Positions 1-64,000 of a stretch of 64,000 nt of DNA are shown here, piece after piece. Under the pieces are notes generated by a model. It saw only the letters and a program-made list of their open reading frames with translations. It was not told where the DNA came from and ran no database searches. Source of the stretch: Lytechinus pictus (lineage: Eukaryota); the NCBI RefSeq assembly GCF_037042905.1, contig NC_087261.1, positions 5,084,001 through 5,148,000 of the forward strand, read 5' to 3'. The translations under genes and the position numbers were made by a program. How positions within the stretch are numbered: position 1 is the stretch's first letter; every line of letters begins with the position of its first letter.

Positions 1-1100
1 GATTTTCCCCCGCACTTTGGAAGGCTGTAGCTCGATAACCATATGGGTGGAAGGCAATAGGAAAGTTATTTCTGATGTAGTCCCACATATAGATAAATTT
101 GCTGACAATGTTTCTGCTGATGATTGAAATAGTCTTTAATCATGTAAATTCAGGTTGAAAGTATACAAATCTTGCTTTTTAGTTTTAAAAGTGTATCCAA
201 TGATTCTCAAGATCAATTTTAATCATTTTTTTAATGGCAAAAGAAATTTAGGTCCTGTCATGTTGATGATTTCAGCTGCTTGATGGAAACTTTATATCTA
301 TTCAAAAGTAGAATTAGGAAAAGAGAAAGTAAAAAAAATTATAATTTGAGGTGATTGGGAAGGGGGGGGGCTGAGGAATTGTGTTGTTCTGTGACTGTGT
401 GTTTGTTTATTGGGGTAAGGGGCTTAATCTTTTTAAAAGAGTGTTGGGGTGCTGTGTTTGTCTTGAACATAAGACTTAGAAATAAAATTGAGACAGGACA
501 TGGTGGTTAGGGGGGGTTGCTGATGAAGCCTGTAAAAGGGTTTTCTTCTTCCTTTTTTTTAAAAAAGTAACTCTACCCTTGTAGTACCTAAATATTTTTA
601 TTACTATTAATTGATTGGTGTTCTGATCTAATTCCTTACCTTCATTTGATATTTTCCCCTCTGATTTATTATTAATTGTTTTGTGTGTGTATACCACTCT
701 GCCATTTGCACACATATATCGTGAAATACACAACAGCTAATTGTAATTAATATGCAAATTAATGCATGGAATAAAATGCAAATGTGCACAATAACAGAAC
801 TTGCTTGATGCACATCTTTAATTTGTTTCAGTGGAGACTGGAATTTTACTTCCAATCAGAACAAAACTTAGTGCAAGAATATTCTTCAGTCACAGGTAGA
901 CCTACTATGAATGTGAATACAAGTTCACCTCAGCCTATGCGCTAAATGCTGCTCATTTGCATATATAATTAGATGCTAATTAGGGTGTAAGATGGCAAGA
1001 TGAAATATGATTCAGCATGTTTAGTCTAGAACAATTAAATGTATATACATTGGACCAAGATTGTTGGCAATCTTGGTCTAATTTATTATTATATATAATG

Positions 1101-1368
1101 TAATAATAATAATATAGGGTATTTATATTGCGCACCTTGTTAGGTGCTCAAGGCGCTCCTATATTACCCGGCTAAGCTAGGCGTTCATAGCGCACACAGC
1201 TTTTTAAGGAATTACTTCCTACCGGTACCTATTTACCTCACCTGGGTTGAGTGCAGCACATTGTGGATCAGTTTCTTGCCGAAGGAAATTACGCCATGGC
1301 TGGGATTCGAACCCACGACCCTCTGTTTCAAAGTCCGAAGACTAATCCACTGGGCCACAACGCTCCAC
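1101..1368 (-). mobile_element. tRNA-derived SINE
   Basis: Minus strand reads GTGGAGCGTTGTGGCCCAGTGGATTAG (A box) ... GGGTTCGAATCCC (B box), then a ~190-bp body ending in a (TAT)n tail. Confidence 0.85.
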
Positions 1369-1933
1369 ATGCATCACGCCACGTCACCAGATCATTGGCA
1401 GAACATTTTTAATATTTGCATAATGGATTATGCGTTAATTTAAATAAGCTTTAGTTATTAGGAAAAACTGTACTCTTATTACTTAGATAGAAAATTATAT
1501 CCCCTTCAAAATGAGTACAAATAAGCTGTGGTTTATTCCAAAATAAAAGAATTCATTTGGCTTAGCTAATTCTACTTCAAAGTGGTCGAGGGGTTGGTTC
1601 CTGCCCTTCCTGTTGATAAATTTCTAATGAAAGCAAGACATTTATAACGTAATATCAAAGCTAAGAAATTTGTAAACTTTGATGCTACTAACTATGTTGT
1701 ATGTGGTAGAGAAACAAGTAACAAATAACTCCAAGTCATTTTCTCAATAAGACAGTTAATGTAACGCAGAGCAGTTAAGAAATTCTTTTTTTGTGAATAC
1801 AACGTTCGTTGGCCTGGAATCAACTCCCTAACGAAGTTGTCAGCAGTACCGGTACATCACCAGAGGTGTTACAGTTTATTAAAGCCAAGAATAAATTAAG
1901 ATCGAAGAAAGCCACTACGTTTCGACTAAACTC

Positions 1934-2000
1934 ATTTGCGCCCTCTCCTTACCCGGTGCATTAAACTATTTGCGCCCTCTCCTTACCCGGTGCATTAAAC
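1934..2000. repeat. 34-bp tandem duplication
   Basis: ATTTGCGCCCTCTCCTTACCCGGTGCATTAAAC occurs at 1934 and 1968. Confidence 0.9.
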
Positions 2001-4047
2001 CTAACGGTCCTGCACTGTACATCCAGATCCAGATATCTAAAAATAATGAAGATAAAATTGTTCTCAAAATACCAATTCGGAGAGATTTTAAGGGTATTTT
2101 ATCTCACTGATTTTGAAGGAGATAAAATATTTTATTAGATCTGATTCTGAGATAAAATGGATCTCAGTCAGAATACCACCCCAAAAGCATGAAATGACCT
2201 CACATATTAACGGGAGACAGTTAACGCGCCGCCTGGCTTGAAATAGTGACACTCATTCTCAGCTGGTACGGTACAGGAAATGCGATAGCGCGGCGCAGCG
2301 CTTGAACTTTGAAGTTAAACGCGACGGGTCAAGCCGCGAGGCCGAGGAGAAACACTGCGCCCACATATTCATAATCGCGTTGTATGCGGTATGTTAATTG
2401 TGCGAAGTTCGTTCGAAATATTGTTTAGCTTATCTCACAACCAAAACATACAAAGCACTTCAAACACAAATAATAATATCTATTTCATCCTTCAAAACAA
2501 GTGATATTGTCAATAGTTGGAAACTGACCTTTATAAACCAAGCTTTATTTTGTTTTCTCCGACAAAAAGAGTTGCACGTAACACACGTTTGCCGCCTCCG
2601 TTTAAAACTCGATGGTATCTCTAGCTCTGCGAATAAAGCCAGAAATGAAAAACTGGGATTCCGCATGCGTATGGAATTTTCCGAAATTTATTATATTAAG
2701 TGGTTTTAATTTTGTCAATAATTTTCTTTGAGTAGGCCTATAGGTTGAGTTTATTCGAACAATTAAAAAACACAAACAGCAAATTTAATATCATTTCTAA
2801 AACAAAATACCAAAAACTTTGAGAATCATAATACTGTACATATCACTGATGCTTTTGAACTTCTGTCTGTTTTGGAAGCAATGAATGATCTATGGTGAAA
2901 GCCCCCCCCCCCCCCCCCATAAGCATGGTAACGTATTATGCATAACTCTGATATAAATTCATCATCTCTTATCAAGTGAATAATATGAATAAACTCCACT
3001 TCACATAACTTTAAAAAGAAACTATAATGGTAATCCACTATCCAGGTTTCAGGATGGAGCACGGGGGGGGGGGGGGTCGATGGGCAAATATACAATTTAA
3101 AGAATGTCAAAACTGGCTGGTATTTTAAGCACAAGCGCGTCGAAATATTGACAACTTTGTATTTTTATGTCAAGTTGGATAGTTTTATATTAATTTCCAA
3201 TGCCTTTAAAAAATATAAAGTATTTGCATTCCCTTTTTCTTTTTTAAGATAAAAAAAGTGGGAGGGAAGCAAATCGGTAATTATGTTTGCCCTCCAATAT
3301 TTTCATTGTGGGCGATTGCCCCCCGCCCTTATGATCGATGCCTCAGATGATTTTATTTAAAAAATGAGGGCGTGTCATTTAAGACAATAATTTTATGATC
3401 TTGAAATTTAGGTGGTATACTTATATATTTCTAGTCTCTAGAGTGATGCTGAAAACACGGATACCGTCGTAATATGGATTACTAAATGTTTTATGAGTAT
3501 CATTCTGTTTAATTTGTTGTATTACACATCAACTGACAATTTTTTATCATTGTTTACCATAATATTAGTTTGCAATCGTTCCATATATTTTGTTTTCAGT
3601 ACACATAATTTTGCGAATGGTTTTATATGTTAAGTTTCAGTTCTTTAAGTTTTTTTTAAATATTTTATATGTTTAGTTTTTAATCACCATAATTTTTTTT
3701 TAGCATTAATATGACTTGTATTCAATTTGAATATTCGCTTGTCCATGATAGAAACATCAATTTACTTTGATATTTTACTTTTTCATGCTCACATTAATAC
3801 TTTTACCTATTTATGCACCGCTTTGTTCGAATTTGATTCGATTTGATTTGATATATTTTGTTTAAAGTTTTAAACACGGTAAAACAGCACTCGATCAGCC
3901 AATGGCTTGTTTTCAGAGAGGCCGTGCATAAAACGAAAACCTAAAAAAAAAAAACTAAAGTGGGGTGAATGAAAGATAACAGAAACAAAAACAAAATAGT
4001 AACAAAATAAAAAAAAATAGGTAAAAAGGAATAATCAAGATTCCAGA

Positions 4048-4226
4048 GGGCGTTGCATAAAGCTGTTCGTAAGTTAAGAGCGACTTTAAGAACGACTAGT
4101 TAACCTTTCTTGTAAATGGTATACTGTACACCAAAATGTTCATTGGCGATGGTTTAGGAGTAAGAAAGTTTCACCAGTTGTTCTTAAACTTGCTCTTAAC
4201 TTATGAACAGCTTTATGCAACGGCCT
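4048..4226. mobile_element. Palindromic Harbinger-like MITE
   Basis: Long imperfect TIRs GGGCGTTGCATAAAGCTGTTC... / ...GAACAGCTTTATGCAACGGCC. Confidence 0.7.
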
Positions 4227-4499
4227 CCTGGACTCTTTCAATTTCAGATTCAAGTTAATTATTCGTCTGGGTCCAGTTTCAAAAGCCACAATCAAAAGAC
4301 AACTTTTTTTTTTCTTATTTCTTTATTTTTATATATAGACAATGATTTCCTCATGCACTCTGTTATTTAACCTTTCACTTTCTGTAATGGCAGCATAATT
4401 TGGTCTTTATTATTGTGATAAATCATACAAACAATATTTCATTTTGTATATGCATTGTTATCTGTGTAAACGGTATATCATTTCTTGTTGTTGTTGGAC

Positions 4500-4790
4500 G
4501 TTGTTCTTGTTCTTTTTTCTTCGATATTTTTTCTCCTTCTCCTCCTCCTCCTTTTTCTTCTTCTTTTCTTCTTCTTCTTCTCTTCTTCTTCTTAATTTTT
4601 CGTTTCTTCTTCGTCTTGTCTTTGTAAATAGTATATCATTTCTTGTTGTTGTTCTTCTTCTTTTTCTTCGATCTTTTTCTTCTTCTCCTCCTTTTTCTTC
4701 TCCTTCTTCCCCTACTTCTCCTCCTTCGTCTTCTTTTTCTCCTTTTTATTCCTATTCTTCTTATTCGGAGGAGGAGGAGATATATCAAGG
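4500..4790. repeat. (CTT/CCT)n low-complexity tract
   Basis: Degenerate trinucleotide repeat; explains the F/S/L-rich spurious ORFs. Confidence 0.9.
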
Positions 4791-5326
4791 AAGGGATAAA
4801 TAAGACAATTACACAGGAGGGATACTAAAAAGAGGAAGAAAAGTGAAGAATTTTAAAAGGGGAAGAGTTGGCAAATAGCAAACTTGTTTTTAACACTATA
4901 TCAAAATGCAAAATTCCGCTTCACGCTTGCATATCCTAGAACGTGAATGTTCAAACAGTTGTTCGCGCTTCTCACTTCTTTTAATGAAGCGTAATGAGCC
5001 AATATATATACAGTGCGTCCCAGAAAAAACGAAACCGAGATTTAGCGATGATTTATCATAACTTAATCATAAATAAAATAGACAAATGACCTACCAATGT
5101 AAAGCTTAGAATCTCCTCTTTCATCTGGTATTACTTAGATTATTCCTCATTGACGCATTATTGAGCAAAAAGATTTCGAAGAAAGGATGCCAAAAACTCA
5201 TTTGGCGGGGGGTATCTGAATTTCAAAAAGAAAATCACATGACTAAAAAGTTCAATATCTTCTTTTTTCTTTGATACCTAAATCACAGAAAATTGTCAAT
5301 GCTTGTATTTCCATAATTTCATTAAA

Positions 5327-5896
5327 AGGAGAATGAAACTCTTGGAGCAAGTTAGCTTTTGTGAAAGCAGAAAAATCAAAAAATAAGATCAACAAAAATT
5401 TGAGTAAAATAGGACTAGCAATAGAATAGTTATGAGCATTTGAATGTCGAGATCACTTATGCTATGGAGATCCTCCCATTGGCAATGCGACCAAGATCTA
5501 TGATGTCACAGGTGAAGAACTCTCCCCTTTTGGACACTGAAAATATACCCCAAAACATCTCTTTTTGCTCATTCTAATCATATGACAAACGATTCATCAA
5601 TGATTTAATGTTGTGAAACCTCTGTACTTCTCCTCTCATAAAGAGAACACCTCACATTGTGATAGACTCTATAAAAGTGAGAATATAAATGAAATAAAGG
5701 GAGTTGTACGTGTGTGACATCACAGATCTTGGTCGCATTGCCAATGGGAGGATCTACATGGCATTAGTGATCCGATCATTCAAATGATCATAACTTTCTT
5801 ATTATTCATTCAATCTTCCTCAAACTTTCAACAATATGTTTCTTTGATTTTTCTCTTTGATATAGATTCAGCTGGTTTCAAGGGTTTCATTCTTCT
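5327..5896. mobile_element. Kolobok-like MITE (TTAA TSD), family 1 copy a
   Basis: TTAA(A)|AGGAGAATGAAAC ... GTTTCATTCTTCT|TTAA; near-identical copy at 9318-9901. Confidence 0.8.
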
Positions 5897-5958
5897 TTAA
5901 ATAAACGTGTTTTCACTGGTTTCCCACAGAAGCTATCGCACGGTAACAAAAGACTTAA

Positions 5959-6553
5959 AGGGGAATCCAGCCTTTGCCATAAAATGTTGTGTTGGGAAGG
6001 AGAAAAATAAATTAAACAGAATGGTGAAATTTTGAAAGAAATCGGACAAACAATAAGAAAGTTATAGCTGCTTTAAAATTGGGATCACTAATAGTATGTA
6101 GATTTCAAATTGGCAACTGGGTAAGTAAATTATGACAAGGGGCAAGGACAACTTTCCCATAGGCCATGTACTTTATTATCAGGGTTTTGTGGTTTTCTCC
6201 TAAGTACCCATTCCCCTGGGGCAGTAATCTAAATATAACCCAGGTGGTATATTGTTAAATGTCCTCATAAAAGAAAAATGTAATTTGAAATAAAACTTTT
6301 CGGAAAAATGACATTTTAGCCATAATATGTAATGGAGTACATGGAAGAGTAGTCCTTGCCTTACATCACTATGACATCCCATATGTGGCCAATTTGAAGT
6401 CTCCATGAGTATAGTGATTACCAATATTTACAACTTTTAAAAATTCATAACTTTCTTGTTGTTTGTTCAATATTGTTCAAACTTTCACATATCAACTTGT
6501 CTGATTTATCTTTTTCTTATAAAAACAAGTTTTTATTTGGGTTGGATTCCCCT
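5959..6553. mobile_element. Kolobok-like MITE (TTAA TSD), family 2
   Basis: TTAA|AGGGGAATCCA ... TGGATTCCCCT|TTAA. Confidence 0.8.
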
Positions 6554-7599
6554 TTAATGCATGGCTGATCGTCAACAAAACGGAGTGTCGAGTGAGTTTG
6601 AACGCTAGCCTGTAAAACCTCTTCATTTTATGAAATTATTGAAATTCAAGCCTTATTTCAAATAACCAGAACTTTGTTATTTCTTGACCATTTTCTGTAA
6701 TTGAGGTATCAAATTAAAGAGCAGATATTGAACTTTTTTAAAATGTGGTTTTCTTTTTAAAACCCAGATACGGCCCGCCAAGTGACTTTTTGGTATCCCC
6801 TTTTCAAATTGTTTTTGCTCACTCATGCGTGAATGAGAAATAATTTAAGTTATTTCAAATGAAAGAGGAGATTCTAAGCTTTAAAATGGTAGGTCATTTG
6901 TCTATTGTATTTGCGATTAAGTTATGATAAATCATCGATAAATCTCGGTTTCGTTTTTTGTGGGACGCACTGTATATAGAAGAGTTTGAGGAGAGAAGGG
7001 CGGGGTAGAGATGGGGGACAAAAGCGGAAGCAGATAGAGAGATGGGGAGAGTGCAGAAGAGAAATGGGAAGGAGCAGGGAAAAAGAGAGAAAGATCGTCC
7101 TTAAAAGCCCCTCCATGCATTATGTCAAATGAAACAAATGCAATGATAAATGATTCAAAAATACACAATTTCGTCCGTATACACTATACACACGAATGCA
7201 TTGTGTTTCTTTTTTTCTTCAAAAGGCCTTTATCAATTTTTCACGAAATCGCTTATGTATTTTCCAGGTAAAGGTCAATACAATAAGCATCGCGTTAATT
7301 ATTGACAACAATATCGAAATCGTTTTTTTTTTCCATCGGCTGTCGTTCACCCTCTCAGACCATGATTAACCAGGGCGATCCAATCGGAAACTGTCACCAA
7401 GCAACGGTAAATAAATCAACTCGGTGATGGCAGTAAGAGCATCGCCTGACGCAATAAAGCATTGAAGTGGCAAGAGTGTTTTATTGAAAGTCCAGTCCAA
7501 ATTCATAAATAATGTAACATGTCTCTTTTCACAGGTGAATAAAGAATCACCCTTGCCCCTTTCCTTTAAAAAAAATATAAAAATAACAATCGACAAAAT

Positions 7600-7850
7600 G
7601 TTGAAACATGAAGAAGGAGGAGAAGGGGAAGAGGATGAGATGGGGTGGGAGAAAAAGACGGAGGAAGGGGGAATTAAGCCCCCCCCCCCAAAAAAAAAAA
7701 AAGAGAGAGAGAGAATGACAGAGAAATAGAAGAAGAAAGGGAAGGAGGAGAATAAGAAGAAAAAGAACAAGGAGGAGAAGAAGGAGAAGGAGAAGAAGGA
7801 GAAGAAGAAGAAGAAGAAGAAGACGAAGGAGGAGAAGAAGAACAGCAACA
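7600..7850. repeat. (GAA/GAG)n purine-rich low-complexity tract
   Basis: Degenerate trinucleotide repeats. Confidence 0.9.
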
Positions 7851-8126
7851 ACGACCCCCCATTATTGTTAATCATAGCTTTTCTCCTGGCCCGAGAATTC
7901 CTCTCACCTCTCCCACTCTCTCTATTATTCGCGACTCCCTTTTATGTCCTCATTCATTCTTCTTTATACCAATCCCTTCGACGAAATTCATTTATTTTAT
8001 AATCACATTCCCCCTCCGGCCGCCGATAAGGCGAGTGGAAAACAACCATTTTATCTAATTTTATTCAAACGTAGCTGGTACAAAAAAAATGGTTAGATTG
8101 CTGTTTTCGACTCTCCGTATAATACA

Positions 8127-8571
8127 GGTTTATTTCCAATTCGTCCAATTGCCAACTCGTCTACTATCATTTGGTCTACCATCAGTCGTCCACTCACCAC
8201 ATGGTCTCCTTTCATTTCGTCTAATAACCAGTTGGTCCAATAGCCATTTAGTCCATATACCATTTGGTCTTATTGGACTAAGTGTTAATTGGGCAAAATG
8301 AATGAAAATGAAATATTAGACCAACTGGTTATGAGACGAAATGGTCATAGACAAAATAGTGATTAGACGAAGTGTGATTGGACCAAATGGTTGTTAGACG
8401 AAATGTTGATGGATGGAATGGCATTAGACAAAATGAAAGAAGATCATGTGGTGAGACTAGAAGACGAGTTGCTTTTGGCAATTTACCGCCGAACGGCTGT
8501 TGTAGGGGAAATGTGACTGCAGCTGCTGGAGTCACATTTCCCCTACAACCGCTGTAAGGCGGTAAATTACC
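8127..8571. mobile_element. Palindromic MITE with ~15-bp subrepeats, followed by a ~95-bp hairpin
   Basis: (TTCGTCTA/TTGGTCCA) units mirrored by (TAGACGAA/TGGACCAA) units; hairpin at 8477-8571. Confidence 0.6.
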
Positions 8572-9317
8572 CCCTCTCCCTCGATCCTTCCCTCCCTCCC
8601 CGGTGCCCCCATCTCTCTCCCCCCCTTTTCTGTCTTTCTGGTCCATCGTCAGCTCCCCAACCACTTTCTCCAACACATAACACACATCTAATTCCCAACT
8701 CACAGTATAAACGATTTTTAAACACCCCTCCCCCTTTCACCATCTTTCTTCTTCACTGTAAAATACATTTTACAACTCTTGAACTTTAGGCCACATTATC
8801 TTACATGGTTGATCGAAACTAAAGTAATATTACTTAGGAATTTGAATGGTAAAAAAATCATTGCCATGTATGAATATGATATTTTTGTTCATTTATTTCA
8901 TTCACACAGTGAATATCAAATCTTCAGCACAACGAATTATTATGAACGACAAAATATAAATAGCATGTTTCAAACATAAGTAAAATGACATAATTATAAA
9001 GGCATTTAAACAATGAATATGTAAACAATTATTTTTGTAGAATGTGCAATGCAGCAATAGGCAATTCCCATCATCATCCTAGTATATTGATAATTATAAG
9101 AATTTGATGAAAATTAACCACTTTACTCCCTTGTTACTATGGTAACTCATACTGAAAATTAGAAGTATACTCTGAATTATTATAAATCAATCGCCTTTGG
9201 TGGTAAAGGAAGTACATTGTGAAATAGTACGAAGGGAATTCTTCTTAGCAATACTTATTATATGCCTTTATAACGTGTGCACTCACCAGGAGTAATAATC
9301 AAAATATTAAACATTAA

Positions 9318-9901
9318 AGGAGAATGAAACTCTTGGAGCAAGTTAGCTTTTGTGAAAGCAGAAAAATCAAAGAATAAGATCAACAAAACTTTGAGTAAAA
9401 TAGGACTAGCAATAAAAGAGTTATGAGCATTTGAATGTCGAGATCACTAATGCTATGGAGATCCCCCCATTGGCAATGCGACCAAGATCTGTGATGTCAC
9501 ACACGTACAACTCTCCCAATTGGACACTGAAAATATACCCCAAAACATCTCTTTTTGCTCATTCTAATCATAATGACAAACGATTCATCAATGATATAAT
9601 GTTGTGAAACCTCTGTACTTGTCATCTCATAAAGAGAACACCTCACCTTGTGATAGACTCTATAAAAGTGAGAATATAAGTGAAATAAGTACTAAAGTAA
9701 TAAGGGAGTTGTACGTGTGTGATATCACAGATCTTGGTCGCATTGCCGATGGGAGGATCAACATGGCACCAGTGATCTCAATATTCAAATGCTCATAACT
9801 TTCTTATTATTCATTCAATCTTCCTCAAACATTCAACAATATTTTTCTTTGATTTTTCTCTTTGATATGGATTCAGCTGGTTTCAAGGGTTTCATTCTCC
9901 T
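9318..9901. mobile_element. Kolobok-like MITE (TTAA TSD), family 1 copy b
   Basis: TTAA|AGGAGAATGAAAC ... GTTTCATTCTCCT|TTAA; aligns end to end with 5327-5896. Confidence 0.85.
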
Positions 9902-10485
9902 TTAACGAAAAAAGTACATAGCAAAAATCATTCATTAAAATATTGACATCCAGTGTCACGAATCTATATTAGAGCCCTGCTCTGTATATGACATAAAATA
10001 AGCCTACCAGAAAATGGACGGATTTGTCTGGAAAACATTTATCAATCGTAATACCCGAACTAGTTATCCCGGACGGAATTTGAACTGAATCATCTTCGTA
10101 TGATATTTAGGCCTGCGTCTTTAAGCAATCCCTCATAAAATAGTAATACGATAGAAATTCAAATTTACTTTTTCACGAGATGTGCTAAGCATGCCGTCAA
10201 TTTTTTTTTACCGTCAACCTATCGACATGATATTTCAATGTTCATGTATTGATAAGCACCAAATTGCCCTTGTCATGGACATTGTCCATTAAACTTTCAA
10301 TAAGTTATCTTTGACGAACTTATAGACGGGCATCATCTCATAACAGATGCATAAGGCCGTCGGGTTATATAGTAAACAAACCAATGGCACATAATTGGCA
10401 GCGTTTATGATATTGCGATATAACCCATAGATTCGGCCCGACTGCTCATGCATCACTAGGAGGTATCAATGAATACAGGTGATGT

Positions 10486-13400
10486 TAACTAACCCTGTAA
10501 CCGATTCTCGGATCGGCGGCCGATCTCGATCTAATCAATGCTGATCGATCGTTTCATGCCGATCACCGATCATAGCAAATTTATCGTTATGATCGGTTGC
10601 GAAATTCCCCGCACCGCGCCGGGCCAAAGTTGGCTGCGCTAGCCGGCCGTAGCTGCTGTGCGCTCGCTAGCTCTTGGTCGGCTGCCGTGCTGCAAGCCGA
10701 TATGACTGCAACAGTGAAATGGATGTTTTGATGTCCTTAGATGTCCTTAACTGAGGTCATCATTGCTCCGGGGTTACCACAAATAAAGATAAAAAAATAC
10801 CTGTTGCCATGCAGAAAACCGCGGATTAATTGGAGTCGCGTGCCCCACAATCATTCCACATTCCTCTTAAAGAAAAAGATTTACAGTTCACTTTTTTCTG
10901 CCCAGCTAGCCCCAGTTGGCTGACTACGCTCGTAAATAACTTCCACCACAATGCACAAGAATGTTAATTGTTATCGCGACCTCCAAATTCTGAGCCCATC
11001 ATTTTCTCTGTTTTGTTTCACGTTCTCAATTGTTATTTCACTTTCTGTAATATGATATCGAAAAATAAAAGGAAACTTGATGTGTTTTGAAAGCATGTTT
11101 ATGTTTTTAATCAGTCTAAGAATATGAAAAGCATGTTTACATTTTCGTCTTTGAGGCAGTAAGGTGAGCGGTTATGTAAGGCTGTGCAAGAAAGTGAAGA
11201 GGGGTCTTTCCTTTCTTGACTATATGTTTTCATGTTTTACCTCCATTTCCTCAAGTTATCAATTCCATCTCTCGCTCTCAGCTTTTGAAAATCATTCCCT
11301 ATTCTTTCTCATTCCTCATTTGCATTTGTTTAAAACGTTACTTTGGGGGGGGGGTGCTTCATGTCATTTTAAATTGAATAACTTTATTGTCCATAAAGTA
11401 AAGTATTTATTCTTAACCACCCATTCAAATTTTTAGTTTGTACATGTTACAATTAGAATAGATTTCAAAGTTTCCAACTTAAATCACAAACACACAAAAA
11501 CTGTACCTTTATACTTTATTCCCATTATAAATCCCGGTATAAATCCAACTTGTTTGTGATACTGATTAAATCCAGTGCATATATTCCTTGAAGTCGTGGA
11601 TTGTGCATGCCATGGGTGTGATAATGTGATATGAATGCAGCGAAGGATCGGAGGAAACACAAAACTAAAAAAAAAGACCACGTGTACGCGTGCAACATCA
11701 CATCGAGGTACTACATGTAGGTGCTTGGCGGAGCTCCATGCTGGCCGTCCTGATATGATGACCTGGGAATTCAAACGATTCAGTTAGCTCGAGAGAGAGA
11801 GAGAGAGATGGGGAGAGAGATTGACTTTCGGTACCATACGTGGAGGAGAGAGAACGGGGAGGGGGCTAAAAGGAATGAGAGTAATGGTTTATGTTAGGTG
11901 TTACTTTGAAATAATGCCAGATCGTAGCAATAGGGAGTCCGGGGACAGGGTAGTGATGTGCGTAGAACAAAACATGCTGGCATTGAATTATTTGTGTGCG
12001 TCTTATAAGAAACGAAAATTGCATGCTTTTTAATAGAGTATCAATGTTTATCTGTTCCCTTCTGTTCTTATTTTCATTGAACTGTGCGACTATTAGTCGA
12101 CATAGAAAAGTGGGCTTATTCATTGCAATTTTTAGTCTCATAGGTCAGTAGGGGATTTTTTTATTTCCCAGACTAATACATAAACTTAGTATGAGTTTTC
12201 GAGTTAAACAATGCTGCTGTAGGTATGAACATTATGTTGGTGACGATAAATGATAAGGAAAGAAAAGTAGAAGGATCATGGCTGGTACACATCTCCTGAA
12301 TAATCATCTTCCGTAAGGGACAGATACCAGGGGGAGGGGGAAGCTGGAAGTTTGAGTTCATGCAATTTTTTTTTACTTTTTTTGAGCATTTTTTCCCCCA
12401 TACTCCATTGAGACAAGGTGTTTTTTTTCGCCTTTGAAAAGATTTGTCAGTGGACCAAGTTTTTTTTTTTTTACTCTGATGTTGAGTCAATTTTTTGCTG
12501 TTGCTCATTTAGCAAGTGAAGTTTTTTCAAACTTCCAGCCCCCTTCCCTGGATATCTCTAATGGTGCGTTCCTAACAAATATGAACACCCTTTCCTACCC
12601 ACATCTCCTTCATTGACAACTTTGATATTTTGGAAACATCCACTTGAGAAAATCCCCCTAATCGGCTGGTGGGCATTACGCTCCAGTGGTTTTGTAAACA
12701 ACTTTATACATACTGTATGAAGGAGATCTTGTCAGATGATAAATCCAATCAGCATCGAGTACCGTGAATGGAAATTAGAGGGAACGATTCTCATTGGTCA
12801 ATTCCAAGCAGGGAGGACAGGGCTTCGCCAAAATTTACGAGCTAGCTCCAACTTACGGTGCCACATGTCAGAGGGTCAGAATGAAGAGTTTTTTCTCCCC
12901 TGATTTTTTCCATCATCCCACATTTTCACACACGAACATCCACCCATGTGATCTGTTAGCAAAGTTGGGAAAAGAAGCAACCAATCTCGCAAAGCGTGAA
13001 AACTCCAATGTTAATTTCGGTCATTTACTTTCTCTTGCCTTTTATTTTCGCTTGTGTTAATATAACTTGTAGGCCTGCATGGGAGTACACATTGATTGGT
13101 CGAATGGTTTAAATGGCGTGCCCGCCAATCAATCAGCAAAATTTACACTAAAGTGAATGTTCGGCAGATCCCGATTATGACGTTGGGATTATAGCTCAGA
13201 TACCCAAGTAATAATAACAAAATGACAAGAAAACAATGATGACAATAGTTTTTTGATACTTGATACAGGTTTAAAAATGATGCTACCGAGGTAATTTTTG
13301 AAAATTTATCAATGATTGTATCACATTCACAGTTACACAACACGAAAGAGCTCCGAAAATGTTAATCCCACTCGACCTTGCCCTCGATACACAAAATAAG

Positions 13401-14704
13401 TCATTGTCTGCGTGCTCAAAACAGAAAGTAAACACACAACCATCTCAATTGAGCTGATTGGACCTTCGGCTTCGAAAGCCAATGAAACCTTCGGGGAAAC
13501 AGAAAAAGCCACGTGGTTCCCTTATCAGTAAAGGTCGTGACTTCAGAAATAAATTGACCCCTCCCCCATGAGGGAGAGAGAGAGAGAGAGAGAAAGGTAG
13601 GGGGTGTGAGCCGGAGAATTCCTTTCAAGTTTCAAACAATGCAACCTTTTTTATATCCCCCCTCACACAATCAAAAGACATTCCAACACGCGCCGCCTTC
13701 ATCAGTACTTTCTTGGTTAGTCTAAAAAAATAGACCCAGTTATACATGTAGGTTCAAATGATAAAAATTTGTAATTTTGAAAGGTATTTCAAATGAAATA
13801 TTTTGCAAAATATTTTTTTTGAAATAGATGTGTAGCATCGTGGGCAGTGCCACAAGTGGGGTGGGGACATGGTGTGGGCAAGGAATTAATTTTTTTCAAG
13901 TGAAATGCTCCACCTGTGTGTCAGTCTCAATTAATACTTCATTTTCATGATTAACGAAAAAAAGCAACAACGAAACAACCAACAAGAAACAACGACTTCA
14001 TACAAAAAAAAATCAGACCTTTCTTACATTTTCCGTCAGAACTGATCAAATTTTAAATACCCTCAGATGAAAGTTGGCATCATTCCATGAGGTTTACTCT
14101 CTGCTCTCTCCTCAGATGAAAGTTGGCATCATTCCATGAGGTTTACTCTCTGCTCTCTTTTTTTTTCATAACTCCCTCCATCCCCTTCTCTCTCACCTTC
14201 TCTCTAACTCTCTGTGCGGATCGGATTGGGGAAAGTGTCTGCGTTGGCGTATTTATTACATGAGCTCCGATGCTCCCTCTCCCCCTTCTCTCTCTCTCTC
14301 TAGTAGTAGTGGACAGCCATGCGTTGGCTTGCGATGACGTATTTACAACATTATAAGTGCACGGCATTTAAGTGCTGTGAGGGCGGGGATCCATTCTAAC
14401 GCTGGTAGTGATAGCAACCAGCTGGGTCATGTCGGCGTAGAACTATCGTAAATCACTGCCTCGCTTGACAGTGAGACCCAGACTCCCAAGGGATGAATAC
14501 GATATGTGAGTAGTGCTTGGAATGCATGGGGTCAGCTAAGAACAATCAGGTCAGCTAAGGACAATATGGGTCTGTTTATTGTGCTTGATAAACAAATAGC
14601 AAAATCCGATATTTGCTGCCGATATTTTCGACCGATACCGATCATAGGGATAAGTATGTGCCCCCGATCATCCGATCCGATCAGAGCTCTAACTTACAGG
14701 GTTA
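10486..14704. mobile_element. 4.2-kb non-autonomous hAT-like element inserted in the STMND1 3' UTR
   Basis: TIR TAACCCTGTAA (10490-10500, preceded by an extra TAAC) / TTACAGGGTTA (14694-14704); 8-bp TSD GGTGATGT at 10478-10485 and 14705-14712; clustered CCGAT/ATCGG subterminal motifs at both ends; no transposase ORF. Confidence 0.75.
14061..14158. repeat. 49-bp tandem duplication
   Basis: CCTCAGATGAAAGTTGGCATCATTCCATGAGGTTTACTCTCTGCTCTCT occurs twice. Confidence 0.9.
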
Positions 14705-14725
14705 GGTGATGTATCGACTGTCCTT

Positions 14726-15345
14726 TCAAACAGCAGACACCTCTTCTTCATTTTTCTGTCCTGCTTCTTCACCTTCACCATTCTGTTCTTTTTCAGCCAT
14801 CCTGGCCAGTTTGGCTTGCCTGACCTTCTCCGCATGCCGCTTCTTCTGCTCCAGCTTTTCCCTCATGGCCTTGAAGTGAGCCTCGCGATTCTTTGCTGCC
14901 TGATCTAGACTTTCATTGACCTTTACAGCCACTTGCTTCTTCTGCGCCTCCTCCTGCGCCTCGCTGTTCTGGTGCACCTCGGCTTCCTTCTTCATGGTGT
15001 CCAACTTGGCTCGGAGTTTACTGCGTTTAGCCTCTCGCCTCTCCTCGGCGGCCTTCAGCTTGGCGTCGACCTCCTCTTTGGTCAGCTTCTTGGACTTCTT
15101 CTTCTTTTTCTTCAGCTTGGCAAGCCTGGGAGGAGGTTTCTTTAGCTCATCGAAGTCGATAGCGATCATGACATCGAAGGATGTACCGCCTTTCTTTGGT
15201 GCGATCTGTGGAGCTGTTGAAGAAGTGCTGATGATCCCCTGAGACTTGAGTTCACCCAAGATCTGCTCCGTCGTCTGAGCGTTGCGAGCCTTTGTGTTAC
15301 CACTGCTCTTCCTGGATTCGCATTTCGTCCCAGAGACAAACAAAT
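14726..15345 (-). CDS. STMND1: Stathmin domain-containing protein, coding exon 2 (stathmin-like domain, stop)
   Basis: Acceptor TTTTATCAG|AT at 15346/15345, phase 1. Encodes SFDV..PPRLAKL..LTKEEVDAKLKAAEERR..AAKNREAHFKAMREKLEQKKRHAEKVRQAK, a stathmin signature. Total CDS 966 nt = 321 aa. Confidence 0.85.
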
Positions 15346-16180
15346 CTGATAAAATGAATAAAAAAAGTGAAGAAAAGTGTAAGTACATTATGGAAAAAAT
15401 TGCAAGCATTTAAAAAACAACTAAATTTTATATCACTTTCGAAAGAAGTGGTAAAAAAATCTTCTGGGCAATTTTGTAAGTCGTAAAAGACATCAGCCAA
15501 GGCGTTGTTGCCATAACACCATCACAACCCAAACCCAGGGGGTCGATGTGCCGAGTCGGCAAAGTAGGTCACAATAGACTCACTGATCCAGAGGTTTTCA
15601 TTGTCGGGTGCCTTTGTTTACCCCTCTCAAGAATCCAAATCAATACTACGTGTAACGACAACAAAAGGGAACGAGTTTGTGATTGTTTGGGGGTAAATAA
15701 GATCGGGGTCACAATGCCGATCAATATGAGCAAAGGGTAAAGCGTGGGTCTAGGGAAGAATAATGTGATTCCATACGAGGGAAACTCTAAAATGTATTTG
15801 ACAATATTAAAGTGTAAAAATTCTTCTAAACTACCATCAATTACATTTATGTCAAAACAATATTACCACTTTCCAGCGTTCGACAAGACATTTCATATAA
15901 AAATGTAGTTTTACTTGTATTCGTTTTATCAAACCCTGATCAAATATTTTGGCTTGTCTCGTGCGATAACGAGTCGTTTCCATCAGAAACATGCAGCCAA
16001 CAAACCATCCATAATCATGATAATATGGATTTGAGATGAAAATTTTGCATTATGACATTGTAAACAAAATATTTTCCATAAACTGATGAAGATATATCAA
16101 TTAACATTATTAATAAAAAGTTCCGTTACATTGTCTATTTTAATTGAAATTGCAAAAGAACATCAAAGTTCGATAATTAC

Positions 16181-16526
16181 CTGGTGTTTCTGGCCTGTCA
16201 TCAATCATGTTTGGATGTGAATATTCCGTGATCACATTTCCGTAGTCAGCCTCCAATCCACTGTCCATTGTCCTTCTCGAGATCTTGCTCGTCGCCGATG
16301 ACACCAAACGATCTTGAGATTTATTATCCATTTGACTTCCCAACGAGCCCGTCGATCCCAGCTTATCATTTAGAACCTCGACGTCGTTTGAGTTTTCGTT
16401 GACATCGCGGACGTTCTTGCCGGCACTCCTGCCCCGTTTCGACGACGCGGACGATTTTCGACTGACCACCTCGCCATCAGGACCAAGTTCCATGACTTGA
16501 GTTGACTTTGAACTGTTGCAACCCAT
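16181..16526 (-). CDS. STMND1: Stathmin domain-containing protein, coding exon 1
   Basis: Starts MGCNSSK (myristoylation/palmitoylation-type N-terminus) and contains SATSK and DSG motifs. Donor CAG|GTAATT, phase 1, joins exon 2 in frame (..RPETP-D-LFVSG..). Confidence 0.85.
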
Positions 16527-17189
16527 GGTGATTTCGAGACGAGTCCAAATTTGTTGAAGATGTTATAGCAAACTATAACCTGTTCTGCATTGGAACGCAG
16601 GCTGTGAAGTATTATGTCGATCACAAGACTATATAGTTGTGTTCTCGAAAGGAATTGTCGTGAAATTAACTCCAATTGTTCTTGGATGACTAATATCTTT
16701 TTTATGTATCCTTTGAACGGTCTATATCATACCCGTGATATTGCGAAATATGACAAGTATTACAGCTTCCCGAAGAGCGTTTCTGTCGGATATGTTTCTC
16801 TCACAGTAGACGGGGTAGAATATACTCCACCCAGTGGAGTACATGCGATAAAATACCCGGTGACGAGCGCGGCGATTGGTCGTCGACCGTTGCTATGTCT
16901 ATTGTTGGTTCGTCTCTATGGTACGTAACCAACACATCGATTATTTGTGGTTATGCTGCCGTCAACGTAGGCGCGGGTTTTCTGAATTTGTGCATGAAAT
17001 CGGGGAAACCCGAAGGCTCGTAGACGAGGGATATCCCAGTAAATAGAATAATATTTCGTATCTGAGGGGATCGTTGTTTTGATTTGTCTTACACCGTCTG
17101 TGAAGGTAGCCCCTCATAAAAAAGCGTGGCATCATTGGCAGTGGAAGTTATATCTGACAGACAATAATAATAGTGCTGATACAGTATAT

Positions 17190-17420
17190 CACTCTTCCAA
17201 GGATTTAAAATAAATCCAGCTAGATCGGCTGTGAAGAGTGTCCAGTCGAATATTGGATTTAGATTTAAACATTGATGATTTAAATATAAATCTAAAAGAT
17301 TTTAATTTAAATCTTTTGAGATGAAATGTTAATTCTTAAGATTTAAAATGAATTAAAAATTCAGCTGGTCACTATTCACAGCCGATCTGGATTTATATTA
17401 AATCCTTGTAATTTAGAGTG
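17190..17420. mobile_element. CACT-ended palindromic MITE (EnSpm/CACTA-like)
   Basis: CACTCT..CAAGGATTTAA..AGATCGGCTGTGAA / TTCACAGCCGATCT..TTAAATCCTTG..AGAGTG. Confidence 0.6.
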
Positions 17421-17429
17421 TATATAACA

Positions 17430-17645
17430 AGATTATAATAATAATAATGATGAAAGTAATAATGATAATTATAATGATAGAAATAATAATACTAATAATA
17501 ATAACAAAGAAAATATTGATAATAATAGCAATAGTAAGAAGAATGATATTGATGATAATAACCATAATAACAATAAGAATGATAATAATAATAATGATAA
17601 TAATAATAATGATAAACAATGATAATAATTATGATAACAGTATAA
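17430..17645. repeat. (AAT/GAT)n microsatellite
   Basis: Degenerate AAT repeat; source of the poly-Ile ORFs. Confidence 0.9.
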
Positions 17646-18432
17646 TTAGGATTTTAAAGGCCTATATAGAAAGCGCAGGGGCCCCGGAAACCGGGAAACG
17701 GGGGGGGGGGGGCTTGTAAACATGTATAAAAACGTGAGTGACCATGAAATTTTGATTTTATTACCCCCGCCGCCCCCTCCTCCCGCATCATTTTTAGCCC
17801 CCTGCTATAGACTTACGTTTCAGTCAAAACACTGCCAAATGTCATCTCGATTGCTTTAGAAATGGACCTTGTTCCCCCTGAATGAGTGCCTGTCTAAAAA
17901 TAAATGTATTTTCTTCCCAAACGAAATGGGTGCCTGGCTACAATCTGATGTGTAAATATGCCTTATAATCAAACGAGTTCTCTGCTTGTACAGATGAGAT
18001 AACTGCATGGTTATTTGGTGACTTCGGGGTCCCGTCACACAAAGGATAGTGATTGATCGTACGATAATTGATTGTACAATGTACATTGATTGTACATTGT
18101 ATATCGCAATCAATCGCAAAGATATTCTTTTACGATGATTTCTAAGCTTTGTGTTACGGGCCCCATGCAGATGATATTGTATGCAACTATATGCTACAGT
18201 CACTCAAACGAAATCGACTCGAGACCATAGTCTGAGATGGAACTTATTTGATCCCTATACAGACTTATAAAAGCTCGGAATAGCATATCATCGGTTGGTT
18301 TGGTCTGGCATGACTAGGAATCGACTGCGGTTGATTCTGCAAGTGGGATGAAACTGAAAATATTTCCCCCTTTTCTGAATATGCTCAACATCAAAATAAC
18401 TCCGAATATTAGATTGTAATGTTTTCATTCAT

Positions 18433-18620
18433 CATGGGCGGAAATCCCGAGGGGGGGGGGGGGGGCAGGGAGACACGTCCCCCTACCCAAAATAGTATAT
18501 AGGGGGGGGGGCACAATATCAAATACCCCCCTACTATTTTTGGTGGAAAGAAATACATCATTCAAAATAGAAAAAAAAACATGTATTTTGGACGAGATGA
18601 CGTTACTTTCTGGATGATTA

Positions 18621-18659
<39 letters not shown>

Positions 18660-18715
18660 TGTCAAATTTTCCAGCCCCTGGTTTCCCTACCTTTGGGGAG
18701 AGATTTACGCCCTTG
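18433..18715. mobile_element. hAT-like MITE, 8-bp TSD
   Basis: TCATTCAT|CATGGGCGGAAATC ... GATTTACGCCCTTG|TCATTCAT. Confidence 0.8.
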
Positions 18716-20770
18716 TCATTCATCAATCGTTAAGACACCATTCTTAAAAAATAGATATATGTTTCAAATTTGATGGCCTTTCCCCCTTTCCTTTTCTTAT
18801 TCTTACTTTGTCTATTTCATTTTTGATCTACGAAGAAATAAACATAGCCTTGACTTTTTTTCTATAGAATATCACACCTGGCATTGCTGAAGATTGAGAA
18901 TAAAGGCATTTTGTAACCAAGGATTTTTCTTGACTTATGGAGGGAGATGATACGAAGTGCTAAAATATATAGATTTATATATATTTTTTGTTATTCTTCG
19001 TGACCTAAAATTCCTTTCAAATCAACATTTGCAGGTGGGAAGGAGGAAATGATTATTTGAGATGTTCCAAGGAAACAGGCCAATATTGAGACGGGGCATA
19101 GAAAGGGAAGGGAGGAGGGATTGATAGGGAGGGAGAGGAAGGGGGGTTGGGAAAAGGGAGGGTGAGGAGTATGTTTGTATGGCAGATCGAGAGGTGGTAT
19201 AGATATAGGGAAAAGAGAAGGGGGAGATTAAATGTGAGAGGGGAGGGGATGGAGAGGGGATAGACGAAGAGGACTGCAAGTGTCAATCCATGGAGAATTA
19301 TAGCACCGATCGGGTGTCCCCACATGAAAACAGTGATTATGAATAAATAAATGAAAAGACGTAACAATGCTAATGAAAAAAAATATAAAACTGCCCTAAA
19401 CAACGTGATAATAAAATGTATGCTTTGTAATAAAAACAAAATATCGTCTTTGAAAGAGGTCATTATTTTAATAAAGGAACTATAATATCATGCAAAGCAT
19501 AATCATTGATTGAGTCTGTCGCAAAATTGTATAAGTAATATACAACAGTAATTGATCTTTGCGCTCGTATTACCCATAGAGTGATATTGACCGACAGGTG
19601 TAGGTCAACTTGGGGCTCCAGCCCATATCCACCACTTTTTCAAAAAACGAATGCGTGCAAAATAATCAGTCTCGCAGCACTTCCCGCTAGCTCCCACCGT
19701 TTCGCGACCCCTGTGATGAGTTCTGTCAAAACTACCAAGCTCCCCCCCCCCCCCGGCAGGGGTCCATCTCACTGATCAGTGGTCCATCTCCGAGTGCTTT
19801 TGAACCTGACCAGAAACTAATCCCTGATGGACAATAAAGAGGAGTTATCTAATTAACGTACACCAAGATCGTATCGATTTGGTTTTACACTTTGAGAATA
19901 CCTGCCTTGAAGAATTATCGATTTGAATGAATTAAGCCTTGATCCGTCAAAAATCATTATTGTAGGATTATAGCGGTCTAAAGGCCAAGTCACCTGTCTC
20001 TTGGAACTTGAAGGATATTATCTCCGCTTCAGGTGTCAAAATCAGCTTATTATATCGATGGAAAAAAGAGGACCGGAAAGAAATAAACCATGGATAATAT
20101 CACTGGGGTATAATGTGGGGAGGGGGACTTAAGGCCCCCAAAGTTTCACGACCCACCCCCCTCAAAAAAGAGAAATAAAGGGACAATGTTAATATGTGAT
20201 ATTTTTTCTGAATGTTAGTATGTCAAATCTATCACAAAATTAGATTTTTATTTTGGGTAAAGATTTTTTTATGATATCCGAGATTGTCATGATTGTGTTC
20301 GATGGTAATTGCACCCAGTACATGGTAGTTATTTTGGTTCTTTAAATATTTTGTTTGTTCGTTTTGGTTTGTTTTATTGTATCTCTAATGATGATGAAGA
20401 TTCCTTGGTCTGATGTGCAGGGACCAGGGGTGGATTAAGTTTTTTTCCAAGGATCACCTGTTCGACGGAGAAATTTGACAAGAAAAAAAAAGGCTTCACT
20501 ACAAAATGAAGGTCATTTTGGTACTTTCACAAGCAAAAAAAAAAGGTCACTATAAAATGAAGGCAATTTGGCACTGGCTGCAAAATGTTTTAGGTCATTC
20601 TTTTTCACTTGGGGGGGGGGGGGGTAAACATCATAACCCGGCCCACCCGTACATCCGCCACTGGGGACACCAAAATAATCTTTTATGTGTACAACATAAT
20701 GGCTGTACGCGGTGATACGATCCGAGCAATCAGAGACAATGGTTATTGGGTATATAGGGGCGTGTAAAGT

Positions 20771-20966
20771 GGAGGTGCCGTGGCCGAGTGGTCTAAGGCG
20801 CCTGTCTATACATGGAAAGTCCGGGGTTCGATCCCCGGCCGCGGCACCTATGCCCGTGAGCAAGGCATTTAATCTAATAGGATCTTTTATCCTGCTTTCA
20901 AATAAATGGAAATGCTATATGCATTATTGGTAACTAGGTGTGCACTTGTTTGTTTAAAAAAAAAAA
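20771..20966 (+). mobile_element. tRNA-derived SINE with poly(A) tail
   Basis: GGAGGTGCCGTGGCCGAGTGGTCTAAGG (A box), GGGGTTCGATCCCC (B box), non-tRNA body, A-tail. Confidence 0.85.
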
Positions 20967-21180
20967 TGTTACGGATAGGAATGTATTCAAGGGGACGCAC
21001 CCGGGGGACGTACGGCGTGCTCCCCCTCGTGACCAAATTTATATAGATAGTACCCAAACCATAATTTATCCATCCTTTGAACTTTACTAAGCATTTTTTT
21101 TTTTATCTTTGATGGTTTCTCCTCAACCTCCACTAAATATTATTTTATCTCTGCTATTGAGTAGGCTCAGTTTCAAGCCA

Positions 21181-22070
21181 ATAAGCCAGTTCGTAGTTCC
21201 ACTCTGCGCATGATCGGAAGATTCTACGCATGATCAGACGAAGGTCATTTGTACAAAAGTGACATGGTGGTTTAAAATTTAATGAGATAAGCACCAACTT
21301 TGATTTTTGATTATTCATGTATTTTTTTTAATTGTGTTTTTCATTTACATCCACAAAAAACAAAAATGCGTCCACGGACGACTGGTATCTCACAGTTTGA
21401 AAAGTACATTGTATAACATGCTATAATATGCTTTCAAATTAGAAATGCAACAAATACCTTCATAGAGAGTTGAATGGTGTGCTATTCTAGTCACCTGGTC
21501 TATTCAATTTCTTCATCCTGCTATGTAAGGCATTCTTACATAATATCTTTCTTCGGAAATCTGCCTATCACATTGAAAGAAATGAAGGGTCATTTGACCA
21601 AAATTGCCTATGACTAACTACGAACTGGTCTATTGACCAGTTCGTTCGTAGTTACATCATGGTCATTTTTCATTATGATAGGCAAATTTCAAAGCAAAAT
21701 ATAACATATGCATGCCTTACATAGCAGGATGAAGAAATTGAATTATACCAGGTGACTAGAATAACACACCAATGAAGACTCCATGAAGGTATTTGTCGCA
21801 TTTCTACTTTGAATGCATATATATTATAGCATGCAGTACAATGTTCTTGACAAACTGTGAAATACCAGTCGTTCGTGGACGCATTTTTGTTCTTTGTGGA
21901 TGTAAATGAAAAACACAATTGAAAAGAATATATGAATAATCAATACATCAAAGTTGGTACTCATCTCATTAGATTTTAAACCACCATGTCACTTTAGTAC
22001 AAATGACCTTCCTCTGATCATGGGCAGAATCTTCTGATCATGCGCAGAATGGAACTACGAACTGGCTTAA
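21181..22070. mobile_element. Inverted dimer of a ~450-bp TIR element
   Basis: Copy 1 (21181-21633, TIR CCAGTTCGTAGTT / AACTACGAACTGG) abuts a diverged reverse-complement copy (21633-22070). Confidence 0.75.
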
Positions 22071-22854
22071 CTTGGCAAAGTTGCGGCTACTTAATTTTGT
22101 GGGGTGCCGGGGGGGGGGGGTGCTGGGGGCATACCATTACCATCTATCCGGGAGTTTACACTTTGGATGCATCTTTGTATTGCATAATGTATCGTGAACA
22201 TTAACTTGCCTGTAATTTGAACATTACTTGTAATGTGGAAAATCAGAAGCCACAATCCTGTTATGTCCCCTTCTGGTTGTTGTTTATTGCGTTTAACGGC
22301 GTTCATTTCCAAGGTATGTATTTGGCTTGGTTATCAACTGTTTTGAATATTATCAGTGATAATATGCCCCAAATATTGTTGTTGTTTTAGCTTAGGGCCT
22401 ATACGACGCGTATCATTCAGGAGTGAAGCTTCCACATGCAAGGAATTTTTAGTGTTTTGGAGAATTTTAAGAAATTTTGACACCATGCACAAGGAATTGC
22501 AAGGAAAATAAATAAAAAAAAGTCAAGGAATATTCAAGGAAATCAGAGTAAAATTCAAGGAAAATAAAATATAATTAAATAAATATGAGAAAATGTGCAA
22601 TTTTCACCTAATAAAAGACTGGATGGCAGATTAGCGAAACCGTAGGCGTACACATCATGATTATGGCTAATGCACTTCCCTGCTTAATTTTCATGATAAA
22701 AGAAAGAGCTGGAAATAAGAATTTTTCAGCAAGCGCTGCGCGCTCGTATTATTCTACATAAGTCCCTGTAAACTTCAAAATGCCCCCTTTTTCAGGAGAG
22801 CGGAGTATAATATCAACTCCACACTGCCTGGGATTGATCGATTAGTAAAATTAA

Positions 22855-23632
22855 AGGTTAAGTCCACCCCAGAAAAATGTTTTTTTGAATAAATAGAAAA
22901 AAATCAAACTAGTATAACACTGAAAATTTCATCAAAATCGGATGTAAAATAAGAAAGTTATGATATTTTAAAGTTTCGCCTATTTTTCACAAAACAGTTA
23001 TAAATGTAGGCCACTGAGTCACTGGCGGATGCCCCTGGATCTGCCTCTGAACTCAGTCACATGCACTCCAAATGAGACAGTCGATGATGTCACGCACTCA
23101 CTATTTCTTTTTTTATTGCTTGAATATTATACAATATTTCATTTCTTTACATATTTGACAATAATGAGGATCAACTTAACTGAACCACATAGTGTTAAAA
23201 CCAGGGGCGGATCCAGGATTTTTCGAAAGGGGGGGGGGCACATTTTCCCGAGGAAAAATTTGACAAGAAACAAAATTAAGGCGATTTCGTCCACGAAAAA
23301 AATGACAAGCATGTTTTGTGCCCCCTCCCCCTGTATCCGCCAGTGGTTAGAACAATTCCAATTCCACAGCTCAGGAAAGATTAACAATTAAGGAAAAAAT
23401 AGAATATTTCTAATGAAATACAAAGAGTGGATTACGTGATCCTCATTTGCATAATTATACCGACCAGGATGTGCATAATTTTATACATGTAACTGTTTTG
23501 TAATTAAGCGGAAATTTAAAATGTCATAACTTCCTTATCACATCCGATTTTGATGAAATTTTCAGTTTTATGCTTGTAGGATTTTAATTTTTCTTAATTC
23601 AAATAAACTTTTTGTTGGGTTGGACTTGTCCT
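22855..23632. mobile_element. Kolobok-like MITE (TTAA TSD) with a nested hAT-like MITE at 23202-23345
   Basis: TTAA|AGGTTAAGTCCACCCC ... GGGTTGGACTTGTCCT|TTAA; inner CAGGGGCGGAT..ATCCGCCAGTG flanked by GTTAAAAC / GTTAGAAC. Confidence 0.75.
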
Positions 23633-25125
23633 TTAAATAAGCATGCTATTGTTATAAAGTGTATCAACATTGCCCCGTTTTCAGGTCGGAATACTAGAAA
23701 GAAAATTCAGCTTTGTGCCACAACACTCCCGTACAGATGAGATAGGGGCAATTAAGTTGGGGCACGGACGGCCCCCCCCCAAAAAAAAAATGGAAGAAAA
23801 GGATAGGAGAAGGGGGAAATGTATCGTTTTCTGAATAATATGTTAAAATCTATGACAATATACATGTATTCTAGAATTAAAAGATCGGCATTTTTTGCTC
23901 GCTCGCTTCGCTCACCGCAGCCTTTTTAAATGTTTGCCCCATGTAAGACTTGTCTGAATCTATTCAAAGTTATGGCTCGTTACGCTACTACAAATATAGT
24001 CACTTTGAAGTTTGAGTCAAAACATAAATTCAAGGAATTTCAACCAAATCTAAGGAATTTTCGAAGCTCAAAAAATGATTTTTTTTTAACTTTACATAAA
24101 TCCGAGGCTTCTCCTAGTCTGTTCCCACGCCCGCTTGATTATATTTTGTCGCTATATTTGAATTTATCGAAGTTTATTTGCTGTAAATTTAAATAAAATG
24201 TAAATATTCCTTTTAACAGAATGAATTTAAAACGCAGTGTTTGATTTTGGGTTTATTTTTTTCATTTAAAAATAAACTCACTTTAACTAGGAATATAATT
24301 ACCATAGTAAAGACTAACGTTGTCGTTGCAATCAGCTGTTTCGGAAATTCAACTCATGCTAAAGATCGACGTCGACCGAGGTACTTTCTTGCTCTGTGTC
24401 TGTGACAAAAATTCTGGATTTGGAATCTTGATGATTCGTTCTGCCCAGCGTGTTTCTTATTTTGTGAGTATTCTGTCAAAGTATAACGAGTTTTCTGGGG
24501 ACTTTTATCATTGTGTAATCATTCAACAGTCATACAAATTGTTGGAAATATCGCTTGCAAAATTTTTATCGGGATGAGGTCTAACTCTAAGTTACTAGAT
24601 TTCCATGCCTGGAGCTTCGGCGCATTTTGAGATAATTTTCCGGCTGCGCGCTTGTAGGAGGCTTCCTCAAAGTCAAAGACGGAAGAGTGAGAACGTGAGA
24701 ATTGCAGGGGTGGTATTCAATCCATTTCATCTCAGGTAAAATATAATATTTTATCTCCGTTAATATCAGTGATATAAAATAATCTGAATTGGTATTCTGT
24801 CTGAGTCTCTGAGAACAATCTTTGGCTTTATTTTAATAACTGTCTGTAGTGTAAAGTTCCTTTAACTTTAAGTTTAACTAAGACAAGTGGGCCGAGGCGA
24901 GGGTGTTTTTCGTTTCAAAACGTTTCAGTTGAAACCTGAGGTATTTTTTATACATTGAAAAAAAGTCTACTAGTACTACTCTAAGTCTAAGTCCATGGTA
25001 CTTGCAAGGTCAATCGATATCCAGCACATATGGGAAATGGAATGACCTTGAATTAATGGCCTTGTATTAATCCAAGCTCTCTGTGGTTGTTGATCTAACC
25101 TGTAGGCTGTAGTTTGATACTTTGA

Positions 25126-25462
25126 TCACATCGTTCTGTGCAAGCCTTGCGGGTGAGTCTTGGGTGATTGCCCGCAACAAAGTTTTGAGTGTTCAAAATT
25201 TCTCTGTGTGCAAATCAAACTTGCGTGCGCTTCTTCAGGCAACTGTGTGTGAGATATGTGCGAGATACTGTCAATGCGGATAAACTGTGGGCAACCTGCG
25301 GGTAGCAAATATAGTCACCCCCAAGGCTTGCACGGAACGATGTGACTGACCTTTACAGTGCAGTGAAACCTATTGGGCTGAATTCATAAAGGTGATTTTT
25401 GCAAAAACCATGGTTTTGAAAAAACATGGTTTTAAATGAAACCACCTTTGTGAATTCGGGCC
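25126..25462. mobile_element. Two small palindromic MITEs (25126-25345 and 25376-25462)
   Basis: TCACATCGTTCTGTGCAAGCCTTG / CAAGGCTTGCACGGAACGATGTGA; GGGCTGAATTCATAAAGGTG / CACCTTTGTGAATTCGGGCC. Confidence 0.65.
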
Positions 25463-25843
25463 ATTCACTCAGGATATGTAATCTAGGCCTGCTGAGATGT
25501 GAAATTGTAGAGGTTAGCAGATGAGTTCTAAGTCTTTAAGTCCTCAAAGTTTTGTGTTTAACAATGTCACTGTCATGCAAATTACAGAGGAAGTATTGCA
25601 TATCCTGTTTGATTAAAACATTTTCCAAACACCCCCCCCCCAAAAAAAAAAAAATCATTGCACCAATAAGGATTAAATCAGTTCATTTTTATACACAAAT
25701 TCAGTGTGGGATTTTATTGATGTTTAGAATCTCAAACTCCTGATTGGGGTCAATAGAGTCTTAGAACATCTTATTATATCATATGATTTTCTTATCTTAC
25801 CTTCTCTATCTTTCAGACTCTTTTTAGCCGAGGTGGACTCACA

Positions 25844-25968
25844 ATGAGCACAAATGGCATCAGGACTGCAGCCACTGATGGAAAGAAAGTGGCCATATTT
25901 GACAAAGATGGGACCCTTCTATGTATGAACGCTATGCTTGCACCTTGGATGGTCAAAGTGGCCGAGAG
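25844..25968 (+). CDS. HAD-superfamily hydrolase (phosphoglycolate phosphatase-like, C1 cap), paralog A, coding exon 1
   Basis: MSTNGIRTAATDGKKVAIFDKDGTLLCMNAMLAPWMVKVAE contains motif I (DxDGT); donor AG|GTAAAC, phase 2. Absent from the ORF track. Confidence 0.85.
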
Positions 25969-26450
25969 GTAAACATTTTAAGCATGGTTCCCTATAAGCA
26001 CAACTTGCAGACTATCTTGGAGAAATTTGAATTGTTAATTCATCATATTCTTCATATTTTAGTTTTGAGATGTTCTTCATAGGTAGCAGCCTTTTATAAA
26101 GTTCTGCCCCCTGTAGGGTGGCTGACTATAATGCTTGAAACCAAATCCCAAGTTTTCTGAAGCCTGTGTTTTCTCTGGAAGGTGGGGGAAAACACGATCA
26201 CTCATGTATATGGATGATTAAAATAGCTGTTGTTTCCTGATTTATGATTTCTCACATCTTGTCTGAATGTATGTAATTCATATATACCAAAATATTACTT
26301 TCACTGCTTCCCTTCTTTCAGCATGTTGCATTAATAATGAATGAAAACAGATTGGTCACTAGATTAATGTACAGTTCAACATTCTTGATTATAGGCACAG
26401 GATCCGATGGAATATCGCTTTGTTCTGCCATTCCTCTGGTTCCTCAATTT

Positions 26451-26876
26451 CGCATACATTCGTAATTCCGAAGTTTCGTTATTCCGAAGGTCTGTTATTC
26501 CGAAGGTTCGTATTTCCGAAGGTTCGTTAGTCCGAAAACGAAGTGAGGTTCGTAATTCCGAAGGTTCGTTAATCCGAAAACGAAATGAGGTTCGAAATTC
26601 CAAAGGTTCGTTAGTCCGAAAACGAAATGATTAACGAACCTTATTTCGTTTTCGGACTAACGAACCTTCGGAACAACGAACCTTATTTTGTTTTCGGATT
26701 AACGAACCTTCGGAACAACGAACCTTATTTCGTTTTCGGATTATCGAACCTTCGGAATAACGCCACAAATGTTCGGATTAACGAACCCTTTTACGTTTTC
26801 GGATTAACGAACATCGAGGTATAGGCAATTTACGTGTTTCGGAATTACGAACCTTCGGAATTACGAAGTGTAAACC
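26451..26876. mobile_element. Palindromic MITE built of TTCCGAAGGTTCGT subrepeats (Merlin-like), in HAD-A intron
   Basis: Short units invert orientation near 26630; flanked by duplicated (C)CTCAATTT (8-9 bp). Confidence 0.65.
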
Positions 26877-27031
26877 CTCAATTTACATGTAGCCATGTTC
26901 ATATTCTGGCAGCCTCGATTGTGGCCCTCTGCATTTTATCTTTAAAAGAATCCCAAAGTTATTTCAAGCATAAAACGATCTTATGATACAAAATTGTTAA
27001 AATTCACTGAAATTCATTGTTTTCTCATCAG

Positions 27032-27306
27032 AATGGAAGCTGCCACAGGACTTGCCATAAAAGATGAGATCTACAAGGATATGGGCTTTGATCCTCGCAC
27101 CCGTAAATTTGAATCAGGTCATGTCTTGGAGTCTACCAATGAGGTCTGCATTAGGTCACTGACTAGTCTTCTTGAAAAGAAAGGCTTTTCATCTGAAAAA
27201 GCTAGGGACGTGTCTGTGCATTGCTACGATAAGGATGGCAGTCCTGCTCTTATGGGAGAACTTTTACCTTTTGGTGATGTGCACAGTATATTCTCAAGAC
27301 TGAGAG
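27032..27306 (+). CDS. HAD hydrolase paralog A, coding exon 2 (cap domain)
   Basis: CATCAG|A ATG GAA GCT...; donor G|GTAATT; phases 2/1; homologous to 49098-49369. Confidence 0.85.
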
Positions 27307-28170
27307 GTAATTAAGATTTTTTTCTGAGTTGGTTGTTTCTTGGTTAGCAAAGCATAGGTCATTGGGGGATGAGAGATGGGGGGGGGGGAGGGGATGGGTA
27401 CTGCCATTGCAAGGTAGGCACTATGCTAGTTTCCAAAAGCCAAAAGATGTAAAAGGGATTGTTTTCGTGATCGTGCGATGAATGCACTTACAGTAAAAAG
27501 GGGAGCAAAAGTGCCAAAAAAAAAAAAAAAAAAACTTTTCAACAGGCTTGTGAAAATCGAATATTTGAGACATTGTTCAGACTGGAAAACATTTAAAAAT
27601 ACATGTTTAAGGCACTTTCATATCAAAGCAATATTCGTATTTAGAGTTCCAAATAATGGAAGTGCCCCCACCCCGGGGTCCATTTTACTTTAAGTAAACA
27701 GTGCCATACAGTACTGCATGTCTGCTCTCAAGTCTCAATTCCTGTTTCCCACTCCCTTTTGTCATATGATTTTAGAAAGTAACAGAACTGGAATGGGATT
27801 CTTTTTTAGATTAAATGTAACAGTTTTTTAAAAGAATGTGTTCTTAAAATAAAATACCTTCTCCTCTCATGCATTTAGAATGTCTTTTTATTGTTTGTGT
27901 TTATATTGATTTAATAATAAAGCTGATAATAGTAATCATGCCATGGTTACCCAGGGTAGTCACTTACGTTCTGAAAAGTGTTCTCCAAGCATCCCCTGCT
28001 TGACACGATAATGTTATTATTGTTATTCCTTCTAGAAATATACTTCCTGCCCCTAAACAATAGATCGCGAACTTGATAATTGATATGAATTTTATTTCAT
28101 CATTTTAAGAGCTGGCCATCATGGTAGCTATTTATTCATCATTCATCTATTTCTCACTTTTCTGTGGTAG

Positions 28171-28428
28171 ACAAGGGTTATTTGATTGCTGTGAACACAT
28201 CAGACAGTCGCATCATGACAGAAAATACCCTGGGACGACTAGGTGTGTCCGACCTGGTTGACATGGTTGTGTGTGGGAGTGATGAAGACGTCAAACCCAA
28301 ACCTGATGCTTATACCGCTCTGAAGATCTGTTCTAGACTAGGAGTACATCCTAAGAACTCTGTTTTTATTGGAGACACCATCACCGATGCTATGTGTGGA
28401 AAGAACGCGGAATGTGGCCTTGTTATAA
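28171..28428 (+). CDS. HAD hydrolase paralog A, coding exon 3
   Basis: Motifs II (VNTSD), III (KPKP) and IV (GDTITD); TAG|AC ... A|GTGAGT; phases 1/1. Confidence 0.9.
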
Positions 28429-28659
28429 GTGAGTAGAATCATGTGAACCCTCATTTTATTACTGTCGGTAGGGAGTTTGAGAGATGTAAGGCGGTATTAA
28501 AAATAAAGCTAAGTTTATATTCAAACTCTGCCACTAGTACCAGTAATTTTAAATGTCATACAATGTACTTGGAATCGCACACATTACTTTCAATAGAAAG
28601 TGTGTCATTACAAAATATATTCTGATCTTAATCTATCCCTAAATGGTTTTTACCCAGTC

Positions 28660-29160
28660 ACCAGAGCTCCATCTTACGAAGAGTTATGATTGATATGATC
28701 AGCCACAACTATGAAAAGCCAGCAACGTCAACTTCTAAAATGGATGTTTGTTCAAAATAGATGCGATGTTTAATCATGAAAATTTAGTGTGCTTCTCTTT
28801 GTTTACAAAGGACATCATGCAAATTTCCTGGAGAAAATATTATGACATTGCTGGATTACCATATAGTTTAAGATGATCAGGCTCCCGTCTTACAAAGAGT
28901 TGCAATTGATCTGATCGACCTCAACTACTGAAAGCCAGTAACGCCCACATCTAAAATGCATGTTAATTCAAAATGTTTTCTAGATACTAGTATGATGCAT
29001 ATATTCGTTAATTCATTATTTTCTTGACAATTTGGTGTTGTTCGCCTTTGTTTTTAAAGGACATCATGCAAATTTCCTGGAGAAAAAATTATGACATTGA
29101 TGGATTTCCATTTAGTTTAAGATGAACAGATCATTCATAACTGTTTGTAAGACAGGGCTT
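28660..29160. mobile_element. Two tandem degenerate copies of a Harbinger-like MITE
   Basis: Repeated AAAGGACATCATGCAAATTTCCTGGAGAAAA core at ~28807 and ~29056; ends GGCTCCCGTCTTACAAA / TTTGTAAGACAGGGC. Confidence 0.6.
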
Positions 29161-29868
29161 GGGGATGTAGTTGAGGCTATATTTTGTTGACCTTGGCCTC
29201 GGCCTCAGCCTGAGTCCTGTGTGCAATGTCTATGGAAGAAGGTTTTCTTCTGTGGCCTCATGACTCCAAACTACAGGCGTTGACTACATCCCTGCCAGTA
29301 ACTTACCGAGAGATAATCACCAATCCTTCCAGTAGATTGAAATGGTTGTGTTGAATTGCAAGAATAGTTTTGTTTGCACCATACCTGCAGAATTACTTGT
29401 CTGTGTTTTAATATGAGGTGGGGTCGTATATTTCTCTTGGATACTACTGACCATATTGAAGGATAAAAATGTCCTCTTATGAAAGGGGTCAAAAAACTGA
29501 GTGGGGGATAAGGGGTGGTAGGCTACCCAATTATGGTTCTGACTGTGATGTAGCACTGAACTACATGTAGTCCTTTATTTAGGTATTTTTAATGCCTCCT
29601 CCCACCTTAAGTAGTTGGCAGAATCATCATGCTTCTGAGTTGCCCTTCCATCCATCCGTCTGCCCAGAACAGAGCTCATGCATGAAGCCAACATGAATTA
29701 ATCTATTTTCATTTTAATCGCCTCTTTAGCACAATTGATGTGAACTGGGTTGTGTTTAGAGATGTACTGTAAATAATCCTTGAACTTAGCTTTGTATGTA
29801 CCACATGCATTTAAATGCTGAATATTCACTTCTGCATCTCTCTTTATTTTCATTGCCATCTCCATTAG

Positions 29869-29972
29869 GTGTTCTTACTGGAGGGATAGATAAATCAATT
29901 TTGGAGAAGAAAGCCGATGTTGTTGTTGACAGTATTGAAGAAGCAGCTGATTTCATTCTCAACCAGGATTAA
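29869..29972 (+). CDS. HAD hydrolase paralog A, coding exon 4 (stop)
   Basis: CATTAG|GT GTT CTT ACT GGA: (S)VLTGGIDKSILEKKADVVVDSIEEAADFILNQD*. Total CDS 762 nt = 253 aa. Confidence 0.85.
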
Positions 29973-32795
29973 CGTATCTTTGTATGGCTTCTATGAAGTC
30001 ATACAGATAAGTAAAATTATAGTGGTTTATAGGTTTGTGAATTTATCTATCAAATTCTGATAATGATGTGCCCATACAATTATATTCTTGATGTAAACTC
30101 GTCCATCATACATGCTTCCTATAGAGAATTTGGTATATCATCAATTTTCTATTGAATAACAGGCCTTTACGTTTGTTATTTTCAGGACAAGCTCACTTTT
30201 CTAAAGGGCACATTTTAATCCTACAGCACAAAAATATCCAACAATTGGTGGCTTTTTCATTTACATATTCCTTTCTCTTAAAAAAAAAAAGTTCATTGTT
30301 TCAAATAGCATGTAAAGTGAATCAAGTGCAATTATACTGTCCTTTACAGAACAATGATGTCAGTAATCAATGATCCTAGAAACGTAAGTATCATTCAACT
30401 GCATTTTCATTTTCACTAAATTAATATTTTGCCCTTGAAAAAATATGAAAAGTTGAAGTCATGTGACACACAATGTATTGTATATGGCAGCCAAGGGAGA
30501 GAGAGAGGGGGGGGGGGGGTTGGGGTTGGAAATTTGGAATAAGACAGTTGAAACAGCCAGAGTATTAGAAAATCACTGTTAAAAGCATTATAGAAGGCAA
30601 TTTGTAATAAATAAAATTATATTTATGAAATGAGCTTGAAGAAAATTTAGTTAACACACATCGTCAACTCAGTGTGGATGGTTATTCAGAATATTTTCAT
30701 TCATGAATGTTGTCACTAGTTTGAAATTGCCATTAGTATTCAATAAATTTGCTACCTTTTATCATTGTAATTGTAGAATATATGCAGGGATGTCCATTTT
30801 GTGTAGTGAAGATGTATGTTTTAATGTGATTTACAGTAAATATCACAAGAAGAATTTCTCATTCAGGTAGGTACATTGATAAATTTTCACCTGATCTACA
30901 CCTGCTTTGTTTATTTTGTGATCGTTCTCATTCCACATGTAGAAAATTGCTTACCAGGGGTGGGCTCAGGTTAAAAAAAAAAAAGAGAGAGACAGAAAAG
31001 AGATGTAAACATGTCAAACCAACCTTTGGCCACCTATTAGCAAACCTACCTAAGACCACCCCCAGAGGTAGTCTTGTGCTGGACTTGGGCCGGACCCTGG
31101 ACCACATATCCATAGATGTGAACGCAAACCTGAACCCATCTTGGTCCACTAACTCCACTTGCATTAGTTTGCAGCACAGACCTCACTTTGTCAATAGTGG
31201 TGTGAATGTTAGTCCAAAAGAGAAGAATTAGGATTATGAAGTGCAGTCTGCTAAAATATCAAAGTCCAAAATATTGACACAGATCATCTGCACTTTTTCC
31301 AGACCACTTTCAAATAGTACAGTTGAAAATTTATTCAAATGATGTAAATTAGAGTCTGCCCATTTAGACTAACTGAAAGTGGTCAGGAATTTGAAACATA
31401 CTGCCCAACTTTCTGTGGCCAATGGGGGAAACTTTCTGTGACCAATATGGAAGAAGTGCATGCTGCAATGTAAACAGATTCGTTTCGAGACAATGTCCGT
31501 TGGTAAAGCTAATCCACTTAAAATATTCAAGTTTGTAATTGGTCTCAGGCTGGCCCTGGTTAAGCAATAACAGGGGTCTTATATGGCCTTGTCCTTGGCC
31601 ATTGAAATCTAGCCACTGACCCTGGCCTCGAATCCAAGTGCTGACAGTCCTTGGCCTTGCTTACAATTGGTTTTCGATGAATCATATGGAATAAAGTCTG
31701 GCATGATTCCAAGTGATGTATGTGTATTTTGAAAAAATGAAATTTATGATATGATCAGAGCCCCATAATTTAAAAGAGATTAGTAGTTAATATGAAAGAA
31801 CAATTCTGATTGGTTCCTAGTCAGTGTACTGAGCAAAGTGCGCAAGCAACGATGATCTTGATAGGCCATTTTATCTTGATTAATCGCTAACTTTTGTGTT
31901 ACGGGGCCAGTCAAACTTGACTTTTTAGTGGCCACCAACATTGTCTCCCATTTGAAAGGAATGCATGCTTCAGAGAATCTGTCTATGAAAGCAACCTGTC
32001 TCCAATGGCTGCATAAAAAAATTCTGTGTATTTTGGGTGGTCTTAATAGACAGTTTTGACTGTATTGGAATGTTTTATGTTTTTTTTAATGATTTATATG
32101 GAATTTCACTGTACATTTATGATTTCTGATATGATCAGGCTACATGTATATATTATATTACTCAAATCTTATGTGAATGTTGCCTCATGTAATGACAGTA
32201 CTTTCTCTTTATGTACACCAAGTGCTATGCCACCAAGTGCCGTAACTAATTATTAAAGAAAATGGTAAATTTTAACAATATTATTTTGCTTCAGTTTTCA
32301 GATTATATGGATTATATTGTGTGTGTGTGTGTGACTTCTGATTTATTCAAGTGAATATCATAAATACAGATCTAAATATTCAACTCTCAAGGCCCAGAAG
32401 AACAGAAGAAAACATTTATGGTTATTAGCAGCGGCGGATCCTGGATTCCGTAGGTTAACTGGGGGAGGGGGCGAATTTGAAATCAACAGATTGTTGGTAG
32501 CGCATATGCCTGCTTGGTATAAATGCATCAGGAAAGTTGGACCACTACCAACTACACATACAGGGGGGGCTGGAAAATTTTTCATTTGCATTTTTCCTAG
32601 CCTCAAGACAAGGCTCTGTGTCTGTTGATCACTCGTATCTTGTTTATATCACACTATAATGACTGAAAAAAAAATTCAAGTTTTATTTGGACACTGCCAG
32701 ATAGGTTATTATTCTACAGGCACAGACCCATGATTTTTGCAATTTTGCAATAGTCCATAATACAGAGTATGAAGTAGTGAGACTAGATCTGCTAT

Positions 32796-33298
32796 TATGC
32801 TTTTCACACAATAAGCCGGCTAATACCCTTTTTACACACGCTAAAATTTCCTTAACCCTGTACTAAAGGTGGGGTTAGCCCACTTTGCAAAAATGCTGGG
32901 TAAAAAGAAAGTGGGCTAAGCTTAACCCCGTACTATAGGTGGGGCTAAATGGCAATTTAGCCCCACCTATAGTACGGGGTTAAGGAAATTTTAGCGTGTG
33001 TAAAAAGGGTATTAGCCGGCTTATTGTGGTGCTAGCACCTAAATTGCGGTGCTAAGAGATGCAGTGTGAAACGAAACTGGGCTAAGGATAAGTGGGGCTA
33101 AGCAATAGCCAATCACAGAAGTCGAAATGACATGTTAATCACGCTCTGTATGGTAAAATAATCAATATCCATGAGCTGTGGGATAGTCCGGGGTTAAGGC
33201 GTTAACCCCGGCTAAGCAGATAGTATGGGGTTAAGAAAGACAGTGTGAATCCAAAAAAAGATAGTCCGGGGTTAAGGAAATGCAATGTGAAAAGCATA
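32796..33298. mobile_element. PIF/Harbinger-like MITE with internal inverted duplication
   Basis: TATGCTTTTCACA ... TGTGAAAAGCATA; internal ~55-bp arms starting near 32808 and ending near 33026. Confidence 0.65.
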
Positions 33299-33715
33299 TA
33301 TGTGTAGCTGGCTCTACCAAGGACAGAGTCTTTGGAGTCTAGTCTTTATTCTAGTCCTGTTATTGGTTGAAGTGTCAAATATGAGTTTGTGCTTACACTG
33401 CTTGCAGACTAATATATTATTTTGCCAATGACTTATAAAAAGTTGCACGTCAACATGGCGAGATCCCAGAGATATTTATTATTTTGCCATAACATACATA
33501 TTTTTATAAGTCAACTTGCAAGTTGACTTATAAAAATATGTATGTTATTATCGCCATGTATGTTTAATATGATAGCGGTGTATATTATAAGCATAGAGCT
33601 ATAGCTCTATGTTATAAGGAAACTTTAAAGTGCGATCTATAATGGTTGAATGGCAAAATAATAATTATCTTTCCACAACAAATTTTGTTGTCACGTTGCA
33701 TTTAGCTTTCGTCCG

Positions 33716-35703
33716 GGGCCTGTTGCATGAAATGGTCTTTGGTAGGACCACTCTGCGTAAGAACGAGATATCGCTCAACTGTTTCACAAAGCCGGTTTGG
33801 GCGATACGAAGAATGGTCCTTGGAAAGACACCTCAAGACATGTCCTACGTAGGCATGATCTTCTTTGCACACCGCCCGCCACCGTCGGCATTGAGAGAAA
33901 ATGCGTTTACGGCAAGCCACACTGACATATCACCTTTAAACATTTTTTGGGGTTGCACACTGATGCATTTTATCTGGGATGGCGCCAAGTTATTTTTTAT
34001 ATGGGGGATAGTTGTCATCAATTTCAGGTCGTCTTTTTGCACGGCAAAACGACCAAAAACAGATGTCATTTTAACTTCTCCGGGCATTATGTCCAGGGTA
34101 ATGTAGGCCCAAATATTTTTTTTAATATGTTTTCTTTTATTCTCCGTCCTATCCCCACACCATTTCCATTAATTTTTTTTTGAAATATTGAAATGGGCGA
34201 CACTATCTCTCTGACCCCTCATGCTTTCTCATTATAGATAATTAAACAACATGAAAACAAATATCTTTTAAAAGAAATTATGTAGGGTAAAAAAACTTGT
34301 TTATAACGTTCAGCAAAAAAAACAAACACGATACAAAACTAAAATGTTAAACATGGTAAATCATTCATTTATTTTTATTTCATTTTTATTATAATTTTTT
34401 TTTTGCTGAGATTAATTTTAATCAATGAAAATTAATTGTCGGATTTGGGCTTGAGATGTGAAACAGTGAAACAAAACAAAAAATCTGCAGTAACAAAATA
34501 GCTAATTGAATTTAAGATACAGATTAGGCCTATATAGCTTACGAATCCATTACAATTATTACAAATGAAGATAAGCTAGTTCATTAAAGAAAAGATTATG
34601 GAAAGTCCATATACGAAGAGGCGCATTTTAAATCGTAGGGTAGACCCCTTTCGGCCCCTATGTAATGTTAAGGCAATAATGTAGTCTCTATATACTCCTC
34701 AACTTTGAAATGTTGAACATATATATTTCTCATATTCTTAAACCTTATATTCTTATATAAGCTTCCATAAATTAAGTGATCAACTTTAAAGATGACCAAC
34801 GTTTATATGATCATTGTAATATTTAGCATTATTTCTGTAAATAGTATTTTTTCCATTGCGGATATTGCACACCTTTTTCTATGTTTTAATTGTAATTGCA
34901 AAGCTCTACTTTATCCACTTGGACATGTTTGCAGCAATTTTCATATTTTCCTTGTCTTCGGTTACTCATCGTGCAACTGAGGTATGTTTATACTCTAAAC
35001 ACTCACATTTGTATTTCTTGCGTTATATCTGACAAATAAAATAAATAAATTAGATTTTTCACAGGCAGCCTCTCATATTTTCCATTTTAGTCTCATACAA
35101 TCAGACACTGTTGATTTTGTTTACTCCATTAAACCCTATTTTTACCTCAACAGATAACATATTAACGCATAATTTGCAAAATCATCATTATATATATATT
35201 CTATAAAAAATCAGTGTATTGAACTAATAAAATGTAGAAATTACTTAGTTGAATCAATTTTTATGTCGGACAAGGGTCTCTTTCGTTGAAATATCAATGA
35301 AAGGTGTCTCTAAAAGGACACCGTGTTCTAAATAAGGGAAATAATGAAAATTTCGATTTTATCCAGTTATGTTTGTGAATCTTGAAAGTTTTTTCTCTTT
35401 TTACCTCATAAAGTACGCTCCATACATCAATTCTACAATCAGTAATAAATAAAACATTATTTGATCCCCTTTTATTGAAATATATGATTTTATGAAAAGT
35501 TGTCATTCCGAAATAAAAGGTTCAGGTGACGATGAAGACTAAATATTTTTCCGATACTATCGATATCAAACGATGTCGCGGACTTGAAAGACAAAATTGC
35601 CTTCGTGAAACGGAAAGCGCTGATTTGTCGCCAATCTTCCTATCTCGGAAGAATGGTCCTAGGACGTTCCTACGTATCGCTCATCTCGTCATGCAACAGG
35701 CCC
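33716..35703. mobile_element. ~2-kb non-autonomous Harbinger-like element
   Basis: TIR GGGCCTGTTGCATGA / TCATGCAACAGGCCC with 3-bp CCG/CTG flanks; no credible ORF. Confidence 0.7.
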
Positions 35704-36239
35704 CTGGTCTCTGCAAAGTTCTTCTGACTTAATAGTAGTGTGCCGACTCGTCTTGCCGTAGATGGGGTAGATCGAGTATCGGCAGTGCAGTCCTCGTTTC
35801 AGTTCCTGGTTTGAGAAAAATCCATCAATGATTAAAAAAAACATGGTTATTCCGCATGTTCAGGGAGGAAGAAAAATACTTTGTTTCACATGACAAGGAG
35901 GATAGAGAAAATAAGAATATTTCATGATTATTTTCAACAACAAAAAAAGAAATATTGAATGGGTGACGCCATCATCGCTCAGTCCCGTCGTTTGCATACC
36001 ATTACCAACCATTGCTAGTATGTGAAATAACTATTTTGTATAGGGTTGGCATGTTTTAAACGGTGTACGTGTTTTAAAACGCGTTTTAAAACACCCGGTT
36101 AAAAAGTGTTTTAAACCCGGAGGGGACACTTCCATTGACGAGTACCATGCGCGACCATGGGGTCTTGAAAAGCCCCCTAAATACGTATTTTCCATATTCT
36201 GAAAATGCACCCCTTATCAAGTATTGGAAACAAATACTA

Positions 36240-37075
36240 CACTGTAAAAAAAAATTAGTAGAAATTACTAAATAAAATTGTGGCAAAAAATTGCCTTAAT
36301 TTTTTAAAGTATTTATGACTTTGGCAGTTTTAAGTAAAATTTACTTATTTTCTTTGCTTCCATTTAACTCAAGAAAATTAAGTTACAATTTAGAACTTAA
36401 TTCAATTAAGTAAAACAATCACTAAAATATTTGAAAATATCAAATGGGGGAGTGGATTTTCGTGATTCGAAAGTCCGCTCCCCCATCGTCCCACTTTTGG
36501 TGGCATCATTTTCATTTTAGACATGTTTTATCCAAATATTAGACTTTGTGAATTGTCACTTACCTGTACATGTATAGGTACTGACATTGATATTTATACG
36601 CTATCGTTTCATTCTTACAAATAAAACAGTGAGAATAATTTTCTGCTAAATGACTATTTAATGTTGCCTTTTCTTTGATTCAACAAAAGAATAAAATAGT
36701 TAGCACACCCTTATCCAAAACAATTTCAAACACAAATAGATATGACAGTTATTTAAAAAAAACCCATTTACTTGCTCTAATGAATATTCATGCATTATTT
36801 AAATATGGCGTTAATTGAAAAATATAAGTACATTCAACATGATTTTATAAGTAATAATCATCTTTGCCTAATTGAGTTAGATTTACTCAATCAAAGCAAG
36901 CTATCAATACGTGAATTTTCTTAAATGTACATTAAACCCAAATAAATCAAGTAAATCAAGTAAATTAAAATACAAGTTAAAACTACTTAAAAACAACGAA
37001 AAATAATTACAAATTGTAAATTCTACTTAAATACATTAAGTGTTAACTACTGATTCAATTTTTTTTTTTACAGTG
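36240..37075. mobile_element. EnSpm/CACTA-like non-autonomous element (TA TSD)
   Basis: TA|CACTGTAAAAAAAAAA ... TTTTTTTTTACAGTG|TA; the empty site CAAATACTATTGG is visible in the neighbouring tandem unit (37170-37182). Confidence 0.85.
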
Positions 37076-37438
37076 TATTGGCAAGTATTCCCAGAATTGA
37101 GCCCCTAAACAAGTACAGCGATGTATTTTCCATATTCTGAAAATGCACCCCTTATCAAGTATTGGAAACAAATACTATTGGCAAGTATTCCCAGAATTGA
37201 GCCCCTAAACAAGTACAGCGATGTATTTTCCATATTCTGAAAATGCACCCCTTACACAAGTATTGGAAACAAAACGATACTCTTGGCAAGTATTCCCTGA
37301 AATGAACCCCTAAACAAGTACATCGATATTTTATTGTTATGTCACGGGTCCGTCGGTTTTACCTTTACACACCATTTGGTTTAGTACGGCCCCACCGTCC
37401 ACACCTCGCGCAAATCGGACTCTAAACACGTAGTGTTG

Positions 37439-40400
37439 TATGAGGCGCCGAATGTACCAATATTATATAGAACAATTATTTGTTATATAATCATTATTTA
37501 TTAAATAATAACTATTATTTATATATAATTTACATTTTATTTGTAAATAACTACTATTATATAAAATATCATTTCTAATTATTTATATATAATTCCAAGT
37601 AATACTTCATTATTTGTAAATAATAATAGTTCGACATTCCATTATTTATAAATAATGATTATTTGTTTTTCATTATTTATAAATAATGATTATTTGTTTT
37701 TCATTATTTATAAATAATGATTATTTGTTTTTCATTATTTACAAATAATGATTATTTGTTTTTCATTATTTATAAATAATGATTATTTGTTTTTCATTAT
37801 TTATAAATAATTTGTTGAGTTTTCCATTATTTATAAATAATGATTATTTGTTAAATAATGAAAACGTCTACTTCATTATTTATAAATAATTTTTTCGAGT
37901 GCACCATTATTCTCATTATTTATAAATAATCATTATTTAATGTTCGAGTTTTCCATTATTTATAAATAAAGATTATTTGTTAAATAATGAAATATCTACT
38001 TCATTATTTATAAATAATAATTTTGTTTCAATATCCATTATTTATAAATAATCATTATTTATAAACAATTTTTACAGTTTGCCATTATATACAAATAATC
38101 ATTATTTATATACAAATAACCATTATTTATTAAATAATGCCATTATTTATTAAATAATGCCATTATTTATTAAATAATGGAAAATTCGCTATAACATGCA
38201 AATGTGGGACCGCCCATGATATGAATATTCATGATGCGATTTCCTTTTTCGTGATTTTTCTTCACAAATTTTTGTCCATTTCCTCTTCATAATGACATTT
38301 CTTGAAGCAATTTTCTAGGGATATGGTCTGATTGTAATATTCTTCATTTTCTATATAACCTTGTCTTCGTAGAAATATCAAAAAGTGTAATTTTATACGA
38401 TTTTTCCTACAGTTCACAATCCCCATAGGCGCGCGTGTATCGTAGGGACAACCGGTGAATCGACGGAGTGCTCTTCATCGAAATACTACGTTGGTTGGTC
38501 CCCGGAAGTGGCGGGCGGAATTTAGCCCGAATCCTCGATGGAAGTCGATCAAGTGCATATGAGCTGAGAGAGTGAAATATCAGTGTACTTGTACAGGCCC
38601 TTCTACTTTTTATAAATATTTATTGTTGCTTTTTTTGTTAAGTTAATTTTTCCTGGTGTAGAGATAAGTTTCAGTTCTAATAATGCACTTCAAATACATT
38701 TTGGAGTGTCTGTTTGAGGCGTTTGGGGCGATTTCACCCTGGCCCCAAAATGCTCGCAACGACAATACGGGGCCATGGTGACCCCTAAATTTTTAAAAAC
38801 TTATTTTTCTTTTGAAAATTATCACAAAATTCACCAAAAGTGTGCACGAAAGCCTTCGTATTTCACTTTTAAAACTCCAAAAAGTGCCCAAATGACAAGC
38901 TTGGTCGCTTCGCTGTGTCGCTTTCAACTTGAGAACGTTTACGCGTCTGCTTCCCCCCCCCCCCTCCTCCGAAAGAAATTCTGTATACGGCCATGCTCTA
39001 AAGAGCCTGGCACATTGATTTATGTATACTTCATTTTCATTATTTTTATCTCATTATCAACATGACCTTACGCATAATTTTTTTCCAGGGGGGCCGGGGC
39101 CGGAGCATGACGCGCGTAAACTTTCTCAAAAAAATCTTGAAAGCGAGACAGCCACGGGACCAAGCCCTTGGTCGCTTCGCTGTCTCGCTTTCAACTTGAG
39201 AACGTTTACGCGCGTCTGGCCCCCACCCCCCGAAAGAAATTCTGTGAACGGCCATGCTCCAAAGAGCATATGGCACATTGATTTATATGTACTTTTCATT
39301 TTCATTATTTTTATCACATTATCATCATGGCCTTACACAGAATTTTTACCGGGGGGGGGGGGGAGCAGCTAGGACGCGCGTAAAGTTTCTCAAAAAAATC
39401 TTGAAAGCGAGACAGCGAGGCGACCAAGCTCAAATGACAAGCTTGGTCGCTTCGCTTTTTTAAGATTTTTATGAGAAAGTTTACGCGCGTCCTCCTCCCC
39501 CCACCCCCCCCCCCGGAAAAAATTCTGCGTAAGGCCATGATGATAATGAGATAAAAATAATGAAAATGAAGTATACATAAATCAATGTGCCAGGCTCTTT
39601 AGAGCATGGCCGTATACAGAATTTCTTTCAGAGGAGGGGGGTGGGGGGGAAGCAGCTACGCGTAAACGTTCTCAAGTTGAAAGCGACACAGCGAAGCGAC
39701 CAAGCTTGTCATTTGGGCACTTTTTGGAGTTTTAAAAGTGAAATACGAAGGCTTTCGTGCACACTTTTGGTGAATTTTGTGATAATTTTCAATAGAAAAA
39801 TAAGTTTTTAAAAATTTAGGGGTCACCATGGCCCCGTATTGTCGTTGCGAGCATTTTGGGGCCAGGGTGAAATCGCCCCAAACGCCTCAAACAGACACTC
39901 CAAAATGTATTTGAAGTGCATTATTAGAACTGAAACTTATCTCTACACCAGGAAAAATTAACTTAACAAAAAAAGCAACAATAAATATTTATAAAAAGTA
40001 GAAGGGCCTGTACAAGTACACTGATATTTCACTCTCTCAGCTCATATGCACTTGATCGACTTCCATCGAGGATTCGGGCTAAATTCCGCCCGCCACTTCC
40101 GGGGACCAACCAGCGTAGTATTTCGATGAAGAGCACTCCGTCGATTCACCGGTTGTCCCTACGATACACGCGCGCCTATGGGGATTGTGAACTGTAGGAA
40201 AAATCGTATAAAATTACACTTTTTGATATTTCTACGAAGACAAGGTTATATAGAAAATGAAGAATATTACAATCAGACCATATCCCTAGAAAATTGCTTC
40301 AAGAAATGTCATTATGAAGAGGAAATGGACAAAAATTTGTGAAGAAAAATCACGAAAAAGGAAATCGCATCATGAATATTCATATCATGGGCGGTCCCAC

Positions 40401-41125
40401 ATTTGCATGTTATAGCGAGTTTTCCATTATTTAATAAATAATGGTTATTTGTATATAAATAATGATTATTTGTATATAATGGCAAACTGTAAAAATTGTT
40501 TATAAATAATGATTATTTATAAATAATGGATATTGAAACAAAATTATTATTTATAAATAATGAAGTAGATATTTCATTATTTAACAAATAATCTTTATTT
40601 ATAAATAATGGAAAACTCGAACATTAAATAATGATTATTTATAAATAATGAGAATAATGGTGCACTCGAAAAAATTATTTATAAATAATGAAGTAGACGT
40701 TTTCATTATTTAACAAATAATCATTATTTATAAATAATGGAAAACTCAACAAATTATTTATAAATAATGAAAAACAAATAATCATTATTTATAAATAATG
40801 AAAAACAAATAATCATTATTTGTAAATAATGAAAAACAAATAATCATTATTTATAAATAATGAAAAACAAATAATCATTATTTATAAATAATGAAAAACA
40901 AATAATCATTATTTATAAATAATGGAATGTCGAACTATTATTATTTACAAATAATGAAGTATTACTTGGAATTATATATAAATAATTAGAAATGATATTT
41001 TATATAATAGTAGTTATTTACAAATAAAATGTAAATTATATATAAATAATAGTTATTATTTAATAAATAATGATTATATAACAAATAATTGTTCTATATA
41101 ATATTGGTACATTCGGCGCCTCATA
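37439..41125. mobile_element. 3.7-kb foldback (almost fully palindromic) element with IS3EU-like TAT..ATA ends and 6-bp TSD
   Basis: GTGTTG|TATGAGGCGCCGAATGTACCAAT ... ATTGGTACATTCGGCGCCTCATA|GTGTTG; ~1.65-kb near-identical inverted arms with AT-rich 31-bp tandem units. Confidence 0.9.
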
Positions 41126-41336
41126 GTGTTGGGGCAAAAAGAACATCCTTTATAAAACATTTTTATTTTGTTTTATCATCCCCGCAAATTTGACCCTAAA
41201 CACGTATATTTTTCCGAGCGAAATAGATACCCCTTTTTCAATATTTTTGTGTTTTTGACACCCTTATCACGTTACGTACGTAATGTGCCCTATCTTGAAA
41301 AAGACACCCTTTTAACGTGTTTTTTTGGTCGCACAT

Positions 41337-43677
41337 CGCCAGTATTAATAAGAAAAAAGATAATTTACCAGACGGAGTATTGAGTGGGAGTGTGTGGTTT
41401 ATTTAACAACACGGCCAAGAGGCCGGATAAACGGATATCCGCGCGCTGTACAATGTAGCGACAATGCACATCAACATTCATAATAAACACCTTGGCGTGA
41501 CTCGAAAGTAACTATCCAACCAATGTAACAAAAACAACTCTACAAAATCTAACATAAAACAATTCTATGTAACACCTACTAAGCCATTAACATACCTAAA
41601 ATTGTGAAACATACCTCATTAGTTTTACTTTCTCTTTACAGCATAAAATATCAAATTGCCTTTCAACACTTAAATCATCTACAAACTGAAAACCAATAAA
41701 CTGTTTTTCAAGACACAAATCATTTCTACTTGCATATAATTTGCATAAAAGGGTCCCACTAAACTTCAGCAATCATCCAAAAATACACATTTCAAATCTT
41801 CATACCTAAGCAGCTTTAAAAGACACATATAAATCATTTGACATTCTATCTTTATCTCCTTAATATCCACTAAAAGATGGTGAATGGGGCAAGTCTGCTA
41901 AAATAATAAAACACAAAAATAAAATACCACAATGATACTCAAAAAAGATAAATGAAGCTATATGAAACTCCAATCAAAGTCTTATCCATGAAGAGCAAGA
42001 AACTTTCAAATGATAAAATTGTCTGCATACATTATAAATCCTGCCTATCAATTGACATACAAACATATTTACAAAAATGCACTGTTAAAGTCAAATACAA
42101 ACAATATCTCACAAGCAAAGGGGGATAAAATTTATATAATGCCTACACCAGATTGATGATAAAGCAACAATACCACATACATGACAGGTATGACGATAAA
42201 CAATTATTTAGTAAGAATGAGATGAGGATAATGATATGCATCAATAAACAAATGTCTATAGTAAGTAGGCCTAATCAAAACATTAAATGTGAGGTAAAAA
42301 GGCAATAACTAAACCATCGAGGACTACATTAAATTGTACCAATGATTACCTGTCAATAAACTATCAAAACACTACTCCATTATTAAACTGTATGGTGTAA
42401 GCAATATAAACAATACAATCAAACATGAGTTTTGCTACCTCTCACTTAACATCAGCTGTCATTTACAATTCAAATAATAAGTAGTAATCTCTTCATCACT
42501 CTACCTCCTCACTCTATCATCTTTTCACCCCACCTTCACTTCATGGAACACATAACAACCTGCATCATGCTACATACTTGCACCTTACCCTCTACCTCTT
42601 CACTCTATCTCTTCATCCAACCTTCACCTCATAAGAACACATAACCTGCATCATGGTACATTCTTGCACCTTACTCTCATTCATGAAACAACCATTTTCC
42701 AGTCATTCCAGTACAGTCAACTCTTCAAACATTAATACTCAGCACACTGTCTACCTCCAATGTAATAAACAAGTGAGCAAATATCAAATACACTGACTCA
42801 CACATCAACAATGAAAAAGTCACATCCTAAACCCAGCGATTATCCAAAACATGAATCAACAGTTAACTCTAATTTGTGTAAAATACACGTTAAAAAGAAA
42901 AAAAGAAATGAAAAAGTACATTGTATATAATCAAACACGATGAAGCCAGGTTGACAAAAAAAAAACACAACCTCAGGGTAAACAGCAGTTTAATCATGGA
43001 GCTATTAAGAGAGCTCTATGGTTTAATGTAGTACAACCTGAAAAATGTACATGCATACAGTCAACACATCTAACATGGAAGATCCAGTCCTAATAAGCAC
43101 AAATCATATGTGGGGTAGATGGGGGTCTAAAGGGATGACAATAGCAATATTAATGGGGCAGGGGAATGAAAGTCCAGGGCTTTTCGTACGAGAGGGGAAA
43201 ATTCTGGAGGGTGGTCATGGGCTGTGGTGAACAGGCAAGGCTGGATCGGGTAGTCATCATCCGCTGCTGGGATATCGGGGGTGATTACCTGACTGAAAGA
43301 TATGGGATGCCGTATGGGGACTGGAACCTGTGGGTTGGGAAAGATTGGGAATTATGGGCGGGCTACTGTCTTTGTGAGACAGGGGCAGAGGCACCTTACT
43401 AGAACATTCAGGGATGTCAGGATGGATGGGTGTGGGACTACTCAGCTGAGGAATGGCAAAGGCTCTGGTTTTAGTCACCAGTCATTTCGATGGCGTGGGT
43501 TCGTATCCCACCGCTGCCACCACGCCAGTATTAATAAGAAAAAAGATATTACCAGACGGAGTTTTGAGTGGGAGTGTGTGGTTTATTTAACAACACGGCC
43601 AAGAGGCCGGATAAACGGATATCCGCGCGCTGTACAATGTAGCGACAATAGTTGCACATCAACATTCATAATAAACA
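41337..43677 (-). mobile_element. Non-coding LTR-like retroelement with ~153-bp direct repeats and an extended tRNA-Leu primer site
   Basis: Direct repeats at 41337-41489 and 43523-43677 (1 substitution, 2 small indels). On the minus strand the repeat starts TGT, contains AATAAA and is immediately followed by TGGTGGCAGCGGTGGG (tRNA-Leu PBS). ACAT is duplicated at the junctions. Confidence 0.75.
43459..43522 (+). pseudogene. 5'-truncated retrocopy of mature tRNA-Leu(UAG), positions 21-76 including CCA
   Basis: AAGGCTCTGGTTTTAGTCACCAGTCATTTCGATGGCGTGGGTTCGTATCCCACCGCTGCCA-CCA: anticodon stem CTGGT/ACCAG, TAG anticodon, long variable arm, T arm, 3' acceptor strand, encoded CCA; 5' 20 nt missing. 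Confidence 0.9.
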
Positions 43678-46439
43678 TGGTATCCACTCGTCAATGTTAG
43701 TGACCCCCCGGGGTTTTAAAACACCGCATAGACTTGTGTGTTGTAAATTTGCATGGATGTGATATTAGATACATTTTTTTTTTAACTTTTATTTCTTAAG
43801 TGGTGTTTATTTTCTTCTAACTAACTAAAACTCTTTCTCAACACCACTCTTTTTCTTCTCTCTCTTTACCCCAATTATTCTCCCCTTCTCTATCGCTTCC
43901 TCCTTGTTCAATTAATTTTGCACACCACGTATACGTACTCTTATTCCGAAGATGTTAACAGACATAATGATCTGAGCGTTGTGCTCACTTTTTGGGCAGG
44001 GAAAGGAACCCTATGTAAAATAAGCTCAAATACATCGTAAAGATGAAGAAAAGTACTTTAAACAGTACAAGGTAATCAGCTGGCAAACCTTAACCCTATA
44101 TAACAGTCCCAGTGGACCTTAATGTCCCCCTCAATTCATAAACACGACAGGGCCACGCCATATTATCGTTCAAGAATATTTTTTTGGAAACATGCATGGT
44201 ATGCGGTTATGATATTACACAACAAGTGCATAATATGTCAGACCTCGAATTGCCTTGTGATTTCATGTATAAAGCCAATGTGAATTCTTGCTTAACTTTG
44301 TATCTGTATCATAAGTTGTCCTTTTTTTAATGATTGGAAAATTATAGCTAATAATTTTCATTAAAAAGCAATAAAAACAAGTAAAAAAACATCTGTTTGG
44401 TAGTGGATCGTATATTACCAAACACTTTTCATGAATTCAATCATATCAAACACATTATTCTCATAAAATTAACCAAACTTTCACCATAAATACACAATTA
44501 CCTACAAAATACATATATGTAAAAACTTTGCCGAATTCGTTTTCTTTTTTACGATATTAGCTTCCAATCAGACCCCTCTTCGCATGTGAAATATTTTGGT
44601 CACTTGAAAAGGGTATTGTATTATCGAACGTGTGTTTTCTATGGGAAAAGTTGAGAAAACAACACTAAAATCACTGATGAGCTATTTTGACCATATTTTA
44701 TTATTTTTAGTATATTAAGACTTTGAAAATGTGATTTGACCATTTTTCATCATCTTTCTATTCAAGTTCCCTTTGGAAGGATGTTGCAAAGTTCAAATAA
44801 TTTCATATATGCTCAAGTTGAGCATATATGAAATTATTTTCTGACGCGTACGATGCGCGTGTTCAATAATACAAGGCCGGTCGATTAATCACTCACTATA
44901 CATAAGAATTATTTAAAAAAAGGTAAAAAAAAAAATTGAAAACATTTTTTAATGATTTTTTTTTCTATTTAATCAGAATTCCTTGATTAAAAAAAAAGCA
45001 GTTCATAGGCTTTATTCATAGATTTAAACCCAAATTTGTATCTTTCTTTGACTAAAATTGGCATATATAGTTGATTAAAATGAAATAATGCATATTGTTT
45101 TACTGTACATAATGAAATTAAGCTTTGAAACCCCATAGTGCAAATTCCCCCCCCCCCCCTATATAGATTGACAAGACTCAAACTACCCTGGGACTACATA
45201 TATGTACATGTATGAGGAATGAATTTAATATAAAATTTCAGCTTACTTTAGTGGGTTTTTTTAGGCATTAAATTTCTATGATTAGTAACTTTTAATATTA
45301 ATTTTTCTGTTAGAAATTCAGTAAAAAAAATTGTAGTCATCTCTTACTTACTCCAAAAAAATGTATTCAAAACATCAAGAGCTTAAATAATATACTGTAT
45401 CAAGTGTATAGTTTAATTGATTTACAGACAATTACCCAGTACATCATTCATTGGAAAAAAAAGTTTTAAAATGATTTAAAACGTATTAAAACAATAAAAA
45501 AAAATTTTTTTTTAATAAAAACGTTTTTATTACAATATAGGGCCTAAGCGAAACTTTGAATTGTCATTACTTTCTCATTTTACATCTGATTTCGTGAAAA
45601 TTTAGTGATATGCTTGTTGGAGTTTTCTCTTTTAATTCAAATCAACTTTTTGTTATTGTGGGATGGGGGGGGGGGGGTTGAAGCCACGGAATGAAGAAGG
45701 CCTCTACTGAATAAAAAAAACGCCCCCATCCTTTCAGGATTGCCCGTATAGGATGCCATCCTCACAAACAATAATTAAATACAATTTGCTTCGAGAATAT
45801 GGTATAACCAATAGCTCCATGATCTAACTGAAGACAAACACTGTATTTTCACTGGTGTGCATATATGTTTGAACAACATTATATACAAGCTTATATTCTA
45901 ATTGTAATTTCATAACACATGTAATTGTTTATCATAATACTTCAAGTCATCTAAGTGTTTTCTAATGAATGTAGTCAATAATGATAATCACATGTTTTTC
46001 TGATGAGGCTTTACTATCTGATAATAACATTGTTTATTTAAATACATGAACATTTCATATTGAGTGGATATTATAATTGTACATGGAAACAAACACTCTC
46101 TATTATCAAGTTCTTTGTTTTAGTAAGTAATGCAACCAAACTTTATATTGCCATTTTAAACCGATTTTATTATTTTGTAAACCCCGGGTGTAGGCCTAAA
46201 CCCCGACTATAGTGAGAGTCGAACATAATGGAAACCAGTTTTCTTTTAATCAGCATCCTCAGGCCTCAGGCACTAGTCGGTGGTAATTTCTTCCTCTTCT
46301 ACATATTCTTGTTGTCTTTTGCCTGGAAATAAAATATATAAACAAAACAGAACAAAACGAACAAACGGTTCGTGCTTTCTTAGCAGTCGGGTAAAAAAAA
46401 ACCTCGGTATGTAAATAACCCGACTCTGCATGGGAAGCC

Positions 46440-47210
46440 TAATCTCCCGCAATTTCAATGACGTCACGCGAAAATCTTATGCCTATAACTGTCTTCAGTT
46501 ATTAGTGATGTTCTTGGCTTTCAGCTGATTTTATTGCTTTCTAATTTGTGATATGTTAATTTCGTTCAAGATCAAAAATATTTTATGATTTCGGTGCGAG
46601 AATAAATTGTATACTTTTCTTTACTAAATCTATTCATGAATCAATGTTCCAAAGGGGGAAAAAAGAAGGGAAAGTTGGTAGAAAGTAATGTAAAAATTTG
46701 AACCCGGTGTCCGACAGAGACTATTACAACGACTGTGCATGTGACAGACATGTGTAAAGGGATATCCCCGGCATGAGAAAACAACGAAATGCACAGCTGA
46801 TCACCGGTGTTTCATGCAAGCTCTCTCCCACGCCATGCATGTGTCACTAGCGACTAGCGCCGTACGGCCCGGCCCGGCGCGCTGCTGGGCTACAGTCCCG
46901 TACTGTAATCCGTGCGATGATCTGCCGCTGATCATTTTGTCATCAAACTTCATTCTTGTATCATCACAATTTTCATTGTGCGAAGTTTCTACTTTCAATT
47001 CTGCAAAGTAACTTAGAAGAACACTATATAGGCTTCAAGATCACCCCAGTTGTTGGTGAGCGAGGTTTAACTTTAGTAACGTTTACTGCACTGCCTCTCA
47101 AAATTGCGGAATCCAATCCCGGGTCTGGTCGACGTTAATTCAACTCGAGTCATATTCAGCACTTTTCTGGAAGAAGTCTAGTCAAGCATATTCTCATTTC
47201 TAGATTTAGG
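46440..47210 (+). promoter_or_regulatory. Probable promoter / non-coding first exon of HAD paralog B
   Basis: CpG-rich patch, palindromic CRE TGACGTCA at 46459, strong donor AG|GTAAGT at ~47210 and acceptor TTTTACAG at 47826 upstream of the ATG. Confidence 0.4.
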
Positions 47211-47853
47211 TAAGTTACATGTGAAGGGGTGCCTTGGTTGGATAGCAGGAAAGAGACGTCCTCGCAAATTGCAGGTCGCTGATACAATTCTAAAAATTAT
47301 AGCCTATAGTACTATAGGATTTAATTCCCTGCTATTGTATTTTATTCATCTCTTGAAATGAACAAAGACCATTGCAGATGGCAATTGCTTGCAATATAGG
47401 CCTACATGTATTTATGACATTGTAGAACTGATCATATCAAAATCTGTTTAAAAGTGACCTTAGAATAATGTAGGCCTACATGTAATTAATTGTAAAGAGT
47501 GTACACGTACACAGAGCTCTACTCCATGTCAAATTTAATAAATGGGTGAACTGCAGCTTGACATTCCTTGCAAAGACAGATTAGGCTATATTTTTTTACA
47601 ACTTTCATTATTAAGACTTTTTTTCAATTCAGATATAGATCTAGGCTAGACTAGATCTAGATCTATATGATTATGAAATAATTGGCATTTTAATGGGCAA
47701 TTTGGGGGCATTTTTTTAGGGGGCTAATTCATCCAGTGCCTCCAAATAAAAACAATTTTTTCCCCTGGTTGCACAAAGTTTTAAAATTGAGTAAAAAAAA
47801 AATTCTCTTTAACTTTTATTTTACAGACATTTTGGGCATAACGATTCTTCAAG

Positions 47854-47993
47854 ATGAACAACAACTTTAACAACTACATCAGCCTTTATGCTCCAATGAG
47901 TGATGAGAAAAAGGTTGTAATCTTTGATAAAGATGGAACCCTAACCTGTATGCATGCCATGTGGGCACCTTGGCTCATCCAGACAGCTGAAAG
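47854..47993 (+). CDS. HAD hydrolase paralog B, coding exon 1
   Basis: ..MSDEKKVVIFDKDGTLTCMHAMWAPWLIQTAE; donor AG|GTATGA, phase 2; alternative start ATG at 47896. Confidence 0.85.
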
Positions 47994-48007
47994 GTATGAA
48001 AAGACAA

Positions 48008-48333
48008 AGGCCCGTATTCTGAAGTCGGGTTTAACTTAAACTCAGGTTTAAAGTTGTGGTTTAAGTATGGAGAGCCAATTCAAATTGTTACATAAATCAC
48101 TAACAGTAAAGAGATCATATTTCAGCTCATTTGGCTCTCAAATCATTCATAATTGAAATTGTCTAGGAAGTATAAAAAGATTATTGTCTTCACCATCGAT
48201 GAATCAGGAAAGAGCAAAGTAAACATAAGGAACATACAACTTAATTTTTTGGGGGGATACTTTTGGCTTCCCATACTTAAACCACAACTTTAAATTTGAG
48301 TTTAAGTTAAACCCGACTTCAGAATACGGGCCC
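48008..48333. mobile_element. Harbinger-like MITE, 3-bp TSD
   Basis: CAA|AGGCCCGTATTCTGAAGTCGGGTTTAACTTAAACTCA ... TGAGTTTAAGTTAAACCCGACTTCAGAATACGGGCCC|CAA; 14 nt downstream of the exon boundary. Confidence 0.85.
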
Positions 48334-49097
48334 CAAACTTAATGTTATGGAGCCCATTGTCCAAGGCATTGGCCCATCATATTCGGGGCCCCTGTTTCAT
48401 AAAGAGTTGTTATAAATAAAAAATGACAATTTATATTACAAATTTACGATTAGCCAATCAGATTGAAGGATCTCGGTAGCTTTTAACTGTCATTGTATAT
48501 TTCTTATCACAACAAGATTGATGAAACAGACCCCTGAACCTGAGTTTAAATTAAAGTAACTCTCAACTGAAGTTGTGGTTACCTCTAGCTAATAGTACTG
48601 TATACTAACACAAATTTTAATAACTTGGGTTCACTGTCACTTAAATCACATCATAAGATGAATTGGACTTCAGATAAGCTAAAGTGTTGTTTGTGATAGT
48701 TACATTTATAATCTTTATTTGGTTGATTAGATGGTAGACCTACATGTATAGATGTAACTTTTTTCTGTTAAATTTCACTTATAACTTTCATAATAGACCA
48801 TTTTCCAATCACATCAGATTCAGATCATGATACTTTATGGAAGAGGTTTCACCTTTTCTAATATTTGGTTCTCATTGACAAAAGTGGTAGATGTTAGATG
48901 ATTTGCCTCCTTTGGAATATCACCCCCACAAAAAAAAATGGTTCAGAAAAAAAGTTAAACTTTTTTGTCACTTTTTTGTATTTACTTTTCCAGGGGGAAG
49001 GGGGTAGGGAGTTCATGCAAACCCCTAGTTTGTATGGCCTTGCAACCTAGGGCCCATTTAAATATTGATTATCATTCATTGATATCCTGTCAAATAG

Positions 49098-49369
49098 AAT
49101 GGAGGCCGCCACTGGACTCTCTCTTCAAGATGAGATCTATAAGGCAATGGGGTTTGACATCGATGCCCGTGTGTTTGGTCCTGGAATCCTGATGGAGTGC
49201 ACCAACCAAGTCTGCTTCGAGTACCTGTGTGAACTCCTTGTCAAGAAGGGGCTATCACCCGAGAGAGCTCGTCTGATCAGTGAGGAGTGCTTTGATGATG
49301 GCAACGCTGCAGTCTGCGGAGAGCTCCTGGAGTTTGGCGATGTGCATGAGATCTTCACCAGGCTTAGAG
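49098..49369 (+). CDS. HAD hydrolase paralog B, coding exon 2 (cap domain)
   Basis: AATAG|A ATG GAG GCC; donor G|GTACTG; one codon shorter than paralog A. Confidence 0.85.
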
Positions 49370-49994
49370 GTACTGATCACTGATCTCTTCTGTTACAAAA
49401 AACAAAATCCAGGACTGTCCATGGAGAATTTTATGCTTGACTTATAAAATTCAGCTAGAATGAATTTATTTGGATTTAAATTGCATTCTTCGTGGCCGTT
49501 CAGATAATTTTTATTAAAAATTTTTTTTGAAAGGGGAAAGATGGTACAATATTGCAACACCAAGACCCCATCTGACAATCTGTTTAGATCAAGGATATGA
49601 GTTTTGCAAGCCTTTCTTCAATCTCAGTCATTTATCTAAGTTCCCGGTTTTTGTTGGAATTTACATACATGTAGACAATTGATATTGTTTTGTCTGCTGT
49701 TAAATATATGTATGTTTGGTACTGAGTTATCGATCTACACTTTTCCCACTCTGCACCCAGGGTCCTCCCAGGTGTTACATGATTACCCAGTAAGGTATGA
49801 GAGCAATTGGAGTGTGCCTTGCAGTTAAATCGCGTGTTGTATTATGCACCTCAGGGAGTGGATAATACATTGTTTGTGGTCGAACTGTAACTCAATGACT
49901 GAATGCAAAGTGCGAGAGATCATTTATACTATAAACATGATATAAAAAGTGGAATATTGTTATTGTAGTTAATGTTTTTATCTTGCTTGTCTAG

Positions 49995-50252
49995 ATGAGG
50001 GTTATTACATTGCCGTAGATACAGCAGACAGTCGCATCATGACAGAGGGCACCCTTGATAGACTAGGCGTGTCCCACCTTGTTGACATGGTTGTCTGTGG
50101 AAACGATGCTGGGATCAAACCCAAACCTGATGCTTACACCGCCCTCAAGATCTGTTCTCGACTAGGAGTTCATCCTCGGAATGCAGTTTTTGTAGGGGAC
50201 ACCATCACTGATGCTATGTGCGGCAAGAACTCAAATTGTGGCCTTGTCATAA
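49995..50252 (+). CDS. HAD hydrolase paralog B, coding exon 3
   Basis: CTAG|AT GAG GGT; motifs VDTAD, KPKP, GDTITD; donor A|GTAAGT; 258 nt as in paralog A. Confidence 0.9.
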
Positions 50253-51267
50253 GTAAGTACCCCTTCTTAATTTCAATTAGAAATTTCTCAATTTTTATTT
50301 TTTATTTTTCCTGAATTAGGCAGAAAAATTTCATAAAAATTGAGGTAACATGATGTTGTCTGTGGTTGTTGATTTTCACAAGGAAGTGGATCATTTCCCA
50401 TGAATAATTTTGTCAATCAGTGTTCAAACAGTTCATGTAGGTCTACTTTTTTGCAACAGCAGAGGCTAACATGTAAAGGAGTTGCAATAGGATTCATGAA
50501 AATTGTTGTTTTATTTCCCATTTTTCTCACTGGATAAATCTCAGTTTGATGCAGGTTTGTCGATCACCACTTATTGTGAGAGGTGATATTGTGTAGCAAA
50601 CATTTCCCATAGATGTTAACGCCGTTCAGGAGAAAATAAAGTAGTCAATGTTAGCAGGTTGGCTTACAGTATGTGGACAAATTCTTTTTATGATTGTGAT
50701 GGGGGAAAGCTAAATGGGAAACCATTCTAGTGGATTTAATGGACGTTTGCTGAAGCATGATTTAGTGTTATTACTAGTGTATGAAGGGTGGAATTTCAAG
50801 GTTTTTATTGTCTTCTTTGTTATATTGCTAATCATGAAAAATTGTGCTGGAATAGTAAAAATTAACATAGGTGGCCAAGCACGGAAAAAACAGTAATGTT
50901 AGCTTGGTTACTGTTGCTTTACATGTGACGCAGGGGGGGGGGGATGGGGGTGGAATTGATATCTGTAGTTACAAGGAAGCACACCTCTATTAATAATTAC
51001 AACCCAAAAAGGCAAAATTGATCAAAGTCACCTTCAAATCTTGAAGTCGTAGATTCACACTAGTCTGCAGGCACAGACCCCGATTGAAACTTTGATCAAC
51101 AAGTGGGTCTCCATTCAAAGGCTAGCACATACAAAACTTGCTGTTTTATTTCCTGAGTGAGAGGGCCTTCTGTACACAAGGCATTAATAGGCTGCACATT
51201 CAGACCCTTAACTCTAGTAAAGGTTTCACACAATGGCAGGAAGACTTCATGGTCTGCATCAGCCTCT

Positions 51268-51940
51268 TTGATGTGATCTGAGCTCTTTTATTTTTGTTCA
51301 TAATATTTGATTATTCTTAGTCTCAGACAATAGCAGAAAGACTAAAATTTGTCTGCACTGATAGACATAATGGACCACTGATTACCAAACTGTATTTTCT
51401 TACTATTTTATCGAGTCAGCTCCTTTGGGTAGTTTGGGAGGTAGGGCATGATGTGAATTGCCTCTTTGTTTATACTCTCACGTCATCTATGTCATCCTTG
51501 ATGTGATCTGAGCTCTTTTATTTTTGTTCATAATATTTGATTATTCTTAGTATCAGACAATAACAGGATTTGTTTGCACTGATAGACATAATGGACCACT
51601 GATTACCAAACTGTGTATTTTCTTATTATTTTATTGAGTCGGCTCCTTTGGGTAGTTTGGGAGGTAGGGCATGATGTGAATTGCCTCTTTGTTTATACTC
51701 TCACGTCATCTGTGTCATCCTTGATGTGATCTGAGCTCTTTTATTTTTGTTCATAATATTTTATTATTCTTAGTCTCAGATAATAACAGGAAGACTAATT
51801 TGTTTGCACTGATAGACATAATAGACCACTGATTACCAGGTGTATTTTCTTATTATTTTATCGAGTCAGCTCCTTTGGGTAGTTTGGGAGGTAGGGCATG
51901 ATGTGAATTGCCTCTTTGTGTATACTCTCACATCATCTAC
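51268..51940. repeat. 3 x ~225-bp tandem repeat in HAD-B intron 3
   Basis: Units start TTGATGTGATCTGAGCTCTTTTATTTTTG at 51268, 51498 and 51721. Confidence 0.9.
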
Positions 51941-52281
51941 TTTTCATTTAGTGTTGTCCCACAAGGTCTCATCTTAGTTTGTCTACAAATATTATGTGTA
52001 CTAAATTTGGCCTAATACATGTATATGATTGGTCCATCACCTATTATATGAACTGCTGATTAATTAAATTTTCATTTGACAAAGTGAAACATATTTGTAG
52101 ACTGGAAATCAGAGCATCTGTTACCATATTTTCCTGCTTTTCTAGAAAAAGGGTTAATTGATATTTAAATGTTCGACAAACTATTGAATATTTTGTTCTC
52201 TTATGAAATTCATACAATGATGGCATAAGGAAATAATCTCTTTTCTACTCTTTCTGTTGGTTTCTTCTTCTTTCTTTATAG

Positions 52282-52391
52282 ATGTCTTGACTGGGGGTGT
52301 CGACCGGAGAATTCTCGAGAAAAAAGCCGACTTTGTTGTTGAGAGTATAGAAGAAGCAGCTGATTTGATCTTGAGTCGCGACTGCTATTGA
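52282..52391 (+). CDS. HAD hydrolase paralog B, coding exon 4 (stop)
   Basis: TTTATAG|AT GTC TTG ACT: (N)VLTGGVDRRILEKKADFVVESIEEAADLILSRDCY*. Total CDS 780 nt = 259 aa. Confidence 0.85.
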
Positions 52392-54154
52392 GATGCCTAT
52401 GTTGTATGGCTTCTATGAAGCTCAATAATAAATCTAAAACCTGTACTGCAAATTTCATTTGTCAGTGTGACCAAATGTAATGTCTTTGTGTGCTACTGCA
52501 ACATCAACAACATAACTTTATGCTGAAACTTGGTGTAAATATAGTATGCTTTTTTTTATCTTAGACACTGCTAGCATTTTATGTATTGGAAGCCAAATAA
52601 TACCTAACCTATGTTATGCATTCCATTTTAATGCTTACTGACAAAATTATTTATTGTGTATTTGCTATTTACTAAATTTCAATGTAAATTCAGGAATTGC
52701 GTACATGTTGTGCACAATTTTTAGACCTTTTTTGTTGTAAAGATTTTATTTCTTAACCCCAAGTTCCTTGGGGAAACATGAAGTGAGTGTTCTCTTATGC
52801 AATATTTTCATGTCAGTTATTTATAGTTATACGGAGTGTATTTTCTTTGTGGATATTTATTGAAATGTATATTTTTGTGAACACTATATCCTCTCCTTGT
52901 ATTTTTTTTATGTAGGGTATGAATTTACACAATATATTTATGTAAGCATATTTTTAACTGCCACGTAATGGAGATATTTAACTCAAATTAATTGGCTGAA
53001 AGCTATCATATTTATAACACTGGCGAGAGGTTTCATGATATTCCCAGAAGTACATTTTGGCTTGCGATCAGTTGATGCTCATAATGTGCAAACCATATTT
53101 AGGCTCTACATCTGTATATTCTCATCTGAATGTACGCTTAATACTGTTACAAAGGTGGCTATGATTGAAATTGGTAAGTACACCAGTCTGTGATATATGT
53201 AGGTAAGGCAAGGGGCATATTGTCGGGGGGGGGGGGGGTGGGTACAGAGATGGAAAGTAAGCAAGGAAAAGGAAGAAAACTCAAAAGGAAGTAAGAGAAA
53301 AACTCTCTGATAATTAAAGAGCTGCTTCATCCATTTTCCATATTGGTTGGGAAAGTTGCAAAAAACTGAGATTGTTATCTTTCACTTGTGACGTGTTTGA
53401 TACTGTGTTTCTTATTGATCATTTGAAAGAAGGTAAATGAGTCTTATTGTTTCCAAATGTTCGTTGGAATTTTACATGAAGTGGATTTCACTTAAATATA
53501 GATTATGTTTATTGTTATTATGTACCATGTACATGCATGCCAGAGAAAAGATTATATAAACATTTAACTGCATGTACGAAGATTGCAAAAGAAAGAATTA
53601 TTTTTATGCTTTTGAATGGAAAATACTATGTTTTTTGAATTACATTTATAAACAACAAATGGGATGCAAACTAGCATGATTTTCATGTCTGATTTCATTT
53701 GTTTTGATTCCTTTGTCTAATGCATTTAGCATACAAGGGAACCAATTTGAAAACTGTCCATACAAGTGTATTACTGAGTCATGATCCTATTAACACGTTC
53801 AAGGTAATATTGAATTGCTAATAAGTTTTAATTTCAAGGGATATAAATTGATTGTCACTGATTTTGCATTAACCTTGTGAATTGGTTAGGAAGAAGGGGT
53901 TCAATTTTAAACCCAACATAGCACCTTTTATATTATGCTGAATTTTATCATATGTAAAACTATGAATTATTATTGTACAAAGTACTTATAGAATAATATA
54001 TGATATAATATATTTATATGAAACAGTAACATGTGTTTTGCTTAATTATTGTATTTCAATTCATGAACATTATATATGGTTCTGTCCTGTTTTAAAAATC
54101 ACTGCTCATTAAAAGCATGGCAAACTCACAATGGAAATCAGTAACCTGATAATA

Positions 54155-55090
54155 AAATGGGAAGGAGGTGTGATGTGAAACAGAGGGATGTAAGCCAGAT
54201 GGAGAGAGGGGTAGGGGGAGGGAGAAAGAGAGATAGAACGGGGGGAGAGAGAGAAAATAATTAAAAAGAGGAGGGGGTGAGGAAGGAATATAGAGAGGAG
54301 ATAGATAAAGGGTGTTAGGAGAGAGAAAAATGTATGATGGGCGAATGGTGAGAGAGAAAAAAAGGTGTGCATGAGGAGAAAGAAAAGGTAAGAGGGGGAG
54401 GAATGGAGAGAAGAGATGAAAGAAAATGTGTGATGAGAAACACAAAATAAGAGTGAGAAAACCGGGAAATGTAGAAAGAAAACTTGAGGGAGGATGAGCA
54501 ATAGGGAGAAGAGATAGAATGTATGAGGAGAAAGGATAGTGGGAGAATGAGAAAGGGGAGGAGTGCATGGTGAGAGAAAAGATGGAGAAAAATTGAGGAG
54601 ATGTGAGGTATGGGAAGAAGAGATAGAGAAAAGGGTGTGAAGGTACAGAAAAGGTAGAGAAGAAGAAATGGGAATGGAAAGAGGAAAAAATGAGGAAAGA
54701 TGAGCAATAGGGAGAAGAGATGGAGAAAATGTGTGGTGATGGGAAACACAAGATAAGAGTGAGAGAAAGCCGGAGAATGGAGAGAGAAAACTTGAGGGAG
54801 AAGAGAGAGAGAGGGAGAGAAAATGTGTGGTGAGAAATACAAGATAAGAGTGTGAGAAAGCCGAGAAATGGAGAGAGAAAAAAAAAATTCAAGGGATGAT
54901 GAGGAATGGGGAGTAGAGATAGAGGAAAGGTGTGAGGAAAGAAGAAAGGCCAAGAACATGAACAAGAAGAATGGAAAAAGAAAAAAATGAGGAATGGGGA
55001 GAAGAGATAGAGAAAAGGTGTGAGGAGAAAGAAAAGGTAACAGCCCTGAGAAAGGGGATGAATAAAGAGAGAAAGAAGGGGGAGGTGCGC
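54155..55090. repeat. GA-rich low-complexity tract with internal ~100-bp repeats
   Basis: Polypurine strand with recurring AAAATGTGTG..ACAAGATAAGAGTG..GAAAGCC units; source of F/S/L-rich ORFs. Confidence 0.85.
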
Positions 55091-55375
55091 GCCAGTGTGG
55101 GTGTGTGTTTGTGAGTGAGAGAGGCGTGTGGAGGTATCACGGCCTGCATGTTGTAATAAGGTGTGTTTAGAAGATAATGATAATTAGGACATAAGAACGG
55201 TGAAAGTCTGAGGAATTTGTGGCCATGCCGAGATAAACTTTAAAACTATGTTGAAAATGTATACAGTCAAGAAAAATTATCTTTTCATGTTTATAGCACT
55301 CTGATATAAATTTTCTATCAGATAAGACTTTTAATTATTTTCGAGCTCTGACTTAATTGGGCATCCCCTGGGCAG

Positions 55376-57370
55376 CAGTGGCGTACCTAGGATTTTCCAC
55401 AGGGGGGGGGGGGGGCAAATTCGTCCGCCAAATAAAGTATTTCGTACCAGAAAAAAATTTGACAAGCAAAAAAAAAAAAAAAAAAGTCTTCAAGACTCGT
55501 CAGGGGGGGGGGGGCAGGGATATGTCCATGGGTGTCGATCGGTATTCTTGGTTGGGGGGGATGATTGACACAAAAGTTCTTGTGGATGGGGATCTTTCAA
55601 CATTACCCCCACTAAAATCACAAGTTAGGACATTTTGGAGTAATTTATATGCATGGTGTTCTTGGAAATTCCTTCATTGTTGTAGTGTACTGTACTTATA
55701 TAATTTCTTTTTGAAAATTCAATTTGTGTTACAAGTAAGCCTATTCTAAACTCATACGAAAGAAAAAATGACAAAAATTGTCTGGACCATGTGCATAGTG
55801 ATCTGTTTATTGAGCATGATGTATACACAGGGGCGTCGATCCATTTCTCAGATTGGGGGGGGGGGGGGGGCAAAATCATGAATCAACGTTCCAAAGGCGC
55901 TCGATCATACAAAACGAACAAACTCACCCACACACCCCTACACCCCCACCCTCACCAACAATGCGAGCGCAAAGCGCGAGCTGAAATTTTTTAGTATGAC
56001 ATGAAAACAGGAAAAATGTACCTGTGTAGGTTTGTTTGTAGTAACTCATGAGGAGCATAAATACATGTATCTCACTAGAGAGCGAGCTAAAATTTCTTTA
56101 TATTCTGACGTGAAAGCTTGATATTCTAAGCATTTTTGGTACCAATGATTAAGATGGGTATAATAGATGCGAGCGCAAAGCGCCAGCTGAAAATTTTGAT
56201 ATTTCGATCTGGAAAAAAAGACAGTTTAATGGACGCTTTTAATAAAGAACAAGATATATACCCAACAAAAAATTATTGCAAATCGAAGCGGGAGTTCTTT
56301 TGAAGTATAGAACTGAAAACGGGACACTCTATTCACCTATTTAATTATGAAAAGTATGGGGTTTTGGTACAGAAATGATGCGAGCGCGAAGCGCGAGCTG
56401 AAAATTTTTATATTCCAATCTGAAAAGCAGACATTCTGAGTACGATTTTCAATCAAAATCGAGTTGGAATCTCAATCTCGCTTGCTGCTGGTTTCAGTGT
56501 AGCATTACAATCTTATTTTTTAGTTGCACATGCGGAATTATTGGGAGGGGGCAAAACGATATGTTCCCCCCAAATATTTTCATTGGTGGGGTGATCGCCC
56601 CCCCCCCCCCCAATCGAAGCCTCTGTGTATACAACTTCTCTCTTAAATCTAACCCGACTGGCAATATCTTTTTTCTTAATGCATGATGATAACATGCAGA
56701 TTCGGACCAATAATTTTATTAAGACTAGCACAAATGACAAACTGTGTGGCTTCTCGTGCGCCATCGGGCTTACCGTCATTCCATAGAGCTATTACTGTAT
56801 GTAATAGCTGTATGGTCATTCCTTAGACGATTTATCTTGCCACCCTTTTACTCCCGTTTATTGTCCACCCTTTTGAATTAATAATTGATGTATTAAAATC
56901 AATTTATTCACCACTGGTGGGATGGAACACCCTATCCACAAAAGTTGTTTTTCGTTGGGGTCCTTTTATGTCATGTGTTAAAAATATCATATACAAAAAC
57001 ATTTCACTCTTTTTCATCTTGAACCTCCATTCATCTATTTAATAGTCCTGAAAAAGAATGTTTTTATTTAATAACAATATACACAAATTGCGAAGAAAAC
57101 AAACTGATTGATGGCATAATCATCACTATAATCATCATGATCAAACTTTTCATTTTTTCATCATCATTATTATAATTTTTCTACCCTAAATTATTGGGGG
57201 GGGGGGGATGATAATACAGGCCATCCCCCCCACTTGAAATATTGGGGGGGATATATCCCCCCCATCCCCCCCGTGATCGACACCCATGGATATGTCCATT
57301 GCATGGGTTGTGACTCGTCGCGGGGGGGGGGGGGGGCAGTCTGCCCCCCCCGTATATAGGTACGCTAGTG
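55376..57370. mobile_element. Triple-nested hAT-like MITEs
   Basis: Outer 55376-57370 (TSD CTGGGCAG/CTAGGCAG), middle 55527-57288 (TSD GATATGTC), inner 55828-56625 (TSD TGTATACA); all have CA..TG ends. Confidence 0.85.
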
Positions 57371-58353
57371 CTAGGCAGCCATGGCTAATACAGACATGAA
57401 TATATGTCATTTGACTAATTGTATACTAAAAAGTTCCCGCTTTCCAACTACTTTCCATTCGTTTTCCAACTACCTGTTTGGAAAGACTTATATTGAGTAT
57501 CATGAGTCTGAAGTTTGATAAGGCATGCACTAATCAGGATTTTATTATATTTTGCAAATTGAAGAAGATCTTTTTTCTTGTAAGTTGACCAGTGCGATTG
57601 ACACATTCGGATATTAATCTGACGCAAGCAATTTTTTTGGCTGTCCGCTTTATATGAGGGGGGGAGTTCACCCTGAAGAAAAGTTTGTTGTAAAAATAGC
57701 AGAAAAAATGATAACAAATATTCATTTGGGTGAAGGTTTGAGGAAACTGTAAAGATTAAGAAGATATTAGAATTTTAAGTTTTGGATTTGTGATCGACGT
57801 CATAAAAGAGCAGCTGCCCCATATGTTACAAAAATACATGAATTTCATAGTGGTTCCTGATGATTTATTTTTGTTTAATTATTTTCATGATCGGTGTGAT
57901 CGAAATGATTTGGCTATTGATATACAAAAGGTACCGACACAGTAAAGATTATTTTCAATTTTCTGAGAATTTGACATTTCATTGATTTTTTTACCGCTAT
58001 GCAGGAATACTGCTCGCATATGACGTCACACATCAAATAATATACAATTCTAATAACTTTTTGATTTTTTTGATGCCGGATATTTCTCACCCAATTTCTG
58101 AAACCTTCGGCAATGTATGTTTTTTATTATAGGCCTAATCTGCTATTTAACAACAAACTTTTTGTCTGGGTAAACCTCCCATTTGATAATTGGTGAAGGT
58201 TGAAGGTTTTTTGTTGTTGCTTTTTTGCCGGGCTTTTTTGCTTTCTTTCTATTTTTTTTTAGAGATCTCCCCTTCTAATTCGAGTTCTTTCCATAGAGAT
58301 ATATACACATCTATCTCTATATGGTTCTTTCTTTCTTTCTTTATTCTTACATG

Positions 58354-58363
58354 TGCGCATGCG
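58354..58363. promoter_or_regulatory. NRF1/P3A2-type site in the HBS1L proximal promoter
   Basis: TGCGCATGCG ~120 bp upstream of the ATG, next to a TACGTCA CRE-like half site. Confidence 0.5.
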
Positions 58364-58481
58364 TTGTGTACGTCAGCAAATATGGTGGAATTCTATGTGA
58401 AACACGTTCATGATTGAGATGATCCTACGTTAAATGATGTTCTGTTTTTTACGGTTTTGTACCTAGGGAGATTGTTGATCA

Positions 58482-58524
58482 ATGGCACGCCATAGAAATA
58501 TCAGAGGGAAGAACTTTGATGAAG
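58482..58524 (+). CDS. HBS1L: HBS1-like translational GTPase, coding exon 1
   Basis: MARHRNIRGKNFDE followed by G|GTAACT; matches the conserved HBS1L N-terminus MARHRNVRG. Confidence 0.9.
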
Positions 58525-60355
58525 GTAACTATGCACTTAAATTGAGAACCATGATGGTCAGATGCTAACTTATATCCTGTGATCGCGATCTTGGACTTGG
58601 GAGAACATTTTCCTACCAAGTCCCACATATTACACACCGTGTTAGTGATACAGTACTAGAGATCTAGTCCTAAACTTGTCGATCGCGATCGCATCCACTC
58701 CTAGTACCAATGAGGTCCAACATTACATGTATGGACCTCATAGGCGACATCAGTAGTATTTTGTGTCAGAAATCTTTGTGAAGATGATTATTTTTGTATT
58801 TTATCAAAACTACAAGCTATCGTACTGTCTAATCATTACATTTCGATCTCACTAATTGAATACATTGTTAGCAATAAAAAAAATTGAAAGAAATGAAGGG
58901 GAACTTACATTTTCACGGCTTTTTCCTGATTTTCTGGGCAACTGCTCCTCTCTTCTGACTCGCGATCGAAGCTGATAATATGAAGATCACGTGATTCGCG
59001 TTCTCGTCAGCTGATCGGTTGGTTATTCTTTTCGTCAGACGTTAATAATATATATTTTATAATGCTAGCATTCATCGCTAATTTAGGTGAAAGAGATTGA
59101 AGTTAAACAGCGCCAGGTCGGAATCATAATTATTTTGGAAGAGTGTATTTATACACTCGATCTCATACCTGACGTAGACGGCGCTATTCAACAAATGCAC
59201 AATCTTCAATATAAAAATAAAACAGAAAGAACGCCTTGAACACAGGCCAAAATGCCTAACGATTTCTCCGCGGCATTAACAACTATCGTAAAGGGCGCTC
59301 CATTTATCAATAAAGATGGACGCTAAGCTGTCTATGGCGACAAAATTTGCCGCAAATATTTACGAAGAATTGTGAGAAATGGTCTGAAAATGCAACAAAA
59401 GAACCGGTGAGTACCGATTAAACATTATTAAATTTATAAATAGATTATACATACCTTGTAGATTTAGTTTTTAAGGTGATATTAGTGCTTAGTTCTAAGC
59501 TAGGGAGGCCCAAACGCGCGTGAGTGGAGTCCCAGTTTATTAGCACGGGTAAGTATTGGGGTGTCGCCTAGAGTGATCGCATCATCAGCTCGCGCTCGCG
59601 CGCTCGGGATGCTCGGGGATCCCAGTCTCGGGCTTGTCATACCAGACCCTGGCAGAAATCGCTGGGCTGTTTTAAAATGGCTATGAGAATTTACAAAACA
59701 GGAATTTGGTATAGGCCTAGATGTGAAACTTAACTTTCAATTTATGAATCACGTCGATCTTCTTACTCTTAGTCTTACTAGCTGGCAGCCGTCTGTTTAA
59801 TTTCGAGGAGTTTTTAAACATTTTTAATTTTTTTTAAATTTCTCCACGTAGAGTCGTACACAGATGGCTCGCGATTGTGCAGCCGCCATTAGGGGATTAA
59901 CAATGCAAATCCCCCCGATGGGGCTCATCGATTTTTGTCTTTATTTCATAAAAATATATAAAATGAACTGGACCAAAATAAAGATTATTATTCCGTTTTG
60001 GCCTGAAATGCACCAAAATGGGGAAAAAATAAACTTAAAAGAACAAAAACAGTGATACTTCGGCTGTCGCGCAACTCCCACTTCCCTGGTTTATCTGAAC
60101 TTAATACATAAACATAAATAAGGCCATTGAGTCCCTGTGCAGCATGCAGATCGAGTTAGAACTTCAGTATCTAAATGGTGAGTGGAGCCAACAGAGTTCA
60201 GCAGAACAACCAAATTAACAGAGACCGAAGCTTTTGGTCTACCTCGATCTTTGCGTACCTGAGCTGAAATCCCGATCCGATTTGATCGTGATTCCAAAAT
60301 CTAAATGAAATCCATGACCATGTTCGAACTGGCAACTCCACCCAATTGAACTAAG

Positions 60356-60588
60356 TAAGACTAAGTTAGATTCCCTGGGCCGATTTCATGAAAGGATCTT
60401 TGCAAGAACTTTCTTTCATGTCATCCATTGACCCATTATGATGTGCTGAACATGGTGAAACGCATTTTCAATTTTTCATTATGCATTTCACCATGTTCAC
60501 AGATCTAGCACATGAATGGGTGACATGAAAGACAGTTCTTGCAAAGATCGTTTCGTGCAATCGGCCCAGGGAATCTAACTTAGTCTTA
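60356..60588. mobile_element. Harbinger-like palindromic MITE in HBS1L intron 1
   Basis: GGGCCGATTTCATGAAAGGATCTTTGCAAGAAC / GTTCTTGCAAAGATCGTTTCGTGCAATCGGCCC plus palindromic flanks. Confidence 0.7.
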
Positions 60589-60998
60589 TTACCTGCAAAC
60601 ATACTTGTCCGTTAAAGTGAAAAAAATTCATTATCGGATGAAAATTGATTTTTAAGCTAGCTAACAAATTTTATTTGTTTATCATAAATTTCAGAAATAA
60701 CCCACAAACGGCGCATCAAAAGATGGATGTTACAAAAGACTGTCCTTGGAAAAATTTGTGCCAACATTTTTCTTTTCCATGTCCATGACCATGGAAAAAA
60801 AAAAAAGATTGGCATCCATTCTTTTAGGAAAATGGCGAAAACAGGAAGGATGGGCAATCATTTGCAATATCCATTCAATTTGCTTTCATCGATAAATATT
60901 TAATTATTCAGCATCACTTCAATTTGTACTCTTTCATCACATTTGAAATTTAAAAAAATGCTGATTCAAATTTTAATTATGAAAATTGATGTTTGCAG

Positions 60999-61073
60999 AT
61001 TATGAAGGTTACGATGATGTGTATGGTCACTCTGTTGAGGATGACTTCATGTATGGGGCATCACCAGCCACAG
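60999..61073 (+). CDS. HBS1L: HBS1L coding exon 2
   Basis: TTGCAG|AT: (D)YEGYDDVYGHSVEDDFMYGASPAT, G|GTAAAA; phases 1/1; conserved YGxSVEDD..SP.T motif. Confidence 0.9.
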
Positions 61074-61679
61074 GTAAAATTCACTCTAAAACTCTCCTCC
61101 TAATCTTAAAAAACCACTAATCATATACCATCGGGAAAAGAACATTAATCTGATCTTGGAATGCCAAAAACTTAATGTGTAAAAATTTGACTATTAAATA
61201 TTGGAAGGGGAGTATGGCTTAATATTTGCCATTGCTGTAAGACATTATGTACATGTAGATATTGAAAGAGAAAATTTACGATGTATATTATAAGTTATTT
61301 TTCAACTTGTTTTGTCTTTTATTTTGTTGAACAGTAAAATTTGAAAGATTTAAAAATTTACATTTATCTTCAGCTTTTTCAAACAATCGTTATTTCTTTT
61401 TGCTTCAAGCATTTTATGCAAAATTCTTAATATGCATATAGTTCAGCAGTGCTTCTAGGGGTATAATATGGCTATGATCTTTCTCTAGTAAGACTTATGT
61501 GTTTATTTTTTACAAACTTTTTTTTATTTATTTATATTTACAGCGATCAGTATCATTTTTTCATCATCTTGATCATTCTTGTTTTATCTTTTTACCATCA
61601 CCACCACCACCATCATTATTATAATATCATCATTACTTCTTTATTCATTTTATGAATATTTACTTTTTTGATTAAATAG

Positions 61680-61826
61680 CCGAACAATTTTTGTATCGTC
61701 GTGGCCATCATGAGCTGTCATCGTACCTAGAAGATATTGGAGAGGATGATAGAAATAGTGATTCAGAGCAACCTCTTGCTGATTCAAGGAATTATGAGCG
61801 ACCAAAACTCAGTGATGTAGATGAAG
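61680..61826 (+). CDS. HBS1L: HBS1L coding exon 3 (gene continues beyond the window)
   Basis: AATAG|CC: (A)EQFLYRRGHHELSSYLEDIGEDD...PKLSDVDE, G|GTATGT; QF(I/L)Y motif; phases 1/1. Confidence 0.85.
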
Positions 61827-61960
61827 GTATGTCCATCATATACAGTTGAGGCCAAAAAAAGTTTACATGCATGCATGGAATTCAGTGAAATTTGTTTGCT
61901 TGCCAAACATTGTAAAATTCACTATATCTCCAGAAATATGAATATAGGTAGTCTACCATG

Positions 61961-64000
61961 ATTCAATTCAATTCAATTCAAATAAACATTTATTTTCTTC
62001 CATTTCAAAACACTTTTCATAAACATTAGTTCATACAAAAATCAAATTGTTATGAGGAATATAAATATGTACATGTTTGGTATAAAGAAGAAGGCGTATA
62101 CCCTAAAAGCCGAGGCTTGTGACGGGATACGCCTATAGACAGAAATACAATACAAAATACAATACAAAAGAAAGGGCAGAGAAAAAGAAGAGAAGGAAAT
62201 GGAACGAGAGAGGGAGACGTGAGCGGGAGGCGGGCATGAATTACTGTATAAAATAGAATGCTCAACAAATGTATCAGTGTGGGCAAAAATATAAATGCCG
62301 CAACAACAATTGTCCATGGTTCATGTTAACTTAAAGTCAAAAGGAAACGTAAGTTGAAAAATATTCATATATAAAATGACAGAAGAAGTTTTTTCATTTT
62401 ATACTTAAAGCTACTTGACGATAGAGATTGTTTTATGTAATCCGGTATTTCGTTCCATATTTTGGGGCCAGTATAACGAATGTTGTGTTGAAAGATTATT
62501 TTTCTATGTTTGGGAATGAATATTTGATTATTTGAGCGGGTATCAAAATTATGTATGTTGGAAACATGCGTAAACAAATCACGAAATTTGTGTGGAATTT
62601 GAGAATTTAAACACCTGTAGAGAAACTGACATTGTCGAAGTTTATTGATGTCGTCTAATTTCAACAATTTTAGGGAATGAAACAAATTTTTAGTATTTGC
62701 TAGTGGTATATTGTAATCTGGAGAAATAATACGCACAATTTTATTTTGAAGGGAACATAATTTCTTAAGATGTGTTTGGTATGTGTTCGCCCAGACCAAA
62801 TTACAGTAATAAAAATATGGCAAGATTAAAGAGCAATATAATGTACGCAATACAGTTTTAGGCAAGTAAAAACTTAGGCGATGTATTATTCCAATATTTT
62901 TTGCAACTTTGTTCTCAATTTCATTTATGTGATGTATCCATGTTAAATTACTATCAATAATTACGCCAAGAAACCTTGTATTTTCAACTCTGGGAATAAT
63001 TTGGTTGTTAAGTTTCACCACTACATGATTAAAATCAATACGCCTTGTGGAGTTACGGAATATAATGTAATTGCATTTTTTATAGTTGATGGTAAGCTTG
63101 TTTGCACAAAACCATTTACAAACATTTGTTAGTTCAGTATTTACAGTTTCACACAAGTGATGAAGATTTCTATCAGAATAAACAATATTGGTATCGTCGG
63201 CGTACATGATAAAGGAAAGGAGATTAGACGAACGATAAATGTCATTAATAAATAGAATAAACAAAAGTGGGCCAAGCAATGACCCTTGTGGTACTCCACA
63301 TTTAATTGTCTTAAATTCAGACTGAACGGAGTTATAAACGGTGCATTGTTTCCGATTTGAGAGGTAACTAGAAAAAAGGTCGAGGGCAGTTCCACGAATA
63401 CCATAGTTAGTTAGTTTTGATAAAAGTATATTATGATTAATTGTGTCAAACGCCTTTGACAAGTCAATAAATATCCCTATTGCGAATGAGTCGTGCTCAA
63501 AGGAGTCAATTATGGTATTTGTTAATTCGAGAAGAGCTAGTTCTGTTGAGTGGTCACTACGAAATCCGTATTGAGATTCAAAAAGACACTTGTTATTTTC
63601 AAGAAAATTATAGGCCCTTTTATAAATAATCTTTTCCAATATTTTAGAAAATATAGAGAGCACTGATATGGGTCTATAATTACCGATCTGCTCTTTGTCA
63701 CCAGCTTTAAAAATTGGAGAAACTCGCGCAATTTTCATTTTTTCAGGAAACACCCCAGAGGTTAACGATAGATTGAATATATGACATAAAGGTTCGCTAA
63801 TTAGTTCGATTACAAGTTTAACAATCTTAGGTGAGCATTCATCAAGACCTGGGGCTTTATTGTTATCGAAACGCATGACAATGTTACATATTTCACGTTG
63901 GCTTACCGGATTTAAAAACAAAGATTTTGAATTTGGTTCAGATAGATAAGTTCTGAAATCTGTATTATTTTGAGGAGTGATATTAGCTAGCTTTGGACCG
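61961..64000 (-). mobile_element. Non-LTR retrotransposon (CR1/L2 group), 3' part, antisense in HBS1L intron 3
   Basis: RT ORF, ~400-nt 3' UTR, AATAAA and (TGAAT)n microsatellite tail at 61961-61980. Confidence 0.9.
62365..63999 (-). CDS. LINE ORF2 reverse transcriptase (5'-partial; frame open to the window edge)
   Basis: Motifs KAPGLD, NYRPIS, QYGFR, FIDLSKAFD, GVPQGS.LGP.LF, YADD, FLGV. No stops or frameshifts; the 26 codons upstream of the listed 63921 start are also open. Confidence 0.95.
   Translation of the reverse strand, partial: GPKLANITPQNNTDFRTYLSEPNSKSLFLNPVSQREICNIVMRFDNNKAPGLDECSPKIVKLVIELISEPLCHIFNLSLTSGVFPEKMKIARVSPIFKAGDKEQIGNYRPISVLSIFSKILEKIIYKRAYNFLENNKCLFESQYGFRSDHSTELALLELTNTIIDSFEHDSFAIGIFIDLSKAFDTINHNILLSKLTNYGIRGTALDLFSSYLSNRKQCTVYNSVQSEFKTIKCGVPQGSLLGPLLFILFINDIYRSSNLLSFIMYADDTNIVYSDRNLHHLCETVNTELTNVCKWFCANKLTINYKKCNYIIFRNSTRRIDFNHVVVKLNNQIIPRVENTRFLGVIIDSNLTWIHHINEIENKVAKNIGIIHRLSFYLPKTVLRTLYCSLILPYFYYCNLVWANTYQTHLKKLCSLQNKIVRIISPDYNIPLANTKNLFHSLKLLKLDDINKLRQCQFLYRCLNSQIPHKFRDLFTHVSNIHNFDTRSNNQIFIPKHRKIIFQHNIRYTGPKIWNEIPDYIKQSLSSSSFKYKMKKLLLSFYI

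Follow-up and report, generated by a model that had tools for sequence, protein, structure and literature searches.

Introduction

The P transposase of Drosophila cuts the 3′ strand at the tip of its element but the 5′ strand 17 nt further in, within the TIR, thereby producing 17-nt 3′ overhangs, and this 17-nt stagger has been called an unusual feature that distinguishes the enzyme (PMC7776569; PMC10983969). The junctions recovered after excision of P{wa} retain a TSD on each side and, inside it, as many as 17 nt of the respective TIR, with or without an insert in the middle (Chan, Yu and McVey 2010, PMC2895639). A few joins at 2-nt microhomologies were recovered repeatedly as independent events, one AT join making up 14 of 68 isolates, and other junctions were blunt or contained inserts, either of 1-3 nt or templated and up to ~49 nt long (PMC2895639). 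Within the literature searched, the Drosophila P element is the only one for which a long staggered cut of the P type has been mapped. Two other families of the P superfamily, 1360 and Galileo, make 7-bp TSDs (PMC3698922), and those of Galileo, with the consensus GTANTAC, lie within a target motif that is palindromic (PMC4168063).

Here we analyse a stretch of 64 kb from the genome of the sea urchin Lytechinus pictus, hereafter the window (contig C17:5,084,001-5,148,000 of an 812-Mb assembly), in which three short inserts are best read, with a probability of about 0.85, as donor-site excision scars of non-autonomous cut-and-paste DNA transposons. Like the P{wa} junctions, these scars keep both TSD copies together with up to 17 nt of TIR and fall into the same junction classes. 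However, the fly TSD is 8 bp and that of the sea urchin 7 bp; the fly junctions come from excisions provoked experimentally and read in the next generation, whereas the sea-urchin scars are natural, inherited and more than 1,000 in number; and full 17-nt arms, common in the fly, are rare here, where the usual maximum is 16 nt. By eye, 10 of the first 17 nt also match the TIR of the Drosophila P element as given in PMC2895639, which is suggestive only and is not counted as evidence.

Galileo and 1360 (Hoppel) share the 7-bp TSD with the sea-urchin family, and Galileo additionally has a palindromic target (GTANTAC against GTnnnAC here), a likeness at the level of the DNA; unlike the present family, they live in insect hosts (Drosophila) rather than in an echinoderm, and Galileo has very long foldback-like TIRs where the TIR here is 25 nt. 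Heritable donor-site scars of past cut-and-paste traffic are also left by Tc1/mariner elements (TACATGTA in the Lytechinus pictus genome), but those retain 2-3 nt per end at a TA target, whereas the P-like scars retain 9-17 nt per end within a 7-bp TSD, a sign of a far longer stagger between the cuts. No publication on genome-wide P-type scars or on this element family was found within the literature searched.

Results

All three inserts start with CAT[A/G]GAGCTAT, end with its reverse complement and are flanked by perfect 7-bp direct repeats (Table 1), so that each of the sites, at 33585, 42995 and 56782, reads just as the original prediction had described it, namely as a palindrome or insert with a 7-bp TSD. 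The junction of the first scar belongs to the class that is commonest in the genome, the 17-nt left arm of the second is the exact right end of a longer subfamily (subfamily B, below), and the filler of the third copies the start of the neighbouring arm. The 9-mer alone, with at most one mismatch, has 15 matches in the window against 9.4 expected, that is, no enrichment; it is the paired, TSD-flanked architecture, and not the 9-mer alone, that carries the significance.

Table 1. Positions of the three scars and of their flanking TSDs in the window
Feature	Position	Description
Site 1, left TSD	33585..33591	TTATAAG
Scar 1	33592..33611	20 bp, perfect palindrome; two 11-nt TIR arms (CATAGAGCTAT) that share a 2-nt AT microhomology at the join
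Site 1, right TSD	33612..33618	TTATAAG
Site 2, left TSD	42988..42994	GTTTAAT
Scar 2	42995..43020	26 bp; 17-nt arm CATGGAGCTATTAAGAG and 9-nt arm, blunt join
Site 2, right TSD	43021..43027	GTTTAAT
Site 3, left TSD	56775..56781	GTCATTC
Scar 3	56782..56814	33 bp; 14-nt arm, 4-nt filler TGTA and 15-nt arm with one substitution
Site 3, right TSD	56815..56821	GTCATTC

In a check for paralogous empty sites, site 1 and its flanks proved to be single-copy, with a repeat beginning ~90 bp downstream, and no second copy of site 2 was present among the sequences examined. Site 3, with ~1.8 kb of flank (window 55504-57288), is duplicated on contig C1 (21.53 Mb, L019:234-1996) at 96.5% identity, and since the duplicate carries the identical scar, this scar predates the duplication. 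For site 1, contigs of public runs gave, among the matches listed, no allele with the element or the scar, none missing the 27 bp and no loose end, and none of them spans the repeat-flanked site; no site was seen with the element on one allele and the scar on the other, the read layout at site 1 being uninformative. The genome average predicts ~0.1-0.2 scars per 64-kb window; the three in this one exceed it, but are not remarkable given the number of windows surveyed.

Two further features of the window lie near or resemble the scars. Positions 33489-33548, 37 bp upstream of scar 1, form a perfect 60-bp palindrome (centre TTGCAA) that includes TTATAAG, the TSD heptamer of scar 1, and its complement, and that shows no obvious TSD of its own. 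At 45810-45821 there is a solitary 12-nt right terminus (AATAGCTCCATG) with no left arm to match; it may be either a truncated end or a scar with a single arm.

Longer elements with the same TIRs, as had been predicted, are present in the genome at ~1 kb and ~2.35 kb with 7-bp TSDs, and in both sizes they are non-coding. The shorter ones measure 955-1,289 bp and were found at seven independent sites, each with a different, perfect 7-bp TSD; they carry a 25-nt TIR (CATAGAGCTATTACAGAAGGAGGAC), of which the scar arms are truncated copies. BLAST with one ~1-kb copy returned at least 497 candidate places in the genome, and full-length copies among the matches listed are 84-94% identical to the query copy. 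A second subfamily (B), ~2.35 kb in length, has the same kind of termini, its ends being CATAGAGCTATTAACAG... and CATGGAGCTATTAAGAG..., the latter giving rise to the long arm of scar 2. Although the reading of the inserts as excision footprints of P-like elements stands, the single family that was originally proposed is replaced by several related subfamilies, site 2 carrying a subfamily B end.

Across 110 distinct termini, the target heptamer has the frequencies G.49, T.78, three free positions, A.78 and C.50, that is, the palindrome GTnnnAC. A 16-nt sub-terminal inverted repeat is also conserved in the ~1-kb element, at distances of ~50-60 bp and ~185 bp from its two ends, and the combination of a 25-nt TIR with an unequally spaced sub-terminal repeat would be a P-like layout, one that recalls P and Pdre2. 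Zebrafish Pdre2/THAP9 is likewise a P-like system of a deuterostome with short TIRs, sub-terminal inverted repeats and ~1-kb non-autonomous copies (PMC10983969); however, Pdre2 has 13-bp TIRs and 8-bp TSDs, and zebrafish THAP9 excision in cell assays leaves larger flanking deletions instead of neat scars that retain TIR sequence (PMC10983969). Another comparable element is BuT5, a MITE of the Drosophila repleta group mobilised by a divergent P element (PMC3698922), which is also ~1 kb long and non-coding, has short TIRs and sub-terminal inverted repeats, and far outnumbers any autonomous partner (PMC3698922), but which makes 8-9-bp TSDs and has a cloned master P element (PMC3698922), whereas here the TSD is 7 bp and no master was found.

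The anatomy of the scars was scored on 38 distinct examples in the DNA examined, 33 of which, with good TSDs, were used for arms and junctions. The TSD is perfect (7/7) in 26 of the 38 and has one mismatch in 7 more. Arms are typically 9-16 nt long, 9 nt being the minimum of the search pattern; only 4 of the 66 reach 17-19 nt (one of 17, two of 18 and one of 19) and none exceeds 19. The cut would thus lie about 16-17 nt inside the TIR, with 19 nt as the upper bound; since 17-nt arms are rarer than 16-nt arms, the data leave a choice between 16, 17 and up to 19 nt for the exact position.

Based on these features, we propose the following course of events. First, an element whose 25-nt TIRs read CATAGAGCTATTACAGAAGGAGGAC or a close variant of it inserts at a GTnnnAC-like target and duplicates 7 bp. 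On excision, the transposase would cut one strand at the tip of the element and the other ~16-17 nt inside the TIR, and TIR sequence would thus remain on each flank as a long 3′ overhang. The overhangs would then be united by end joining, through 1-3-nt microhomology, bluntly, or with templated filler made by a polymerase. What is seen in the scars are both TSD copies, with 9-17 nt left from either TIR.

A transposase of the P superfamily is suggested by three features taken together, the long stagger, the duplication of 7 bp and the palindromic target like that of Galileo, and the elements are likely to belong to this superfamily. Members of the superfamily have TSDs of 7 or 8 bp, and here 7 bp are found at the seven full elements and at most scars; the palindromic GT...AC motif is centred on the TSD; and the 17-nt staggered cut has its counterpart in the length of the scar arms and in the drop-off beyond 34 bp described below. 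The assignment draws on these three features, no transposase with these TIRs having been found. In particular, the full-length element encoding a THAP/P transposase that had been anticipated did not turn up: no transposase is present in any readable element copy with these TIRs, and no P-transposase match is in the vicinity of any of the 89 exact long termini listed genome-wide.

P-type transposases are nevertheless encoded in the genome, with HTH, RNase H and GTP-binding insertion domains, and the P-element HTH domain has eight genome matches. They include an 817-aa open frame with PF12017, PF21787, PF21788 and PF21789 at C12:261277-263331 (L066:1192-3246) and two 959-aa frames with nearly identical scores at C21:9248086 and C4:26170307; such long-frame genes could belong to transposons that are still active, or could have been domesticated like THAP9. 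At the eight transposase loci examined, there is no CAT[A/G]GAGCT terminus and no sequence in common with the element family. The autonomous partner may have been lost, may have diverged ends, or may be a P-type gene acting in trans.

To our knowledge, the cut geometry of several eukaryotic superfamilies is still unknown, and this, along with the failure to link a P-type transposase to these TIRs, leaves some room for a transposon outside the P superfamily that would combine a long stagger with 7-bp duplications and leave true excision footprints as well. We consider such a source unlikely, as the combination of a 7-bp TSD, a GTnnnAC target and a ~17-nt stagger is described only for the P superfamily in the literature searched, and the genome does have P-type transposase genes, some with long open frames.

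Three long candidates were examined as possible autonomous copies and rejected. L031 (3,715 bp) and the inner element of L054 (4,348 bp) both belong to the family and contain nested repeats; neither has a Pfam domain or a tblastn match to P transposases. L032 is not a true pair, as its flanks differ. Both long P-like copies carry, nested within them (L031:3582-4172 and L054:3220-3810), a ~590-bp foldback-like repeat that also occurs twice in the window, at 5317-5901 and 9313-9906, the copies being 92-98% identical. At L054:1025-6417, a 4.3-kb subfamily B element is inserted in the right TIR of a 1-kb element at the target GTAATAG, and therefore the TIR itself includes a preferred target heptamer.

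Among the junctions of the 33 scars, a sample biased to long scars by ten loci drawn from the 35-65-bp search, 15 have a microhomology of 1-3 nt and 1 a microhomology of at least 4 nt, while 5 have inserts of 1-3 nt and 12 have inserts of at least 4 nt, often templated. In an unselected sample of 50 sites, the 20-mer of site 1 recurs at 11 of them and a 23-mer at 13. This recurrence, and the fact that every copy has its own TSD, are also what transposition would give, and they could be taken to mean that the inserts are micro-MITEs of 18-34 bp which transpose by themselves with a fresh 7-bp duplication each time.

That reading is very improbable on several counts. The other half of the sample consists of ~20 different sequences with variable arms and filler, and the inserts of 18-34 bp as a whole come in many lengths, arms and fillers, not in the one length and sequence that a MITE inherits from a master copy; their variation in length and sequence agrees with what was originally predicted. 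Both recurrent forms, moreover, are joins expected at 2-nt microhomologies, the 20-mer being two 11-nt arms overlapped at AT and the 23-mer a 16-nt and a 9-nt arm overlapped at AG, and laboratory P excisions repeat a few joins independently in the same manner, as in the AT join cited above (PMC2895639). Since independent repair repeats few joins, the recurrence of the 20-mer and the 23-mer needs no mobile micro-element. Additionally, the arms end at ~17 nt as if from a cut site, which amplification of a master copy would not give, and the remnants lack internal transposase-binding sites of the kind that Drosophila P has beside its TIRs (PMC7776569), on which this family would presumably depend as well.

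At the genome-wide level, the paired architecture is far above chance. The R/Y pattern of the original prediction, CATRGAGCT-N0-16-AGCTCYATG, has 1,239 sites with inserts of 18-34 bp, and the same ends spaced for inserts of 35-65 bp have 78, with none in either control; a cap near 2 x 17 bp had been foreseen and is borne out by these counts. The more restricted A-type ends, CATAGAGCT-N0-30-AGCTCTATG, are found at 237 sites with inserts of 18-48 bp (231 at 18-34 bp and 6 above 34 bp), and CATAGAGCT...AGCTCTATG at 10 sites with inserts of 35-65 bp and 4 of 66-96 bp, all with zero in the control. The 14-mer CATAGAGCTATTAC has 391 genome matches, against 2 for the reversed control. Shorter inserts of 14-17 bp (CATAGAG-N0-3-CTCTATG) occur at 40 sites (control 8), ~31 of them the exact 14-bp palindrome CATAGAGCTCTATG, which is expected as the AGCT-junction scar, that is, the join at the self-complementary AGCT of the TIR.

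The size distribution is therefore sharply two-peaked, the inserts being either at most 34 bp long or full elements. Extreme internal deletions, arising by aborted template-directed gap repair or replication slippage and not by direct end joining, have a precedent in flies, where incomplete synthesis followed by end joining is the commonest wild-type outcome after P excision (PMC2895639) and internally deleted P elements of 0.5-2.8 kb are known (PMC7776569), but they hardly come into consideration here, because they predict a broad range of retained lengths, whereas the counts fall from 1,239 (18-34 bp) to 78 (35-65 bp) and, for the A-type, 4 (66-96 bp) before the 1-kb elements follow, and no arm is longer than 19 nt.

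With more than 1,200 excision scars, the genome-wide total lies in the low thousands, where extrapolation from three sites in 64 kb would have given tens of thousands; because site 3 was duplicated together with its scar, the counts include a few non-independent sites. Intact ends are far fewer, with only 89 exact 21-22-nt termini in the whole genome, so that scars outnumber intact termini by more than 10:1 (1,239 against 89, at differing stringencies).

Discussion

Because the scars outnumber the intact termini by so much, repeat annotation would overlook most of the past activity of this transposon. Insertions of 25-41 bp, made up of a scar and the extra TSD copy, could moreover be misread as variation of another origin. 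For a deuterostome, the scars supply evidence of a P-type cut geometry at the level of the sequence, and they also record germline end joining, with its microhomologies and templated inserts, in an animal where this is otherwise hard to measure.

A bolder view, possible though rather doubtful, is that the scars amount to a catalogue of more than 1,000 independent germline repairs, that the ~17-nt cut has been conserved from insects to echinoderms, and that an intact gene of the 817-aa or 959-aa kind may still mobilise the elements. If a P-type gene were still doing so, living animals would be polymorphic for both the scars and the elements.

Two observations concern the arrangement of the copies. 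First, the longer sites are often two or three tandem scars with one common TSD, or contain repeated templated filler. Tandem scars in two or three copies are seen at L063:1501-1549 (C19:6695888-6695936), C9:23002030-23002084 and C3:76508262-76508359, set apart by an identical 7-bp TSD such as GTCAGAC, which suggests either several rounds of insertion and excision at a single preferred target or a short stretch duplicated in tandem. Second, contig C3, with ~10% of the genome, holds 35 of the 89 intact long termini, and this roughly four-fold enrichment would fit local hopping.
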